A DNA stretch of 64,000 nucleotides from Candidatus Latescibacterota bacterium (GTDB lineage: Bacteria > Latescibacterota > UBA2968 > UBA8231), in the NCBI GenBank assembly GCA_965215195.1, contig CBDCDC010000002.1, positions 3,904,001 to 3,968,000 of the forward strand, written 5' to 3'. This document shows positions 1-64,000 of this stretch, in pieces; within the stretch, counting starts at the first letter, position 1, and every line of letters starts with the position of its first letter. The notes beneath the pieces were generated by a model that was not told where the DNA came from, made no database searches, and saw nothing but the letters and a program-made list of their open reading frames with translations. The position numbers and the translations under genes are program-made.

Positions 1-465
1 GGGCTGATCAACCGCCTAGACTACCAATTCTCGCTGGGCCGCATGGCAGTGCAACCGCGCTTCAAGCACGAACTCTTCATGGACGACACGCCCTACAACA
101 TCGGCCGCCTGACCGGCCCCGCCACGGCCGAGCGCGAGGACTGGAGCGGGATCTTCTCGCTCTTGTTGCGGCGTCCCTTTTTGAACCACGTGTTGCTGCA
201 GTTGGGCGTTGAGCATCTCATCTTCCGCGATTTTACCCAAGACGAAACGGCTGCCGCTGGCTTGCGCGTCGGCCATGCGACCGGGGATTTCGCCGAGACT
301 TCGCTCGCCGTGCAACTTTCCATTGACACGCCGTACCTCGGCTATACCCTGCAAACCCTGCTGGGGATCAGGGTGAGCAGACGCCATTTGGAGCGCTTTG
401 AACAGCCCAGCGCTCGAGAGACGGGGGCCCTCTCCTTTGTGACGGTATATGGCAGCGTCCGCTAG
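1..465 (+). CDS. 3' end of a hypothetical protein, probably an outer-membrane beta-barrel (5'-truncated by the window edge)
   Basis: Frame is open from base 1 (GLINRLDYQFSLGRMAVQ...). Alternating hydrophobic beta-strand pattern, ending FVTVYGSVR. Confidence 0.6.
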   Translation, partial: GLINRLDYQFSLGRMAVQPRFKHELFMDDTPYNIGRLTGPATAEREDWSGIFSLLLRRPFLNHVLLQLGVEHLIFRDFTQDETAAAGLRVGHATGDFAETSLAVQLSIDTPYLGYTLQTLLGIRVSRRHLERFEQPSARETGALSFVTVYGSVR

Positions 466-534
466 GGGCCGGTCGCACCTCGCTGTAATTAGACAACTAA
501 TCACCACTACACCGGCTTAGTAAGGCACAATAAA

Positions 535-2232
535 ATGAACCTGCTATGGTCCTTGTATGCCGGCCTAGTCCTCGCCGCTTGTGCAAAGGATGCCGAGGAA
601 CTGGAAGATCCCGTGCTGGCCGCAGTGGGGGATCGCCGGATAACGGCCTCTCAACTGATCGACTTTGAACAGCGCCTGCCGGCGCAGCTAAAAACGCAGA
701 AATCCGGCTTGGACGGCTACCGCGACTACCTACAGACGATCATCGACAAGGAGATTTTCCTCCAAGAAGCGCTCAAAAGGGGGCTTGACGAGGTGCCGGA
801 GGTGGCGCAGAAGCTGCGCAAGGAAAAGGCCGAACGGGTGTTGCGGCTGTTGTTCGAGCGCGAATTCCTCGCCAAAGTCCGCGTCGATGAGCAGGAATTG
901 CGGGCGGCCTACGAGGCCGCGGACAAGGAGCGCGAGGTCAAGCTGCGCCTGATTATCGTTGCCACGCAGGCCGTCGCCGAGGATATCCGGCAAAGCCTTG
1001 CCGACGGGGAGGATTTCACCGCCCTGGCGCTCAGCCGCTCGCTGCACCAATCAACGGCACCGCAGGGTGGGGAATTGGACGGCTACCTGACCGCCAAGCG
1101 CATTCCGATCTACCTGCAAGAATACATAAACGCGCTGGCAGTCGGCGAGTACTCCGAGCCGATTCGCCTGCCCAACGGCCAGTTCGGGATCTACCAAGTC
1201 ATGCACGCCCGGCCCGTGAGTTTTGCCACCGCGAGCAACGCGCTGGAGGCCGAGCTGCGCGAGGAAAAGACGACCGCACTGATAGAGGCATTCTCGGCGC
1301 AACTGCGGGCCGACCTCGACTTGCAGGCCAACAGCGAGACTTTGCAGCAGTTACAGCAATGGGTCGCGGCCGGGCGCAGAGAGTATAACGCCGCAGAACG
1401 CGCCGGGGTACTTTTTCACTTTCGCGGCGGCCGTGTCTCGGTAGGCGATTTCTGGGATTACGCGGACGAGTTGGACATGGGGTTTTCGGGCGACATTGCC
1501 GAGTCCGTGCGCTGGTTTGCCGCAGACGTGCTGCTGCCCCGCACCTTGTTCCTGCACGTGGCCTATGAAAGGGGGATTGACCGCGAAGAGCAGATTGTGC
1601 GCTGGTATCAGCGCCGCAAAGACGCCCTGTTGCTGTTGGCGCTTAGGCAGACGGCGGTCAAGGACCAAATCCATATCGCGCCGGAAGCCGTCAGGAAACT
1701 ATACGACGAGCGGCCCGAGTTGTTCACCGCACCGGAGGAAGTCACACTGCAGGAGATCATGGTGCAAACTCGGGAAGAGGCCGTGGCGATCAGAGAGCGG
1801 ATTGAGGCCGGTGAGGATATGGGAGCACTGGCCAACGAATACACCTTGCGCGCGGCGGGCAAAGGCGCACAAGGCACATTCCACATCCACGCTTTTGAAC
1901 AATCCTTCTACCGAGAATTGATCGACGCGGTACACAGCGCCGAGATCGGCCGGTTGTACGGCCCGGTCGCGGTGACGGCGCAGCCCGCCCAAGTGGTCGG
2001 CCCGGAGGCCATGCCGCGGGGCGGCGAGTACTATTCGGTGTTCAAGGTGTTGGAGTCGAATTTCGGCAGTGTCCCCGAGCCTTTTGCCACCGCGGCGAAG
2101 CGGGCGCGGGCGCTGTTGAAGCGCGCCGAGGAGGGCCGCTTGGCGGATGCGTTTTTGATGGGATTGCGGCGGGAGTACGAAGCGAGGGTCGTCGTGTATG
2201 AGGACCGTCTGAAGACGCTGTTGCCGCAGTAG
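535..2232 (+). CDS. PpiC/parvulin-type peptidyl-prolyl isomerase lipoprotein (PrsA/SurA-like, two rotamase domains)
   Basis: Lipobox LVLAAC. Two rotamase-like segments: GEDFTALALSRS...GGELDG and GEDMGALANEYT. Confidence 0.85.
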   Translation: MNLLWSLYAGLVLAACAKDAEELEDPVLAAVGDRRITASQLIDFEQRLPAQLKTQKSGLDGYRDYLQTIIDKEIFLQEALKRGLDEVPEVAQKLRKEKAERVLRLLFEREFLAKVRVDEQELRAAYEAADKEREVKLRLIIVATQAVAEDIRQSLADGEDFTALALSRSLHQSTAPQGGELDGYLTAKRIPIYLQEYINALAVGEYSEPIRLPNGQFGIYQVMHARPVSFATASNALEAELREEKTTALIEAFSAQLRADLDLQANSETLQQLQQWVAAGRREYNAAERAGVLFHFRGGRVSVGDFWDYADELDMGFSGDIAESVRWFAADVLLPRTLFLHVAYERGIDREEQIVRWYQRRKDALLLLALRQTAVKDQIHIAPEAVRKLYDERPELFTAPEEVTLQEIMVQTREEAVAIRERIEAGEDMGALANEYTLRAAGKGAQGTFHIHAFEQSFYRELIDAVHSAEIGRLYGPVAVTAQPAQVVGPEAMPRGGEYYSVFKVLESNFGSVPEPFATAAKRARALLKRAEEGRLADAFLMGLRREYEARVVVYEDRLKTLLPQ

Positions 2233-2391
2233 GCAGAGCGAGTCATTGCCATTAGCCTTTGTGTGGGTTAGCTTCTAGCCTTCATTTATTGAATGTCTTT
2301 GCACTAGATTTCTGCTCTAATCATCTTTCGGCAAATCATTGGCGATCTGTGCTTAGAAGAAGACTTACAGATAAAACAAAATGGAGAAAGA

Positions 2392-4647
2392 ATGACACAA
2401 CAATCGGACATTATCCAAGAGACACTCAAAGATAGCAATTATCATCTCGGCTTGTTCAAAGAAGATGAAATTGCAACTCTGTGCCAAAAGGTCTTTATCA
2501 AAATGACCAGCACAGGCAAGAAAATTCCCTATGTGAAGTGTATTGTGCGGGGCAAGGATATTCAACTCAAGCCGGAAGAAATCGTCCGCCAACTCTACGC
2601 AAAGAGACTTATCGATCAGTATCGCTATACCAAAAATCGGTTGGGTTTTGAATACCCGGTTAGCTTTGGGCGCGAAAAGAAAAAGGCCGATATTGTCATT
2701 TTTGATAAAGACCGGCCTGATACAGCCTATATCATCGTTGAAGTAAAAAAGCCCAAACTCAAAGATGGAAAAAGCCAGCTTCGATCCTATTGCAACGCCA
2801 CAGGTGCGCCGATTGGCGTCTGGACGAATGGAGAGCAAATTTCCCATTACCACCGCAAAGACCCCAATTACTTTGAAGACATCACCGATGTTCCAAATAG
2901 CGAGCAAAGACTTGAGGACATTCTCAGTGAACGCTTTACACTCAAAGACTTAATCACCAAGGATAAGATCGCCAATGAGCGAAAATCTCTCAAAGATATT
3001 ATCCTCGAAATGGAAGATGAAGTCTTGGCAAATGCCGGAGTAGATGTATTCGAGGAGCTTTTCAAGCTCATATTTACCAAGCTCTACGACGAGTTCCTTA
3101 GCCAAGACGATAAGGAATTCATCAATCGTTCTATCCGTCGTGCTATATCAACTGTTGTTAGTGAGCCAAAACAACAAGGCCGCCTTGATGGACAGAATTA
3201 CGATGTCCTCAAGGCAGAAGTCGAAAAAATCCCAGACTACTACTTTAGGGTAATGGAGTTCAGAAACACCGGACAGACTGATACGGAGCTCAAGGACAAA
3301 ATACAAAGCCTGTTCGATAAGGCAAAAAAGAAGTGGCCAGGTGTTTTTCCAGAAGGCTCTACATTTGATCTTTCAGACAGCCACTTATCCGTCTGCGTGT
3401 CCAGTTTGCAGGATGTCAAATTGTTCAACTCCAATTTACTGGTCGTGGATGAAGCATTTGAATATCTGGTCAACAAATCTGCTAAAGGCGAAAAAGGACA
3501 ATACTTTACGCCTCGTCATATCATTGATATGTGCGTACAAATGCTCAATCCACAACCCGGCGAATACATGATTGACACCGCCTCCGGCAGTTGCGGTTTC
3601 CCGGTGCATACTATCTTCAAGCTCACTGGACACCTGTTTGGCAATTCGGATATAACAGATAAAGAAAAAGAGAATGTGCTGAAAGTATTTGGCATAGACT
3701 TTGACGAAAAAACAGTCCGTGTTGCTCGCACTCTGAATCTGATTGCAGGAGATGGCGAAACCAATGTTTTGCACTTGAATACTCTAGACTTTGAACGCTG
3801 GCGAGATAAGACCAGAGATACAAATTGGATCATAACCTATGGCAAAGGTTTTGAACGACTGGAAAAACTGCGAACTAAAAAAGACCAAAACAAGCGGTTT
3901 AACTTCGACATCTTGATGGCAAACCCGCCCTTTGCAGGAGACATCAAGGAAGGTCGCCTTTTGCATCAATACGAACTCAGTTTTAAGGCAAACGGCAAGG
4001 CGCAAAGCAAAGTCGGGCGCGATATACTGTTTATCGAGCGCAATCTGGACTTTCTCAAACCCGGTGGACGTATGGCGATTGTGCTGCCACAGGGCAGATT
4101 CAACAACACATCTAATAAATACATCCGAGAGTTTATCGCAGATCATGCTCGCATCTTGGCTGTAGTTGGGCTACATGGCAATACTTTTAAGCCGCATACG
4201 GGCACCAAGACCAGTGTGTTGTTTCTGCAAAAGTGGAATAATGACCCGGCAAAAGGGCCGCTTTGTCCCAGAGTAGATGACTATCCCATCTTTTTTGCTG
4301 TGAGTGAGAAGGGGGGAAAGGACAACTCCGGCGATTATATCTATCTCGAAGATAGAAATGGACAGGATAAGTTGGACAGAAACGGCCATCTAATTGTTGA
4401 CCACGATTTGCACAATCACGATGGAGAGTTGCCCGATGGAATAGCAGAGGCGTTTATTGCGTGGGCTAAAAGTGAAAAGCTGAGCTTCTGGAGAGTTGAA
4501 GAAGATAGGCTTGACAACAAGAGGCGTAAGGCATGGCAGAACATTATCAACAGTAATCGCAATCGGCGGCTTTATGTTGATCCCAATATCGACATTTCCC
4601 GCTTGGCCGACGAAATGAACGATGTGGAAATGGAGTTTGATGGGTGA
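2392..4647 (+). CDS. Fused restriction endonuclease (HsdR_N-like PD-(D/E)xK) and N6-adenine DNA methyltransferase, type IIG/IIB-like, with an extra C-terminal tail
   Basis: N-terminal PEEIVRQ...ADIVIF...IIVEVKKP. MTase motifs GQYFTPR, IDTASGSCGF and NPPF. AT-rich relative to flanks. Confidence 0.9.
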   Translation: MTQQSDIIQETLKDSNYHLGLFKEDEIATLCQKVFIKMTSTGKKIPYVKCIVRGKDIQLKPEEIVRQLYAKRLIDQYRYTKNRLGFEYPVSFGREKKKADIVIFDKDRPDTAYIIVEVKKPKLKDGKSQLRSYCNATGAPIGVWTNGEQISHYHRKDPNYFEDITDVPNSEQRLEDILSERFTLKDLITKDKIANERKSLKDIILEMEDEVLANAGVDVFEELFKLIFTKLYDEFLSQDDKEFINRSIRRAISTVVSEPKQQGRLDGQNYDVLKAEVEKIPDYYFRVMEFRNTGQTDTELKDKIQSLFDKAKKKWPGVFPEGSTFDLSDSHLSVCVSSLQDVKLFNSNLLVVDEAFEYLVNKSAKGEKGQYFTPRHIIDMCVQMLNPQPGEYMIDTASGSCGFPVHTIFKLTGHLFGNSDITDKEKENVLKVFGIDFDEKTVRVARTLNLIAGDGETNVLHLNTLDFERWRDKTRDTNWIITYGKGFERLEKLRTKKDQNKRFNFDILMANPPFAGDIKEGRLLHQYELSFKANGKAQSKVGRDILFIERNLDFLKPGGRMAIVLPQGRFNNTSNKYIREFIADHARILAVVGLHGNTFKPHTGTKTSVLFLQKWNNDPAKGPLCPRVDDYPIFFAVSEKGGKDNSGDYIYLEDRNGQDKLDRNGHLIVDHDLHNHDGELPDGIAEAFIAWAKSEKLSFWRVEEDRLDNKRRKAWQNIINSNRNRRLYVDPNIDISRLADEMNDVEMEFDG

Positions 4648-5048
4648 TTTACATCGATACAGATGTCTTGGTCAATGCCTATGTTGTTCAGGATATTGCT
4701 AAAAATCGACAAGCTAATCAGCTCATTAAGCAAGCAAATGACAACGATGTTGCGATCATCTCAACGCTTAGTGTTCAGGAATTGTTATTTGTGCTTGCAA
4801 AGCTGGACATTCAAGATGAAATTATCCACAGCGTTTATAACGAAGTCATGCAACTAGAGCCTCTTGCCTATGACATAGAAACTCTACGAAGGGCGTTTGA
4901 TATAGCAAATCGCATCGGATTCAGAAACATCAATGACTGTATTCATACGGCGATTGCTGAACAGCATTGCACGGAACTGATTACCTACAACAAGACAGAC
5001 TTCAGCAAAATCAAAGAAATTACAACGGTTAACTTGATGATACTGTGA
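4644..5048 (+). CDS. vapC: PIN-domain (VapC-like) ribonuclease toxin
   Basis: IYIDTDVLV, SVQEL, INDCIHTAIA and ITYNKTDF give the PIN acidic motifs. GTGA overlap with the upstream stop codon. Confidence 0.88.
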   Translation: MIYIDTDVLVNAYVVQDIAKNRQANQLIKQANDNDVAIISTLSVQELLFVLAKLDIQDEIIHSVYNEVMQLEPLAYDIETLRRAFDIANRIGFRNINDCIHTAIAEQHCTELITYNKTDFSKIKEITTVNLMIL

Positions 5049-5070
5049 CGAAGTAAATGAGGAGCTAAAG

Positions 5071-6495
5071 ATGCAGTATTCGATTGTCAAATTGAGTGAA
5101 ATAGAATCTATATCTTCACGACTTGATGCGGAGTACTATAGTTCAATTTTTCTTAAAACAGAAAAACAATTAAAATGTGGTAGTTGGGATTATTTAGAAA
5201 ATTTGGTGGAGTCCATAAAGAGTTTTGGATCATACTCCCTTTGTAATCAAATTGAATACACCGAGATTGGCATCCCATTCCTTAGAGCAAAGGATATAAA
5301 AGCGGGACTTATTGATTTTTCAGACGTACTGTATATCAGCGATGAAAAGAATGAGCTTTTATGGAAGTCAGAAATTAAACCAGAGACTGTCCTACTTACT
5401 ATGTCAGGCACTATTGGCAACTCATCAATAGCAACAAAAGAAATAAACTATCCAATAAATTCAAGTCAAGATATTGCAAAAATAATAACTAATCAGAGAC
5501 TCAACCCCTATTATCTTTCAATTTTTCTTCAGTCAATTTATGGAAAAAGGCAAATGTCTAGGATACCGATAGGAAGCGTACAGCAATACATATTTTTATG
5601 GCAGCTTGAAAAATTACTTATTCCTGTGTTTGGAAACGAAATTCAATCAAGTATAGAGAATGCTTTCAAATTGATGTTATCAACTAATAAAAAAGCTAAC
5701 AATGTCTACAACCAAGCCCAAACCCTTCTTCTATCCGAACTCGGCCTTGCCGACTGGCAACCCAAACACCGCCGAACCTTTGTCAAAAACTATTCCGATA
5801 CTCAACGAGCCGAACGCATTGACGCCGAGTATTTTCAGCCGAAATACGAAGAAATCGTCTATGCCATCAAAAGTTACGCGGGTAGATGGGAGACGCTGGG
5901 AAATCTGGTGACAATAAAAAAATGCGTAGAGGTGGGAAGCAAAGAGTACCTCACTGAGGGCATACCCTTCGTACGAGTGAGCAATCTAAGCCCATTTGAA
6001 ATCACAGAAGAAAAATACATTTCCGAAGCGTTGTATGCGGATCTCGTTAAACATCAACCCGAACAAGGCGAGATACTATTCAGCAAAGACGCAACACCCG
6101 GCATAGCCCATTATTTGCGGCAACAACCCCCAAAAATGATTCCTTCTGGTGGCATACTCCGATTAAAAAGCAAAACAGATAAAATCGCTAATGAGTACCT
6201 GACGCTGGTGCTTAACTCACTACTAACAAAAGAACAAGTCAATCGCGATGTCGGCGGCTCAGTGATTCTACATTGGCGATCAGATCAAGTGCAGGGAACA
6301 GTTATTCCCATTCTGCCCATAAAAAAACAAACTCAAATACAGCAAAAAGTTGCTGAATCTTTCAACTTGCGAAATCAGTCTAAGCACCTGCTGGAATGCG
6401 CCAAGCGAGCAGTGGAAATAGCAATTGAGCAGGGCGAACAAACAGCGATTGATTGGTTGGAAAAAGGAATCCAACCAAGACGAACATCATTTTGA
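5071..6495 (+). CDS. hsdS: Restriction-modification specificity subunit (two target recognition domains)
   Basis: Two related halves start RLDAEYY and RIDAEYF, with GIPFLRA and GIPFVRV motifs. GAGGAG RBS upstream. Confidence 0.88.
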   Translation: MQYSIVKLSEIESISSRLDAEYYSSIFLKTEKQLKCGSWDYLENLVESIKSFGSYSLCNQIEYTEIGIPFLRAKDIKAGLIDFSDVLYISDEKNELLWKSEIKPETVLLTMSGTIGNSSIATKEINYPINSSQDIAKIITNQRLNPYYLSIFLQSIYGKRQMSRIPIGSVQQYIFLWQLEKLLIPVFGNEIQSSIENAFKLMLSTNKKANNVYNQAQTLLLSELGLADWQPKHRRTFVKNYSDTQRAERIDAEYFQPKYEEIVYAIKSYAGRWETLGNLVTIKKCVEVGSKEYLTEGIPFVRVSNLSPFEITEEKYISEALYADLVKHQPEQGEILFSKDATPGIAHYLRQQPPKMIPSGGILRLKSKTDKIANEYLTLVLNSLLTKEQVNRDVGGSVILHWRSDQVQGTVIPILPIKKQTQIQQKVAESFNLRNQSKHLLECAKRAVEIAIEQGEQTAIDWLEKGIQPRRTSF

Positions 6496-6697
6496 AAGAG
6501 TGACTGGCGACACTTATGCGATTGTCATACACACAGGCAGAGGGTTAATCGCCAGTTATGCTGTTAGAACTCGGGTTGAAAAACTGCGAGATATTTGGCT
6601 GCATTGAGCAAAAAGTATCCCTGTCCAATCCAGCGCACTAGGCTTGAGAAGGATACAAACGGCAGTTCATTCGCTTCGTTTCTGAGGAGGACCAGTC

Positions 6698-7852
6698 GTG
6701 AAAATCACCAATGTTGAAGTCATTCACTTTCGCACCCAGCACCGCGGCCGCAGTGCTGGCTCGCGCTGGGGCTACGGCGTGTGGATTGACGACGAGGAAG
6801 TGGAAAGCACCGCTGCGATTACCCGAATTTCCACGGACGAAGGCGTCACCGGGCACATGCTGGGCGGCAACAAGGCGACCATGGAAGGTGCCGTCAAAAA
6901 TCTCTTGGTCGGCGAGGATCCCCTCAACCGCGAGAAACTATGGCACTGGATGGACCAGATGTCCACGTTTGGCCACAGCCTCGCCGAACACGAACTCGGC
7001 ATTGTCGATTGTGCGTTGTGGGATCTGGCCGGGCAAAAAGCCGGCATGCCCGTGTACCAACTTTTGGGCGGCACCCGCGACAGGGTCGAAGCATACGCCA
7101 GCACGTACCCGAACTTGGGCGGCCCCGAGGTATATGTAGATCTGGCGCACGAGTGCGTAGCACGCGGTTACAAAGCCTTCAAAGTACACGCCAACATTTG
7201 CTGGAATCCGCACACGCGGGAGCCAGCGCCGCAACTGCCGGGATTTCCCAAAGAGGATGTAGAGATCTGTCGCGCCGTGCGCGAGACCGTGGGCGACGAC
7301 ATCGCGCTGATGCTCGATCCGTTCGGGGTCTATACTCTGGAGGAATCGCTGTGGGTCGCGCGGGAATTGGAAGAATTGAATTACTATTGGTTGGAACACC
7401 CAATGGTGGAGACGCGGGTAGAGGCCTACCGCCGCTTGACGCAGCAAACCACCATTGCCATTTGTTCCCCGGAACACGTCAAGGGCGGCCCCTTTGCGCG
7501 GGCCGAGTGGCTGTTGCAGGGGGCCTGCGACATGCTGCGCATTGACGTGAATTACGGCGGCATCACGGGCTGCTGGAAGCTGATCAATTTGTGCCAGCTC
7601 TACGGCGTACAATGCGAACTGCACGGGGTTGGGGCCCCGCACGTGCATTTGGCCGCGGCCGCCCCCGAAGCCACCTGCCGCTATTACGAGCGCGGTCTGT
7701 TGCGGCTTGGGCGCGAATACGACGAAAGCCCGCCTCACCTTGGACAGATTGCCGATCCCATGGATGGCGAAGGGTGCGTCCGCGTTTCGCAAGAACCGGG
7801 GCTGGGGATAGCCTACAACTGGGATTATATCAATGCCAACCGCATTGATTGA
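6698..7852 (+). CDS. Mandelate racemase / muconate lactonizing enzyme family (enolase superfamily)
   Basis: DCALWDLAG, KAFKVH, LMLDP, WLEHP and SPEH motifs. GAGGAGG RBS before the GTG start. Confidence 0.9.
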   Translation: MKITNVEVIHFRTQHRGRSAGSRWGYGVWIDDEEVESTAAITRISTDEGVTGHMLGGNKATMEGAVKNLLVGEDPLNREKLWHWMDQMSTFGHSLAEHELGIVDCALWDLAGQKAGMPVYQLLGGTRDRVEAYASTYPNLGGPEVYVDLAHECVARGYKAFKVHANICWNPHTREPAPQLPGFPKEDVEICRAVRETVGDDIALMLDPFGVYTLEESLWVARELEELNYYWLEHPMVETRVEAYRRLTQQTTIAICSPEHVKGGPFARAEWLLQGACDMLRIDVNYGGITGCWKLINLCQLYGVQCELHGVGAPHVHLAAAAPEATCRYYERGLLRLGREYDESPPHLGQIADPMDGEGCVRVSQEPGLGIAYNWDYINANRID

Positions 7853-7915
7853 GCCGGAGGGCATGGGACGTGCTGGTCCGGTGAACTGCTGGCGTGCGCA
7901 AAGGTAGATGCGCTG

Positions 7916-9667
7916 GTGCTCATTGCCAGCCAGCCGCGGTGGGCCCCGGGGATCGTCTTTGTACTGGCACTGGGCCTGCGTCTGGTACATGCGTTCGAGA
8001 TGTCGGTCAGTCCGCTTTTTACTATGCCGGCGGTAGATGCGGCCACGTACGCCGAACAGGCCGCTAGCCTAGCCGCGGGCAACTGGTTGGGCCGCGGCCA
8101 AGGCCCGTTCTGGCAACCCCCGCTCTATCCTTATTTCCTCGGCGCAATCAAGCTCGCATTTCCAGAATCCTTTTACTACGTATCCCGCTTTGCACAGGCG
8201 CTAATCGGCAGCCTTAGCTGCGCGTTGCTGTACCCGATTGGGCAGCGGCTTTTTGGGTCCGGCGTCGGTTTCAGCGGCGGGCTCATTGCAGCAGTGTACG
8301 GGCCGCTGATCTATTTTGACGCCCGGCTTTTGCCGGTTGGGCTAGCTACTCTTCTCACCCTTGTAAGTCTCTGGCTGTTAATCCGCGCGGTTGAGCGGCC
8401 GACGAGACCCATTTTTATGGCCGCGGGTTTTGCGCTGGGCCTCGCATCCCTTACCGCGGCGATTCTCGCGCCCTTGATTCCGGGCGTGGCCATCTGGCTG
8501 TTGTGTTGGTTGCGGAAAAACACTGCGCCTTTTCTGCTGGGAGCGGTGCTGGCGATTGCGCCGGTGACGCTGAGAAACTACGCCATTGGCGGCGACATGG
8601 TGCCGATCTCCTATAACGGAGGGGTGAATTTCTACATAGGAAACAACGCAAACGCCGCGCAGACGCTCGCGCTGCGCCCGGGATGGGAATGGGAGGAACT
8701 GGTTGCCCGGCCCCTGCGGGAAGGGATTGTGCGCCCGTCGGCCAAGTCCCTGTTCTTTTACCGACAGGCTCTCGAGTACATGCAGAATGCGCCCCTCGAT
8801 TACATGGGCTTGCTAGCGGCAAAAACAGCCCAGTTCTGGCGCGGCGATGAAATAGAGCGCAATCAGGAAATGTACTATTGGCGCAAGTATTCAAGCGTTC
8901 TCGCCGTTGCGTTGTGGAAATGGGGGGTGGCTTTTCCCTTTGGCTTGGTAAGCCCGTTCGCGCTGTTGGGTCTGATAGTGTACATCCGGCGGCGTGGCAT
9001 TGCGCTGCCGGTGCTTTTCGTCCTCGGCTATAGCTTCGCGGTCATTTCCTTTTTTGTCGCGGCTCGTTACCGCCTGCCAATCGTGCCGCTGCTGATTCTG
9101 TTCGCCGCGTACGGGGGGAGCTGGCTGTATGCGAGATGGCGTCTTTGGCCAACGGTCTGCCTCGCCCTCTTGGTGCTGTTGGTGAATTGGGAGCTGCCGC
9201 CAATGGATGGGCGGGGCAAGGCCGCCACGCACAATGACTTGGGCAACGCCTACCTGCAACAAGGCCGCTACGACATGGCGCTACTGAAATACGAACAGGC
9301 CACGCGGCTCGACTCGACGTATTGGCAGGCTTGGTTCAACCTCGGTTCACTGCGGGCTATGCGCGGCGATTTGCGCGGCGCGCTGCCCATCCTCCTGAAC
9401 GTGTTGGAGCACGAGCGGGAACGCGCTGACGTGTGGAGCAATGTGGCCGGCGTCTATGTCGGACTCGGGGAGTACCCACAGGCGACTCGTACGCTTGAAA
9501 ATGCCTTGCTCGTGGCCCCACCGCGCCCCGACATCTACGCCGAGTTGATGCGATTGTATCTTTTTCAACGGGAATACGACAAGGCGGACGCCCTGTATCA
9601 TCGGGCGTCGTTGGAGTTTCCCGACGATATGCACTTGCGATCCATGCACGATGCGATAAACCATTGA
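7916..9667 (+). CDS. GT-C (PMT/ArnT-like) membrane glycosyltransferase with C-terminal TPRs
   Basis: DAATY, WQPPLYPYFLG, GGVNFYIGNN and ARYRLP motifs, many TM helices, TPR-like HNDLGNAY. Start codon uncertain. Confidence 0.8.
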   Translation: MLIASQPRWAPGIVFVLALGLRLVHAFEMSVSPLFTMPAVDAATYAEQAASLAAGNWLGRGQGPFWQPPLYPYFLGAIKLAFPESFYYVSRFAQALIGSLSCALLYPIGQRLFGSGVGFSGGLIAAVYGPLIYFDARLLPVGLATLLTLVSLWLLIRAVERPTRPIFMAAGFALGLASLTAAILAPLIPGVAIWLLCWLRKNTAPFLLGAVLAIAPVTLRNYAIGGDMVPISYNGGVNFYIGNNANAAQTLALRPGWEWEELVARPLREGIVRPSAKSLFFYRQALEYMQNAPLDYMGLLAAKTAQFWRGDEIERNQEMYYWRKYSSVLAVALWKWGVAFPFGLVSPFALLGLIVYIRRRGIALPVLFVLGYSFAVISFFVAARYRLPIVPLLILFAAYGGSWLYARWRLWPTVCLALLVLLVNWELPPMDGRGKAATHNDLGNAYLQQGRYDMALLKYEQATRLDSTYWQAWFNLGSLRAMRGDLRGALPILLNVLEHERERADVWSNVAGVYVGLGEYPQATRTLENALLVAPPRPDIYAELMRLYLFQREYDKADALYHRASLEFPDDMHLRSMHDAINH

Positions 9668-9704
9668 TTCATCGCCCATCTGATTTCTAGAGAGGTGCAA
9701 TCGT

Positions 9705-11702
9705 TTGGCAAAAGCGCGTTCTGGACGGCTCTGGACGTTCCGGTTACTTACGGCGCTGGCCGGCGTGGGTCTGGTGGTAGGGCTAGAGTTCCTCCTGCGG
9801 CTCGCGCCGGGCTTGGGGCCGTCGCCATTGGTGGTGACTTTGGCCGAAGACGAGGCGACCGGCGAATCCCTGCGCGCGACGAGCCGGTTTTACGCGCAGC
9901 GATTTTTTACGCAATACAAGCGATGGCTGGCCGCAGCAGGCCAAATGGGCGAGCACTTCTTTGTGGAACCCGCGCCGGCTAACCGCTACCGAGTTGCGTT
10001 TGTCGGTGCTTCCACTGTGCAGGGTTTTCCCCATCCGCGCCGCTTGGCCGCCGCGTCTTTTTTGCAAGCGATGCTGGCGGATGCGTGGCCGGAGCGGGAG
10101 GTGGAGGTCGTCAACTTGGGCATCGCAGCCATTGCCAGCTTTGCGGTGGCGCAAGTGGTGGAAGATGCGTTGGTGCTGTCGCCGGATTTGGTCGTCGTCT
10201 ATACCGGACACAACGAATTCTACGGGTTGTACGGGGCCGGGCGGCACCAGCGGCTACAGTACTTTTTGCGGCAACTGCATTTGACGCATTTAGTGGATGG
10301 ATTGCTAGGGGGCATTGCGGCAAGGGACGAGCCGACGGATTTGATAAAAATGGCGGCTGTGCGCGGCGAGGTGCTGTTGCACAGTTCTGCTCGCACGACA
10401 GCTGAGCAGAATTTGTGCGCCAACTTGCGGCGCGTGGCCCGGGTCTGTGCGCGTGCGCAGGTGCCCCTGGTGCTGTGTACTATTGTGGCGAATGACGCGG
10501 GATTTGCGCCAGTGGGATCGACCGCGGGGGGCGAGGCGTGGCAGGCGCGGGTGGAACAAGCGGCGCAGGTCCTGACACAGGGATACGTCGCGCCGGACGA
10601 TGCCGAGAACGCGCTGCAGCAATTGGAGCAAGCAGCGGCCCTTGCCAGCGAACACGCTTGGTTGTGCTATTTGCAAGGCCGGGCGCTGGAGCGGCTGGGG
10701 CGGGACGCCCAAGCGCAGCGGGCCTTTCGCAAGGCGCGGGATTTGGACACCATGCCGTGGCGGGCTCCCACGGCGCACAATGCAGTAATTCGCGCAGTCG
10801 CCGCCGAGCATGAGGTCGTGTTGGCGGATGTGGAAGCGGCGTTTGCGGAGGCTGCGCCCGCGCAGGGCGTGGGTTGGGAGTGGATGGTGGATCACGTTCA
10901 CTTTTCTGTTGCCGGGCAGGCTTTGTTGGCGCGGACCGTTCTCCACAGCATCGCCGCATTGCAGGCTATTGACTTGGGATTGTTGCGGAGCGCAGAGGCG
11001 TATCGGCGCGCCTTGGGGGACCTGCCGGTGGAGCGCGCGGTGGCGTACAACAAGATGGGGGCGATGCTCGCACAAGCACCCTTGCACCAGTACAATGGGC
11101 ACAATGTGCGCTATCTCGAGCAACTGGCGGCCATGGAGGGGCAGCGGTTGTCGCCGGGGGAACGGCGCGGTCTTGAGCAGTGGATGCAGCAGGAGCAGCA
11201 GGGGCCGTTGGTGCTGGCGGTGGCGGATCAGCTTTTCACCGCGCGGGATTTTGCGCGGGCACAGGTCTATTACGCGGCCGCGCACCGCGAGGTGCCGTTT
11301 ACGCGACGCGGGTTGTGGGCGGCGGTGCAGTGGGCGTGGTGTACCAAGATGCAGGGGATGGCACTTACCGACGAGCAGCAAGACGAGGTGCGAGCCGCCC
11401 TGAAACAGGCGGGCTTTCTCGCGCACGATCCAGCCGTGGGCGCGTCCTTCGTCGATTTTGCCAAGGGCCAGCTACACCATTTGCTTGAAGAACGCGATCC
11501 GGCCTTGCTGCATTTGGAGCGCGCTTTTTTGGCCGAGGATTTTCGCCGCCGCTATGCGTTGAGCTTGTTTCAGGCGTTGGCGTTTGAATTGGTTTGGGCT
11601 GGGCGGGTGGAGGATGCGCGGGAATACGCGCGCTTGGTGGGGGGAGAGGTTGGACAGGAAGCGCATTTTTTGCGGATCGTGGAAGACCAACTGACGCCGT
11701 AG
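9705..11702 (+). CDS. SGNH/GDSL hydrolase-like protein with TPR
   Basis: VGASTVQG, VVNLGIA, YTGHNEFYG and DHVH blocks, plus an N-terminal TM anchor. Confidence 0.8.
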   Translation: MAKARSGRLWTFRLLTALAGVGLVVGLEFLLRLAPGLGPSPLVVTLAEDEATGESLRATSRFYAQRFFTQYKRWLAAAGQMGEHFFVEPAPANRYRVAFVGASTVQGFPHPRRLAAASFLQAMLADAWPEREVEVVNLGIAAIASFAVAQVVEDALVLSPDLVVVYTGHNEFYGLYGAGRHQRLQYFLRQLHLTHLVDGLLGGIAARDEPTDLIKMAAVRGEVLLHSSARTTAEQNLCANLRRVARVCARAQVPLVLCTIVANDAGFAPVGSTAGGEAWQARVEQAAQVLTQGYVAPDDAENALQQLEQAAALASEHAWLCYLQGRALERLGRDAQAQRAFRKARDLDTMPWRAPTAHNAVIRAVAAEHEVVLADVEAAFAEAAPAQGVGWEWMVDHVHFSVAGQALLARTVLHSIAALQAIDLGLLRSAEAYRRALGDLPVERAVAYNKMGAMLAQAPLHQYNGHNVRYLEQLAAMEGQRLSPGERRGLEQWMQQEQQGPLVLAVADQLFTARDFARAQVYYAAAHREVPFTRRGLWAAVQWAWCTKMQGMALTDEQQDEVRAALKQAGFLAHDPAVGASFVDFAKGQLHHLLEERDPALLHLERAFLAEDFRRRYALSLFQALAFELVWAGRVEDAREYARLVGGEVGQEAHFLRIVEDQLTP

Positions 11703-11806
11703 CGCGGATTCCCCAAGCGGCAAAGGCACCTAAGCGACCCAGTGATGGATACTGTTCGACACACCTTGCGCCGCTCGCAAGCCGCCCGCTCAGACGACCG
11801 TCGGTG

Positions 11807-11823
11807 CTGGCATAGATATTGCA
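11807..11823 (+). promoter_or_regulatory. sigma54 (-24/-12) promoter
   Basis: CTGGCATAGATATTGCA has GG and GC separated by exactly 10 nt, in intergenic DNA about 70 nt upstream of the CDS at 11896. Confidence 0.7.
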
Positions 11824-11895
11824 TTACACGCAGCGCAAGCCGCCTGTTGGTGGTCTTTAGTCCTTCGTTTATATTTCCCGCTGAGGAGTCCAGCC

Positions 11896-12567
11896 ATGAG
11901 CGAAAGTGCCGATCCCCAAACCCGTGCGATCCCCAAACCCGAAGAAATGCCTTGGGTCATTAGCTATCTGCACAACGACATTCAAGACCTACGTCGAGAC
12001 CTGCGCACCCAAGTAGGGGCCGTCAACAACCGCATTGACGAGACCAACCGCATATTGAGCGAACAGATTCATGAGACCAACCGCGTGTTGAGCGAACAGA
12101 TTCATGAGACCAACAACCGCATTGACGAAACCAACCGCGTATTGAGCGAGCAAATTCATGAGACCAACCGCGTATTGGGCGAACAGATTCATGAGACCAA
12201 CAACCGCATTGACGAGACCAATCGCGTATTGGGCGAGCAGATTCATGAGACCAACCGCGTGTTGAGCGAACAGATTCATGAGACCAACAATCGCATTGAC
12301 GAGACCAACCGCGTATTGAGCGAGCAGATTCATGAGACCAACCGCGTGTTGAGCGAACAGATTCATGAGACCAACAATCGCATTGACGAGACCAACCGCG
12401 TATTGAGCGAACAGATTCATGAGACCAACAACCGCATTGACGAGACCAACCGCGTATTGAGCGAGCAGATTCGCGCTGTCCACAAGCGCATGGACACCTA
12501 TTTCCTGTGGATGATGGGCACGTTGGTGGCCATCACCGGCGTCCTCATCGCCGTCATCAAGCTCTGA
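11896..12567 (+). CDS. Coiled-coil repeat protein with C-terminal membrane anchor (DUF1640/CCDC90-like architecture)
   Basis: Repeated NNRIDET and NRVLSEQIHET units, C-terminal TM YFLWMMGTLVAITGVLIAVIKL, GAGGAG RBS. Confidence 0.8.
   Translation: MSESADPQTRAIPKPEEMPWVISYLHNDIQDLRRDLRTQVGAVNNRIDETNRILSEQIHETNRVLSEQIHETNNRIDETNRVLSEQIHETNRVLGEQIHETNNRIDETNRVLGEQIHETNRVLSEQIHETNNRIDETNRVLSEQIHETNRVLSEQIHETNNRIDETNRVLSEQIHETNNRIDETNRVLSEQIRAVHKRMDTYFLWMMGTLVAITGVLIAVIKL
12025..12471 (+). repeat. Intragenic composite tandem repeat of 21-nt (A) and 33-nt (B) units: ABB x4, AB, AB'
   Basis: A = aacaaccgcattgacgagacc; B = aaccgcgtattgagcgaacagattcatgagacc. Copies differ by a few substitutions. Confidence 0.95.
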
Positions 12568-12888
12568 GCACCTCGAACCAGTTAGGACTGTCAAGCGCAG
12601 TCGAACAAAACTTTGCCGAGGTGAATCCCCTTTTGCTCCCACGGCCGGGCCGCGGCCGCTTCTGCGGCTGGTTGAGCACCCTCAATGCGATGCTCGTCTA
12701 CGAGTAAATGCTTGCCGGGAAATAATTCAACGCTCACCAGTTCCTTGCCACGCAATTTGCCGCGTCGGACGGGTCGTCCGCTCTGCGGAGCTGGCCTCTT
12801 TCCCCATCCCATCCATCTTGGTCCCTTGACGATTAGCGCACCGTCTCCTTTTTTGCCCTCCCGTTAATTTTGCCAAGAAGCGCACCCC

Positions 12889-14868
12889 TTGCAAAAGAAA
12901 ATCCCCGCCCATTACCTCACCCATCTCAGCGACCGCTACCTCGTGGAATTGCCCGGGTCCGGCCTGAGCTGGCGATCTGTGCTGCTCGGTCTGGGGCTGG
13001 TCATCGCCATCAGCGTTGGCAGCCCCTATTCAATATGGATAGTCGGCTCGTCGGAAATGACGTGGTCGTACTTTCCCATTGCTGTAGGCGCACCCCTGTT
13101 TATCCTGGTCCTATGCAACGCGCTGCTCAAACGCGCCCTCAGCGCGGCCGAGCTGATCACCATTATCATCATGGGGCTGGTCGCCAGCGGCATGCCCATT
13201 TTCATCATCGGCCTGATTCTCAGCATCATCTCCAAGCCTTATTACGGTGCGCTTCCCACCAACCAATGGGCCGAATACGTCCATCCCTATCTGCCGGATT
13301 GGGCCATCCCAGACCCGGCGCACGACGCCATGCGCTTTTTTTACGAGGGCTTGCCAAGCAAAGACATTCCGTGGGGGGCGTGGGCCGGGCCGCTGCTGTG
13401 GTGGCTGCTGCTGGTGCTGGCCATATACTTCGTCGGCCTGTGCTCAGTGGTAGTGTTGCGCCGGCATTGGATGGAGCGCGAGCGGCTGACCTTCCCCCTG
13501 ACCGAGGTGGCCTTGATGCTGACCGAAGAAGCCCCGGGATCGGCGCTGCCGCCGGCGCTCAAGACCCGGGCCTTCTGGATCGGCTTTGCCATCCCGTTTG
13601 GCCTAATCGCCTTCAACATGCCCAGCTACTTTTCCCCGGGTTTGGCGCAAGTGCCCATCTTTCGGGGATGGGCCTTTTCCCTCATTCCCCACGCACCGCC
13701 CCTCAACCTGCTGCTGTATTTTCCGGTCTTGGGGTTTATGTACTTGGCCCCACTGGCCATTTCGTTCAGCGTCTGGTTTTTCTACCTGCTCCACTTGGTG
13801 CAACTGGGCCTGATTAGTCAAACGGGCCTTTTTAACTTGCGCGCCGACCCGTTTGTGTACGGGGGGACCCCCCTGTCGTGGCAGTCTTGGGGGGCCTTTG
13901 CGGCTATGGTGGGGGGGAGCTTGTGGATGGCGCGGCGTCACCTCGCGGCCGTGTGGCGCACCGCGCTGGGCCGCGCCGGGCGGATCGACGACGCCGACGA
14001 GGTGATTTCCTATCGGGTCGCCGTAGGCGGCGGGTTGGCCGGGCTGTGTTTTATCCTCGGCTGGCTGTGGCGCAGCGGCTTGGAGCTGCACTTGGCGGCC
14101 CTCTATCTGGCGGCCGCGCTGGCGATCTTCTTGGGCATTACGCGGCTGGTGGTGCAAGCCGGTTTGCACTATTTGACCACACCCATGAGCGCACAGGGCG
14201 CGATCGTGGCTGCGGCCGGCTCGGCCTTGGGGCCGCAGAACTTGGTCGCGCTAGCCCTGACCTTTGCGTGGTGCAGCGATGTGCAATCGACCTTTATGCC
14301 CTCGGCAGCTAACGCGCTCAAGCTGCACGCTTACTACGCGCATCAACGCAGTGGGGGGCTGGCCGCGGCCATTGCCTTGGCGGTGGTGGTCAGCTTTGTT
14401 GCGACCACCAGCTTCATGATCTACTTGTGCTACGACTACGGGGCGAGCAACCTGCGCTCGTGGTTTTTCAATGCGGCCGGGGGGGCCGGGGGCCAGGCTT
14501 TCGACTGGGTCGCCGAGCAGACGCGCAATCCCGCGCCCGTTGACTGGGACAAGCTCGGCTTGGCCGGCAGCGGGGTGGTGGGCTATGTGGTGCTGGCGTT
14601 TTTGCACTACCGGATCGCGTGGTGGCCCTTGCACCCGGTGGGGCTGGCCGTAGCCTCGACGTGGATGGTCAAACGGATTGCGTTCTCAGTGTTCTTGGCG
14701 TGGGCCTGCAAGGCCTTGATCTTGCGCCTCGGCGGCGTGGCGCTCTACCAGCGGCTCAAGCCGCTGTTCATCGGGCTGGTGGTGGGGTTTTTCTGCGGGG
14801 TTTTTCTGTCGTTTGTAATCGACTGCGGCTGGTTTAAGGGCGCCGGGCATCCGATTCTGCACGGGTGA
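12889..14868 (+). CDS. Polytopic membrane protein (DUF6785/DUF6784, OPT-like peptide transporter)
   Basis: LRRHWMERERLTFPL and WWPLHPVG motifs, many TM helices. Confidence 0.75.
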   Translation: MQKKIPAHYLTHLSDRYLVELPGSGLSWRSVLLGLGLVIAISVGSPYSIWIVGSSEMTWSYFPIAVGAPLFILVLCNALLKRALSAAELITIIIMGLVASGMPIFIIGLILSIISKPYYGALPTNQWAEYVHPYLPDWAIPDPAHDAMRFFYEGLPSKDIPWGAWAGPLLWWLLLVLAIYFVGLCSVVVLRRHWMERERLTFPLTEVALMLTEEAPGSALPPALKTRAFWIGFAIPFGLIAFNMPSYFSPGLAQVPIFRGWAFSLIPHAPPLNLLLYFPVLGFMYLAPLAISFSVWFFYLLHLVQLGLISQTGLFNLRADPFVYGGTPLSWQSWGAFAAMVGGSLWMARRHLAAVWRTALGRAGRIDDADEVISYRVAVGGGLAGLCFILGWLWRSGLELHLAALYLAAALAIFLGITRLVVQAGLHYLTTPMSAQGAIVAAAGSALGPQNLVALALTFAWCSDVQSTFMPSAANALKLHAYYAHQRSGGLAAAIALAVVVSFVATTSFMIYLCYDYGASNLRSWFFNAAGGAGGQAFDWVAEQTRNPAPVDWDKLGLAGSGVVGYVVLAFLHYRIAWWPLHPVGLAVASTWMVKRIAFSVFLAWACKALILRLGGVALYQRLKPLFIGLVVGFFCGVFLSFVIDCGWFKGAGHPILHG

Positions 14869-14927
14869 ACGGATTGCCGTATATTGAGATTGCAACGCCA
14901 AGCCCCTACGAGGAAAGGTAGCCGCTG

Positions 14928-15701
14928 ATGAGCACTTCCCACCCCCTGCACGTGACGGCCGCGGACGTGCAATTCTACCGCGATCGCGGTTATTTCGTCT
15001 ATCCCCATCCGCTCTTTCCCGCTGAAAAGTTCCAGCGCTTGCAAGCCTTTTTCGCCGGCCTGTTGGCCGAGTTGCCCGCCGGCAAGCGGCCAGAGGCCAT
15101 GGACGTGCCGCACTTTGCCCACCCGGAGCTTTTCGAGTGGCTCCTCGCCGACGAGGTACTCGATTTTGTCGAGGCGTTTATCGGCCCGGACATCGTCTTG
15201 TGGTCGAGCCACTTTATCAGCAAGCCGCCCGGCGACGGCAAGCGCGTGCCTTGGCACGAGGACTCGGCGTATTGGAATGAGCGGCTCAGCGAGCACGAGG
15301 TGCTGACCGTGTGGCTGGCCATTGACGACTCAACGCGAGAAAACGGCTGTATGCGGGTGGTCGCCGATTCGCACACGCACGGCTTCTCCGACTACGTGGA
15401 GGTCGATCCCAACACCCACGTTTTCGGGCGCGAGATCGTGGCCGAGCAAGTCGATCAGTCGCGGGTCGTCGATTTGGAACTCCGTGCGGGCCAGTGCCAC
15501 ATCCACCACGCCAAGATCGTCCACGGCTCCAACCCCAACACCAGTGCCAAGCGGCGCTGCGGCTACACCATGCGCTACATGCCGGCGACGACGAAGATGC
15601 GACCCACCCAGTCCCACGCGGTGTATCTGGCGCGCGGCCGGGATCGGGCCGGCAACGAGTACGGCGAGCCGGGGGTGCGGTTTGGCGATGGCATTCGCTA
15701 G
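14928..15701 (+). CDS. Phytanoyl-CoA dioxygenase (PhyH) family Fe(II)/2OG dioxygenase
   Basis: PWHEDSAYW (HxD), TVWLAIDD..ENGCM and IVHGSNPNTS..RR motifs. Confidence 0.92.
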   Translation: MSTSHPLHVTAADVQFYRDRGYFVYPHPLFPAEKFQRLQAFFAGLLAELPAGKRPEAMDVPHFAHPELFEWLLADEVLDFVEAFIGPDIVLWSSHFISKPPGDGKRVPWHEDSAYWNERLSEHEVLTVWLAIDDSTRENGCMRVVADSHTHGFSDYVEVDPNTHVFGREIVAEQVDQSRVVDLELRAGQCHIHHAKIVHGSNPNTSAKRRCGYTMRYMPATTKMRPTQSHAVYLARGRDRAGNEYGEPGVRFGDGIR

Positions 15702-15716
15702 CTTGCGGTATGCACA

Positions 15717-15741
15717 CAAGAATTCTTCTGGTGGAATCCAT
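15717..15741 (+). repeat. 25-nt intergenic segment identical to 17080-17104 inside the downstream methyltransferase gene
   Basis: caagaattcttctggtggaatccat is present at both positions. Confidence 0.92.
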
Positions 15742-15757
15742 TGAAAGGATCATCCTA

Positions 15758-16048
15758 ATGATCATTACACTTACGCCCGACCTTGAGCGTGCGTTGATTG
15801 AGCAAGCCCATAAACTGGGCACCACGCCTGAACAACTCGCTCTCGACAGCCTACGGGCGCATTTTGCTCAGGCCGCGTCTCGCGAAAGCCCGTCAAAAGG
15901 GCGAGGAACACTGGCGGATTTTTTCCAAGGACATATCGGCATCCTGCACAGCAGTGACTACATTCCCGGCGGTGCGCGTATGTCGGAAAATAGCGGCAAA
16001 AAGTTCGCCGCGGGCCTGCTCAAACAACGCGAGCAAGAGGAACGATGA
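15758..16048 (+). CDS. Antitoxin (VapB/RHH-like)
   Basis: MIITLTPDLERALIEQAHKLGTTPEQLALDSL. GAAAGGA RBS. ATGA overlap with the PIN gene. Confidence 0.78.
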   Translation: MIITLTPDLERALIEQAHKLGTTPEQLALDSLRAHFAQAASRESPSKGRGTLADFFQGHIGILHSSDYIPGGARMSENSGKKFAAGLLKQREQEER

Positions 16049-16488
16049 CCCTGACGGATACAGGTCCCTTAGTCGCCTTGCTCGATGCCGATGATCCGTA
16101 CCATGCCGAATGCGTTGCCGCGTTGCATCGTTTGCCACCGGATCCGCTGCTCACCACTTGGGTGTGCCTCACCGAGGCTATGTACCTCCTTAGCGAGGTT
16201 GGCGGTTATCGCTACCAAGCGGCCCTGTGGAACTTGCGTACATCAGGCCGACTCGTCCTACATACTCTGACGTCAGCGGAAGCTGACCGGATGGCGGCGT
16301 TGATGACGCAATACCGAGATGCGCCGATGGACTTGGCGGATGCGTCTCTGGTAGCAACCGCGGAGAGCCGTTCCATGCGTCGCGTGTTCACCGTTGATAC
16401 AGACTTTTATATTTATCGCCTTGTTGACGGGTCTGCATTGGAAGTTGTGCGAGGCCGTGGACCTGCCGACGACTTGGAGCGCGAATGA
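16045..16488 (+). CDS. vapC: PIN-domain (VapC-like) toxin; its last codons come from duplicated PQQ-gene sequence
   Basis: LTDTGPLVALL, CLTEAMYLL, MDLADASLV and FTVDTDF motifs. Confidence 0.9.
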   Translation: MTLTDTGPLVALLDADDPYHAECVAALHRLPPDPLLTTWVCLTEAMYLLSEVGGYRYQAALWNLRTSGRLVLHTLTSAEADRMAALMTQYRDAPMDLADASLVATAESRSMRRVFTVDTDFYIYRLVDGSALEVVRGRGPADDLERE

Positions 16489-16496
16489 GAACGTGG
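16449..16496 (+). repeat. 48-nt copy of 18900-18947 (5' part of the PQQ-propeller gene)
   Basis: gcgaggccgtggacctgccgacgacttggagcgcgaatgagaacgtgg is identical at both sites. Confidence 0.95.
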
Positions 16497-16702
16497 GCCA
16501 CATCCACCACGCCAAGATCGTCCACGGCTCCAACCCCAACACCAGTGCCAAGCGGCGCTGTGGGTACACCATGCGCTACATGCCAGCGACGACGAAGATG
16601 CGACCCACCCAGTCCCACGCGGTGTATCTGGCGCGCGGCCGGGATCGGGCCGGCAACGAGTACGGCGAGCCGGGGGTGCGGTTTGGCGATGGCATCCGCT
16701 AG
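16497..16702 (+). pseudogene. 206-nt duplicate of the phyH 3' end (15496-15701)
   Basis: Identical except four synonymous third-position changes: TGC>TGT, GGC>GGG, CCG>CCA, ATT>ATC. Confidence 0.95.
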
Positions 16703-16749
16703 AGAGCGAAGCCTAATTTATCATCTCAAATCAGGAGGTTGTTTGAGAT

Positions 16750-17748
16750 ATGGAACTATTTCACAAAACCGATTTAGGGGAAATCTACTTGGGCGACGCG
16801 CTCGATCTCATGGTAGGTATCGCGGATAAAAGCGTTAATCTGCTCATGACGTCACCGCCATTTGGGTTGGTTCGCAAAAAGGACTACGGCAATGTCGATG
16901 CGGATCAATACCTCGATTGGTTTCGGCCATTTGCCAAAGAATTTATACGTATCCTCAAGGATAATGGTTCTTTGGTCATTGATATTGGTGGTGCTTGGAT
17001 TCCGGGGCAGCCGACTCGCTCGCTGTATCACTATGAGCTTTTGATTATGCTTTGCAGGGAATTCGATTTGCATCTCGCCCAAGAATTCTTCTGGTGGAAT
17101 CCATCAAAATTGCCTACGCCGGCCGAGTGGGTGAACATACGGCGAGTTCGAGTTAAGGATGCGGTTAATTGCGTCTGGTGGCTTTCGCCGACCCCTTGGC
17201 CGAAAGCTAGCAATCGTCGGGTTCTGATTCCCTATAGCAATTCAATGAAAGGATTACTCAAAAGTGGATATAGAGCCAAGCTGAGGCCAAGCGGGCACGA
17301 TATTAGTGAAAAATTTAACGTTGACAATGGTGCTTCTATTCCGCCCAATCTCATCGCAATTCCCAATACAGAGAGCAATTCTAATTACTTGCGACTTTGC
17401 AAGGAGCACGATATAAAACCACACCCTGCTCGCTTCCCCGCTGAATTGCCCGAGTACTTTATTAGGATGCTCACTGACAAGGGGGACTTGGTTTTCGACC
17501 CCTTAGCTGGCTCTTGTGTGACGGGAGAGGTTGCCGAGCGCTTGAAGCGCAAATGGCTCTGCTGTGATCTCGTCAAAGAATACCTCGAAGGCAGTCTTTT
17601 TAGGTTTGAGACCAAACATAGAGCGAAAAAGAAAGTGCCTTCTTATGGCCTTTGTCACCCTGCTGCGATGTGGAATGGAACTGATAGTGAAGAGGCCCTA
17701 TCGGACGATGGGGGAAAAAAAAGACCTAAAAACAAAACGAGGCCCTAG
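16750..17748 (+). CDS. Beta-class N4-cytosine/N6-adenine DNA methyltransferase
   Basis: TSPPF catalytic motif precedes HPARFP and the FDPLAGS SAM-binding motif. AGGAGG RBS. Confidence 0.92.
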   Translation: MELFHKTDLGEIYLGDALDLMVGIADKSVNLLMTSPPFGLVRKKDYGNVDADQYLDWFRPFAKEFIRILKDNGSLVIDIGGAWIPGQPTRSLYHYELLIMLCREFDLHLAQEFFWWNPSKLPTPAEWVNIRRVRVKDAVNCVWWLSPTPWPKASNRRVLIPYSNSMKGLLKSGYRAKLRPSGHDISEKFNVDNGASIPPNLIAIPNTESNSNYLRLCKEHDIKPHPARFPAELPEYFIRMLTDKGDLVFDPLAGSCVTGEVAERLKRKWLCCDLVKEYLEGSLFRFETKHRAKKKVPSYGLCHPAAMWNGTDSEEALSDDGGKKRPKNKTRP

Positions 17749-17754
17749 GAAACT

Positions 17755-18759
17755 ATGCCTGCTGCTTCGCCCGCCGAACTCGTCGATGCTGTTCTTCGCG
17801 CCATACAGAAATCCGGTGGCACCGGTTTCTACGTGTCTGAAAGTCCGGCTACTCATCCCAGAAAATTCTTGGTTCAGTACCTCGAAGATACCATTTCACT
17901 TTGGGTTTATATATGGACGCTCACTCATGGCGGCCGGCCATCGTTACCGGACGAGTACAGAATTCAGATGACCTCGATTACCTCTCCATTGCCGATCAAT
18001 ACAAGCGGCCATACTGTTTTACTGGGTTATCACGCTGAGACCGATGTGTTTGCGGGCTTTGATATAGATAAACATCGCACATTTACAGCAGGTTCGCCCT
18101 CCGTTCAGATCGATATAGAGGCTATTTGTACGGCTGTTGGAGACGGCCTAGCCTTTTCCCGTAAAGATAACGAAGAAGTAGCTGTTGGAATTCGTCCCGA
18201 TCAATTTTTGAATTACGTGTTCAACGCAGCCCCTCTGCATCAGCACGGAGGAGATATTTCGACATATACTCTCTTGCTAAAGGCCGCTCAGTTGGAGGAA
18301 ATAAGGCAGCAAGAGATGGAGTTTCTGACGCAAGAGCGGCAAAGAATAGTCGAATCGGTAAGCCGCTATGTGCGCGAGTCGAGTTTTCGTCGGCAAGTTA
18401 TGGATGCTTATGGGAACTGCTGTGCGGTGACCAAAACACAACTCAACCTCGTCGATGCCGCCCACATTGTGCCGGTAAAGGCCCAAGGGACAGATGATGT
18501 TTCTAATGGCATAGCACTGTCGCCAACCATACATCGCGCTTACGACAACAGCTTGATTTACCTCGACAAGAAATACTATATGCGGCTCAACAAACAGAAA
18601 GCGGATGAATTAAAAATCCAGCGGCTCGACGACGGCCTTGACGAGCTGCGTAGTTACTTGGATTCTCAGATACACTTGCCGGCCAATAGAGCGCAGTGGC
18701 CCGACCCCGAACTCATTGGGATGGTCAACAAGCTGCGGCGAATACAGGGCTACTATTGA
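17755..18759 (+). CDS. HNH restriction endonuclease with a methylase-associated N-terminal domain
   Basis: C-terminal FRRQVMDAY..CAVT..DAAHIVP..DDVSNGIALSPTIHRAYD. Lies directly downstream of the MTase. Confidence 0.88.
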   Translation: MPAASPAELVDAVLRAIQKSGGTGFYVSESPATHPRKFLVQYLEDTISLWVYIWTLTHGGRPSLPDEYRIQMTSITSPLPINTSGHTVLLGYHAETDVFAGFDIDKHRTFTAGSPSVQIDIEAICTAVGDGLAFSRKDNEEVAVGIRPDQFLNYVFNAAPLHQHGGDISTYTLLLKAAQLEEIRQQEMEFLTQERQRIVESVSRYVRESSFRRQVMDAYGNCCAVTKTQLNLVDAAHIVPVKAQGTDDVSNGIALSPTIHRAYDNSLIYLDKKYYMRLNKQKADELKIQRLDDGLDELRSYLDSQIHLPANRAQWPDPELIGMVNKLRRIQGYY

Positions 18760-18796
18760 GCTACGCAGTTTTGCTGACAATAAATAGGAGCAAACC

Positions 18797-20077
18797 ATGA
18801 AAAAGTACATATCCGTCTCCCTGCTGCTTTTGGCCGCTTTGTGCGCCGCTGCCGAAGAGTACTGGCCCCAGTGGCGCGGACCCAACCACAACGGCGTCAG
18901 CGAGGCCGTGGACCTGCCGACGACTTGGAGCGCGAATGAGAACGTGGTCTGGAGCAGGAAGCTGCCCTCTTGGAGCGGGAGTACGCCGGTGGTGTGGGGC
19001 GAGCGGCTCTTTTTGACGTCGCCCAATACGGGCGAGGAGATCCAAGGCGGCGAAAAGCTGCTTTTGGGCTGCTTGTCAACGACCGACGGCAATGTGTTGT
19101 GGCAGCGCACCCTCGACGAGGGCAACGCCTATTGGCGCAAGCACAACAACACCTCGCCTTCGCCGGTCACGGATGGCGAGCGCGTACTGGCCGTTGCGGG
19201 CACGGGGATGATCCGGGCCTTTGACATGGATGGCGAAGAGCTGTGGCACTACGACTTGCAGGCCGAGCACGGCTCCTTCGGCCTGATGTGGGGCTACGCT
19301 TCCTCGCCCCTGCTCCACGACGGCAAGCTCTACGTCGAGGTCCTGCACGGGATGAACACGGACGATGCTTCCTACCTGATTGCATTCGACGCGGCTACCG
19401 GCGAGGTCGCGTGGCAGCAGGAGCGGCGGACGGACGCGGTGGGCGAGTCCCCGGATGCCTATACCACGCCCGTGGTGCTCGAACACGATGGCCAGACGCA
19501 AATCGTCATCTCCGGCGGCGACTACCTCACCGGCCACGATCCGGCCACCGGCCAAGAGCTGTGGCGGGCGGGTGGCTTGAATCCGGGCAAGGAGCGGAAT
19601 TACCGGGTGGTCGGGTCGCCGGTGGCAGTTGCCGGGATGGTGTACGCGACCAGTCGCCGCAATCCAGTGCTGGCGTTCCGCGCCGGTGGCACGGGAGATG
19701 TTAGCGCGAGCCACTTGGCTTGGAAGTGGACGGGGGCCGGAGGACCAGACGTGCCTTCGGCCGCCACTGATGGCCGCTATTTCTACATGGTCGATGACCG
19801 CGGGCGGGTCACCTGCCTCGACGCCAAGACGGGCGCGGTGCTGTGGGGGCCGGAGCGCACGGCCCAAGGGTCGGTCAGCGCCTCGCCGGTCTTGGCCGAC
19901 GGCAAGCTCTACGTGGTCAATGAAAACGCAGTGACGACCGTGCTCCAAGCCGGCCCAGAGTACAAGGTGCTGGCCACCAACGAACTCGACGGCGGCTATA
20001 CACTGTCTTCGCTGGCCATTGCCGGGGGGCGGATTTTCCTGCGGACCGAGTCGCACCTGTACTGCATCGGCCAGTAG
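18797..20077 (+). CDS. Secreted PQQ-like/BamB-like beta-propeller protein
   Basis: Signal peptide, WPQWRGP, SSPLL..GKLYV and repeated TG..LW blades. Confidence 0.9.
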   Translation: MKKYISVSLLLLAALCAAAEEYWPQWRGPNHNGVSEAVDLPTTWSANENVVWSRKLPSWSGSTPVVWGERLFLTSPNTGEEIQGGEKLLLGCLSTTDGNVLWQRTLDEGNAYWRKHNNTSPSPVTDGERVLAVAGTGMIRAFDMDGEELWHYDLQAEHGSFGLMWGYASSPLLHDGKLYVEVLHGMNTDDASYLIAFDAATGEVAWQQERRTDAVGESPDAYTTPVVLEHDGQTQIVISGGDYLTGHDPATGQELWRAGGLNPGKERNYRVVGSPVAVAGMVYATSRRNPVLAFRAGGTGDVSASHLAWKWTGAGGPDVPSAATDGRYFYMVDDRGRVTCLDAKTGAVLWGPERTAQGSVSASPVLADGKLYVVNENAVTTVLQAGPEYKVLATNELDGGYTLSSLAIAGGRIFLRTESHLYCIGQ

Positions 20078-20083
20078 TGCCGG

Positions 20084-23000
20084 TCACTCGGCCTTGAGAA
20101 CCGCCAGCAGGGGGCGGCGCAGGGCCAAGTGCGCGGCAGCAGCACACGCCAGCAGGCCAGCGGCCAAGACCAAGCCGAGCGAGATGCCCAGCGAGGCCCA
20201 AGGCAAGGGTGCGGGGTCGAAGAGGCGGGGTGCCACGGCGATGAGGGCAGCGACGCTGCCGATCCCTTCGCCTGCCAGCAGGAGAAAGCCGTGCTCGTAG
20301 AGCAGCATCGCCCCTAGGCGGGCGCGGCGAAAGCCACAGGCGCTCAAGGCCGCCAGCTCGCCACTGCGCTCGAGGACGTTGCGCAGAATGAGGATTCCCA
20401 AACCCAGAGTACCCAAGAGCAGCCCGAGCAAGCCCAGCGTCTGAAAGGTCGCCAAGTACGTGTTTTCGACGGCGCGGTAGCCTCGGAGGCGCTCGGCACT
20501 CAGAGTGGTGTCAAGCCCGTAGGCCGCTAGCCCCTTTTCGATCGCGGCGGCGACAGCGGCTGGTTGTTCCGTTTCGACTAGGAAGTAGGAATAGCCTTCG
20601 CGCGCGGGAAAGTGCGCGGCGAAGCGATCCTCGGCAATGAGCAACTCGCTCTGGAACAGGCTGCCGTCCAACAGCCCGACCAAGCGCAGGGTCAAGCCCT
20701 CGGCAAGTGGGATGTCGTCGCCCAGACCCTTGTGCAAAATCCACTGCGCCGAATTAAAATCGCCGATGGCTGGGACGACGCCCGGCCCCAAATCGCGCTG
20801 GAGCAACCGCCAAGGATTGGTGCGCTCGTCCGGCGTCAGGGCGAGGGTCTGCCGGAAGGGCAAGCCACCGCGCTGCACGAACTCGGCCGGTGCGCCGAGG
20901 ACGCGCGGGGTTTGGGGCAGGTAGAGGTTGAGGCAGCTCACGTCGTCGCCGGGCAGGACGCGGAAGGGAAAAAAGCGTACGGCAGCCAAGGCTGTTGACA
21001 GCCCCAACTCGAAGCGACCGTCCGCGCTATTGAGGTCTTGGTGCAGGGGGATCGCTGCCTCGGCGATGAGCGCGAAACCGCCCGTGCCCGGATCGTCTAG
21101 CCACTCGACCTGTCGGTGGGCCCCAGCGGCGACGATGACAAAGGTGGCGCAGGCCACGAGGGACGTGCAGAGGGTGCTGCGGCTGGGCTTGCGGGTGCTG
21201 TTGAGCAGCCCCAAGCCGAGGCTGGAGCTGAGGCGTCCCGAGGTCGGAGTGCGCAACCATACCGCGAGCAAAGCCAATAGCGCCAAAAGGGCTGCGGTGC
21301 CGCTACCCAAGAAAAGCGCCGCGGCCGTGGCTGCGTCGGCCATACCGGCGAGGACGCTCAAGGCGAGGGCGAGGGCCAAACCGAGTGCGGCGAGGACGGC
21401 ACTGCGCCGGCGCGGACGACGCGGAGCCGTGTCAAGAGCACCGGCGAGCAGGGCGCGGACGGGCAGCCGGTGGAAGCGCTGCACAGTGCGCCACAGCGCC
21501 AGCGAGACTAGTAGCAAGGTGGATAGATAGCCCACTCCTAAGCTCAACCAGCTAACGTGGAGGTGGAGGAAGGGCGTACCGATAGCCTCCAACCACAGAG
21601 TGTGCAAGCCGACCAGCATCAGGTAGGCGTAGAGCGGGGCACCGGCTAGGCCGAGCAGGGCACCCAACGCGGCCAAGGCCATGCCCTCGCGCAAGAAGCG
21701 TCGGCCTACGGCTGCGAGTGGGTAGCCGGTGGCGAGCAACAGACCTGCTTCGCGTGCGCGTTGTTCGAGGCCGAACTTGCACAGCAGGACCACCAATAGC
21801 GCGGCCGCGGCGATGAGGAAGAGGCTGAAGCCGATAAAGAGGCCGCTGAAATCCGTGGCCCCGGTCGCGGCCCGCAGGGCTTCTTGGCGGACGGGGTGCA
21901 AGGAGAAGCCGGCCGCTGGAGACAGACGCGCTAGCAAGTCTTGACGCAGGCTTTGGTAGCCGGCGGGCGCGGGGGGATAAAAGCGGATGGCGGTCAGGGT
22001 GCCGTGGCGGCTGCCCCAGAGGCGCTGGCCCGTATGGGCCGCGACAAAGGCTTTGGGCGCGGCCCCGTACTGATCCCAGTAGGCTTCGTCCTGCGGGCGG
22101 ATTTGCCCCATGTCGATGGGGAAGGGAGCATCCCAAGCCGCCATATCGCCTTCTTCCTGCAATCCCGGATAGGCGGGCGTCAGAGTGGGATCAATGGCCA
22201 AGCCGCGCATCTGCACAATCCCTTGGAGGCGGAAGTGGGCCTGCTCGGTTCGGAGTTCCTGGCGCGGGCCGACGAGGTAATAGGTCAGGGAGATCGAATC
22301 GCCGGGGGCTGCGGCCAACTCTTGGGCCGTCCAAGCGTCGAGGTAGAGGCCGGCGGCGGAGAGGGGCGGTGCGGGCTGTCCATCGGCGAGGTAGAGGCCG
22401 GTGGGATCGTCGAGCCCGGTGACGGTTGAGTAGGGAACTTGGCGGCCATTGCCCGCAATGGCGTTGGCCAGATAGGTCGAGAAGGTCGCGGTTTTGAGCT
22501 GTTGGGCGGCACCGCTCGCCAAGGCGATGGCGCGGGTCGAATCGTCGAGGACAAAGCGGGTGCTGGTGAGTTCGATGTAGCTGGAGTGCAGGGCGAGGTC
22601 CAGTTTGTGGTCGGCGAGGCTCAGGCGTTGGGCGAGGGCGCGTTGCAGGTCTTGGCTTCGACTGGCAGGTGCGGCCATGAGCAGGGCGTTGACTTGATCC
22701 TGCTGACCGAGGGCGCGCTGGAGGGCTTGGAGGTCGAGGTAGGCGTTGAGCGGCAGATGCTGCTGCGGTCGCAGGCCAAAGCGCCCCGCGCCGCTATCGG
22801 GCAAGACGCCGGTGAGCACCACGCGCAGGGTGGTGACCAGATCGTCGGTAGCGCGGCGGCCAAACAGGGATTCTCGGTAGGTTGGGCTGGGGCGCTCCAG
22901 CGAGAGCAGTACCGCGTCGCCTAGTTCAATATCGAGGGCGCGTTGCAGGGAAGCGCTGACGACGAGCGAGGGAAATGCTTGGCCGGGCCTTGGCTCGAGG

Positions 23001-23353
23001 GCGTCGCGCAAGGTGGAGCCGTCTTGGGGAAAGAGCGCGGCGAAGCGGGCGTCAATGCCTTGGATCTGCACGCCGGAGGCGAGCGCCTGGGTCGCGGCGT
23101 GGCGGGCACTGCCATTGAGGAGGATGGCGGGCGCGGGGGCCCCGGGCAGCGCGGGGGCCAAGTCGCTGCGGAAAAAGTGCGCGGCGAGCAGCGCGTAGTC
23201 GATGCGGCCTAGACGCTCTAAGGCCAAGTCGCGCAGGCTGCCGCGCATGGAGTCGCCGACTAGGAGGGCACCGGTCAGGGCGGTTGTGGCGACAGCGGTC
23301 CCCAGCAGCAGCCCCAAGTGAACCCGCCAGTAGTAGATCAGGCTTCGACGCAC
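20084..23353 (-). CDS. Large ABC transporter permease with two FtsX/MacB-type modules
   Basis: GTG start VRRSLIYYWRVH overlaps the ATPase end. EQRAREAGLL and ERSGELAAL FtsX motifs. Confidence 0.85.
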   Translation of the reverse strand: MRRSLIYYWRVHLGLLLGTAVATTALTGALLVGDSMRGSLRDLALERLGRIDYALLAAHFFRSDLAPALPGAPAPAILLNGSARHAATQALASGVQIQGIDARFAALFPQDGSTLRDALEPRPGQAFPSLVVSASLQRALDIELGDAVLLSLERPSPTYRESLFGRRATDDLVTTLRVVLTGVLPDSGAGRFGLRPQQHLPLNAYLDLQALQRALGQQDQVNALLMAAPASRSQDLQRALAQRLSLADHKLDLALHSSYIELTSTRFVLDDSTRAIALASGAAQQLKTATFSTYLANAIAGNGRQVPYSTVTGLDDPTGLYLADGQPAPPLSAAGLYLDAWTAQELAAAPGDSISLTYYLVGPRQELRTEQAHFRLQGIVQMRGLAIDPTLTPAYPGLQEEGDMAAWDAPFPIDMGQIRPQDEAYWDQYGAAPKAFVAAHTGQRLWGSRHGTLTAIRFYPPAPAGYQSLRQDLLARLSPAAGFSLHPVRQEALRAATGATDFSGLFIGFSLFLIAAAALLVVLLCKFGLEQRAREAGLLLATGYPLAAVGRRFLREGMALAALGALLGLAGAPLYAYLMLVGLHTLWLEAIGTPFLHLHVSWLSLGVGYLSTLLLVSLALWRTVQRFHRLPVRALLAGALDTAPRRPRRRSAVLAALGLALALALSVLAGMADAATAAALFLGSGTAALLALLALLAVWLRTPTSGRLSSSLGLGLLNSTRKPSRSTLCTSLVACATFVIVAAGAHRQVEWLDDPGTGGFALIAEAAIPLHQDLNSADGRFELGLSTALAAVRFFPFRVLPGDDVSCLNLYLPQTPRVLGAPAEFVQRGGLPFRQTLALTPDERTNPWRLLQRDLGPGVVPAIGDFNSAQWILHKGLGDDIPLAEGLTLRLVGLLDGSLFQSELLIAEDRFAAHFPAREGYSYFLVETEQPAAVAAAIEKGLAAYGLDTTLSAERLRGYRAVENTYLATFQTLGLLGLLLGTLGLGILILRNVLERSGELAALSACGFRRARLGAMLLYEHGFLLLAGEGIGSVAALIAVAPRLFDPAPLPWASLGISLGLVLAAGLLACAAAAHLALRRPLLAVLKAE

Positions 23354-24015
23354 GTCCCCTCGCGCAGATGTAGGCGGCGGTCGCAGCGCGCCGCTAGTTC
23401 GAGGTCGTGGGTTGCGATGACGAGGGCGGCTTGTTCGGCGCGGTGCAGCGCGAAGAGCAGGTCGGCGACGGTGGCAGCCGTCTGGCGGTCGAGGCTGCCG
23501 GTAGGCTCGTCGCAGAGCAAGAGACGAGGCTGGTTGATCAAGGCCCGCGCCACGGCCACGCGCTGGCACTCCCCGCCGGAGAGCGCGGCGGGGCGGTGGT
23601 GCAGGCGTTTTTCTAGACCGACGGCGGTCAAGAGGTCGCGGGTGCGCTCGCGCCGGTCGGCCTGGGGAAAGGCGAGGGTGGGGATTAAGGCGTTTTCGAG
23701 GGCCGAGTATTGGGGCAGCAGGTGGTGATTTTGGAACACGAATCCGATGTGCTGGTTGCGGAAGCGGGCGAGTTGAGGTTCGGGGAGGGCTAGTGGGTCT
23801 TGGTCGCTGATGGCGATTTGGCCCGAGGTAGGCGGTTCGAGGGTGCCGAGCAGGTGCAGCAAGGTGCTCTTGCCCGAGCCAGACGGCCCGATAAGTGCTA
23901 GGGACTGGCCCACCTCGGCGCGGAAAGAGACGCCGCGCAGCACTTCGACGGTCTGATCGCCGAGGGCAAAGTGCTTGCAGACGTCGGCGGCGATGAGGGC
24001 CGGGGCTGCGTTCAT
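23338..24015 (-). CDS. ABC transporter ATP-binding protein (LolD/MacB-like)
   Basis: GPSGSGKST, LSGGECQRVAVARAL, CDEPTGSLD and ATHD motifs. Confidence 0.95.
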   Translation of the reverse strand: MNAAPALIAADVCKHFALGDQTVEVLRGVSFRAEVGQSLALIGPSGSGKSTLLHLLGTLEPPTSGQIAISDQDPLALPEPQLARFRNQHIGFVFQNHHLLPQYSALENALIPTLAFPQADRRERTRDLLTAVGLEKRLHHRPAALSGGECQRVAVARALINQPRLLLCDEPTGSLDRQTAATVADLLFALHRAEQAALVIATHDLELAARCDRRLHLREGTCVEA

Positions 24016-24476
24016 GGGACTTGGGCGCACTCAGTTGAGTCGTGCGGCGCCAGTTTGCGGGACTTGGGCGCGCTCAGTTGAGTCGTGATGAAGTTCGGGA
24101 TCGGGATGGCGCGGATGGGCTCGCCCGGGTTGCAGACGCAACAGGCGACCTTGAGCCGCCCTTGGGCTATGTGTTCGCCGGCGCAGTGGAAGTCAAAGCG
24201 CAAGCTGAGGGACTTCTCGCCCTGCTTTTCGAGGTGCATGAGGATGTCGAGGACGTCTTCAAAGGCGACCGGGCGGAAGTACTCGCATTCGGCGACGAGG
24301 CGGGGCCAGCTAATGATGTCGCCGTTGCGTTGGCTGTGGACGCTCAGGCCCAAGCTGCGCCAGAAGGCGTGTTCAGCCGCCTCCATAAAGACGAAGAAGC
24401 GCGCAAAGTGGACGATGCCGGCCTGATCGGTGTCGGCCCACTCGACGCGGCGGCGGGTGTGAAATTCGACGGACAC
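24012..24476 (-). CDS. Acyl-CoA thioesterase (4HBT/YbgC hotdog family)
   Basis: RRVEWADTDQAGIVHFARFFVFMEAAE motif. GTG start. Confidence 0.9.
   Translation of the reverse strand: MSVEFHTRRRVEWADTDQAGIVHFARFFVFMEAAEHAFWRSLGLSVHSQRNGDIISWPRLVAECEYFRPVAFEDVLDILMHLEKQGEKSLSLRFDFHCAGEHIAQGRLKVACCVCNPGEPIRAIPIPNFITTQLSAPKSRKLAPHDSTECAQVP
24016..24087. repeat. 29-nt direct repeat (24016-24044 and 24059-24087, one mismatch)
   Basis: gggacttgggcgc(a/g)ctcagttgagtcgtg occurs twice with a 14-nt spacer. Confidence 0.9.
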
Positions 24477-24477
24477 G

Positions 24478-24948
24478 TCAGTTTTCTGGGCGGAAGAAGG
24501 TGACCAAGCAGCCGCCCAAAGCGGCCAAGACGATGCCGAGGACAAAGGGCCAGCGCACGGCCGCCCAGCCGCCGGCGGGCGGATGCACGAGCGCGGCGAC
24601 CACCGCGTTGACGATGGGGGCCCCGGCAAAGACGATGGACATGACTACGGCCGGCGTCCCCTTGGCACCAAAGGCGAGCAGGACGCCCAACGCGCCGATG
24701 GCCCCGGCCATGCCGGCCGCGGTGGACCACAAGACGCCCTTGGCCGGGTAGAACCAACTCGCCCCATTGTAGGTTAGGACGATCAGCGAGCCGAAGACAG
24801 CGGTGAGCAGATAGGCCAAGCCGACGAAGAGGAAGGCTTTGTAGCGGCCATTTACCGGGTCGGCCATGGCGATTTGGCCGGTGTGCAGCAGGACTCCGTA
24901 GAGGCCCCAGCTAGAGACAGTGAGGAGGGCGAAGACGAGCCAAGTCAT
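24478..24948 (-). CDS. Small membrane protein (EamA/DMT-like half transporter)
   Basis: About five TM helices with WGLYG and VMSIVFAGAPIVN motifs. Confidence 0.7.
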   Translation of the reverse strand: MTWLVFALLTVSSWGLYGVLLHTGQIAMADPVNGRYKAFLFVGLAYLLTAVFGSLIVLTYNGASWFYPAKGVLWSTAAGMAGAIGALGVLLAFGAKGTPAVVMSIVFAGAPIVNAVVAALVHPPAGGWAAVRWPFVLGIVLAALGGCLVTFFRPEN

Positions 24949-24962
24949 GGGGATAATCCTTT

Positions 24963-26246
24963 CTATAGATACTGCTCGTACACGGCGAGCGTCCCCGCGG
25001 CCATGGCGTCGGCGTGGAAGCGGCTGTGGACCGCCTCTTGGCCGGTTTGTCCGAGCTGGCGTCGCCGCTTTTTGTCGCGCAGCAAAGCGGCAAGCTCGTT
25101 GGCTAGGGCCTCTGGGGAATGGGGCTTGACGAGGAGACCGCCGCCGGTGGCCGCGATCAGCTCGGGGAACGCGCCGTGGTCGGGCTGGATGACCGGGATG
25201 CCGTTGGCTAAGGCTTCGAGGATCGACAGGCCCTTGGGGTCGGCGTAAACCGAAGGTACGGAAAAGACGTGGAGCGAGCAGAGGAAGCGAATTTTTTCGC
25301 GGCGATCGACTGCGCCGTGGTAGGCAAACGAGTCGGCTAGCCCCCAGCGGCGGATTTTTTGCACCTGCTCGGCAAAGTAGGGCTTGTCATAAGCACTGAG
25401 ATAGCCGGCGGCTTCGAGGCGCAGGGCGGCAAACTCGGGCTGCTCTTTTAAGTGCCGGAAGGCCTCGACGAGCAGGTGAAAGCCCTTTTCCGGGCAGATG
25501 CGGGCGAGGTAGCCGATTTTGTCGGGGCTGTCGGTGGGGGGTGGCTCTTGCCCGTGTCCGGTCAGGTTGAGGCCGAGCGGCACCACGTGGATTTTGGTGC
25601 GCGGCACCTGCAGGTATTCGGCCATGTACTCTTGGTAATATGTACACGGGGCGATGAAGGCGTCGATGTCTTGGGCGCGGTGGCGCAGGATGTTCAGGGC
25701 TTGGGTCTTATAGGGTTCGGGCAGGCCGTCCAAGAACAGGTCCTCGCCTTGGAGGGCGCAGAGGACGGGGACGCCTAGTTGCGCTTTCAATTGCCGGGCC
25801 ATGCCGACGAACATGGCGTTGGTCAGCTCGACGAGATCGGGTTGGAAGTCGCGCTGGAGATAGGCGACGAGACGGGTGAGTTCCTTTTGTTGGTTCCCCT
25901 CCTCGCCGGCGAGAATCGAGACGGTGAGCGGCCCTAAATCGCGGGCATTGGTAGAGGAGCCAAAGCGCGCGAGGGTGCGGATCAGGAGCGGGGAGTCGAG
26001 GACGCGGTCGAAGAAGCGGTGCGTACGGCGAAAAAACGACCATTGCTGTTGCAGGAAGATGTTGACGCCGCCGTAGAAGACCCGGTCCAGCGAGACGTTT
26101 TCCTCGTCCGTGCGCAGCGGCGTATAGGTTGGAATGAGGACGACATCGGCGGCGCGGCGCACCAAGGCGGCCGCGAGCGCGTTGTCGTGGATGCAGCTAC
26201 CGCAGTACATGCCGGCCGCACCGGCCGTGATGTAGGCGAGGCGCAT
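24963..26246 (-). CDS. Glycosyltransferase family 4 with an N-terminal CxxC
   Basis: MRLAYITAGAAGMYCGSC, GYLARICPEKG and DPKGLSILEALANGIPV motifs. Confidence 0.9.
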   Translation of the reverse strand: MRLAYITAGAAGMYCGSCIHDNALAAALVRRAADVVLIPTYTPLRTDEENVSLDRVFYGGVNIFLQQQWSFFRRTHRFFDRVLDSPLLIRTLARFGSSTNARDLGPLTVSILAGEEGNQQKELTRLVAYLQRDFQPDLVELTNAMFVGMARQLKAQLGVPVLCALQGEDLFLDGLPEPYKTQALNILRHRAQDIDAFIAPCTYYQEYMAEYLQVPRTKIHVVPLGLNLTGHGQEPPPTDSPDKIGYLARICPEKGFHLLVEAFRHLKEQPEFAALRLEAAGYLSAYDKPYFAEQVQKIRRWGLADSFAYHGAVDRREKIRFLCSLHVFSVPSVYADPKGLSILEALANGIPVIQPDHGAFPELIAATGGGLLVKPHSPEALANELAALLRDKKRRRQLGQTGQEAVHSRFHADAMAAGTLAVYEQYL

Positions 26247-26248
26247 CG

Positions 26249-27703
26249 CTAGAAGAATTTGTCGATGGTGGTTTTGGCCGGTGGCTTGGTCAGCAGCGAT
26301 CCGACGACCATCGCTGCGGCCGAAGCGGCTAGAATCACGGCCACGGGCATTACTCCGGTCATGCCGACCGTATAGCCGGGGACTTTCCACCCCTGAAAGA
26401 AGAAATAGCACCACAGCGCGGCTACGGTGAGCACCGAGGCAAAGGCGCCGTACTGGGTGCTGCGCTTCCAGAACAGGGCGGCCACGACCACCGGAAAGAG
26501 TGCCGCAAAGCCGGTGAAGGACCAGACCGCGAGGGAGAAGATGCTGCGGGCCGAGACCAGCGAGAGCACGTAGGCAACAGCTAAGATGGCGATCACGAAG
26601 AGGCGGCCCCACAGGACTTGGGCCTTTTCGCTCAGTTCGTCGCCCTTGCGGTAGTGGCGGACGATGTCTTGGGTGAACATGTTGCTGATGGAGAGCACCT
26701 GCGAGTCGAGCGACGACATAATGGCGGCAAAGACCCCGGCCGCGAGCAGGCCGGCCAGCGCGCCGGGAGCGTGTAGGTCAATCATCTGGACCAGCACCGA
26801 GTTGGCGGCCGCGCCCTTGAGGCCGGGGAAGTCAATGCTGCCGAAAATCCCCAAGAGCACGCTGGGGATCCAGACGATGGCAATGCACAGAGGATACAGC
26901 ATCAGGGGGTAGCGGAAGGTGCGGGCGCTTTGGGCGGTGAGCCAGTGGGTGAAAAGGTGGGGGAACATGCCCACCGACAGCGGGATGCAGGTGTAGGTTA
27001 AGAGTTTGATTGGGCTGATGAGGTCGCCTTTGATCAGCAGCTCGGGGTGCGCGGCCGCGACTTGCGCTAGTGCGCGGTCTAGCCCGCCCAGCTTATCGAC
27101 GATGACGAAGAAGGTCGCGCCACCCAAGATCATAAAGACCAGCGTTTGGAAGGCGTTGGCCCAGGCCGTGCTCCGCATGCCGCCGAAACTGACGTAGGTC
27201 AGGACCACCAAGCAGATCAGCAGGCCGCCGGCCCACTGGGGGATCTGGCCCTTGGTGATTTGGGCGAGGGTGATGCCGCCGCCCATGACGCCGATGAGCA
27301 GGTAGGGGATCAGCAGCGCGATCATGACCGCGAAGAGCAGGAGTCCCAAGCCATCGGAGTCCCAGCGGCGGCGGAAGTACTGGACCTGCGTGAGGAGGTT
27401 GTGGCGCTTGCCGAGTGCCCAGACGCGGGTGCCGATAAAGAAGAAGACAGCGGGAATAATCAGGGCCGCGCCCGAAGGCATCAGGGCAAAGACGCCGATG
27501 CCGGTGTGGTAGGCTTCGCCAGAGGCTCCCAAAATGGCGAACGCGGTCATGTTGGTGCCAAACAGCGACATCAGCAGCAGGAAGGGGCCGATGGAGCGGC
27601 TGGCAACGAAGTAGTCCTCGCCGGTGCCGCGGAAGAAGCGATTGGAGAGGACGCCGATGCAGAGTACGAGGCCGAGGTAGCAGAAGATGATGATCGTGGT
27701 CAT
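26249..27703 (-). CDS. Sodium:solute symporter family protein
   Basis: DYFVASRSIG, GGMRSTAW and AAIMSSLDSQ motifs, many TM helices. Confidence 0.92.
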   Translation of the reverse strand: MTTIIIFCYLGLVLCIGVLSNRFFRGTGEDYFVASRSIGPFLLLMSLFGTNMTAFAILGASGEAYHTGIGVFALMPSGAALIIPAVFFFIGTRVWALGKRHNLLTQVQYFRRRWDSDGLGLLLFAVMIALLIPYLLIGVMGGGITLAQITKGQIPQWAGGLLICLVVLTYVSFGGMRSTAWANAFQTLVFMILGGATFFVIVDKLGGLDRALAQVAAAHPELLIKGDLISPIKLLTYTCIPLSVGMFPHLFTHWLTAQSARTFRYPLMLYPLCIAIVWIPSVLLGIFGSIDFPGLKGAAANSVLVQMIDLHAPGALAGLLAAGVFAAIMSSLDSQVLSISNMFTQDIVRHYRKGDELSEKAQVLWGRLFVIAILAVAYVLSLVSARSIFSLAVWSFTGFAALFPVVVAALFWKRSTQYGAFASVLTVAALWCYFFFQGWKVPGYTVGMTGVMPVAVILAASAAAMVVGSLLTKPPAKTTIDKFF

Positions 27704-27924
27704 GCGGCTTGCTCCTCGTCCTCCGCGTCCAGTCCGGGCGGCCAGGCGTAGTTGACCAACAAGACCATCAGCCCGGCGGCCGCCAAGCAGAAGCCGATGT
27801 GGTAGAGCAGGCCGATGGGCAGCCCCCAGACGATGCGCGGATCGTCCCAGAGCCAGAGATCGTTGTGCAAGAGGTAGAGGACCAGAAGCCCCAAGTAGAG
27901 GAGCCGGCGGACGGTGGCGTTCAT
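27700..27924 (-). CDS. Small two-TM symporter accessory protein (DUF3311/DUF997-like)
   Basis: LHNDLWLWDDPRIVWGLPIGLLYH. ATGA overlap with the symporter start. Confidence 0.8.
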   Translation of the reverse strand: MNATVRRLLYLGLLVLYLLHNDLWLWDDPRIVWGLPIGLLYHIGFCLAAAGLMVLLVNYAWPPGLDAEDEEQAA

Positions 27925-28006
27925 GCTGCACTCCAGCGGTAGAGGTGGTTGGCGTTGCGCGCCCTTTTGTTGTGCGTCTATCGGCCCGGACAAACCCACC
28001 CAACGG

Positions 28007-28045
28007 GTAGGGGCGATTCGCGAATAGCCCCCTGCAATCGCCCTC
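28007..28045 (+). repeat. GTAG-family REP-like palindrome
   Basis: GTAGGGGCGATTCGCGAATAGCCCC is a GTAG tetranucleotide followed by an imperfect GC-rich palindrome. Confidence 0.7.
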
Positions 28046-28062
28046 GTGGTTGCCCAGCCGGT

Positions 28063-28083
28063 GTTGCCGAGGGCCTCGGCGAC
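28063..28083 (-). terminator. Hairpin immediately after the Uma2 stop codon
   Basis: gttgccgag-ggc-ctcggcgac stem-loop. No clear U-tract. Confidence 0.4.
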
Positions 28084-28692
28084 CTAGGACCAGAGTTTGC
28101 CGACTTGGAGTTCAAAGCCGGGTAACAGGGGTTCGCCCGAGACCGTTTCAGGTGCCGACAGGCAAACGACAGTTTTTGCTGGGCGATAGACGTACACCGT
28201 TTTCGCCCGCGGATCGATGAGCCAGCCGAGTTGTACGCCATTCGCGAGATACTCCTGCATCTTGTCTTGGACCACGGCAAGCCGATCGGTGCGGGAGAGC
28301 AACTCGACGACAAAGTCGGGGCATATCGGGGCAAACTCCTCCTGCTCATCCGGGGACAGGGCTTCCCAGCGGTCGCGGCGAATCCACGCCAGATCCGGTG
28401 CCCGCACCGCCCCATTGGGCAGGGTGAAGCCGGCCGAGGAATCAAAGCCCAACCCGGTTGCATCGGCTTGCGTCCATAGGCCAAGTTGGGCCGTAAGGGT
28501 AAAGTTGCGGTGGCCGGATTTGCTCCCGGTGGGCGGCATGACGATCAGGTCTCCTTGGCAGGTGAGTTCCATGCGTAGATCGCGGTTGGCTTGGCAAAAC
28601 TCGAAAAACTCATGCCGGCTCAGGCGTCTTAGCACCGAACTAAAATGAAGGGTAAGAGCCATCGGCTCGGCGCGTACGGCAGCAGTGCTCAT
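28084..28692 (-). CDS. Uma2 family (DUF820) PD-(D/E)xK endonuclease-like protein
   Basis: FDSSAGFTLPNGAVRAPDLAW, CPDFVVELLS and KMQEYLANGVQLGWLIDP motifs. Confidence 0.93.
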   Translation of the reverse strand: MSTAAVRAEPMALTLHFSSVLRRLSRHEFFEFCQANRDLRMELTCQGDLIVMPPTGSKSGHRNFTLTAQLGLWTQADATGLGFDSSAGFTLPNGAVRAPDLAWIRRDRWEALSPDEQEEFAPICPDFVVELLSRTDRLAVVQDKMQEYLANGVQLGWLIDPRAKTVYVYRPAKTVVCLSAPETVSGEPLLPGFELQVGKLWS

Positions 28693-28797
28693 GGCATGCG
28701 CTCCAAAATTTGAATGTTGCGCCCGCAACTATCCGCTGGAACGCGGGTGGCGCGGGCCGTTTTAGGCTTGTCAAGCGTACAATTCCCAATTTTTGCT

Positions 28798-28846
28798 GGG
28801 AGCGAGGGCGTCCCGCCCTCGACGAGGGCAAGATGCCCTCGATCCG
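28798..28846. repeat. REP-like inverted doublet (second family)
   Basis: GGGAGCGAGGGCGTCCCGCCCTCG and CGAGGGCAAGATGCCCTCGATCC are two hairpins in inverted arrangement. Confidence 0.7.
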
Positions 28847-28876
28847 AGATTAAGGCCCTACTGTCGTGTACTTAGG

Positions 28877-30112
28877 TCACCGCGTCAAGGCGACGGGCGC
28901 GGGCATCTGGCAGACCTCGCTCATCGGCCCGAAAATGGGCTCGACGCGTTCGCTGAAGAGGTTGCCGCTCAGAACGTCGATGACCCCCTGTTTGCACTCG
29001 GGATGGCACTTGAGGAATTCGGCGAAGCTGAAGTCCTTGGCGTAGAAGGCGTACACCATTTTGCGCACTGCCTCCATGCCGCGCACTAGCTCCGGCCCGA
29101 AACCGCCCAACTGCCCGGCCGAGAAGTCCCCTTTGGCAAAGGCCCCGGCAATGGCGTCGGCGGCCATCTCGCCGGATTTGAGGGCTAGGTACACGCCCGA
29201 GGAGTACATAGGGTCGAGAAAACAGAACGCGTCGCCGACCAGCACCCAGCCCTCGCCGGCGATGCGGCTGGCGCGGTAGGAAAAGTCCTTGGTGGTCTTG
29301 ACCGGAAAGAGCTGGTCGGCGTTTTGCAGGCGCTCCTGCAGGGGTCGGCATTTGGCCAACTCTTGCTCGAAGATGGTCTGCGCGTCTTGGCGGCGGCCTT
29401 GGACCAAGTAGGAGATCGCGCCGACCACGCCGACGCTGACCACATCGTTGGACAGGGGTATATACCAAAACCAGGAGTCCCGGTTCTCGGTGTGGAGGAT
29501 CAAGGTCGCGCCGGCGTCGATGCCGGCGTCGCGCCGGCCGCCGCGATAGTGGGTGTAGATCGAAGCCTTCTTCAGTTCGGGCTCGGGCTGGGTCAGCTTG
29601 AGCTTGCGGCCGATCAGCGCACTCTGGCCGGTGGCATCGACGACGACTTGCGCGGCAAAATCGCGGGTTTGCCCGTCGGCGAGCTTGGCGCACACGCCGG
29701 TAGCGCGGTCCCCTTCAAACAGCACTTCGAGCACCCGGGCACCCTGATGCACTTGAGTACCTTTTGCGCGGGCGTTGTCGAGGAGCATCTCGTCGAATGG
29801 GCCGCGCAGGACCTGCCAAGTTATTGCGCTTTCGTGGGGGTTGGTGTCGGAAAAGTAAAAGGGCGTTGAGCCGCGCCCCGACTTGCCGAAAAACTGTACG
29901 CTGTGCTTGCGGGGAAAGGCGCTGTCTTTGAGCCGGTTGAGCACGCCGAGCCGTTTGAAGGTCCAGTAGGTGTCCGGCATCAGGGACTCGCCGATCGCGA
30001 AGCGGGGAAACTGCGCCCGCTCAAAGAGCCGGACTCGGCGGCCGGTTGCGGCTAGGAGGGCGGCGACGGTGCTGCCGGCCGGGCCGCCGCCGATGACGAT
30101 GACATCGCTCAC
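28877..30112 (-). CDS. Flavin-dependent halogenase-like oxidoreductase
   Basis: GGGPAG, FPRFAIGES, Lys in FPRKHS, WFWYIP (WxWxIP) and FLDPMYSSGV motifs. GTG start with AGGA RBS. Confidence 0.82.
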   Translation of the reverse strand: MSDVIVIGGGPAGSTVAALLAATGRRVRLFERAQFPRFAIGESLMPDTYWTFKRLGVLNRLKDSAFPRKHSVQFFGKSGRGSTPFYFSDTNPHESAITWQVLRGPFDEMLLDNARAKGTQVHQGARVLEVLFEGDRATGVCAKLADGQTRDFAAQVVVDATGQSALIGRKLKLTQPEPELKKASIYTHYRGGRRDAGIDAGATLILHTENRDSWFWYIPLSNDVVSVGVVGAISYLVQGRRQDAQTIFEQELAKCRPLQERLQNADQLFPVKTTKDFSYRASRIAGEGWVLVGDAFCFLDPMYSSGVYLALKSGEMAADAIAGAFAKGDFSAGQLGGFGPELVRGMEAVRKMVYAFYAKDFSFAEFLKCHPECKQGVIDVLSGNLFSERVEPIFGPMSEVCQMPAPVALTR

Positions 30113-30227
30113 GTTTGTCCTAGGTCTGTGGCTTTTTGTGATTTCGCTCTGCTGCAGTCTGTCATTGACGTGGATCAAATTGTACGTCCTTAGGGCCTAC
30201 CTTTCAATATACTAAAGAGAAGATCGA

Positions 30228-31508
30228 CTAGAGTTGGTCGCTCCTGTGATCGGTGACGCGCTGGGCTTTGAGTTCAAAGCGCGGCAGGGTGTTCGGCTCG
30301 GCGATTTGGATGTCGGCGCGCAGGCCCAGTCGGTGGGCGAGGGCGCGTTCTACTTGGTCGGCGGTGTCGTTGGCATTGCCGTCGAGTTCTAGGCGCACCT
30401 CCAGCTCGTCCAGTGCCCTGCGCCGATGGACGTCAACGGCAAATTCAGTGACCGCGGGGAACTGGCGCACGACGTTTTCAATCGCGCTGGGATAGACGAC
30501 CACGCCGCGGATGAGCAAGGCGTCGTCGAGGCGGCCGGTGACCCCGCCTTGGAGCCGCTCGAAGCTGCGGCCGCAGGCGCAAGGCGTGCGATTGAGCGCG
30601 ACGCGGTCGCCGGTGCGGTAGCGGAGGACCGGCATTCCGCTGCGGCCGAGATTAGTGATGACCAGCTCGCCCTCGTCGGCCGGTACGCCGCTTTGCGGAT
30701 CGACGACTTCGCAGATGAACTCGCCCTCGTTGAGGTGCAAGCCAGCCTGTTCGCAGCAGTCAAAACCCCAAGCGCCGACCTCGGTGGCCCCGGCGTGGTC
30801 GAAGCAGCGGGCACCCCAAGTGCGCTCGATTTGGGCGCGGGTAGCCGGGAGGTTCGCGCCCGGCTCGCCAGCGTGGATAGTGGTGCGGACGCTGCTGGCG
30901 GCGAGGTCGATCCCGCGGCCGCGGGCGACTTCGCCCAAGTGCAAGGCATACGTCGGCGTGGAGACGAGGACGGTGATCTCGTTTTCGACGATGGCGTCTA
31001 GGCGCTGCGCCGAAGACATGCCGCCGCCGGGGACGATCAGCGCGCCAATGCGGCTGGCCCCCTCGTGCCCGCTCCAGAAGCCGATAAAGGGGCCAAAGGA
31101 GAAGGCGAAAAAGACGCGGTCGCGGTTGCCGACGCCAGCGGCGCGATAGACTTGGGCCCAGCAGCGCCCCCACCAGCCCCAGCTCTGGGCCGTGTCGAGC
31201 CAGCGCAGGCGCTGGCCGGTGGTGCCGGAGGTCTGGTGGATGCGGGTGTAGCACGCGGGCGGATAGGTGAGGTTGGTGCCGTAGGGGGGGTGGGCGACTT
31301 GGTCCGCAGACAGTTCGGCGCGGGTGGTAAAGGGGAGGCGGGCCAAGTCGGAGAGAGTGGCGATATCCTCGGCCCGTGCGATTCCGGCCGCGTTGAGCTT
31401 TTGGCGGTAAAAGGCGTTGGTCGCCAGCACGGAACCGAGCAGGGTGTGCAGGCGGTTGCGCTGGTGTTTGGCCAGTGCGTCGCGGCTGAGGCGTTCGCAG
31501 TCCCTCAT
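30228..31508 (-). CDS. Phenylacetate-CoA ligase (PaaK)-like adenylate-forming enzyme
   Basis: LPFTTRAEL, HQTSGTTG, TPTYALHL, AGEPG, DHAGATE, LRYRTGD and GRLDD motifs. Confidence 0.9.
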   Translation of the reverse strand: MRDCERLSRDALAKHQRNRLHTLLGSVLATNAFYRQKLNAAGIARAEDIATLSDLARLPFTTRAELSADQVAHPPYGTNLTYPPACYTRIHQTSGTTGQRLRWLDTAQSWGWWGRCWAQVYRAAGVGNRDRVFFAFSFGPFIGFWSGHEGASRIGALIVPGGGMSSAQRLDAIVENEITVLVSTPTYALHLGEVARGRGIDLAASSVRTTIHAGEPGANLPATRAQIERTWGARCFDHAGATEVGAWGFDCCEQAGLHLNEGEFICEVVDPQSGVPADEGELVITNLGRSGMPVLRYRTGDRVALNRTPCACGRSFERLQGGVTGRLDDALLIRGVVVYPSAIENVVRQFPAVTEFAVDVHRRRALDELEVRLELDGNANDTADQVERALAHRLGLRADIQIAEPNTLPRFELKAQRVTDHRSDQL

Positions 31509-33637
31509 AGCGAATAGCCTAGGGTTGCCTTGAAGGAGAAGGGGGCCGCCGGGATGACCGAGGTGGCCCCAAAACCTCGGGTCTCGTATTCGCTGCCGGT
31601 CGCGTTTTTGAGGTTGATCCGCAGCAGCCCCGGACCTCGCCGATAGGTCAGCCCGCAGTCAAGCGTCAGCGCACCGTCGATCGCATAGGCGTTGTCCTCG
31701 GCCACGAACTGGCTGCCGACGTAGCGAATGCCAGCGGCCAAGGTGAGGTTTTCCCCCAAGTCGCGGGCGGCCCACAGCGTCAAAAGGTGTTCGGGCGCAA
31801 AGGCCGGCGCGTTGCCCGTGCGGTCAAAGATTTGGGGGACGAAGCCGTCGGCCGTGGGGACCAATGCGGATTCGTTGAAGCGCGTCAGCTCGGCGTCCAA
31901 AAAGGCATAGGTGCCTTGGGCGTACCAGCCTTGGGCCAGCCGCGCCGCCAGTTCCAGCTCCAGGCCCCGAGCGCGCTGGTTGCCGAGTTGCTGGGTGATT
32001 CCGTTGTCGTCGGGGATGGCGATGTGCTCTTTGTCGAGGTTAAAGAGGGCGAGGTTGGCGGTGAGGTTGCCGTTGAGCAGCGCGGCTTTGGCACCGATTT
32101 CGTATTGGGTGCTTTCCTCGGCGTCGCGGTCGCCCACGACTTGGGCGGAAGGCGCGGCAAAGGCGCGGCCCGCATTGGCGTAGAGCGAAAGGGCTTGGGT
32201 GGGGGAGAAGACCGCGCCGAGCATTGGGCTTAGCTGCCGGTAATCGCGCTTGGTGGCGGTGAGCTGGTCCTCGTAGCCGATCCGGTCGAAGCGGCCCCCG
32301 AGCAGTAGCTCAAAGTGCGGGCTGACGATTATGCGGTCGATAAAGTAGGGTGCCAGCGATTGCGCGGCGGTCTGACCGGCCGTCGCTTGGTCGGGGAGGG
32401 GAACCACGAGGGAATCGGTCCCGGCTTCGGCCGGCATGAAGGGGGCCAAACTAGGCGGCAGCATCGCGTCGAGGGTGAACAGATCAACTAGCGAAAGCAA
32501 GGCCACGTCGAGAGTGAAGTCGTCCGCGTGGTGGGCGATCTCAAAGCCAAAGAGGAGCTGATGCTCAGTACCGCTAATTTGCAGTTTTAGCAAGCCTTCG
32601 AGTTGGTTGCCGACGATCCTTTGCTGGTCGTCGAGGTCGAGCAAGGTGCGGGCGAGGTCCAGCGAGCCGGCCGCGTTGGGAAAGGCCCCGTTGAAGAGGG
32701 TGCCCTGCGAGGGCCAGTTGAGGCGGGTGTAGTAGAGTTTGTCGCGCAAAGTGAAATTGGGCGCTAAATGCCATTCACAATCGGCGCGCAAGCGCAGGAT
32801 GGTCTGTGCGGAAAGGTCGAAGGGCGACTGATATGAGCGGGTGCGCGGCACATCGGCCAGGGCACCCTCGACGATGGGCAGACCCGAGTCGGGTTGGTGT
32901 TCGCTCGTCAAGTACTCAAAGTCGAGGTGCAGGGTTGAGCGCTCGCCGAAGTTCAGCCGCAGCATTGGGTTTACGGCGAGGATCGAGCTGTTTTTGTCGT
33001 CGCGGTAGCTTTCCGCATCCTGCCACAGCGCATTGAGGCGCAAGGCGAGGCCCGCGTCGGGCAAGGCGCGACCCGCGTCGAGGGTGGTTCGGTAGGTGGA
33101 AAAGCTCCCCAAGGAGGCGTTGACGCGGGCGAAGTTGCCCACCGAGAGCGGCCGTTTGCGGACGAGGTTGATGGTGCCCGACAGGGGGTTGCCGCCGTAG
33201 AGGAAGGCCCCGGGCCCTTTGAGGGCTTCGACGCGGTCGACATTGTAGAGCTGGTAGAAAGTAGCTTCGGGTTCAGGGGCACCGCTGGAGAGCACCAAGC
33301 CGTTGGCGAGCGAGTCGAAGCCGCGCAGGTAGAACAGGTCGTGGACGCCGAAGTTGGTGTGGACGCCGACGCCGCTGACATTGGCCAGCGCATCGCTGAG
33401 GGTCGCGCCGTCTTGAGTCTCGATCAGGGCTTGGGGGACGATCCCGACGCTCAAGGGGGTCTTGTGCAGGGGCAGGGGCATTTTGCTGGCGATGGCATGG
33501 GCGCGGGGGATGGTTAGGCGAGAGCCGGTGACAACGGTCTCGCCGACGACGTGGAGTGAGTCGGCGGCACTCTGGGCATGGGCGCGGGGGGTCGTCAGGA
33601 CCAAGGCAAAAATTAGCAGCGCACCACATTTCCTCAT
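31505..33637 (-). CDS. TonB-dependent outer-membrane receptor
   Basis: Signal peptide, ETVVTGSR TonB box, plug motif RVEALKGPGAFLYG...GTINL, C-terminal TLGYSL. Confidence 0.93.
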   Translation of the reverse strand: MRKCGALLIFALVLTTPRAHAQSAADSLHVVGETVVTGSRLTIPRAHAIASKMPLPLHKTPLSVGIVPQALIETQDGATLSDALANVSGVGVHTNFGVHDLFYLRGFDSLANGLVLSSGAPEPEATFYQLYNVDRVEALKGPGAFLYGGNPLSGTINLVRKRPLSVGNFARVNASLGSFSTYRTTLDAGRALPDAGLALRLNALWQDAESYRDDKNSSILAVNPMLRLNFGERSTLHLDFEYLTSEHQPDSGLPIVEGALADVPRTRSYQSPFDLSAQTILRLRADCEWHLAPNFTLRDKLYYTRLNWPSQGTLFNGAFPNAAGSLDLARTLLDLDDQQRIVGNQLEGLLKLQISGTEHQLLFGFEIAHHADDFTLDVALLSLVDLFTLDAMLPPSLAPFMPAEAGTDSLVVPLPDQATAGQTAAQSLAPYFIDRIIVSPHFELLLGGRFDRIGYEDQLTATKRDYRQLSPMLGAVFSPTQALSLYANAGRAFAAPSAQVVGDRDAEESTQYEIGAKAALLNGNLTANLALFNLDKEHIAIPDDNGITQQLGNQRARGLELELAARLAQGWYAQGTYAFLDAELTRFNESALVPTADGFVPQIFDRTGNAPAFAPEHLLTLWAARDLGENLTLAAGIRYVGSQFVAEDNAYAIDGALTLDCGLTYRRGPGLLRINLKNATGSEYETRGFGATSVIPAAPFSFKATLGYSL

Positions 33638-34875
33638 TGGGCCGCGCTCTCCACGTTTATACAGACGATTTCGCTCTCGTCGCGGAGGTAGAGCCGGCCG
33701 TCGGCCAGCGCAGGGGCCGTCCAGCACTTGCTGCGAAAGACCCGAGTGTTGGCCTTTTCGACGAAGCCTTCGGGCGTGGCCTCGGCTACGCCGAGATTGC
33801 CGCGTTCGCCCAAGATGACGAGGTGCCCGTCGGCGACGATTAGGGTCCCCTTGCCGTAGCCGCGGGTCTTCCACGTTTCCGCGCCGGTCTCGGCGTCGAG
33901 GCACTTGAGGATCGAGCCGTCGAAACCGTAGAGGTGGCCCTCGTAGTAGATGGAGGTGGCAAAGTGGTTTTTCATGTTCTTGTTGCGCCAGACCTCCGCC
34001 ACCTGATAGCGGCCGTCTGTGGCGGCGACCTCCACCACGGTGCCGCCGGTGCCGTAGCCAGAGGAGATAAAGAAGCGGTTGGGTGGGATGAAGACCGGGG
34101 TGGCGGCGTTGACGTCGTGGCTGGTCGTCCAAGGGTGTTTCCACAGCACCCGGCCGCGTTGCGGCGCGACCGAGATTAGGCCGTAACCGGTGAAAAACAC
34201 TGCTTGGCGCGTTTGGCCGATGGTAGCGGCGATGGGAGAGGAGTAGCCCGGATTGTCGCTGCCGGTGGTCCAAGTGACCTCGCCGCTAACTTTGTCAAAG
34301 GCCATCAGCGAACGGCCACCCTTGCCGCCGGCTTCGATTAGGACTAAGTCCCCTGCGACCAGCGGCGATGGGCAAAAGCCCCAGCGGGGCCTCTGGCTGC
34401 CAAATTCGCGGACTAGGTCGCGGCGCCATTGTTGGGAGCCGGTCTGGCTGTCGAGCGCGTGGAGTTTGCCTTGGGCGCTAAAGACATAGACCGTCCCGCC
34501 GTCAACAGTGGGAGTGGCGCGCGGACCGTCGCCGCCCTGCCGTTCCACTAACCTATCGTCGGTGCGGGTGCGCCACAGCACTTCGCCATTGCGGGCGTTG
34601 AGGCAGACTGCGTATTCCTCCCCGCTGTGGATGTACATCGTATAGATGCGATCGCCGACTATGGACAGGCCGGAAAAGCCCTTCCCGGCTTGGACGCGCC
34701 AAGCCTCTCTGAAAGACGGCATCTCGCCGAACAGGCCCGTCTCGGGCGAGATCCCATTGCGGTCGGGGCCGAGCCATTGCGGCCAGCCTGTTGATTGCCA
34801 GCGCGACCAGTCTTGGGCCAAGGCCGGAAAGGCGCATAAGACGAGGGCGAATAGGGCGTTGTACGCGGTGCTCAT
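33634..34875 (-). CDS. Secreted PQQ-like/BamB-like beta-propeller protein
   Basis: WPQWLGPDRNG, GPRATPTV and WTAPALADGRLYLRD motifs. ATGA overlaps at both ends. Confidence 0.9.
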   Translation of the reverse strand: MSTAYNALFALVLCAFPALAQDWSRWQSTGWPQWLGPDRNGISPETGLFGEMPSFREAWRVQAGKGFSGLSIVGDRIYTMYIHSGEEYAVCLNARNGEVLWRTRTDDRLVERQGGDGPRATPTVDGGTVYVFSAQGKLHALDSQTGSQQWRRDLVREFGSQRPRWGFCPSPLVAGDLVLIEAGGKGGRSLMAFDKVSGEVTWTTGSDNPGYSSPIAATIGQTRQAVFFTGYGLISVAPQRGRVLWKHPWTTSHDVNAATPVFIPPNRFFISSGYGTGGTVVEVAATDGRYQVAEVWRNKNMKNHFATSIYYEGHLYGFDGSILKCLDAETGAETWKTRGYGKGTLIVADGHLVILGERGNLGVAEATPEGFVEKANTRVFRSKCWTAPALADGRLYLRDESEIVCINVESAAQ

Positions 34876-36125
34876 TGGGCCGCTCCTTGTACATTGAGGC
34901 AGACGATTTCGCTTTCGTCGCGGACGTAGAGCCGGCCATCGGCCAGCGAGGGCATCGTCCAGCAACGGCCGTTGAGGACTTGGGCCTTGCTCTTTTCGCG
35001 AAAGCCGGCGGGCGTGGCTTCGACTAGCCCGAGTTGGCCCTCTTCGCCGAGGACGATGAGCTGGCTGTCGGCCACGATCAGGGTGCCCTTGCCGTAGCCG
35101 CGGGTCTTCCATTTTTCTTGGCCGGTGTGGGCGTCGAGGCACTTGAGAATTGCATTGTCAAAGCCGTAGAGGTGGTCCTCGTAGAGGACCGAGGTGCCGA
35201 AGTGGTTTTTCATCTTTTTGTTTTGCCAGACCGGCTCAATGGCGAGGCTGTCGCTGTCGCTCTTGATTTGCAAGACTGCGCCGCCGTTGTCGTCGCCGGT
35301 AGAGATAAAAAGCCGGTTGGGTGGGATGAAAATTGGGGTCGCCGCGCTGACGTCGTAGCGGGTCTTATAGGGGTAGCGCCAGTAAACGCGGCCGTCTTCC
35401 GGCGCTAGGCCGGTGAGCGAATAGGCCGTGAAATAGGCGAGTTGGCGCGCGCCGGCCGCGGTAAAGGCAATGGGCGACGAATAGCTCATCTTTTCGTTGA
35501 GAGCGGTCCAAGCGGTTGCGCCGGTGGCTTTGTCGAGGGCCACGGCCGTGACCGCGGTTTTGCGGTCGATGACCATATCGACGACGAAGTTGCCGTCGCG
35601 GCCGCCGGCTTCGACCAGCAGCAGATCGCCCTCAATCAGCGGGGAGGTACTAAACCCCCACTTGGGCACTTCGCTGTCAAACTCGGCGACCAAGTCCTTT
35701 TCCCAGATCGGCGCACCGCTCGCGGCGGCGAGCGCAAAGAGCTTGCCAGTGGCGCCGAGCACATAGACGATCTCGCCTTCGACCGTGGGCGTTGAGCGCG
35801 GGCCGTCGCCGCCTTGGGTCTCCTTGTAGTAAGGGCCGGTGCGATGACGCCAGCGTTCTGCGCCGGTCTCGGCGTCGAGGCATATTGCGAATTCGTCGTC
35901 GCCTTGGGCGAACATGGTGAAGACCCGGCCGTTGGCTATGGAGATGCCGGAGAAGCCATTGCCGAGCCGGGTGCGCCACTGGACGGCGGGGCCGTCGGCC
36001 GACCAGCTTTGCAGCAGGCCCGTTTCGCTGGAGATGCCGTCGCGCTGGGGGCCGCGCCACTGGGGCCAGTCGGCCGCCTGTGCAGCAGCGGTTAAGAGCA
36101 GCAGCAGTGGGATCGCGTTTTTCAA
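34872..36125 (-). CDS. Secreted PQQ-like/BamB-like beta-propeller protein (paralog of the adjacent gene)
   Basis: DWPQWRGPQRDG, GPRSTPTV and WTMPSLADGRLYVRD motifs. Confidence 0.9.
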   Translation of the reverse strand: MKNAIPLLLLLTAAAQAADWPQWRGPQRDGISSETGLLQSWSADGPAVQWRTRLGNGFSGISIANGRVFTMFAQGDDEFAICLDAETGAERWRHRTGPYYKETQGGDGPRSTPTVEGEIVYVLGATGKLFALAAASGAPIWEKDLVAEFDSEVPKWGFSTSPLIEGDLLLVEAGGRDGNFVVDMVIDRKTAVTAVALDKATGATAWTALNEKMSYSSPIAFTAAGARQLAYFTAYSLTGLAPEDGRVYWRYPYKTRYDVSAATPIFIPPNRLFISTGDDNGGAVLQIKSDSDSLAIEPVWQNKKMKNHFGTSVLYEDHLYGFDNAILKCLDAHTGQEKWKTRGYGKGTLIVADSQLIVLGEEGQLGLVEATPAGFREKSKAQVLNGRCWTMPSLADGRLYVRDESEIVCLNVQGAAQ

Positions 36126-36138
36126 TGGGACCTCCTAC

Positions 36139-37476
36139 TTAGGTATAGCGTGCGTTGCGGTATTGGGTTTGGTAAAAGTCGGGCAAGAGCTGATCGACGC
36201 GCATGAGGCCCTCGTCGGTCAATGCAACCGAGTCCGCGTCGAATTGGAGCATACCCTCGTCGCGCAGGCCGCTGAGCGCAGTGGCAAAGTGGGCGGTGAT
36301 ATCGACCCCGAATTTGGCGCGAAAATACGCGGTGTCTAGCGCGCCCAATTTGAGCTGTAGAATCACCTCGCGGGTGAGCTGCTCCTCGCGGTTGGTGGCG
36401 AAGGCGCGGTGGATGGGCAGGTCGCCGCGGTCGCTGGCGGCGAGGTACTCATCCCAATTCGGCGCGTTCTGATAGTGGATGCCGCTCAGGTGCGAGAAGG
36501 AGGCAACGCCGGTGCCGATCATGTCTTGGCCGGTCCACACGGCGTCGCGGTAGGCGAAGCGGCCGTCGGGCGTTTTCTTCATGGTATAGGCACTCGAACG
36601 CACGTATCCGGCCGCGGCTAACTGCTCGAAGGCATAGGCGTGATAGGCGCGCTTGGTCTTCCAGTCGGCCAAGGCCAGCGGCTCGCCGTCGCCAGCGAGC
36701 AGGTCCTTGGAGTAGAGCGTGTTGTAGGGCAGCTCCATCTGATAGACGGTGACGCTGTCCGGGCCGAGTGCGATGGTCTTTTGCACGGTCTGACGCCAGC
36801 TTGGCCACGCCTCGCCGACCATGCCAGCGATCAGATCGACGTTGACCTGAGCGAAGTCGAGCGCGTGGATCCAAGGCATGACTTGGTAGATTTCCTTGCT
36901 GACGTGGGCGCGGCCATTGTGGCGCAGAATCTCGTCGTCGAGGTTTTCTATCCCTAGGCTGAGGCGGGTGACGCCAATGGCGCGGATGGCTTCTAATTTG
37001 GCTTGGGTCAAGGTCCCAGGCTCGCACTCAAAGGCGATTTCGTCGGCGCGGTCCCAAGGCATGGCGTCCTTGAGGCGCTGGACTAAGGAGCGCAGGTGGC
37101 GCGAACTGATGTAGGAAGGGGTGCCGCCGCCAAAGTAGATGAAGTGCAGCGGCCGGTCTTTGACGGCCGGCTGCTGGGCGTAGTGTTCCACCTCGCGGGC
37201 GAGGGCGTCGAGATAGGTCTGGATCTGCTGGCTGTTTTTGTCCGTGTAAACGCGGAAGTAGCAGAACTTGCAGCGCTTGCGGCAGAAGGGGATGTGGAGG
37301 TAGAGGCCGAGCTTGGTGTCGGGTCGCGGCGGGTCGGCGAGTGCGCGGTGTGCCCGCGGCACGTCCTCTTCGCCCCAGAATGAATAGGCCGGATAGTTGG
37401 AGACAAAGACGCTGCCGACCTCGGTTTCGGTGCGGGCGGCGCGGGTGGTGGCCGGATCGCTGCCGATTAGACTCAT
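36139..37476 (-). CDS. HemN-like radical SAM enzyme
   Basis: YLHIPFCRKRCKFCYF (CxxxCxxC), YFGGGTP and VDLIAG motifs, HemN_C-like tail, N-terminal GSVFVSNYP. Confidence 0.9.
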   Translation of the reverse strand: MSLIGSDPATTRAARTETEVGSVFVSNYPAYSFWGEEDVPRAHRALADPPRPDTKLGLYLHIPFCRKRCKFCYFRVYTDKNSQQIQTYLDALAREVEHYAQQPAVKDRPLHFIYFGGGTPSYISSRHLRSLVQRLKDAMPWDRADEIAFECEPGTLTQAKLEAIRAIGVTRLSLGIENLDDEILRHNGRAHVSKEIYQVMPWIHALDFAQVNVDLIAGMVGEAWPSWRQTVQKTIALGPDSVTVYQMELPYNTLYSKDLLAGDGEPLALADWKTKRAYHAYAFEQLAAAGYVRSSAYTMKKTPDGRFAYRDAVWTGQDMIGTGVASFSHLSGIHYQNAPNWDEYLAASDRGDLPIHRAFATNREEQLTREVILQLKLGALDTAYFRAKFGVDITAHFATALSGLRDEGMLQFDADSVALTDEGLMRVDQLLPDFYQTQYRNARYT

Positions 37477-38609
37477 GGTTTGACTTCTTTCCCGAAACAA
37501 TACAGGACGCCGTCGGTGGTGCCGATGACGAGCCGGTCGCCGGCAATGGCCGGCGAAGCCGTGATGGCCGCGCCCGTTTCAAAGCGCCAGACCTCTGCGC
37601 CCGATGCGAGCGCGAGCGCGATGAGCGCACGGGCCCCTACGTAAATGTACTCGCCGGCAATGATCGGCGAGGAATCCACTCGCGCACCCGCGGCAAAGGT
37701 CCACAAGGGTTGGCCGGTTTGCGGGTCGAGAGCGTGTACGAGCTTGTCCCGGCCGCCGATGACGACTGCTTGGTCGGCAACGGCCGGCGACGAGTAAAAC
37801 GGGAACTTCCGCACCGCGTGGGCGTAGCGCCAGCGGATTTTTCCCGCGCCTAAATCGACGCCTAGTACTTCGTTGCCAAAGGTGCCTAGGTACGCGTGTC
37901 CCGCGTGGATGGCAGCGCTAGAGGCCACGTACCCGCCTAGCGCGAGCTGCTGGTGCTGTGTGCCGTCGGCGAGGTCCAAAAGCCGCAAGTATCCATCGCA
38001 ACCGGCCACGGCCACGCGATTTTCGTACAGGGCCGGCGTACTGTGAATATACCCGTCTGTGGCGATTTTCCAAATCAGGGTTCCGGCGGTTGCGTCGAGG
38101 CAGTACAGGTGCTGGTCATAGCTGCCGAAGTAAAGGCGGCTGCCGGTGTGGTTGGCCGCGGAGATAATGCCAGCGGCGGCGGCGAAAGTCCAGCGGCGCT
38201 GACCGCTGTGGATAGCGACGGCGTGGAAGGTGCCGGCCTCGTCGCCAAAGTAAACGGTGCTGTCGGCAACGGTGGGGGAGGATTTGATTTCGCCGTCGGC
38301 TTGGTACTGCCATGCTAGCGCGCCAGTGCGCAAGTCGAGTGCATAGAGCTGGCCATCGAGCGAGCCAATGTACACCGTGCCTGCGCGAATGGCGGCCGTG
38401 GATTCGATGGCGTCTTGGGTGGGGTAGGCCCAAAGCAGCGTTAGGGGCGGGGCGAGGTGGGAGGTGGCGACGCCGGTGAGTTGGGGGTTGCCGCGGAAGG
38501 TGTTCCAAGTGTCGGCGGCGGCGGTGGTGAACAGGAGGAGGGGTAGGATGTTGACCCAATACACCGTTTTCGACTTGACCGAGGGCGAACTGCCCGATAC
38601 TTTGCTCAT
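37473..38609 (-). CDS. PQQ-like/BamB-like beta-propeller repeat protein
   Basis: WNTFRGNPQ and repeated SSP..V..G.D...ALD..TG...W blades. Start codon approximate. Confidence 0.88.
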   Translation of the reverse strand: MSKVSGSSPSVKSKTVYWVNILPLLLFTTAAADTWNTFRGNPQLTGVATSHLAPPLTLLWAYPTQDAIESTAAIRAGTVYIGSLDGQLYALDLRTGALAWQYQADGEIKSSPTVADSTVYFGDEAGTFHAVAIHSGQRRWTFAAAAGIISAANHTGSRLYFGSYDQHLYCLDATAGTLIWKIATDGYIHSTPALYENRVAVAGCDGYLRLLDLADGTQHQQLALGGYVASSAAIHAGHAYLGTFGNEVLGVDLGAGKIRWRYAHAVRKFPFYSSPAVADQAVVIGGRDKLVHALDPQTGQPLWTFAAGARVDSSPIIAGEYIYVGARALIALALASGAEVWRFETGAAITASPAIAGDRLVIGTTDGVLYCFGKEVKP

Positions 38610-38669
38610 CACAGGCTCTTGGGGAAGAAGGGTACGGGTTGCTTGCCGGAAATCACCAACCAATCTAAC

Positions 38670-38711
38670 TGGAAGAGCCTGCCCCATTGCAAGACCCTAA
38701 AGGCTCTTCCA
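38670..38711. promoter_or_regulatory. 11-bp perfect inverted repeat in the divergent intergenic region (possible operator or hairpin)
   Basis: TGGAAGAGCCT-N20-AGGCTCTTCCA. Confidence 0.5.
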
Positions 38712-38791
38712 TCCACCAACGCCGCAGGTAACGCTAGCTTTTATCCGCCGTTGTGTTCAAAATGGTAGGATAGTCTGGACGCATCACGTGA

Positions 38792-39676
38792 ATGAACTCT
38801 TTCCGCAACAGCTGCCTACGCGACCATCAAATACCTTTGAGCACGGTGTGGCTGCTCAACGACATCGCCGAGTCGCGGGGAAAACAGGACCTATTCACAC
38901 GCCAGTCGCCACAAGCCCTCAAAGCACTCCGCGACACGGCTGTCATCCAGAGTGCTGAATCCTCCAACCGCATTGAGGGTGTGACGGTCGCCCAAGCCCG
39001 TCTTTACCCGCTGGTGCTCGGCCAAGCGAAACCCCGGGACCGCTCCGAGCAGGAGGTTCAAGACTATCGCCGCGCCTTGAACGAGATTCACGCCGGCTAC
39101 GCCGCGCTTTCCATCGCGCCGGACACCCTGCAACGCCTACATGCCCTTTGCCAATCCGCCAGCGGCGACGCGGGCCAATTCAAACGAGTCGATAACGACA
39201 TCGTGGAATTTCCGCCCGGACAGGCCCCGGTGGTCCGGTTCCGCTGCGTGAAGGCTACGGCGACTCCGGCCGCGGTAGAAGAACTTTGCCGGCATTACCA
39301 GTACGCCCTCAACGAGGAGAATATCCCGCCGCTCATCGCCATCGCCGCCCTCGTCCTAGATTTTCTTTGCATTCACCCTTTTCGGGACGGCAACGGCCGC
39401 GTGTCCCGGCTGCTCACCCTGTTGGTGCTCTACCAGCACGGCTACGAGATTGGTCGCTACATCAGCTTGGAACGCCTCATTGAAGAATCCCGCGAGTCCT
39501 ACTACGAATGCCTCCGGCTCAGTTCCCACGGCTGGCACGACGGCAAACGCGAAATGACGCCTTGGTTCAACTTCCTCTTCGCGATTATCCGCCGCGCTTA
39601 CATCGAGTTGGAGGAACGCGCCGGTCAGATCAAGGCCCCACGAGGCGCCAAGTCCGAGCGCGAACAGCATCCATGA
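38792..39676 (+). CDS. Fic family protein (class II-like), possibly C-terminally truncated
   Basis: HPFRDGNGRVSR Fic motif and inhibitory SNRIEG. Ends shortly after APRGAK. Confidence 0.9.
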   Translation: MNSFRNSCLRDHQIPLSTVWLLNDIAESRGKQDLFTRQSPQALKALRDTAVIQSAESSNRIEGVTVAQARLYPLVLGQAKPRDRSEQEVQDYRRALNEIHAGYAALSIAPDTLQRLHALCQSASGDAGQFKRVDNDIVEFPPGQAPVVRFRCVKATATPAAVEELCRHYQYALNEENIPPLIAIAALVLDFLCIHPFRDGNGRVSRLLTLLVLYQHGYEIGRYISLERLIEESRESYYECLRLSSHGWHDGKREMTPWFNFLFAIIRRAYIELEERAGQIKAPRGAKSEREQHP

Positions 39677-40683
39677 CCACCCTGTTCGTCACTGGCGGTG
39701 CCGGCTTCATCGGCTCCAATTTCATTCGCTACTGGCTATCGACCTACCCCGACGACCGCATTGTCAACTACGACCTGCTCACCTACGCCGGCAATCTGGC
39801 CAGCCTGCAGGACGTGGAAGCAAGCTACGGCGACCGCTACACTTTTGTGCGCGGCGACATTCAGAATGCCGATCTGACCCGGCACCTCTTCGAGGTCCAC
39901 CGCCCCGACTACGCGGTCAACTTTGCCGCGGAATCGCACAACAGCTTGGCCATTGTCAATCCCTCGGCCTTTTTCCAGACCAATGTCGTGGGTACGCAAA
40001 AGCTGTTGCAGGCTGCGGCCGATGCCCAAGTGCCGCGCTTCCACCACATTTCCACCTGCGAAGTGTACGGCGATCTGGCCCTCGACGCGGACGATTCTTT
40101 CACCGAGGAATCGCCCTACCGGCCGCGCACCCCGTACAACGCAGCCAAGGCCGCGGCCGACCTAGCCGTGCGCGCCTATGGCCACACCTTTGGCCTGCCC
40201 GTGACGCTGTCGAATTGCGCCAACAACTTCGGTCCCTATCAATTCCCGGAGAAAGTCATCCCCTTCTTCGTCGTCCGCCTGCTCACCGGCCAGAAGATGC
40301 CGCTGTACAAATCGAGCCAGAACCGCCGCGAGTGGCTCCACGTCGATGACCACTGCCGGGCCATCGACCTAGTGCTAAAAAAAGGCGAGATTGGCCAGAC
40401 GTACAACGTTGGCAGCGGCATTGAAAAGGATGTCGAAACCATCGCCGACCTCATTCTCGACGCCTTGGGGCTGGACGCCGCGCACAAAACCTACGTCGAT
40501 GACCGGCCCGGTCACGATCGCCGCTACCTGCTCAATTCGAGCAAAATCCGCACCCAACTAGGTTGGGAACCGCAGGTCGATTTTGCCCACAGCTTCCGCC
40601 AGACAGTCCACTGGTATCGCGACAACGAAGCTTGGTGGCGTCCCCTGCTAAAGAAAATCCAAGTCCGCGAAGAGGGCTGGTAG
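39673..40683 (+). CDS. rfbB: dTDP-glucose 4,6-dehydratase
   Basis: TGGAGFIGSNF, LTYAGN, AAESH, YNAAK, PYQFPEK and DRPGHDRRY motifs. Confidence 0.93.
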   Translation: MTTLFVTGGAGFIGSNFIRYWLSTYPDDRIVNYDLLTYAGNLASLQDVEASYGDRYTFVRGDIQNADLTRHLFEVHRPDYAVNFAAESHNSLAIVNPSAFFQTNVVGTQKLLQAAADAQVPRFHHISTCEVYGDLALDADDSFTEESPYRPRTPYNAAKAAADLAVRAYGHTFGLPVTLSNCANNFGPYQFPEKVIPFFVVRLLTGQKMPLYKSSQNRREWLHVDDHCRAIDLVLKKGEIGQTYNVGSGIEKDVETIADLILDALGLDAAHKTYVDDRPGHDRRYLLNSSKIRTQLGWEPQVDFAHSFRQTVHWYRDNEAWWRPLLKKIQVREEGW

Positions 40684-40710
40684 GACTGAACCAGAAGATA
40701 ACGAGGCAGC

Positions 40711-42693
40711 ATGAGTACTGATTCCTTTGCAGCAATCGTCGGCGAGACCGATGAAGCGATCTACCAAGTCCGCACCCGCGCTCCCGGCCCCAGCGGCAAG
40801 CTGCCGCTGACCATAGAGCAAGTAGTAGAAGCGCCGAGCGGCCACATCTTTGGCTACAGCCAAAACGCCGGGATGGGCTGGAACCCCGACGAGCTGGGTC
40901 GAGGAGAGTTCCTCATCGTCAGCACGCAGGGCGGCATTCGCGCCCCGGACGGTCGGCCGATCGCGCTGGGCTATCACACCGGCCACTGGGAAATCGGCCT
41001 GCTGATGGAAGCGGCGGCCGAAGAAATCCACCGCCGAGGCGGCATTCCCTTTGCCGCCTATTGCTCGGACCCGTGCGACGGCCGCTCGCAAGGCACGACC
41101 GGCATGTTCGATAGCCTGCCGTACCGCAACGACGCGGCCATGATCCTGCGCCGCTTGATCCGCTCGTTGCCCACGCGGCGCGGCGTGATGGGCGTGGGCA
41201 CCTGCGACAAGGGACTGCCGGCGGTCCTCATCGCCCTAGCGGGTACGCCAGACCTGCCGGTTGTTGTCGTGCCCGGCGGGGTGACCCTGCCGCCGGAAGA
41301 AGGCGAGGACGCGGGCAAGATCCAGTCCGCCGGGTCGCGGCTGGCGCGGGGCGAGATGGACATCGACGACTTTCAGGTGCTCGGCTGCCGCGCCTGCGCC
41401 ACGCCCGGGGGCGGCTGCCAGTTTTTGGGCACTGCGGCCACGGCCCAAGTTGTGGGCGAGGCACTGGGGCTGTCGCTGCCGCATTCGGCGCTGGCCCCCT
41501 CGGGCGAAGCGGTCTGGCGCGACATGGCCGTGCGCTCGGCGCGGGCACTGCTGGCGCTGGAGGCCGCGGGCATTCGCTCGCAGGAGTTGGTCACCGATCA
41601 GGCACTGCACAACGCCATGGTCGTTCACGCGGCCTTTGGCGGTTCGACGAACTTGATCTTGCACGTGCCAGCTATTGCCCATGCGGCCGGGCGCAAGCGG
41701 CCAGCGGTGGGGGATTGGGACCGGATCAACCGCGAGGTGCCGCGCTTGGTCGATGTGCTGCCCAATGGCCCGGAGTTCCACGTCACTGTGCGCGCCTTTT
41801 TGGCTGGCGGGGTGCCGGAGGTCATGTTGCACCTGCGCCGCTTGGGGCTGTTAGAGGAAGGGGTAATGACGGTTACGGGCCGCACGCTGGGCGAAAACCT
41901 CGACTGGTGGGAGACTGCGCCGCGCCGCCGCCGCTTCCGTGAGGAACTGCAAAAGCTAGACCGGGTGGACCCGGACGACGTGATTATGGACGCCGAGCGC
42001 GCCCGCGCCAAGGGCCTGACCAGCACCACTTGCTTCCCGATCGGCAACATCTCGCCCGAGGGCGCGGTCGTCAAAAGCACGGCCATTGACTCTTCGCTGT
42101 TAGACGCGCAAGGGGTCTATCGGCACACCGGGCCGGCAAAGGTTTTTACCACCGAACGCGACACCATCGCCGCGATCAAGGCCGGCGAGATCGCGCCGGG
42201 CGACGTGCTAGTGATGATTAGTTGCGGGCCGCTGGGCACGGGGATGGAGGAGGTCGCACAGGTTACGATTGCGCTCAAATACACGGATGTTGGCAAGCGC
42301 GTGGCACTGCTTACGGACGCGCGGTTTTCGGGGTTTTCCTCTGGTCCTTGCATCGGGCACATCGGCCCGGAGGCCCTAGCTGGCGGACCAATCGGCAAGC
42401 TGCGGGATGGCGACTTAATCGCCATTGAAATCGACTGCCGCAACCTGCGCGGGCGCATCGACTTGGTCGGCGGCGCAGGCGAGGAGTTCGGCGCTGCGGA
42501 AGGCCAGCGAGTGCTAGCCGAGCGCACCTTGCGCCCAGACCTTGCGCCCGAAGCCGAGTTGCCCGACGACACTAGGCTGTGGGCGGCGCTGCAAAACGTC
42601 GGCGGCGGCACTTGGGGCGGTTGCGTCTATGACGTGGATGCGATTGTCGCTACGCTCGAAGCCGGCCGCGCGGCGCTCAAGGGGGCGTCGTGA
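40711..42693 (+). CDS. yagF: YjhG/YagF family D-xylonate dehydratase (IlvD/Edd family)
   Basis: [33 protein letters not shown] and [15 protein letters not shown] motifs. Confidence 0.9.
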
Positions 42694-43304
42694 GCGGCAA
42701 GCAGATCGTCGTCGGCATCACCGGGGCCAGTGGTGCGCTCTACGCCGGCCGCCTGCTGCGCGCCCTGCTGATCGGCGGGCACCAAGTGCATCTGGTCTTG
42801 TCCAAGTACGGGCGCTACCTGCTCGTCGAAGAGTTGGGGTTCCGCCCGGACAAGGAGAGCTTGCGCACGTTTATAACGCGGTGCTACGGGGAGGAGACAA
42901 AGGCTGGCGACCTGTGCGAATACAACACCGGCGATCTATCCGCCCCCATCGCCAGCGGTTCGGTGTCTATCGACGGCATGGTGGTGGTGCCTTGTTCGGC
43001 CAAGACCCTGTCGAGCATTGCCCGCGGAGCGTCTGCGAGCCTGATTGAGCGAGCGGCCGATGTCAGCCTCAAGGAGCAGCGGCCGCTGGTGCTGGTGGTG
43101 CGCGAAACCCCGCTCAACCTGATTCAGTTGCGCAACATGACGGCAGCGGCCGAGGCTGGGGCCGTCATATTGCCGGCCATGCCAGCCTTTTACCAAAAGC
43201 CGCAGACCTTTGACGATTTGGGCGATTTTATCGCCGGCCGCGTCTGCAACGTGCTGCGCATCGAACACCAGCTCTTCCCCCCTTGGCCGGGGCCTGCGCG
43301 GTAA
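42690..43304 (+). CDS. ubiX: Flavin prenyltransferase
   Basis: [42 protein letters not shown] and PAMPAFY motifs. Confidence 0.95.
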
Positions 43305-43306
43305 TC

Positions 43307-44746
43307 CTACACCAGCCGATCCAAGTTGGCGCGGAACAACGCGTGCGGCAGCATGCCTTCGAGCAGGCGGCCTTCCTCTCTGGCGATGGCGCGACAGACG
43401 GTCCACGGCCCAAAGCGGCAGAAAATTTCGCCTTTGAGCGCGGTGGGCGGGTCGCAGTAGATTGGACGTCCCGCGAACAGGTCCTGTAGTTGGGGCCAGT
43501 TTAACTCAACGCTGGGTCCCTGCATGAGATGTCCCCACAGGGCAACGGTTTGCTGGGACAGGTAATAGTATCCTTTGTGGAGGCGGGCCACCTTCATGCC
43601 GGCGCGGACGAAGTAGGGCAAATGCTCTTGGATGGCCGGGCCGAGGGCCGGTTGCCGGCATAAGTGGCGCTTGCTGAGAGTGAATATCTGGTCCGGGGGG
43701 CAGGGTAGAGCACCGCTCCACCGGCCTTCGATGGTGCGCTGGGCCTCGGCGGCAGCGGCAGTGGTCGTTGAGGCAGCCCAAACAGGGGCGTCTTCGGGGC
43801 TTGGCGTCGGCGTGCGTTTGGCGAGGCAAGCGACGAAAGCCCCTTCGGTGTCGTGGTGGTGGGGCCAGACGCGGACGCAGCGGGCGAACTCGGCCGGAAA
43901 TTGGGCGGCCAGTGCATCCGCTAGCGGCGGCCCCGCGAATTCTGCGATGGGGAGGATAGCGACGTCTTCTCCATAGCGGCGCAACAGCCCGAGGAGCACT
44001 TCTTCGTTTTCTTCCAGCGAGAGCGAGCAGGTCGAATACACTAGGGTGCCGCCGGGACGCAGCATCTGGTAGGCGGCGCGCAAGAGGCCCTTCTGTTGCT
44101 GGGCGAGGTGTTGGGCGTCTTGCGGCGACCAATAGGCGAGCATGTTCTGGTCCTTGCGCACGATGCCGTCGCCCGAGCACGGTGCATCGACGAGGACGCG
44201 GTCGAAAAAGTTGGAAAAGTAACGCGCCAGCATGGTCCCTGGGGCTTGGGTCAAGACGTGATTGGCAACCCCACAGCGCTCCAAATTGCCCACGAGGGCG
44301 GGCATGCGTTTGCGCTGCATTTCGTTGGCCAGCAGCAGGCCGCTGTTTTGCATATGCGCGGCAATCTGGGTGGCCTTGCCGCCCGGGGCGGCACACAGGT
44401 CGAGGACGCGCTCGCCGGGCTGAGGGGCTAGGACCTCAACGGCCAGCATGGGGGCCTTGGCTTGGACGTAATACGCGCCCATGGCGTGTTCAATGGTCTG
44501 GCCGAGGCTCGCGCCACTCTCCGGCAGGGCGAAGCCCTCGCTGCACCAAGGCACACTTTGGCCGCGCTGGCGCAAGTGGGGCCGGACGTGCCGCGCTTGG
44601 GCTTGGAGCGCGTTCAAGCGCAGCGATGCTGGGGGAGGTGTGCGCGAGCACCGATAAAAGGCCGCGCGCTCTTTGTCGTTGGGCAGCAGGCGGCCAATGT
44701 ACTGGAGCAGGGCCTGTAATTTATCCGGGTCGTACGCTTTGCGCAT
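43307..44746 (-). CDS. RsmB/RsmF (NOL1/NOP2/sun) RNA m5C methyltransferase
   Basis: DLCAAPGGKAT, DAPCSGDG and YSTCS motifs. Confidence 0.92.
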   Translation of the reverse strand: MRKAYDPDKLQALLQYIGRLLPNDKERAAFYRCSRTPPPASLRLNALQAQARHVRPHLRQRGQSVPWCSEGFALPESGASLGQTIEHAMGAYYVQAKAPMLAVEVLAPQPGERVLDLCAAPGGKATQIAAHMQNSGLLLANEMQRKRMPALVGNLERCGVANHVLTQAPGTMLARYFSNFFDRVLVDAPCSGDGIVRKDQNMLAYWSPQDAQHLAQQQKGLLRAAYQMLRPGGTLVYSTCSLSLEENEEVLLGLLRRYGEDVAILPIAEFAGPPLADALAAQFPAEFARCVRVWPHHHDTEGAFVACLAKRTPTPSPEDAPVWAASTTTAAAAEAQRTIEGRWSGALPCPPDQIFTLSKRHLCRQPALGPAIQEHLPYFVRAGMKVARLHKGYYYLSQQTVALWGHLMQGPSVELNWPQLQDLFAGRPIYCDPPTALKGEIFCRFGPWTVCRAIAREEGRLLEGMLPHALFRANLDRLV

Positions 44747-44811
44747 AGGTGGGGTTCTCTGTTTATTCATCGGGCAATTATTCAATAAATATAACCCATA
44801 CAACAAGAGAC

Positions 44812-45486
44812 ATGAGCGTCGCACGCTGCTTTATCGTCAGCGATCTGCACCTCGGATCGGCTTACTTTTACCATCGCAACTTCTCGTCTTGGCTGGATGC
44901 CTTGCCCAAAGGGGTGCCGCTCGTGCTCAACGGCGACGTCCTAGATGAGCCGAACCAAGCCCTGCCCGACGCCCATCGGGCCGTGCTGGAGCGCCTCGTA
45001 AGCGAGTCGCAATCCCGACCTGTAATCTGGGTGCATGGCAATCGCGATGACCAATTCAGGCTGGCCGAGCCGGGGCGGATCCGCTTTGTCGATAGCTGGC
45101 GGCTCGACCACCGGCTACTCGTAATCCACGGCCATCGGCTCGACCGGCTGATGCCGCGGCACGCGGCGTTCAAGTGGGCCTTCCGCTGCTTGCATCGTTG
45201 TCGCATCTGGCTCGGCGGGCGCGATATCCACGTGGCCGAGTACGCCAAGAAATGGCCCTTGCTCTACCGGGTGCTCAACGAGCACGTGGTGCGCAACGCC
45301 CTGCGCATGGCGCAGCAGCAGGGGGTTGAAGCGGTGGCCTGCGGACACACGCACGCGGCCATGGCGATTGAGCGGCAGGGCCGGTGCTACTTCAACACCG
45401 GTGCTTGGACTGAAAAACCTTTCCACTTTCTCGAAGTGGCCCCGGATCGCATGGCTCTGCATACATACGAGGACGACTGTGATTAA
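44812..45486 (+). CDS. Metallophosphoesterase (LpxH-like)
   Basis: SDLHLG, NGDVLD, GNRD, IHGH, CGHTH and NTGAW motifs. Confidence 0.85.
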   Translation: MSVARCFIVSDLHLGSAYFYHRNFSSWLDALPKGVPLVLNGDVLDEPNQALPDAHRAVLERLVSESQSRPVIWVHGNRDDQFRLAEPGRIRFVDSWRLDHRLLVIHGHRLDRLMPRHAAFKWAFRCLHRCRIWLGGRDIHVAEYAKKWPLLYRVLNEHVVRNALRMAQQQGVEAVACGHTHAAMAIERQGRCYFNTGAWTEKPFHFLEVAPDRMALHTYEDDCD

Positions 45487-47674
45487 ATGGACGCTCTTAT
45501 TGGCGGTGGCCGCGTGGCTGCCGGCCAGCGCACAAGAGGGGGCCCTCCTCTGGCCGCTGCGCCTTGCGCCGGCTTTGTCTTCCACTTTCGGCGAATCGCG
45601 TTCCCGCGCTTTCCACGCCGGCATAGACCTCAAGACTTGGGGCGAAACCGGCCACCCCGTCCAAGCCCTAGCCGACGGCTATATCTGGCGAGTGCGCACC
45701 TCGCCTTGGGGCTATGGCCGGGCTCTGTACCAGAAATTGGCCGATGGCCGCATTGTAGTATATGCCCATTTAGAGGGCTTTGCCGCACCCGTGGCCGAGC
45801 GCGTTCAGCAAGCACAGCAGCAGGGCGGACGCTACAGCGTGGATTTGTATTTCGAGGCCGGGGAAATTCCAGTGCTCGGCGGCGCGGTCATCGCTTGGAG
45901 CGGTGACAGCGGGGCCGGCCCGCCCCATTTGCACCTAGAACTGCGCGACGCAGACAACGCAGCGATCAATCCCCTCTTGCACGGGTTCGCCATCGCCGAT
46001 ACGGTCGCGCCGACCTTGCAGCGAGTGGCCATTACACCGCACGGCCGCAATGCCCAAGTTGAGGGGGGACGCGACCCTTATGTGCTGAATTTGCGCTGGC
46101 AGCCGGATCGAGGGGAGTTCACCGGGGCGCGGACTGTGCAGGTGTTCGGCCCGGTGAGCATCAGCGCGTTGATGTACGATCGCGCCGACGCGGCCCCCAA
46201 CAAGCTAGCCCCCTATCGCGCGGCCTTGCACATCGACGGCGATCTGGTTTTCGCGGCGCGCTACGAGCGGGTCGCGTACGGCGATATGCACCAGATGTAT
46301 TTGGACCGGCCGCTAACTGCTTTTAAGGGCGGGGTGGGTCGCTTTTACAACTTGTGCCGCCTGCCGGGCAATCGCCTCCAATTCTACGAGGGGCCTGGCG
46401 ATGGAATGCTAAACTTGGCCAAGGGGCGGCACGAGGCCGTCGTCGCGGTCGCGGATGTCAACGGCAACGAGAGCCGGGTGCGCTTTGGGTTGGTGGTCGA
46501 CGCCCCGCCGGCCATTGCCGGGGCGCGGATCGCGGCGGCAGCGGACGGAATTTTTATCGCGGCGCGGCTGACCGATGCGGACGACCGGCTCGTGGAAGTG
46601 GAATTGGCCAGCTCGCGCGATGGCGAGACGTGGCGGCGCGTAGATCGGCGGCAGAGCCGCCCCGGCCCGCTCAAGTGGCGGATCCACCGCAACGCCCCCT
46701 ACTGGCGGATTCGGGCCCAGGATCCGGCCGGCGTCGCGGCCTTTGCCGTTTGTCGCCTGCCCGACGACGAGGCCGCTGCGCCGACCTTTTCCTTGGAGCG
46801 CCGCCCCCACCCGGACTTCGTGGAGCTCGTGATGCGCTACGCACAAGTGCCCAGTGCTGCGCCCTTAGTCCGCACTGGCACCGCTAATATCAGCCCCCGC
46901 CAGACCGGCTTGCGCGAGTTCCGGGTCGCCGTGCCGCTCGATCCGAGCGACCCGGCAGCGGGGCCGGTTTTGCTGCGGACGCCAAGGGCTGCCGTGCAAA
47001 GGGTCGCCTTGGATCGGCAGATCGTGCAGCCGGGTGCTGCGGCCGAGCTGACGTATGCCGGCGGCGCGGTCGAATTGGATTTTGCCGCAGAGAGCGCGTA
47101 CGCGCCGTTCTTCCCGCAGGTCGAGGCCTTTGAGCCGAGTGTGCCCACTGCTCTAATCGCGGCCGGCGCGGCTTTTGCCTTGGGGCCGCCTGAGGTCAGC
47201 TTCGACCGCAAGGTCGAGCTGCGCTTGCGCTACGACCGGGGAACGCTGCCGCCGGAGAAGCTGGGCCTCTACCGAGAGGTAGCCGCTGAAAAGTGGGCGC
47301 TCGTGAGCAACGAATGGGACGCTGTGAGCCAGCAGGTCGTGGCGCGGGTGCGCTACTTTGGCCGCTACGCCCTGTTGGCCGACCTTGAAGCCCCTGAGAT
47401 CGGCAGTTTGCAGCCTGCTGAGGGGGCCGTCGTTGGCCCGCGCCCAGAAATTCGCGGCGCGGTGCGCGACCAAGGCGCGGGCATTGGCCGAGAAGAAGAC
47501 ATTGAGTTCGCGCTCGACGGACGCCCGCTGATCGCCGAATACGATCCAGAAGCCGGGCGCGTACATGGGCATTTGGTGGAAGATTTATCGCCGGGCGCAC
47601 ACCGCCTAGTACTGAGGGTGCGGGATATGAGCGGCAACCAAGCCGAGATCCACTCGGAATTTACCGTGCGCTAG
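45479..47674 (+). CDS. M23 family metallopeptidase with C-terminal Ig-like domains
   Basis: FHAGID, YAHL and PHLHLELR motifs. GTG start followed by a signal peptide. Confidence 0.88.
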   Translation: MIKWTLLLAVAAWLPASAQEGALLWPLRLAPALSSTFGESRSRAFHAGIDLKTWGETGHPVQALADGYIWRVRTSPWGYGRALYQKLADGRIVVYAHLEGFAAPVAERVQQAQQQGGRYSVDLYFEAGEIPVLGGAVIAWSGDSGAGPPHLHLELRDADNAAINPLLHGFAIADTVAPTLQRVAITPHGRNAQVEGGRDPYVLNLRWQPDRGEFTGARTVQVFGPVSISALMYDRADAAPNKLAPYRAALHIDGDLVFAARYERVAYGDMHQMYLDRPLTAFKGGVGRFYNLCRLPGNRLQFYEGPGDGMLNLAKGRHEAVVAVADVNGNESRVRFGLVVDAPPAIAGARIAAAADGIFIAARLTDADDRLVEVELASSRDGETWRRVDRRQSRPGPLKWRIHRNAPYWRIRAQDPAGVAAFAVCRLPDDEAAAPTFSLERRPHPDFVELVMRYAQVPSAAPLVRTGTANISPRQTGLREFRVAVPLDPSDPAAGPVLLRTPRAAVQRVALDRQIVQPGAAAELTYAGGAVELDFAAESAYAPFFPQVEAFEPSVPTALIAAGAAFALGPPEVSFDRKVELRLRYDRGTLPPEKLGLYREVAAEKWALVSNEWDAVSQQVVARVRYFGRYALLADLEAPEIGSLQPAEGAVVGPRPEIRGAVRDQGAGIGREEDIEFALDGRPLIAEYDPEAGRVHGHLVEDLSPGAHRLVLRVRDMSGNQAEIHSEFTVR

Positions 47675-48681
47675 CGCAGTGGTACCGGGGCACCCGCTTG
47701 GCGCAGGGACGCCTGCGCGGCCTCCAAGACGCGCACGACGCGCAGCCCGTCGCGGCCATCGCTGCGGGGTGCTTGGCCGGTGCGCACGCACTCGGCGAAG
47801 TGCTGGCATTCCAGCTTGAGCGGCTCGGCCATTTGCAGCCGCGGAATGACGACATCGCCAAAGCGCAGCGCGATGGAGTCGCCGTAAGAGTCGTATTGTG
47901 GCCGCTCGGCCGATTTGTCGTAGATGCGCACCTTTTCCGCGCTTTCCACATCGTCAAACACCGCCATCTTGCGGCTGCCGACCACAGTCAGGCGGCGGAT
48001 GCGGTGCGGGTCGAGCCACGAGACCTGCATCTGCGCCATCTTGCCGTCGGCAAAGTGTAAATTGGCAAAGACCACGTCTTCAATGCCGGGTTGCAGATAG
48101 CACTCGCCGCGAGCGCTGACCGCGTCCGGCTCTTGGCCGAGCAGGTACAGGATGACCGATATGTCGTGCGGTGCCAAGCTCCACAGGGCGTTTTCGTCGC
48201 GGCGGACAATGCCCAAGTTGACGCGCTGGGAGTACAAATAGTACAAGTCGCCCAGCGCGCCGTCCCGCACCAAACCATGCAGCATTTGCACGGCCGGGTG
48301 GTACTTCAGCAAGTGCCCGACCATCAGCACCCGGTCCCGCTCGGCAGCTAATTCGACCAAGTGGGCGGCCGTGGCGGCGTTGAGGGTCATGGGCTTTTCG
48401 ACGTACACGTGCTTGCCTCGCTCTAAGGCGCGGCGGGCCAATTCGTAGTGGTCGGCGGCCGGCACGGCCAATACTACGGCGTCGAGCGCGTCGTCGCCGA
48501 GCACCTCGTCGTAGCTAGCGGTGATTGGGACTTCCGGGTACTGGCACTGAATGGCGCGGCGAATTTCCGGGCTGGCGTCGCAAACTTGGCGCAAATGTAC
48601 GTCGGGCAAGTCGCGGAAGACGCGCACTAAGTTTTTGCCCCAATACCCAGCACCAACGCAGGCGATTTGGACGCGGCTCAT
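47671..48681 (-). CDS. Gfo/Idh/MocA family oxidoreductase
   Basis: VGAGYWG, HVYVEKP and LAPHD motifs. Confidence 0.93.
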   Translation of the reverse strand: MSRVQIACVGAGYWGKNLVRVFRDLPDVHLRQVCDASPEIRRAIQCQYPEVPITASYDEVLGDDALDAVVLAVPAADHYELARRALERGKHVYVEKPMTLNAATAAHLVELAAERDRVLMVGHLLKYHPAVQMLHGLVRDGALGDLYYLYSQRVNLGIVRRDENALWSLAPHDISVILYLLGQEPDAVSARGECYLQPGIEDVVFANLHFADGKMAQMQVSWLDPHRIRRLTVVGSRKMAVFDDVESAEKVRIYDKSAERPQYDSYGDSIALRFGDVVIPRLQMAEPLKLECQHFAECVRTGQAPRSDGRDGLRVVRVLEAAQASLRQAGAPVPLR

Positions 48682-49469
48682 GCGCACTCAAAATATGTGC
48701 CGATGGCGGCGGCTAGGTGCGCGAGGGCTTGGCTGCCCTCGGCATAGGGGTGCGTTTTTACGACCGGCTGGCCCGCGTCGGCTTGGCTGCGGATGACCGG
48801 GTCGAGCGGAATTTCACCCAGATAGGGAATGCCCAAGCGGCTGGCTGTGGCGCGGCCCCCTCCCGTTCCGAAGATGGGATCGGCATGGCCGCAGTGGTCG
48901 CAGCGGAAATAGCTCATGTTCTCGACCAAGCCGACGATGGGCACCTCGGTCTGGCGGAACATCTCGACGCCGCGGCGCACGTCTTCGAGGGCAATGGCCG
49001 AGGGCGTGGTGACGATCAAGGCCGCAGTCAAGGGTGCCACTTGGGTCAGGGTGATTTGTACGTCCCCGGTCCCGGGGGGCAGGTCTATGAGCAGCAGATC
49101 GAGCTCGCCCCAAGTGACGTTGAAGAGGAATTGTTGCATCATCTTGGCCAGCATGGGGCCGCGCCACACGACCGGGGTGCCCGGGCCGATTAGCAGCCCC
49201 ATGGAAATGGCTTTGAGGCCGTGGGCAGACAAGGGCTGGATGCGGCCATCCGTTGCGGTCGGCCGGCCCGCTAGGCCGAGCAGGCCCGGGATGTTGGGGC
49301 CGTAGATGTCGGCGTCGAGCAAGCCGACTTGTAGCCCTTGACGGGCCAAGCTCACGGCCAAGTTGGCGCAGAGCGTGGACTTGCCAACGCCGCCCTTGCC
49401 GCTGGCTATGGCCAATGTATCTTTAATGCCGGGAATGGGTTGGCGGTTGTGGGTTTGTGGGGCGTTCAC
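48678..49469 (-). CDS. mrp: Mrp/ApbC Fe-S cluster carrier ATPase
   Basis: SGKGGVGKST, DADIYGP, WRGPM, DLPPGTGD and ENMSYFRCDHC motifs. Confidence 0.93.
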   Translation of the reverse strand: MNAPQTHNRQPIPGIKDTLAIASGKGGVGKSTLCANLAVSLARQGLQVGLLDADIYGPNIPGLLGLAGRPTATDGRIQPLSAHGLKAISMGLLIGPGTPVVWRGPMLAKMMQQFLFNVTWGELDLLLIDLPPGTGDVQITLTQVAPLTAALIVTTPSAIALEDVRRGVEMFRQTEVPIVGLVENMSYFRCDHCGHADPIFGTGGGRATASRLGIPYLGEIPLDPVIRSQADAGQPVVKTHPYAEGSQALAHLAAAIGTYFECA

Positions 49470-49552
49470 CGGTGTTCCCGCTGCGCAGTGGAAAATTTGA
49501 AGTATAGACGAAAGACCTCCCCGCGGCAAGGGGAGAGACAAAGGAGACAACC

Positions 49553-50395
49553 ATGTATAGGGTCGCGCTTCTGGCGGTCGTTTTGGCCCCCTTGGGTTGC
49601 ACGAATGTCAACCAGATGCACAAGCTCTATCAGGAGGGAGATCACGCCCAGTTAGATCGGATTATGGAGATCGTCTCTCGCCAAGACTACCCCTATGCCA
49701 CGCGGCGCAAGGCCGCGCGCATTCTCGGCGAAATCGGCGACCCGCGCGCCGTACCGGTGCTGAAAATGGCGCTTCAAGACTACGACCAGCGCACCACGCT
49801 CAAGCAGGACGCGCTCCGCGCCTTGGGCACCATCGGCGACCAGAGCGCGGCCTTGGATATAGGGAGGCTGCTCAATTACTCGCTCAATACGGCCGACGCC
49901 GAGCTGCGGATGGCCGCCATTGAAGCGCTCGGGCAGATGGGGGGGACCAAGGCGGCTGAAATTTTGGTCAATGCCCTCGGCTACTACGACATACTCACCC
50001 TGCGCGCTGAGCAGCGAACCCGCCGGGGGGTGTTCACCGGCGAAGAGATCTCTCCCTACCCCTACGGACGGCTAGACCCCGACTCCACAGGCGGCCCGCG
50101 GCGCTATCCAAACGTGGGATTGGATCCCTTTGGGGAGGGGGGCCAGCCCCGGGTGAGCATGTTTGGCACGCCTATTGAGCCTACGCAGATGGAATACGAC
50201 CCCACGCCCGAGGAGCGCACCCTAACCCATCAGGCTATTACAGCGGTGGGGACGGACGCCATTCCGGTGATTGAAAACTACCTAGACAGCCTGCGCGTAA
50301 GCCCGACCTTGCGCAAGGAGCTACTGGCCATAATAGGCGAAATCAGCGGGGCTGCGCCGGCCGTAAAAGCCGATTCCACGGCCTCAGACCTGTGA
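49553..50395 (+). CDS. HEAT-repeat lipoprotein
   Basis: Lipobox LAPLGC. Repeats AARILGEIGD, ALRALGTIGD and AIEALGQMG. Confidence 0.8.
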   Translation: MYRVALLAVVLAPLGCTNVNQMHKLYQEGDHAQLDRIMEIVSRQDYPYATRRKAARILGEIGDPRAVPVLKMALQDYDQRTTLKQDALRALGTIGDQSAALDIGRLLNYSLNTADAELRMAAIEALGQMGGTKAAEILVNALGYYDILTLRAEQRTRRGVFTGEEISPYPYGRLDPDSTGGPRRYPNVGLDPFGEGGQPRVSMFGTPIEPTQMEYDPTPEERTLTHQAITAVGTDAIPVIENYLDSLRVSPTLRKELLAIIGEISGAAPAVKADSTASDL

Positions 50396-50396
50396 T

Positions 50397-50425
50397 TTGA
50401 CAAGGGTACACCCAGCGCATATAAT
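50397..50425 (+). promoter_or_regulatory. Perfect-consensus sigma70 promoter
   Basis: TTGACA (50397-50402), 17 nt spacer, TATAAT (50420-50425). Confidence 0.88.
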
Positions 50426-50554
50426 AGGACGATTCCATCCGAAAAATCACCTATATACGCGATAGACCCGCCCCGTTGAGGGCGGATGTGCGGACGCTTG
50501 GTTCGCCTGCTACCCCCGGCCGAAAGGCCAAGTAATTCGAGGTTTTCACCCATT

Positions 50555-51325
50555 ATGGAAAGCGATATCGGCCCGATCCTCGGCGATTGGAAATACGCCC
50601 CAGGCGAGTTGAGCGTGCGCAAGATACGAGGCGGCAATGGCAGCGCAAAGCTCCAAATCCGCATGGATCTGGGCTTGATGCAGCTAGAGTGGCGAGGCCG
50701 CCCCGACGCGCTCCGCCCGCACGGCTATGTGTCCCTGTTGGATTACTATTGCCAAAAGCGACGCGAATGGGAAAAAGCGCACGGCCCAGGCACCTTTAGC
50801 CTCTCGCACGAGGATTGTTCCGAGCTGGCCCAAGAAGCCATGAAATACTACTGGCGGCGGATCGGTTTTTTTGAACTAAAGGAATACGAGCGGGCCGAAG
50901 AGGATGCCATGCACAACCTCGCCATCCTCGACTTGTGCTACGAATACGCCGAAGAGGACGAAGACCGCCAGCTAGCCGAACAATACCGCGTCTTTGTCAC
51001 GGCGCATCGGGTGCAGGCGCGGGCCCTGGCCTGTCTAGAGACCGAAAACTACGCCGAGGCCCTAACCGAAATCCGCCGAGGCATCGCCGAGATCGAGGAA
51101 TTTCTCGCCAAAGTTGGTCAATTGGATCAGCTCGACGAGTGCCCCGAACTGCTCTTTTTGCGCGAGTGGGAAGGCGAGGTGGAGAGCACCCGGCCGCGCA
51201 CGCTGCGCGAGCGGCTGACGGCCGATTTACAGGCCGCGGTTGAGGCCGATCGATTCGAGTTGGCCGCTTCGCTCAGGGACCGCTTGCGCTCGCTCGAGAC
51301 CGAGCAAGCCGGCAGGGTGCCTTGA
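50555..51325 (+). CDS. Conserved protein with a C-terminal UvrB/UvrC (UVR) motif
   Basis: KLQIRMDLGLMQLEWRGRPD N-terminal domain, and LQAAVEADRFELAASLRDRLR UVR motif. Confidence 0.82.
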   Translation: MESDIGPILGDWKYAPGELSVRKIRGGNGSAKLQIRMDLGLMQLEWRGRPDALRPHGYVSLLDYYCQKRREWEKAHGPGTFSLSHEDCSELAQEAMKYYWRRIGFFELKEYERAEEDAMHNLAILDLCYEYAEEDEDRQLAEQYRVFVTAHRVQARALACLETENYAEALTEIRRGIAEIEEFLAKVGQLDQLDECPELLFLREWEGEVESTRPRTLRERLTADLQAAVEADRFELAASLRDRLRSLETEQAGRVP

Positions 51326-53088
51326 AAGAGTGCTTGCTGCCGAGGGGTGGGCCGAGGAGAGCTGTCTCTCGGCCCTTTTACTTTGCCCTGTTCGCACTGT
51401 TAAGTGCTTGTGGGCAAATGGCCCCCAAGACGACGCCCGATGTGCCAACGGTCCAGATCATCCAAGAACAGGTACCCGTAGTAGGCGACAACCTGCTCGA
51501 CTTGCAGTTGTTCAGGCCGGGTACTGGTTCGCGCCTGCTGACAGCTCGGCTGGAGTGGGAAACCCCTTCGGGCGAGCAGCGCGAGGTCGAGCATCGGTTG
51601 CAGGTGCCCCAAGGGCGTCTCGTGCGCTATGCGCTGCCGTATCGGTTGGAAGAGGCCGGCATGCACCGCGCGGCCCTGCGGCTGTACGATCCCGAGCGCG
51701 ACGCGCCCATCCATGCGGTCGAAGCGTTGCGCCTCTTTGCCCGGCCCGCTTGGGAGCTTTTGGGCGATCGCTCGTACTATACCGTAGAAAATGAGATTCG
51801 CTTCCGGCTGCGGCGCAATCGCCGCAGTGATATGGCCATCCCCGCGATAGTTGAGCTGCGGCGCGGCGTCGAAGTCTTGGATCGCGTGGATGTAAACATG
51901 GTCGGGCAGGAGGTCTCAGGGGCCTTTGCTGCATACGCCTTGCCCGAGGGGCGTTATTGGCTGGCGGCGCGGTGGCTGGATCCGGTCGGCGGTGCGGATT
52001 CGCTGGCTGTGGCCTGCGAGAAGTTCGCGCCGGCCGCACGAGAGGTAAAAATCGACCTGTTCAGTCAGTCCTTGCTCGTCGATGGCGAGCCGTTCTTTCC
52101 CATTGGGCTGTACTGGCTGCGGGCCGAGGACCTCGGCCCGATGCGGCGCCTGCACTTCAACACCGGGGATTACTTCTACAAGCTGCGCGGGGAAGAGGTC
52201 GCCTCGCTCATGGACGCGGCAGCCGTAGAGGGGATGCAGATACTCCTCGAGCTGACCGAGTACGCCCGGCGGCAACCTGAGCCGGATTATCGGGCCATTG
52301 CCGCCCTCGTTAAACGCTATCGCCGGCATCCGGCGCTCTTGGCGTGGTATCTAGTTGACGAGCCGGACGAGACCAAAATGGCCCCTGCGTCTGCCTTGGC
52401 GATATACGAGCTGATCCGGGAACTCGACCCGTATCACCCGGTCTATTTAGTCAACAACCGGCCGCACACATACGCCGCCTACTCGGACGCCAGCGATATT
52501 CTGGCCATAGACGTGTATCCGATCCCGAATTACCCCATCACCCAAGTGGGCGACTACATGCAGCAGGCGCGCTGGACCTCGCTGGAGCGAAAGCCAGTCT
52601 GGTTGGTCGCCCAGGCCTTTGGCGGCGTGGAACACTGGCCGCGCTCGCCGACCGCGAACGAGTTGCGGAACATGATCTACCAAGGGCTAGTTGGGGGGGC
52701 CAAGGGCGTGTTGTTTTACCGCTATTGCGAGGAGAACGAACGCCACATCCAGCCCCTCGCCCTGTGGCGAGAAGTGCAGCACCTCGCGGCCGAACTCGCC
52801 GAGTTAGGGCCAGTGCTCTTGCAGGAGGCACACGGCTTGGAGGCACAACCGGCCGGTATCGGGGTCGAAGTGGCGGTCAAAGAGTACAAACGCAATTTTT
52901 ACGTATTTGCCGCCAATGTCGCCGAAGAGCCGCGGCGGCTCGATTTGCGCCTAGCAGGCTTGCCGCCTATGGGGCGGGCCGAAGTGCTCTACGGGCAGGC
53001 GGTCCCGACGCTGGCCAACGGGCGGCTCGCCGCGGAGTTAGGGCCGCTGGGCACGGCGGTTTTTCGCTTGCAGACGGCGGGCATTTGA
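51322..53088 (+). CDS. Lipoprotein with a glycoside-hydrolase-like (clan GH-A TIM barrel) domain
   Basis: Lipobox LLSAC. VDGEPFFPIGLY, HPALLAWYLVDEP and DVYP motifs. Confidence 0.7.
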   Translation: MKECLLPRGGPRRAVSRPFYFALFALLSACGQMAPKTTPDVPTVQIIQEQVPVVGDNLLDLQLFRPGTGSRLLTARLEWETPSGEQREVEHRLQVPQGRLVRYALPYRLEEAGMHRAALRLYDPERDAPIHAVEALRLFARPAWELLGDRSYYTVENEIRFRLRRNRRSDMAIPAIVELRRGVEVLDRVDVNMVGQEVSGAFAAYALPEGRYWLAARWLDPVGGADSLAVACEKFAPAAREVKIDLFSQSLLVDGEPFFPIGLYWLRAEDLGPMRRLHFNTGDYFYKLRGEEVASLMDAAAVEGMQILLELTEYARRQPEPDYRAIAALVKRYRRHPALLAWYLVDEPDETKMAPASALAIYELIRELDPYHPVYLVNNRPHTYAAYSDASDILAIDVYPIPNYPITQVGDYMQQARWTSLERKPVWLVAQAFGGVEHWPRSPTANELRNMIYQGLVGGAKGVLFYRYCEENERHIQPLALWREVQHLAAELAELGPVLLQEAHGLEAQPAGIGVEVAVKEYKRNFYVFAANVAEEPRRLDLRLAGLPPMGRAEVLYGQAVPTLANGRLAAELGPLGTAVFRLQTAGI

Positions 53089-53134
53089 ACAGGTGATCTA
53101 CTAACTTTGGAGCCGGTTAAAGGAGAAGGGAACT

Positions 53135-53623
53135 ATGGGCAAAAAGGTGGCCCTCAACAAGCGAGATCGAGAGAGAATAAAGAAGAAGCTCTTGGTGCGT
53201 CGCGCTGAATTGCTCAGCGATCTAGACGGCACCGAGCACGAGATCGACGAACTGCAAGATCCCAAGGCCGACGACCTCGACCGAGCGGTCGAGGCCGGGG
53301 CCATGGAGCTTTTGGTGGCTTTGGGGGATACCGAGCGCCGCGAGCTGGAGGAGGTCGTGCTGGCACTCGAGAAGCTGGACACTACGACGTATGGCAAGTG
53401 CGAAGCCTGCCTCGAAAAGCCCTTAAACATGTGTCCTACCTGCCCGTTTATTCCCAAGCCGCGCTTGGAGGCCCTGCCCACGGCGCGGCTGTGCGTGTCC
53501 TGTCAGGAGGCCGAGGAGCAAAACCAGATTCCGTCCTATACCCGGCTGCGCCCGCGGCGGATGTTTGGCGAGGACATAGAAGAATTCTCGCATCCGCTGA
53601 TGAATTCAGAAGACGACAAATAG
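53135..53623 (+). CDS. dksA: DksA/TraR C4 zinc-finger family protein
   Basis: Coiled-coil tip DDLDRA (DxxDxA), and YGKCEAC...RLEALPTARLCVSC. Confidence 0.82.
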   Translation: MGKKVALNKRDRERIKKKLLVRRAELLSDLDGTEHEIDELQDPKADDLDRAVEAGAMELLVALGDTERRELEEVVLALEKLDTTTYGKCEACLEKPLNMCPTCPFIPKPRLEALPTARLCVSCQEAEEQNQIPSYTRLRPRRMFGEDIEEFSHPLMNSEDDK

Positions 53624-53653
53624 GCCCTTCGCGTATTCGAGCCGAGCAAGCTA

Positions 53654-53695
53654 AAGGGCGGCCTAAGGTTGTGTTGAGCAACTTGGGCCGCCCTT
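53654..53695. terminator. Hairpin between convergent genes (probable bidirectional terminator)
   Basis: aagggcggcc...gttg pairs with caac...ggccgccctt. Confidence 0.7.
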
Positions 53696-53701
53696 GTGTG
53701 T

Positions 53702-55177
53702 CTAAGGCGCTAGGTCTTCGAGTTTGGCCATGGTGGCGAGCCGTGCGTTTTTGAGCTGGCGCTGGTAGCCTATGACCGCGCCTAGGGCGTTGATCTGGGC
53801 CTGCGTCAAATTGCCTTGGGCTTGGAGCAATTGCTGGCTGTCGGCCAAGCCGAGTTCAAAGCGGCTCTGCTCGACGTCATAGGTGCGCTGAGCAAACTGG
53901 AGGGCGGCTTGGCGCAGGTCGATCTGGCGCTCGGCCTCGTGGACGCGGCGCGTGGCGTCGCGGATCTGCTGGATGATTTGGCGGCGCTGCTGCTCGCGGG
54001 TGAGGCGGCTTTGCTCCAAGGCAATGCGCGCTTGGCTGACGCTGGCGCGTCGCTGGCCGCTGTCGATCAGCGGCAGGGTTATCTGCAGGTCAACTCCCCA
54101 CCGATTGCGCTCGAAATTGTCGCTGACCTCGCCGAGTTCGCTGCCGCGCCCCTGCATGCTGACATTGGCACTGAAGGTCGCGTTAATGCCGTTGCGGCGG
54201 CGGGTATCTTCTAATTCCAACGCGCGGATTTCCTCGAAAATTTCGGCTCGTTTCATGTCGGTGCGGCGGGCCAAGCCGATTTCAAGGGCGCGTTGGGCAT
54301 CGATGGGGTGAATCTCGTACTGGACCTCGGTGTCGATTTCGAGCGGGGCCCACACATCGAGCCCGAGGGTTTCGCGGAGCAGGTCGCGGCGCGATTCGAT
54401 ATTGGTTTGGGCTTGGTCATACGTGGCCTCGGCCTGTAGCATTTCTACCTGTAGGCGCAGGGCTTCCACTTCGGCGATGAGGCCGACTTCAAACTTTCGT
54501 TGGGCCAACTCCAAGTTGGCGCGCGACTGGGTCAGGCGCTGTTCCTCTATTTCGAGCTCGCGGACGCTCTGCACCAAATTGTAGTAATCGTCGATGACTT
54601 GGCCTTCTAGCTGGAGCCGCTGGCGGTCGAAGTTGAGGCGTGCGCTTTGCAGGCCGTGCTCGGCGCGCTTGAGCGCGATTTCCTCGCTGGGCTGGCCGAG
54701 TAGATCGCGCTCGTAAGCAAGGCGCGTCGAACCCAAGTATTCGAGGAAGCTGATTGAGTTGGGGGTGTATCCGGCGTCCTGCAGCACGGCGCGGCGATCG
54801 GACGAGAAGTCTTTCCGCAGAGCCGTAGAGGTCAGGGTGAACTGGCCGAGGTAGCGCAGGCGCTGGGCCATGAACAGGTTGCCCGAGTAGGAGACATCGG
54901 TATTCTCGGTGCGGATTCGAGTATCGAGGGCGATGTTTTCTTGGGTATCGCGCAGCCCGGTGAAGTTGGGGGTGGTGAGGTTGGCGTTCACGTTGAAGCC
55001 AAAGGGTGCGCGCGCCATCGTCAGTTGAGCTTGGCTGCTGGCTAGGGTTTGTTGGTTTATTTGGTGTTGCAAGTTGTTTTGCATGGCCAAGTCGATGCAC
55101 TCTTGTAGCGAGAGGACATCGGCTGTGGAGCCGATGGAGGCGATTAGCAAACCGACTAGTGCCCATTGGTATTTCAT
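53702..55177 (-). CDS. TolC family outer-membrane efflux protein
   Basis: LSLQECIDLAMQNN, and two OEP repeats (KFEVGL, RFELGL). Confidence 0.9.
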   Translation of the reverse strand: MKYQWALVGLLIASIGSTADVLSLQECIDLAMQNNLQHQINQQTLASSQAQLTMARAPFGFNVNANLTTPNFTGLRDTQENIALDTRIRTENTDVSYSGNLFMAQRLRYLGQFTLTSTALRKDFSSDRRAVLQDAGYTPNSISFLEYLGSTRLAYERDLLGQPSEEIALKRAEHGLQSARLNFDRQRLQLEGQVIDDYYNLVQSVRELEIEEQRLTQSRANLELAQRKFEVGLIAEVEALRLQVEMLQAEATYDQAQTNIESRRDLLRETLGLDVWAPLEIDTEVQYEIHPIDAQRALEIGLARRTDMKRAEIFEEIRALELEDTRRRNGINATFSANVSMQGRGSELGEVSDNFERNRWGVDLQITLPLIDSGQRRASVSQARIALEQSRLTREQQRRQIIQQIRDATRRVHEAERQIDLRQAALQFAQRTYDVEQSRFELGLADSQQLLQAQGNLTQAQINALGAVIGYQRQLKNARLATMAKLEDLAP

Positions 55178-55327
55178 CGCAGAGTCCCTTCTCATTGGAT
55201 GGCGAGTGAGATGCAACGGTTTCCTGTGATTATACAGTACGCGTTTTACAACCGCCAACCTTTCGGCGGCGAGTTTTATATTTAATATTCATAGATTTAA
55301 GCCTATCACAAATAAGGGAGCGATACC

Positions 55328-56077
55328 ATGACCACCCTCACCGCGCAAGTGCTCGCATACGAAAAGTCCGCCGCCGACCTCGCGGTCAAAATTTTTGCCG
55401 ACGGGGCCGACCGCGAGAGCATGCTGGCGAGCTATGCCAACCCGCTAGTCTCCGGGTTTACGACCAATCCCACCTTGATGCGCCAAGCCGGCGTCACCGA
55501 CTACCGAACCTTTGCCCGCGACATCGTCGCAGCCATTCCCGATCGCCACATTTCTTTTGAGGTCTTTTCAGACGAGTTCGGCGACATGGAGTGCCAAGCC
55601 CGCGAGATCGCAACGTGGGGCGAAAACGTGTACGCCAAAATTCCCGTCAGCAACACCAAGGGCGAGGTCAGCTACGACTTGGTCCATCGGCTGTCGCAAG
55701 ACGGGGTCAAGGTAAATGTCACGGCGATCTTTCTGCTCGACCAAGTGCGAGAGGTGGCGGCCGCAGTTGAGGGCGGGGCACCGTGCTGCGCGTCGGTCTT
55801 TGCCGGCCGCATCGCCGACGCCGGACTAGACTACATGCCGGTCATGGCCGAGTCGGTTGAGCTGCTCGCATCCAACCCCCAAGCCGAACTCATCTGGGCC
55901 AGTCCCCGCGAAGTGTACAACGTCGTCCAAGCCGACAGCATTGGCTGCCACATCATCACCTGTACCAGCGACATCATCAAAAAGCTGCCGACCTTGGGCA
56001 AGGAGCTGGGGCAGTTCTCGCTAGAGACCGTACAGATCTTTTACGCAGACGCCACAGCGGCCGGCTACAGCCTGTAA
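55328..56077 (+). CDS. tal: Transaldolase
   Basis: IFADGAD, GFTTNPTLM, ISFEV, YAKIP, NVTAIF and SVFAGRIAD motifs. Confidence 0.92.
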   Translation: MTTLTAQVLAYEKSAADLAVKIFADGADRESMLASYANPLVSGFTTNPTLMRQAGVTDYRTFARDIVAAIPDRHISFEVFSDEFGDMECQAREIATWGENVYAKIPVSNTKGEVSYDLVHRLSQDGVKVNVTAIFLLDQVREVAAAVEGGAPCCASVFAGRIADAGLDYMPVMAESVELLASNPQAELIWASPREVYNVVQADSIGCHIITCTSDIIKKLPTLGKELGQFSLETVQIFYADATAAGYSL

Positions 56078-56086
56078 GCGCGGCCG

Positions 56087-56671
56087 ATGAGTTACACCCA
56101 CCAGTACTTGGCGACAGCGGCTCAGATCATTGAGCAGCTAGATCGCAATGCTATTGATGCGATGGTGCGGCTCGTCGTCGAGACTCGCGAGCGCGGGGGG
56201 CGGCTCTTTGTCCTCGGCGTGGGGGGCAGCGCGGGCAATGCGAGCCACGCGGTCAACGACTTTCGCAAGATCGCTGGCATTGAGTCGTACGCACCTACAG
56301 ACAATGTCTCGGAGCTGACGGCACGCATCAACGACGAGGGCTGGGACACAGCCTTTGCCAACTGGCTGGAGGGCAGCCGCTTAAACGAAAGGGATCTGAT
56401 CTTGATCTTGTCCGTCGGCGGCGGCAATCGCCCGCTGAACACTAGCGTCAACTTGGTTGCAGCACTGGAGTACGCCAAAGAGATCGGAGCCAAAATCTGC
56501 GGCATCGTGGGGCGGGATGGCGGCTTTACAGCCCAAGTCGCCGATGCCTGCGCGATTGTGCCGACGGTCGCCCCGGATGCGGTCACGCCGCTGACGGAAT
56601 CCTTCCAAGCCGTTATCTGGCATTTAATTGTCTCGCACCCCGAGGTACAAGTGGGGCGCACCAAGTGGTAG
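56087..56671 (+). CDS. gmhA: SIS-domain phosphoheptose isomerase-like protein
   Basis: GVGGSAGNASH, LTARINDEG and ESFQAVIWH motifs. Confidence 0.82.
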   Translation: MSYTHQYLATAAQIIEQLDRNAIDAMVRLVVETRERGGRLFVLGVGGSAGNASHAVNDFRKIAGIESYAPTDNVSELTARINDEGWDTAFANWLEGSRLNERDLILILSVGGGNRPLNTSVNLVAALEYAKEIGAKICGIVGRDGGFTAQVADACAIVPTVAPDAVTPLTESFQAVIWHLIVSHPEVQVGRTKW

Positions 56672-56705
56672 GTGCGCTTGCGCCATTCCCAACGAAAGGT
56701 TGAAC

Positions 56706-57758
56706 ATGTCTGCGGTCCCCCGAGACTTGCGCCAGTTTTTGCACCGCTGCATTCCAGAAGTGGAAGAGGAGATGTTCTCGTTCCTCGCAGTGCGCGAACC
56801 CGAGGCGTTTCTATATCGGCTGATGCGCGACTACCCGCAGCGCGGCGGCAAGCGATTCCGCCCGGCGCTGGTGCTCTTGGCTTGCCAAGCCTGCGGCGGC
56901 GACGCGAAGAAAGCCATGCGGACGGCGGTGGCCTTTGAGATGTTCCAGTCGTTTGCCGTGGTCCACGACGATATTGAAGACAATTCTGAGATGCGGCGCG
57001 GCAAGCCCTGTTTGCACAAGCTGCACGGGATCCCATTGAGTATCAACGTCGGCGATGCCCTGTACGCCAAGGTCTTTGAAATTCTCAGCGCGAATCGCGA
57101 GGTGTTGGGAGCGGACATCGCGCTCGATTTGATAGACGAGATGATCCGCGGTTCGTGCGAGACATTTGAGGGGCAAGCATACGACGTGGGCTGGATTCGC
57201 CAGCACTATATTCCCAGCGAGGACGAGTTTATGACCATGTTGCGCCAAAAGACTGGGTGGTACACGGGCCGGGGGCCGTGTACGGCTGGGGCGATTATCG
57301 CGGGGGCTGAGATGGAGTTGCGCACCCGTATCGGCGACTTCGGCGAGTCCATGGCCATTGCGTTCCAGCTCCGCGACGACCTGTTGAACTTGAGCTCTTC
57401 CGAACAAGACGCTGGTTCTGCGCCTAGGGTTACTTCCGGGGCCTACGGCAAGGAGCGGGGTGGGGATATTGCGGAAGGGAAGCGGACCTTAATCATCATT
57501 GACCTGCTGGACAAATGCACGGCGGCGGAGCGCGAGGAAGTGCTGGCGATTTTGCACCAAGAGCGGCAGCGCAATACGGCCGCCGAGATCGAGCGGGTCA
57601 TCGCCTTGGTTGAACACTACGAATGCGACCGCTACGTCGAGAGCGTGTGCCAACAGAAGGTCGCAGAGAGCTTGGCACACCTAGAGAAACTCCCGGCCAA
57701 CCCGGCTCGCGATATGCTGGGCGAAATGCTGGACTTTCTCGTCCGGCGCGCCTTTTAG
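56706..57758 (+). CDS. Polyprenyl diphosphate (GGPP-type) synthase
   Basis: GGKRFRP, HDDIEDNSEMRRG, GQAYD, KT, FQLRDD and DIAEGK motifs. Confidence 0.93.
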   Translation: MSAVPRDLRQFLHRCIPEVEEEMFSFLAVREPEAFLYRLMRDYPQRGGKRFRPALVLLACQACGGDAKKAMRTAVAFEMFQSFAVVHDDIEDNSEMRRGKPCLHKLHGIPLSINVGDALYAKVFEILSANREVLGADIALDLIDEMIRGSCETFEGQAYDVGWIRQHYIPSEDEFMTMLRQKTGWYTGRGPCTAGAIIAGAEMELRTRIGDFGESMAIAFQLRDDLLNLSSSEQDAGSAPRVTSGAYGKERGGDIAEGKRTLIIIDLLDKCTAAEREEVLAILHQERQRNTAAEIERVIALVEHYECDRYVESVCQQKVAESLAHLEKLPANPARDMLGEMLDFLVRRAF

Positions 57759-58810
57759 TCCACCGCTGGATTTTCCAAATAAGCCAAAAGCAACCGCGCT
57801 GCGTTGACAATGCCGTCCCACGCGCAGATTTCGTACCCGTGCGTGTTGTCGCCCGGGTAGCCAATCAACGCAGCGCGCGCAATAGCACCGGACGTTTTGG
57901 CAATCGACGAGTCGCTGGCGTACGAAGTGAGGACGGCCGTTTGGATGCCGAACCCGCCGGCAGCGGCTAAGGCGTCAAAGCGGTCGATAATGCGCGTGTC
58001 GTACAGACCGCGACTGTCGCGGACGCCGATGATGGGATCGCCGCTGTTGGCCGTGCCGTATTCGGCGGCCACAGGCGCGATGTCAACGGCCACGGCCGCG
58101 TCAACCGGCAGCCGTCCGAGCGCGTAGATCGCGCCGTGACCGCCGATTTCCTCGCTGGAGCTGGCCACTAAGTATACGTCTTGGGCCGGCCGGTTTTCCC
58201 GCAAGTGCAGGCCCACTTCGAGCATAGCTGCCAAGCCGGCGCGGCAATCGAGGTTGTAGCCGCAGACGCAATCGCCCAGCCGCCAGAGCGTTTTGTGTTT
58301 GCCGGCGATGACGACCCGAGTGCCGGCGCGGATCCCGCGCTGGACCAGTTCTTCGGTCGCGAGCCTCGTTTCAATCCACATCTGTTCCCACTTGAGGGGT
58401 TGGCCGTTTTTGAGCCGCCCGGCCGGGCTCTCTGCGGAGACGTGCTTGGCGCCGGTGGAGAGCACACCCGGGCAGAGGCCGTCCCGCGCCATGATCTCCA
58501 CCGGGCTTTCGCCCAGTGCCCAAGGGTGCAAGCCGCCCAAGGGCTGCACCCGGATTTTGCCGTCGGCTTCGACGCGCTTGACGATGAGGGCGATCTCGTC
58601 CTTGTGAGCGAGGGCTGCCACGGGCTGGTCGTGGCTTTGGCCCTTGATGTGGATGATGATGTTGTCGGCCGCATCCTGCCAGACCGCGTCGCCGATGGGG
58701 GCGGCGAGTTCGGCGACGAGGGCGTCCATAGCGGATTCTGCGCCCGAGGGCGCGTGGGTGGCAATTAGTTGTTCGACAAAGCCGTAGAGGCGTTGGGCAT
58801 CAATGGTCAT
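57755..58810 (-). CDS. M42 family metallopeptidase
   Basis: APSGAE, AHKDEI, LDCR, EEIG, VDI and NTHGYE motifs. Confidence 0.88.
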   Translation of the reverse strand: MTIDAQRLYGFVEQLIATHAPSGAESAMDALVAELAAPIGDAVWQDAADNIIIHIKGQSHDQPVAALAHKDEIALIVKRVEADGKIRVQPLGGLHPWALGESPVEIMARDGLCPGVLSTGAKHVSAESPAGRLKNGQPLKWEQMWIETRLATEELVQRGIRAGTRVVIAGKHKTLWRLGDCVCGYNLDCRAGLAAMLEVGLHLRENRPAQDVYLVASSSEEIGGHGAIYALGRLPVDAAVAVDIAPVAAEYGTANSGDPIIGVRDSRGLYDTRIIDRFDALAAAGGFGIQTAVLTSYASDSSIAKTSGAIARAALIGYPGDNTHGYEICAWDGIVNAARLLLAYLENPAVD

Positions 58811-58814
58811 CTGG

Positions 58815-59624
58815 TTATTCTGCTTCCAGAACGTCCGGGTCTAGTTGATACCAAAACACCGTGCCGGATTCGATAAGGTCCTGTATCCGATCATCTCGGC
58901 GCAGACCAGCGACTGCGGGATATGAACGCCGACCGGTGAACTGGTTCAGGAACTTGGCATTGCGGATGGCTCGATGAGTGTCCCGTCCGTTGGCAGTAAA
59001 GGAGATTTCCACGGCAATGTAACAAAGGTCGCCCTCCGAGTCCGTGGCCTCCATGATCAGGTCGGCCCGGTGGTAGCTTTTCAACTCGTTTTTGGGAATG
59101 CCCGACGTGTCGGCGCGGTCGGTCAGCATCCACATATCATCTTGAGTGAGGGTTTTTGTCCGCCGCAGGCCCATTTCCCGGGCGATGGTAGCGGCTTCGC
59201 CGAGAGCGGCGGTGCGGGCATGGCCGCCTTTGAGTATGCCGATATCAGTTTGGATAGACTTCACTTGGGTTTTGAGCGTGTTGACGTCTTCTTGGATCGC
59301 CTCTACTCTGGTTTCAAGGGCCTCAAAACGCCGGTTCGTGGCCTCGACGAACTGATGCATTTCGGCAACGAACTGATGCATTTCGGCGACGAATCGGTCC
59401 GTTTTAGCGACGAACTGGTGCATTTCGGCGACGAATCGGTCCGTTTTAGCGACGAACTGGTGCATTTCGGCGATGAACTGGTGCATTTCGGCGACAAACT
59501 GAGTGAATTTTTCGGGCAGTTCGATCAATTCGCGCGACAGCAGTCGAGTGCGCAGGGCCTCAACCCAATCGGGATTTTCATCCAGTACATGGAGTAGGTC
59601 TTCTATGGTATGGATCGTGGTCAT
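58815..59624 (-). CDS. Heptad-repeat coiled-coil protein with a C-terminal PD-(D/E)xK-like domain
   Basis: FVAEMHQ and FVAKTDR repeats, then ADLIME...YIAVEISFTA...D..RA. Confidence 0.75.
   Translation of the reverse strand: MTTIHTIEDLLHVLDENPDWVEALRTRLLSRELIELPEKFTQFVAEMHQFIAEMHQFVAKTDRFVAEMHQFVAKTDRFVAEMHQFVAEMHQFVEATNRRFEALETRVEAIQEDVNTLKTQVKSIQTDIGILKGGHARTAALGEAATIAREMGLRRTKTLTQDDMWMLTDRADTSGIPKNELKSYHRADLIMEATDSEGDLCYIAVEISFTANGRDTHRAIRNAKFLNQFTGRRSYPAVAGLRRDDRIQDLIESGTVFWYQLDPDVLEAE
59331..59498 (-). repeat. Eight 21-nt intragenic tandem repeats
   Basis: Encode FVAEMHQ, FIAEMHQ, FVAKTDR, FVAEMHQ, FVAKTDR, FVAEMHQ, FVAEMHQ, FVEATNR. Confidence 0.93.
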
Positions 59625-59663
59625 AGCTTTTTTTGTTTGTCGTCCGAGCAGAAATTCGCTGAC

Positions 59664-60287
59664 CTATAAACGCTTTCTTCTCTTTCTCGCTTCTAATCTG
59701 TTAAACCAGTCCCGACCTTTGCTTCCACACTCGTCTCGTATCAACTCTTTCAATTTTCTTGTTCTATTGTTCAGTACCCGAACTTCATTTAAGAATGACT
59801 CCTTTTGCGCCTTCACCTTGTCTCTATCGTCAAAAAGATTTTTCCTCATTTCGCGAATGCCTTTTAGCTGCAATTCAATATCGCGTATTGACGCTTTGTT
59901 CTTCTTTTCCCTCATCTTTTTAAAAAGTATAAACTTCTTGGCCTTGCTTTTTTTTAGTCTTTCCCGCAGAATGGTTCTCTGGTTGGTTTCTTCTTTTAGC
60001 ATTTTGTTTATTCCCTTCTCGCTACTACGGGCGTCATCGAGAAGTTTATATGCAGTATCCGCTGCTTTCATAGAGGAATAATGTGCATCCACTAAAACTT
60101 GAAAATTATAGCTATGTCGCGCCTGAGCAAGATGTGATTCGACACTTCTTTGATGTTCCCAGACGCTTCGTTCAACACGACCTCTCGTTTCCTCCCAACG
60201 TTGACGCGCTTCTCGTTCTTCCTCAGAGACCGCATCATAAATAGCTTTTAGTGCTACACCTACTCCAACAGGAATTAACCACCACAT
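59664..60287 (-). CDS. Hypothetical basic coiled-coil protein with an N-terminal hydrophobic segment
   Basis: GGAG RBS before MWWLIPVGVGVALKAIY. AT-rich. Starts 1 nt after the upstream stop codon. Confidence 0.75.
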   Translation of the reverse strand: MWWLIPVGVGVALKAIYDAVSEEEREARQRWEETRGRVERSVWEHQRSVESHLAQARHSYNFQVLVDAHYSSMKAADTAYKLLDDARSSEKGINKMLKEETNQRTILRERLKKSKAKKFILFKKMREKKNKASIRDIELQLKGIREMRKNLFDDRDKVKAQKESFLNEVRVLNNRTRKLKELIRDECGSKGRDWFNRLEARKRRKRL

Positions 60288-60288
60288 A

Positions 60289-60855
60289 TCAATCTCCCAA
60301 TAGTTTTGGAGAAATTTCAACAGGAGGCAAAGCTTGAACAAGTTTTTGGAGATTTTCGTTGGCTCGAGCTCCAAAATTAGGTAACACTTTTGTCATCTCA
60401 ATTGCCATTTCTTTATACATTTGACGTTCTTCAATAGACAGGCCATTTTCAAAAGATTTTCGTTGGGCTTCTTGTGCCATCTCCAAGACTTTTACTCTTT
60501 GTATATGAAGCCTTTGTAATTCTGCATTTACTGTTTCGTAGAAACCAACGAGAGCGATTCTTCTATGTATAAGTTCCTCCATTTTAAGTTTAAACGATTT
60601 GTCGATTACGTCGTGTGCAATGTCAGCTTGTTTCTCTATTCTGGTCAGTTCTACCTCGAGACGCTTTGTCTCGATTTTATACGCCAGAGTTTGGGCATAT
60701 GCCTCAGCTATCGCCCCGAAAGGATTAAACGCTTTCAGAATAGAGACCCACTTGCCTCCTGTTGAGTTGTGAAATTCCCGCGCTGGTTCGACCTTATCGA
60801 TGTTTCCAACAGAAACACTACTGGTCTGTTTCCTGCCCTTTTGAGAGATCGCCAT
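60289..60855 (-). CDS. Hypothetical alpha-helical/coiled-coil protein
   Basis: AT-rich 188-aa ORF from MAISQKGR, downstream of a sigma70 promoter. Confidence 0.75.
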   Translation of the reverse strand: MAISQKGRKQTSSVSVGNIDKVEPAREFHNSTGGKWVSILKAFNPFGAIAEAYAQTLAYKIETKRLEVELTRIEKQADIAHDVIDKSFKLKMEELIHRRIALVGFYETVNAELQRLHIQRVKVLEMAQEAQRKSFENGLSIEERQMYKEMAIEMTKVLPNFGARANENLQKLVQALPPVEISPKLLGD

Positions 60856-60906
60856 TTTAATCTTCCGCCCATTTTTTACGACGTTTTCGGAGCCAACGAA
60901 ACATTC

Positions 60907-60935
60907 AATATATTGGACAGGGAGATGCCCGTCAA
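60907..60935 (-). promoter_or_regulatory. sigma70 promoter for the AT-rich two-gene unit
   Basis: Minus strand reads TTGACG, 17 nt spacer, TATATT. Confidence 0.72.
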
Positions 60936-60960
60936 GCAAAAGACTTGGGCCGTCTTTTGC
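60936..60960 (-). terminator. Hairpin downstream of the ECF sigma gene
   Basis: gcaaaagac-N7-gtcttttgc perfect 9-bp stem. Confidence 0.55.
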
Positions 60961-60999
60961 ACAACGCAGAAAAGGGATACGGCCGGAGCAGCAAAGAGG

Positions 61000-61608
61000 T
61001 CAGGCTGGCGCGGCGAGCGATCCAATTACTTCTTCGGCCAGCCCACGCAAGGTCTTTTGCAGCCGCAGGCGGCCCCGATTGACGCGCGATTTGACCGTGC
61101 CTACGGGGCAGTTGATGATCTGGGCGATTTCCTCGTACGAGAGTCCGTTCAAATCGCGGAGGAGCACGGCGGCGCGAAATTCTGAGGGCAGGCCTTCGAT
61201 GGCATCAACGACGAGGGACTTGACGCGGTGGCTGTCGGCCTGTTCGCCGGGGAGTGGGTCCTTGGCCGCTGGCTCGTAAAAGGTGGCGGGCTGTTCGTCG
61301 TCGCTGGGGCTGATCGGGATCCATTGCCAGCGCTTGCGGCGGCGCAACTCGGTTTTGGCCAAGTTGCCGGCAATGGTGTAGAGCCAAGTGGAAACTTGTT
61401 CGATGGCCGGATACTGGTGGCTGTGGCGCAAGCAGCGGAGAAACGTCTCTTGCACGATGTCCTCGGCCGTTTCTCGGTCGCCGACAAAGCGATAGGCGAA
61501 GTTGTATAGTGGGGTGCGGTAGCGTTTGACTAGTACGCCGAGGTGGCCTTGGTCTTCGGCGGCGCGCAGCAAAATTTCCCTATCAGTGAGTGCATTCATC
61601 GCTTCCAT
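61000..61608 (-). CDS. ECF RNA polymerase sigma factor (RpoE/SigW-like)
   Basis: AEDIVQETF, STWLYTIAGN and LSYEEIAQIINCPVGTVKSRVNRGR motifs. AGAAAGGA RBS. Confidence 0.95.
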   Translation of the reverse strand: MEAMNALTDREILLRAAEDQGHLGVLVKRYRTPLYNFAYRFVGDRETAEDIVQETFLRCLRHSHQYPAIEQVSTWLYTIAGNLAKTELRRRKRWQWIPISPSDDEQPATFYEPAAKDPLPGEQADSHRVKSLVVDAIEGLPSEFRAAVLLRDLNGLSYEEIAQIINCPVGTVKSRVNRGRLRLQKTLRGLAEEVIGSLAAPA

Positions 61609-61689
61609 GGTTGCGATCCTTTCTGATTCAGTGCGCCGCTCGCTGAGGGCAAGGCGACGCAACTCAAGCGATTATCTCCGCGATGTATT

Positions 61690-61705
61690 AGCAATAATCG
61701 TGCCA
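61690..61705 (-). promoter_or_regulatory. sigma54 (-24/-12) promoter of the ECF sigma gene
   Basis: Minus strand TGGCACGATTATTGCT is an exact match to TGGCACG-N4-TTGCW. Confidence 0.88.
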
Positions 61706-61768
61706 TTCCTCACTAAGGCAAATTATCGCCGTTTTTAGGGGTTTTTGGCAACAAAAGCCAAATGGACC

Positions 61769-61802
61769 ACTCAGATATCTGAGTATCCTCAGATTTCTGA
61801 GG
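61769..61802. promoter_or_regulatory. Two tandem palindromes, putative enhancer (UAS) for a sigma54 activator
   Basis: ACTCAGATATCTGAGT (61769-61784) and CCTCAGATTTCTGAGG (61787-61802). Confidence 0.75.
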
Positions 61803-61887
61803 CGCATCTTTTGACAGGTACAGGGGCAAGCGGTAGATTTCGCACCGATAAATTCGCCTAGTTTCTAAATGAAAATGGAGTGCGCTC

Positions 61888-62499
61888 GTGCAAGAGTTGG
61901 TCATGCGCTTGGAGTCATTGTGCCAAGCCAAGGGAGCAGAAAAGTTCTCGGCTGAAGAAATAGTCGAGTTATTGGCAGATGGGGAAGAAGTCGATTGGAT
62001 CGTCGATCAAGTGATGCCGGCCGCGGCTGAGGCCGATCGCAGCGAAATGGGCCAAGCACTGGCCGAAATCTCCGCTGCGGTGGCACCTGCTCCCGCCACA
62101 GGCGACGAGGAACCGGCCGCTGTGGAGGAGCTGGATCTGGCCCAACTCCAGCAGGCCCTGCCGCCCGGGGTGGACGTGCAGCAGGTCGAGGAAATGTTGC
62201 GCTCGCCGCAGGGCGCGTTGCTGGCCGATTTTAGTGCCTTTTGCCGCGAGCGCGGGCTTGAGGGCGAGTTGGGTGAAGCGGAGGTGAGCGAGGCCCTGAG
62301 TGCATTGCACGAGGAGTGGTTGCAGACGCCGCGGCCGGCGCTAGAAGGCGAAAAACCGGCCGCCGTGCTAGAAGGCGGTCGGCTCTTGCCGGGCAAGGTA
62401 GAGACCTTCCGCCGCGAAGCCCCCAAGGTCGGCCGCAACGAGCCGTGCCCCTGCGGCAGCGGCAAGAAGTTCAAAAGATGCTGCGGCAAGGTGGCTTGA
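61888..62499 (+). CDS. SEC-C motif domain protein
   Basis: C-terminal [21 protein letters not shown]. Confidence 0.88.
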
Positions 62500-62500
62500 G

Positions 62501-63043
62501 ATGGCCCAAGTTCGCCTCTCTGCGGCCATTGAAGGCGTCTATATCGCCGAGCTACAGTCGCACGGCGACGAGCGGGGCCGCTTTACCGAGGTCTATCGCA
62601 AGGAGTGGTTTCCCCAGTGCTGCTGGAACGCCTTGCAGTGGAGCCGCTCGGAGTCGCAACAGGGGGTGCTGCGCGGCTTGCACTATCACCACCGCCAAGT
62701 TGACTACTGGCACTGCGGCATGGGCGCACTGCGCGTCGGCCTGCTCGATCTGCGCCGCAGGTCGCCGACCTGTGGGCAGGGGCAGGTCATCGAATTAGAT
62801 CAAGAGCTATTGCGGGGCGTCTTTATTCCGGCGGGGGTAGCGCATGGCTTTTACGCAGTCACCGACGCGATGCTTTTCTACTTGGTCGATGCCTACTACG
62901 ACGGCACGGACGAGTGGGGCGTGGCTTGGGACGATCCCGATGCAGGGTTGGAGTGGGGCATTGAGGGGGGGCCGATCCTCTCGCCGCGAGACCAAAATAA
63001 CCCGCGGCTACGAGATATTTCCGCCGAGGATCTGCCCGGCTAA
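62501..63043 (+). CDS. rfbC: dTDP-4-dehydrorhamnose 3,5-epimerase
   Basis: HGDERGRFTE, GVLRGLHY, DLRRRSPT, PAGVAHGF and WDDP motifs. Confidence 0.92.
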   Translation: MAQVRLSAAIEGVYIAELQSHGDERGRFTEVYRKEWFPQCCWNALQWSRSESQQGVLRGLHYHHRQVDYWHCGMGALRVGLLDLRRRSPTCGQGQVIELDQELLRGVFIPAGVAHGFYAVTDAMLFYLVDAYYDGTDEWGVAWDDPDAGLEWGIEGGPILSPRDQNNPRLRDISAEDLPG

Positions 63044-63211
63044 AAATGACCTTTGACCTCCTAGCGGCCCTCTTAGGTTGCGCCTTGACCCACCGGGCGC
63101 GGTAGGCCCCTATTACATCAATACCGCATATCTCTATGGCGGGCCGGGGCGGGCGCACTTATGGGTTGCCGAAAATTCACGCGCTCGACGAGTCGCTCTG
63201 GCGGGATCGAT

Positions 63212-64000
63212 CTAGCCAGCGGCCTCTTCCAATTCCTCGCCCTCAACCCGCACTGAAACGAGCTGGGAAACCCCTTCCTCAGGCATGGTGACGCCGTGCA
63301 GAGCGTCGGCCGCGGCCATGGTGATCTTGTTGTGCGTCACCACGACGAATTGCGTCCCTTTGGCAAATTCCTTGAGCACGCGCACAAAGCGGTTGATGTT
63401 GGCGTCGTCGAGCGGAGCGTCGACCTCGTCGAGGATGCAGAATGGGCTGGGCTTGACTTGGTAGATGGCAAAGAGCAGCGCAATGGCCGTCAGCGCACGC
63501 TCGCCGCCCGACAGCAAAGCAATGTTTTGCAGGCGCTTGCCGCTGGGTCGGGCGATGATGTTGATGTGGGCCTCTAGGGCGTCGATGTTTTCTTCGAGGC
63601 GGAGGTCGGCTTCTCCTCCGGGGAAGAAGCGGACAAAGGTCCCTTTGAACTGCTCGCGGATCTGCTCGAAAGACTTGAGGAACATCCGCCGCGCCGTGCG
63701 GTCAATCAGGCCGAGAGTTTTCTTTAGGTCCTCGGCCGCGATCACTAGATCGTCGCGCTGTTGGCGGAGAAAGTCGTAGCGCTCCTTTTGTTCCTTGTGT
63801 TCTTCCAATACGCCTAAATGTACCGAGCCCAAGCGATGTAGGGACCGACGCAACTGATCGATGCGCTGTTGTGCAGCTTCTTCGTCGATGGCTTCGTCGA
63901 GAGGCCCCATGGCCGCGACGTCGCAGTGATACTCCTCCTGCAAGCGCGTGCGGATGTGCTGGGTCTGTAGCTTTAGCTCGGAGATGCGCACTTCGAGGCG
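63212..64000 (-). CDS. smc: Chromosome segregation protein SMC, C-terminal part (5'-truncated by the window edge)
   Basis: LSGGERALTAIALLFAI..PSPFCILDEVDAPLDDAN..QFVVVTHN, and GVTMPEEGVS. Confidence 0.96.
   Translation of the reverse strand, partial: RLEVRISELKLQTQHIRTRLQEEYHCDVAAMGPLDEAIDEEAAQQRIDQLRRSLHRLGSVHLGVLEEHKEQKERYDFLRQQRDDLVIAAEDLKKTLGLIDRTARRMFLKSFEQIREQFKGTFVRFFPGGEADLRLEENIDALEAHINIIARPSGKRLQNIALLSGGERALTAIALLFAIYQVKPSPFCILDEVDAPLDDANINRFVRVLKEFAKGTQFVVVTHNKITMAAADALHGVTMPEEGVSQLVSVRVEGEELEEAAG

Follow-up and report, generated by a model that had tools for sequence, protein, structure and literature searches.

The three-gene island described here is probably a VapBC-type toxin–antitoxin module built into a restriction–modification (RM) system of the type IIB kind, in which a C-terminal tail on the nuclease-methyltransferase (M) would serve as the antidote to a PIN-domain toxin, acting as an addiction device in the first place and as an abortive-infection backup in the second. 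We read this tail as what would be the toxin-neutralising part of a VapB-type antitoxin, the RM enzyme standing in for the DNA-binding domain, because it co-occurs with the PIN gene, is homologous to the ends of stand-alone antitoxins and is predicted to form a complex with the PIN protein.

An RM island with a PIN gene between its subunits

Within the window, that is, the whole 64,000-nucleotide stretch of DNA analysed, the system occupies a low-GC island with approximate ends (2250..6600) that contains three genes only. No repeats flanking this island were found, and neither promoter nor terminator signals at it rose above chance. The features are as follows.

About 2250-6600, no strand: low-GC island, ~34-47% GC against ~57-64% in the flanks (composition profile)
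2392..4647, + strand: bifunctional nuclease-methyltransferase, type IIB/BsaXI-like RM subunit, 751 aa including the tail (ORF, Pfam, closest solved relative)
2572..2895, + strand: HSDR_N_2 nuclease domain, PD-(D/E)xK-type, residues 61-168 (Pfam PF13588, E 1.6e-26)
3445..4245, + strand: N6-adenine methyltransferase domain, residues 352-618 (N6_Mtase, Pfam PF02384, E 3.3e-33)
4492..4644, + strand: antitoxin-like tail, residues 701-751 (homology and co-occurrence; predicted PIN binding)
4632..4647, + strand: translational coupling site, GGAG at 4632-4635 and PIN start GTG at 4644-4646 overlapping the methyltransferase stop TGA at 4645-4647 (GTGA)
4644..5048, + strand: PIN-domain (VapC-like) protein, 134 aa (Pfam PF01850, E 1e-13)
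5071..6495, + strand: specificity (S) subunit, 474 aa (NCBIfam and PADLOC type I S-subunit models)

The open reading frames bear out the gene order given by an earlier sequence-only reading, namely nuclease-methyltransferase, GTGA-coupled PIN gene and S subunit. They also agree with its claim that a separate antitoxin gene is absent, as none is found among them and the tail has no nearby in-frame start.

In M, the nuclease residues D100, E117 and K119 and the methyltransferase motif N511-PPF514 are invariant among the methyltransferase (MTase) relatives aligned, the nuclease residues in tail-bearing and tail-less proteins alike. Among solved structures, RM.BsaXI (8w0p) is nearest in sequence (E 3.5e-20), the match covering MTase residues 436-618 only. 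The S subunit is matched by PADLOC Specificity_I models down to E 8.7e-44, and by the NCBIfam type I S model PRK09737 at E 2.1e-15 and 56.5 bits, far under the curated cut-off of 662. With a nuclease and an N6-adenine MTase on one polypeptide and a separate HsdS-related S subunit, the RM part is, judged by its genes, a two-subunit system of the type IIB (BsaXI/BcgI-like) kind, and restriction is probably retained, because M keeps its nuclease domain. An identity as a MADS system was rejected, MAD2 scoring 297.8 bits against a cut-off of 720 and MAD5 192.4 against 400 in an island of three genes.

The PIN protein scores 52.4 bits against a PF01850 cut-off of 23.6 and is single-copy in its own genome. 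By sequence its closest relative in the PDB is PcrIIC1 (E 0.004), which is not a close one. Residues D5, D7, E46, D98 and D119 are invariant across 24 sequences, but the fourth classical acidic position, often Asp, is N116 in this PIN family, so the putative catalytic competence of the protein is assumed. A 4-nt stop/start overlap (ATGA, GTGA or TTGA) is also present in loci L001, L002, L016, L018 and L025. This family is widespread across uncultured bacteria, and sponge-associated lineages are the source of many of the titled records.

The tail as an addition to the methyltransferase

The tail consists of a variable charged linker (about residues 701-711) followed by a conserved segment. No in-frame ATG, GTG or TTG lies between codons 681 and 737, and the extension of about 50 residues without a nearby start that had been noticed earlier thus stands, as residues 701-751. 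Among the best 120 MTase homologues, 25 end 0-6 residues past the motif LSFW, 92 carry a tail of at least 30 residues and three are intermediate, so that the earlier statement that related MTases end near LSFW is borne out. As this list was drawn with a tail-containing query, 92 of 120 overstates how frequent the tail is; in a genome scan an M-fused tail was present in only 4 of 80 loci. When aligned for their normal C-terminus, the homologues divide into those that stop at LSFW and those with a conserved tail, 45-50 aa long in related methyltransferases, which supports the view that the tail was added to an MTase otherwise ending at LSFW.

Co-occurrence of tail and toxin

The 80 genome loci around MTase relatives include five with a PIN gene, and in all five the tail overlaps the PIN start by 4 nt. 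At about 70 loci where the MTase ends at LSFW, PIN is absent within up to 6 kb. When loci from PIN searches are included, the tail lies directly upstream of the PIN gene in 9 of 9 distinct close-family loci read as DNA, carried by the MTase in eight and by the S subunit in one. In this last locus, L025, the MTase is tail-less and it is the C-terminus of the S subunit that bears the tail, followed by PIN. As a proxy, the longest contig is equal in size to that of a listed PIN cluster for 22 of 92 tail-bearing MTase clusters, against 0 of 25 tail-less ones. In tail-less relatives the slot between M and S holds other defence cargo, namely MazF modules, RhuM, DUF4145, YhcG, Pycsar, AbiU2, AAA_15 and Fic.

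These data support strict co-occurrence of tail and PIN in loci read as DNA, apart from one orphan tail fragment in L035, whose genome (G168) has no PIN anywhere. Since this fragment and P0038, an MTase-tail-S fusion protein, have a tail and no PIN, the tail can outlast the toxin for a while.

Stand-alone relatives of the tail

Upstream of more distant PIN relatives lie free-standing genes of 80-110 aa with tail-like C-termini. Among 22 metagenome loci with distant PINs and a readable upstream ORF, the C-terminus of that ORF matches the tail profile in 14 (the M-fused 751-aa ORF of L081 and 13 short ORFs of 51-114 aa), and the motif is visible by eye in six more. It is missing in two, those with the most distant PINs (29% and 23% identity). 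The motif stated earlier for short genes upstream of PIN relatives is therefore found. A search with the tail alone, intended to reveal stand-alone genes, likewise returned mostly small proteins, with 46 profile matches among 1.84 billion representatives, mostly of 43-117 aa. Some of these tail relatives have recognisable antitoxin N-termini, a MazE_antitoxin domain of the MazE/AbrB type in P0283 (35.8 bits, cut-off 24.7) and a RelB-like domain in P0295 (27.2, cut-off 27), while DUF2281 N-termini in seven tail-profile proteins fall below threshold.

Predicted binding of the tail to the PIN protein

The structure modelling of tail and PIN that had been proposed predicts that the two bind. For PIN with residues 699-751 the complex score is 0.76, the best of three controls giving 0.00; among solved complexes 116 of 157 come up to the mark for this score, against 2 of 215 mismatched pairs. 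The score is a measure of model confidence to which likeness to solved VapBC-like complexes may contribute, as these are abundant among solved structures. Contact agreement between runs was at least 89% and pLDDT of the partner at least 71. The predicted contacts involve tail residues 707-743 (nt 4510-4620), and on the PIN side include positions 6-7, 46, 94-97, 115-116 and 119, which are at or beside the invariant acidic residues. The tail is thus predicted to touch active-site positions.

Alternative explanations

It is extremely improbable that the tail is an ordinary conserved MTase C-terminus, serving for example in S-subunit binding, with a PIN gene adjacent by coincidence, or that it arose by sequencing or assembly error. 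Conservation of the tail across many MTases would fit an ordinary C-terminus, as would the PIN-less fusion protein P0038, but the strict co-occurrence in loci read as DNA, the same tail on the S subunit of L025 and the shared motif at the ends of small antitoxin-like genes upstream of PIN relatives all speak against it. An error at the fusion is excluded by contigs of three runs from three studies, one of them possibly the window's own source, which span the junction (4200-5300) without an indel, and by the recurrence of the MTase-tail fusion in many homologues. Improbable too, if less extremely so, is the idea that the tail is a docking peptide and the PIN protein a working accessory nuclease of the RM complex, directed for instance at phage RNA or DNA at restriction sites, with no toxin being inhibited. 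A tether would hold PIN at the enzyme, and the relevant section of a 2017 PIN survey suggested PIN nucleases as possible restriction modules and noted operons of PIN, HsdM and HsdS in which no restriction enzyme was evident (PMC5499597). Here, however, a nuclease domain with invariant D100, E117 and K119 is already present in the MTase, with or without a tail, and tail-less relatives are complete systems that lack PIN; the homology of the tail to antitoxin-family C-termini and a predicted interface covering the PIN catalytic pocket point the same way.

A rival of more substance, possible though in our judgement doubtful, is that PIN guards the RM enzyme in the manner of PrrC or Ronin, being held latent via the tail and freed specifically when phage anti-restriction proteins bind or distort M/S; proposed triggers are Ocr, ArdA and other DNA mimics, as well as Stp-like peptides. 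This shares its architecture with our best explanation and differs in the trigger alone, giving abortive infection against restriction-disarming phages. There is precedent in Ronin, where, according to the preprint, suppression of the toxin RonA by HsdMS is lifted by Ocr, ArdA or Aop1 (10.1101/2023.04.06.535777). Moreover, the tail is carried by one or the other subunit that anti-restriction proteins target (M in eight loci, S in L025), and the M-S slot of tail-less relatives is a place where MazF, RhuM, DUF4145, YhcG, Pycsar, AbiU2 and Fic are found. On the other hand, the sequence offers no link between tail binding and the M/S DNA-binding cleft, the variable and probably flexible linker argues against tight allosteric coupling, and the stand-alone relatives presumably act as ordinary type II antitoxins.

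Proposed mechanism

In the built-in VapBC-type module that we favour, only the C-terminal neutralising segment of an antitoxin would be left, fused in frame to M via a short variable linker, with the PIN toxin gene coming next and translationally coupled to M through GTGA. From homology and the structure prediction we infer that PIN would stay bound to the RM complex, its active site masked. As the tail lacks a separate start codon, supply of the antidote would need unbroken translation of the whole 2.1-kb RM frame. The first role of the module would then be addiction to the RM gene and its reading frame: if the locus were lost, or if the MTase acquired a nonsense or frameshift mutation, freed PIN would cleave RNA and arrest the cell. 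A second would be an abortive-infection backup against phages that halt production of the RM protein or destroy it. PIN could be released through gene loss, frame disruption, proteolysis or phage anti-restriction proteins.

The claim that the antitoxin is made solely within the RM enzyme is true of intact loci, this one included, and fails for the family as a whole, because decayed relatives encode the tail in short ORFs, either internal-start fragments or in-frame MTase deletion derivatives. Decay products keep the tail in frame: P0266 joins MTase residues 1-22 to it and P0275 about residues 1-190, P0273 an internal MTase piece, and members of a 70-aa class (P0123, P0127 and others) are likewise built of an MTase piece plus tail. 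For the in-frame deletion derivatives P0121, P0122 and P0125 a PIN neighbour is suggested by the proxy of equal-size contigs.

We tentatively put forward, as a real but less than even prospect, that the system combines a 'frame guard' with a guard of the enzyme, so that RM nonsense or frameshift mutation, locus loss, and phage destruction or blockade of RM would all unmask the PIN RNase. Any break in the RM frame would do so because the antidote is the last 51 of 751 codons with no start of its own. Survivors would then be limited to in-frame deletions with the tail preserved, in agreement with the natural decay products found. If true, the RM gene would be shielded from decay far more tightly than by a neighbouring toxin–antitoxin pair, and the cell could use the same wiring to detect an attack by phage on its restriction enzyme. 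The module has moved between two carriers, M and S, and this suggests a general route to making any protein 'addictive'. The system also shows the putative neutralising segment of an antitoxin to be a portable peptide, attached in evolution to unrelated carriers.

Comparison with known systems

We found no published description of an antitoxin tail fused to an RM enzyme, and we know of no tail or PIN partner in the described type IIB enzymes. With BsaXI and BcgI the RM part shares a nuclease and a gamma-class N6-adenine MTase in one subunit and a separate S subunit; it differs from BsaXI in that the sequence match is limited to MTase residues 436-618. As a type IIB enzyme it would cleave on either side of a bipartite site. 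With VapBC the locus has in common a PIN toxin with conserved acidic residues, an antidote coding sequence directly upstream with a 4-nt stop/start overlap (though not as a separate gene) and, by sequence likeness, a short, putatively neutralising C-terminal stretch of the kind also borne by stand-alone MazE/AbrB, RelB-like and (sub-threshold) DUF2281-like antitoxins. Unlike VapBC, there is neither a separate antitoxin gene nor a DNA-binding domain, so the usual autoregulation and a labile free antitoxin are not expected, and the putative neutralising segment extends the C-terminus of an 86-kDa RM enzyme (of the S subunit in L025).

Accessory genes are known inside type I RM and other defence operons. 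Section 17 of the 2017 PIN survey describes RM-coupled PIN genes with 'antitoxin elements missing' (PMC5499597), and embedded defence genes are described for Hachiman (10.1101/2024.01.29.577857). Those embedded cargoes are separate genes, whereas here part of the cargo has merged into the RM protein, which would explain the 'missing' antitoxin. Why toxin–antitoxin genes sit in RM loci, and how toxins without a visible antitoxin stay silent there, are old questions to which an answer appears legible here, namely that the antidote is part of the RM protein. The compact three-gene system makes testable the ideas of an RM enzyme acting as antitoxin, of frame guarding and of a PIN backup against restriction-disarming phages.

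Among known systems, PrrC-EcoprrI and Ronin come nearest. In the first, PrrC, an anticodon nuclease of the ABC-ATPase type that is triggered by the T4 Stp peptide, is held latent by the type Ic RM enzyme EcoprrI, a classical three-subunit type I partner; to our knowledge no recognisable antitoxin segment is fused to that RM enzyme. By analogy, both systems would have a ribonuclease toxin gene among RM genes, silenced by an RM protein, with no antitoxin gene dedicated to the task. Membership of the PrrC-EcoprrI type was rejected, as the toxin here is a 134-aa PIN protein and the island has no HsdR gene. Ronin, whose preprint names PrrC-EcoprrI as a further case, consists of HsdMS and the 61-aa toxin RonA, a small membrane protein, in a system without HsdR (10.1101/2023.04.06.535777). 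On the Ronin features given in that preprint, the present system was rejected as a Ronin member, because M here includes a nuclease domain and the gene linked to it encodes PIN, but it would share with Ronin a tightly linked toxin suppressed by M and S subunits. The toxin here would be a PIN RNase, and the suppressor an identifiable antitoxin peptide carried covalently on M or S.

Locus organization and integrity of the fusion

Three co-directional genes share a low-GC island at ~2250-6600 of the window, where the composition profile runs at ~34-47% GC within the island against ~57-64% outside.

Genes of the low-GC island
2392-4647, + strand: nuclease-methyltransferase (M, MTase), 751 aa; HSDR_N_2 nuclease-type at residues 61-168, N6-adenine methyltransferase at residues 352-618
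4644-5048, + strand: PIN domain protein (VapC-like), 134 aa, GTG start; PF01850, E 1e-13
5071-6495, + strand: type I-like specificity subunit (S), 474 aa

The MTase stop is overlapped by the PIN start in the sequence GTGA, and a GGAG lies eight bases 5' of that start. The last 51 residues of the MTase (701-751, hereafter the tail) begin right after ...AEAFIAWAKSEKLSFW, and from codon 681 to 737 there is no in-frame ATG, GTG or TTG. TTG codon 680, the only nearby in-frame candidate for an internal start, was not adopted, since its GGAG lies 2 nt upstream, nearer than ribosome-binding sites typically are.

Among relatives, D100, E117 and K119 in the N-terminal domain are invariant, as is the NPPF motif. 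Of solved structures, RM.BsaXI, a type IIB enzyme, is closest in sequence (E 3.5e-20, methyltransferase part only). The enzyme is classed as type IIB-like, in the sense of a nuclease-methyltransferase with an S subunit. Membership of the MADS systems was considered and rejected, with MAD2 and MAD5 scores far below their cut-offs. No flanking direct repeats were found at the island borders, and neither promoter-like sites (4 vs 8.7 expected) nor terminator-like sites (5 vs 4.3 expected) gave a signal at the island. Elsewhere in the window, an ORF at 11896-12567 (+ strand, 223 aa) consists almost entirely of tandem NRIDETNRVLSEQIHETN-like units with a hydrophobic C-terminal end, and is mirrored by an ORF on the opposite strand.

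Contigs from three public runs in three studies, one of them possibly the window's own source, span 4200-5300 in one piece with zero insertions or deletions, so the description of the locus is correct and an assembly artefact is excluded. Together with the homologues that carry the tail, these contigs rule out sequencing or assembly error as the cause of the fusion. The gene order, the GTGA coupling and the in-frame tail lacking a nearby start, all proposed in the sequence-only reading, are accordingly borne out by the ORFs and the indel-free contigs. One run contig (X3) carries two substitutions that keep the frame: T>A at 4641, where tail residue D750 becomes E, and A>G at 4729 inside the PIN gene.

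The tail is an addition to the MTase

PADLOC's 672-position MTase_I model (PDLC03034) stops aligning at residue 701 of the window's MTase. Searching with MTase residues 560-751, we listed 120 homologues, of which 25 stop 0-6 residues past the motif LSFW, 92 have at least 30 further residues and 3 are intermediate; because the query contained the tail, tail-bearing forms are over-represented among these 120. A genome scan with whole methyltransferases found an M-fused tail in only 4 of 80 loci. The statement in the sequence-only reading that related MTases end near LSFW is borne out by the 25 listed proteins that end there. The tails have a common layout in which roughly ten variable, charged residues lead into R-R-x-A-W-x-x-F; N-N-R-x-R comes next, and Y-V-D-P-D-I-D-I-S-x-L-x-D-E-M-N-D closes the pattern.

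We built an unrooted FastTree phylogeny of 112 of the 120 proteins with the tail columns removed, omitting 8 rows of <650 or >800 aa. On this tree the tail state must change at least five times. A supported branch has 16 of the 22 tail-less rows together on one of its sides, with the other 6 nested within tail-bearing groups, a pattern that fits one or few gains of the tail and several losses. Because the tree lacks a root and the sample leans towards tail-bearing forms, no firm number of gains or independent fusions is drawn from it.

The tail resembles the toxin-binding end of an antitoxin

The tail alone (52 aa) has no significant match in Pfam, NCBIfam or PADLOC, the sole NCBIfam row (PRK06882, E 0.16) being noise, and its link to antitoxins is drawn from gene context and custom profiles. 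Scanning metagenomes with the PIN alignment, we obtained 25 loci, several of them near-duplicates of one another, at 23-73% PIN identity. An upstream ORF was readable at 22 of the 25, and 14 of these match the tail profile at the ORF C-terminus: one is M-fused (L081) and the other 13 are short, at 51-114 aa. The motif was recognized by eye at six more loci (L087, L093-L097). The remaining two have unrelated upstream genes without it, and their PINs are the most divergent of all (29% and 23% identity). The sequence-only reading had mentioned a similar motif in short genes upstream of this PIN subfamily and had asked whether matches to the tail would be stand-alone genes in that position; the 13 profile matches and six loci read by eye answer to the first point, and the 13 short stand-alone ORFs upstream of PIN relatives to the second.

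We built a profile (A5) from tails of both kinds, fused and free, and with it a search of 1.84 billion representative proteins returned 46 matches at E up to 1e-3. Among the 31 that were read, P0278 and P0289 are repeat proteins judged spurious, and most others are 43-117 aa long, differ in their N-termini and carry the motif at the extreme C-terminal end. A MazE_antitoxin domain is present in P0283 (35.8 bits vs a cut-off of 24.7) and a RelB-like domain in P0295 (27.2 bits vs 27). DUF2281 appears below threshold in seven tail-motif proteins, and P0138 has sub-threshold matches to DUF2281 and to NCBIfam TA_VapB.

Type II antitoxins are usually built as a common toxin-binding end carried on interchangeable DNA-binding heads. 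In the RM-linked clade, the RM subunit stands in place of the antitoxin head. 'Linear neutralisation' segments attached to globular domains are described in the NetFlax paper (PMC10440598).

The tail and the PIN gene occur together

Six-frame searches for the four parts of the window's locus covered 80 genome loci around MTase relatives; at 5 of the 80 the gene is cut by a contig end. The PIN gene is present at five (L001, L002, L016, L018, L025), in all of them with the tail directly upstream and a four-base stop/start overlap of ATGA, GTGA or TTGA. At the ~70 loci whose MTase ends at LSFW, PIN was found in none, within up to 6 kb. At L025 the MTase is tail-less and the tail sits on the S subunit, after the normal ...AIAWLEAK end and ahead of PIN; the S subunit is thus a second carrier of the tail module.

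Genome searches by PIN were positive in 5/168, 2/176 and 2/401 genomes, and from this low yield the family is rare in the groups searched. The 5/168 are genomes of the window's phylum, where four copies are intact, all with methyltransferase and tail upstream, and the fifth (L110, 852-3098, genome G089) retains only a C-terminal PIN remnant (residues 102-134). At this decayed locus copy the remnant adjoins an IS200-like and another transposase-like ORF, upstream of an S gene. The same MTase-tail-PIN layout recurs with a close PIN copy in genome G275 and on the L081 metagenome contig. Overall, the tail lies upstream in nine of nine distinct close-family PIN loci read as DNA (8 on M, 1 on S). 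Using an exact match in longest-contig size as a proxy, 22 of 92 tail-bearing MTase clusters match one of the 120 listed PIN clusters, against 0 of 25 tail-less ones.

Small tail proteins include in-frame deletion derivatives of the MTase. MTase residues 1-22 are joined to the tail in P0266 (62 aa), residues ~1-190 in P0275 (240 aa), an internal piece in P0273 (266 aa), and residues ~165-190 in a 70-aa class (P0123, P0127, P0129, P0130, P0133, P0136). Others (P0121, P0122, P0124-P0126, P0128) begin at an internal methionine a short way ahead of the tail, and three of them (P0121, P0122, P0125) have the same longest-contig size as PIN clusters, again a proxy. Deletions that keep the tail would be the expected pattern if it must stay translated while PIN is present. 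The converse is also seen: P0038 (1225 aa) is methyltransferase, tail and S in one chain with no PIN between, and P0265 (75 aa) joins the tail to the S C-terminus; both look like deletions that removed PIN. An orphan fragment of MTase C-terminus plus tail lies at 3334-3618 of L035 in genome G168, in which no PIN was found.

Predicted binding of the tail to PIN

We predicted the complex of PIN (24-sequence alignment) with MTase residues 699-751 (30-sequence alignment), a modelling step that the sequence-only reading had proposed. The median score of three runs is 0.76, against 0.00 for the best of three controls; the score mark, reached by 116/157 solved complexes and 2/215 mismatched pairs, is rough here since custom alignments were used. 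Contact agreement between runs is at least 89% and partner pLDDT at least 71. Predicted contacts join tail residues 707-743 to PIN 6-7, 10-17, 21-32, 46, 67-72, 94-97, 115-116 and 119, a set that includes or adjoins the invariant PIN residues D5, D7, E46, D98 and D119 and so supports a position of the tail over the active site. The tail is thus predicted to bind PIN across its catalytic pocket. The PDB holds no close PIN relative by sequence; likeness may add to the score, because VapBC-like complexes in general are in the PDB.

Other cargo between M and S, and a possible origin

Where relatives lack the tail, other cargo often occupies the M-S slot: genes for RhuM, DUF4145, YhcG nuclease, Schlafen/AbiU2, AAA_15 ATPases and Fic, a Pycsar cyclase with PycTM, and genes for MazF/PemK toxins, every one of these toxin genes having ahead of it a small ORF that starts at the M stop codon.

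Small ORF plus MazF/PemK gene in related loci
8091-8617 of L004
8091-8617 of L006
7855-8396 of L009

These small ORFs have no Pfam match and show by eye a DUF2281-like LPxxAxxEVYDFxLF head; the pair is a counterpart of the fused module in which the genes are separate. Since the slot so often carries cargo, it is plausible that an antitoxin-PIN pair was inserted, and that the antitoxin head was then deleted and its tail joined in frame to M.

The Pycsar-like pair (cyclase domain plus PycTM effector) was read at 2511-3830 of L072. MTase relatives at L045 (1-5727) and L062 (5959-8808) are fused in one frame to half an S subunit (S residues ~226-464), and L045 has three MTase genes in tandem.

Proposed working and comparison with known systems

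The architecture, the co-occurrence of tail and PIN and the homology of the tails are direct observations. We infer that free PIN would be toxic and that the RM protein would be its antidote. Because the tail lacks its own start codon in the window, antidote supply would require the entire RM frame to be translated without a break. The primary effect would then be addiction to the RM gene and its reading frame, and the second an abortive backup response once the RM protein is destroyed or no longer made. With the same parts, the locus could instead act as a guard that anti-restriction proteins set off, in the manner of Ronin or PrrC; this is a serious but less probable alternative, and it is compatible with addiction. 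That PIN works instead as an active subunit of the RM complex is unlikely.

RM proteins that hold toxins silent are already known, and in PrrC-EcoprrI the RM protein keeps the toxin silent. Ronin is a further RM-held silent toxin, and its preprint also names PrrC-EcoprrI (10.1101/2023.04.06.535777). Section 17 of a 2017 PIN survey describes the coupling of PIN genes with RM subunits, the antitoxin being absent 'in some cases', and lists three PIN+HsdM+HsdS operons, that section mentioning no fusion (PMC5499597). Full-text searches of the literature gave no account of an RM subunit with an antitoxin segment fused to it; operons of this family may be shown in Supplementary Figure S7 of PMC5499597. 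PrrC-EcoprrI and Ronin are like the proposed locus in that an RM protein silences a toxin, and what would be new here is that toxin and RM protein are hard-wired to each other through an antitoxin peptide that is both recognisable and portable.
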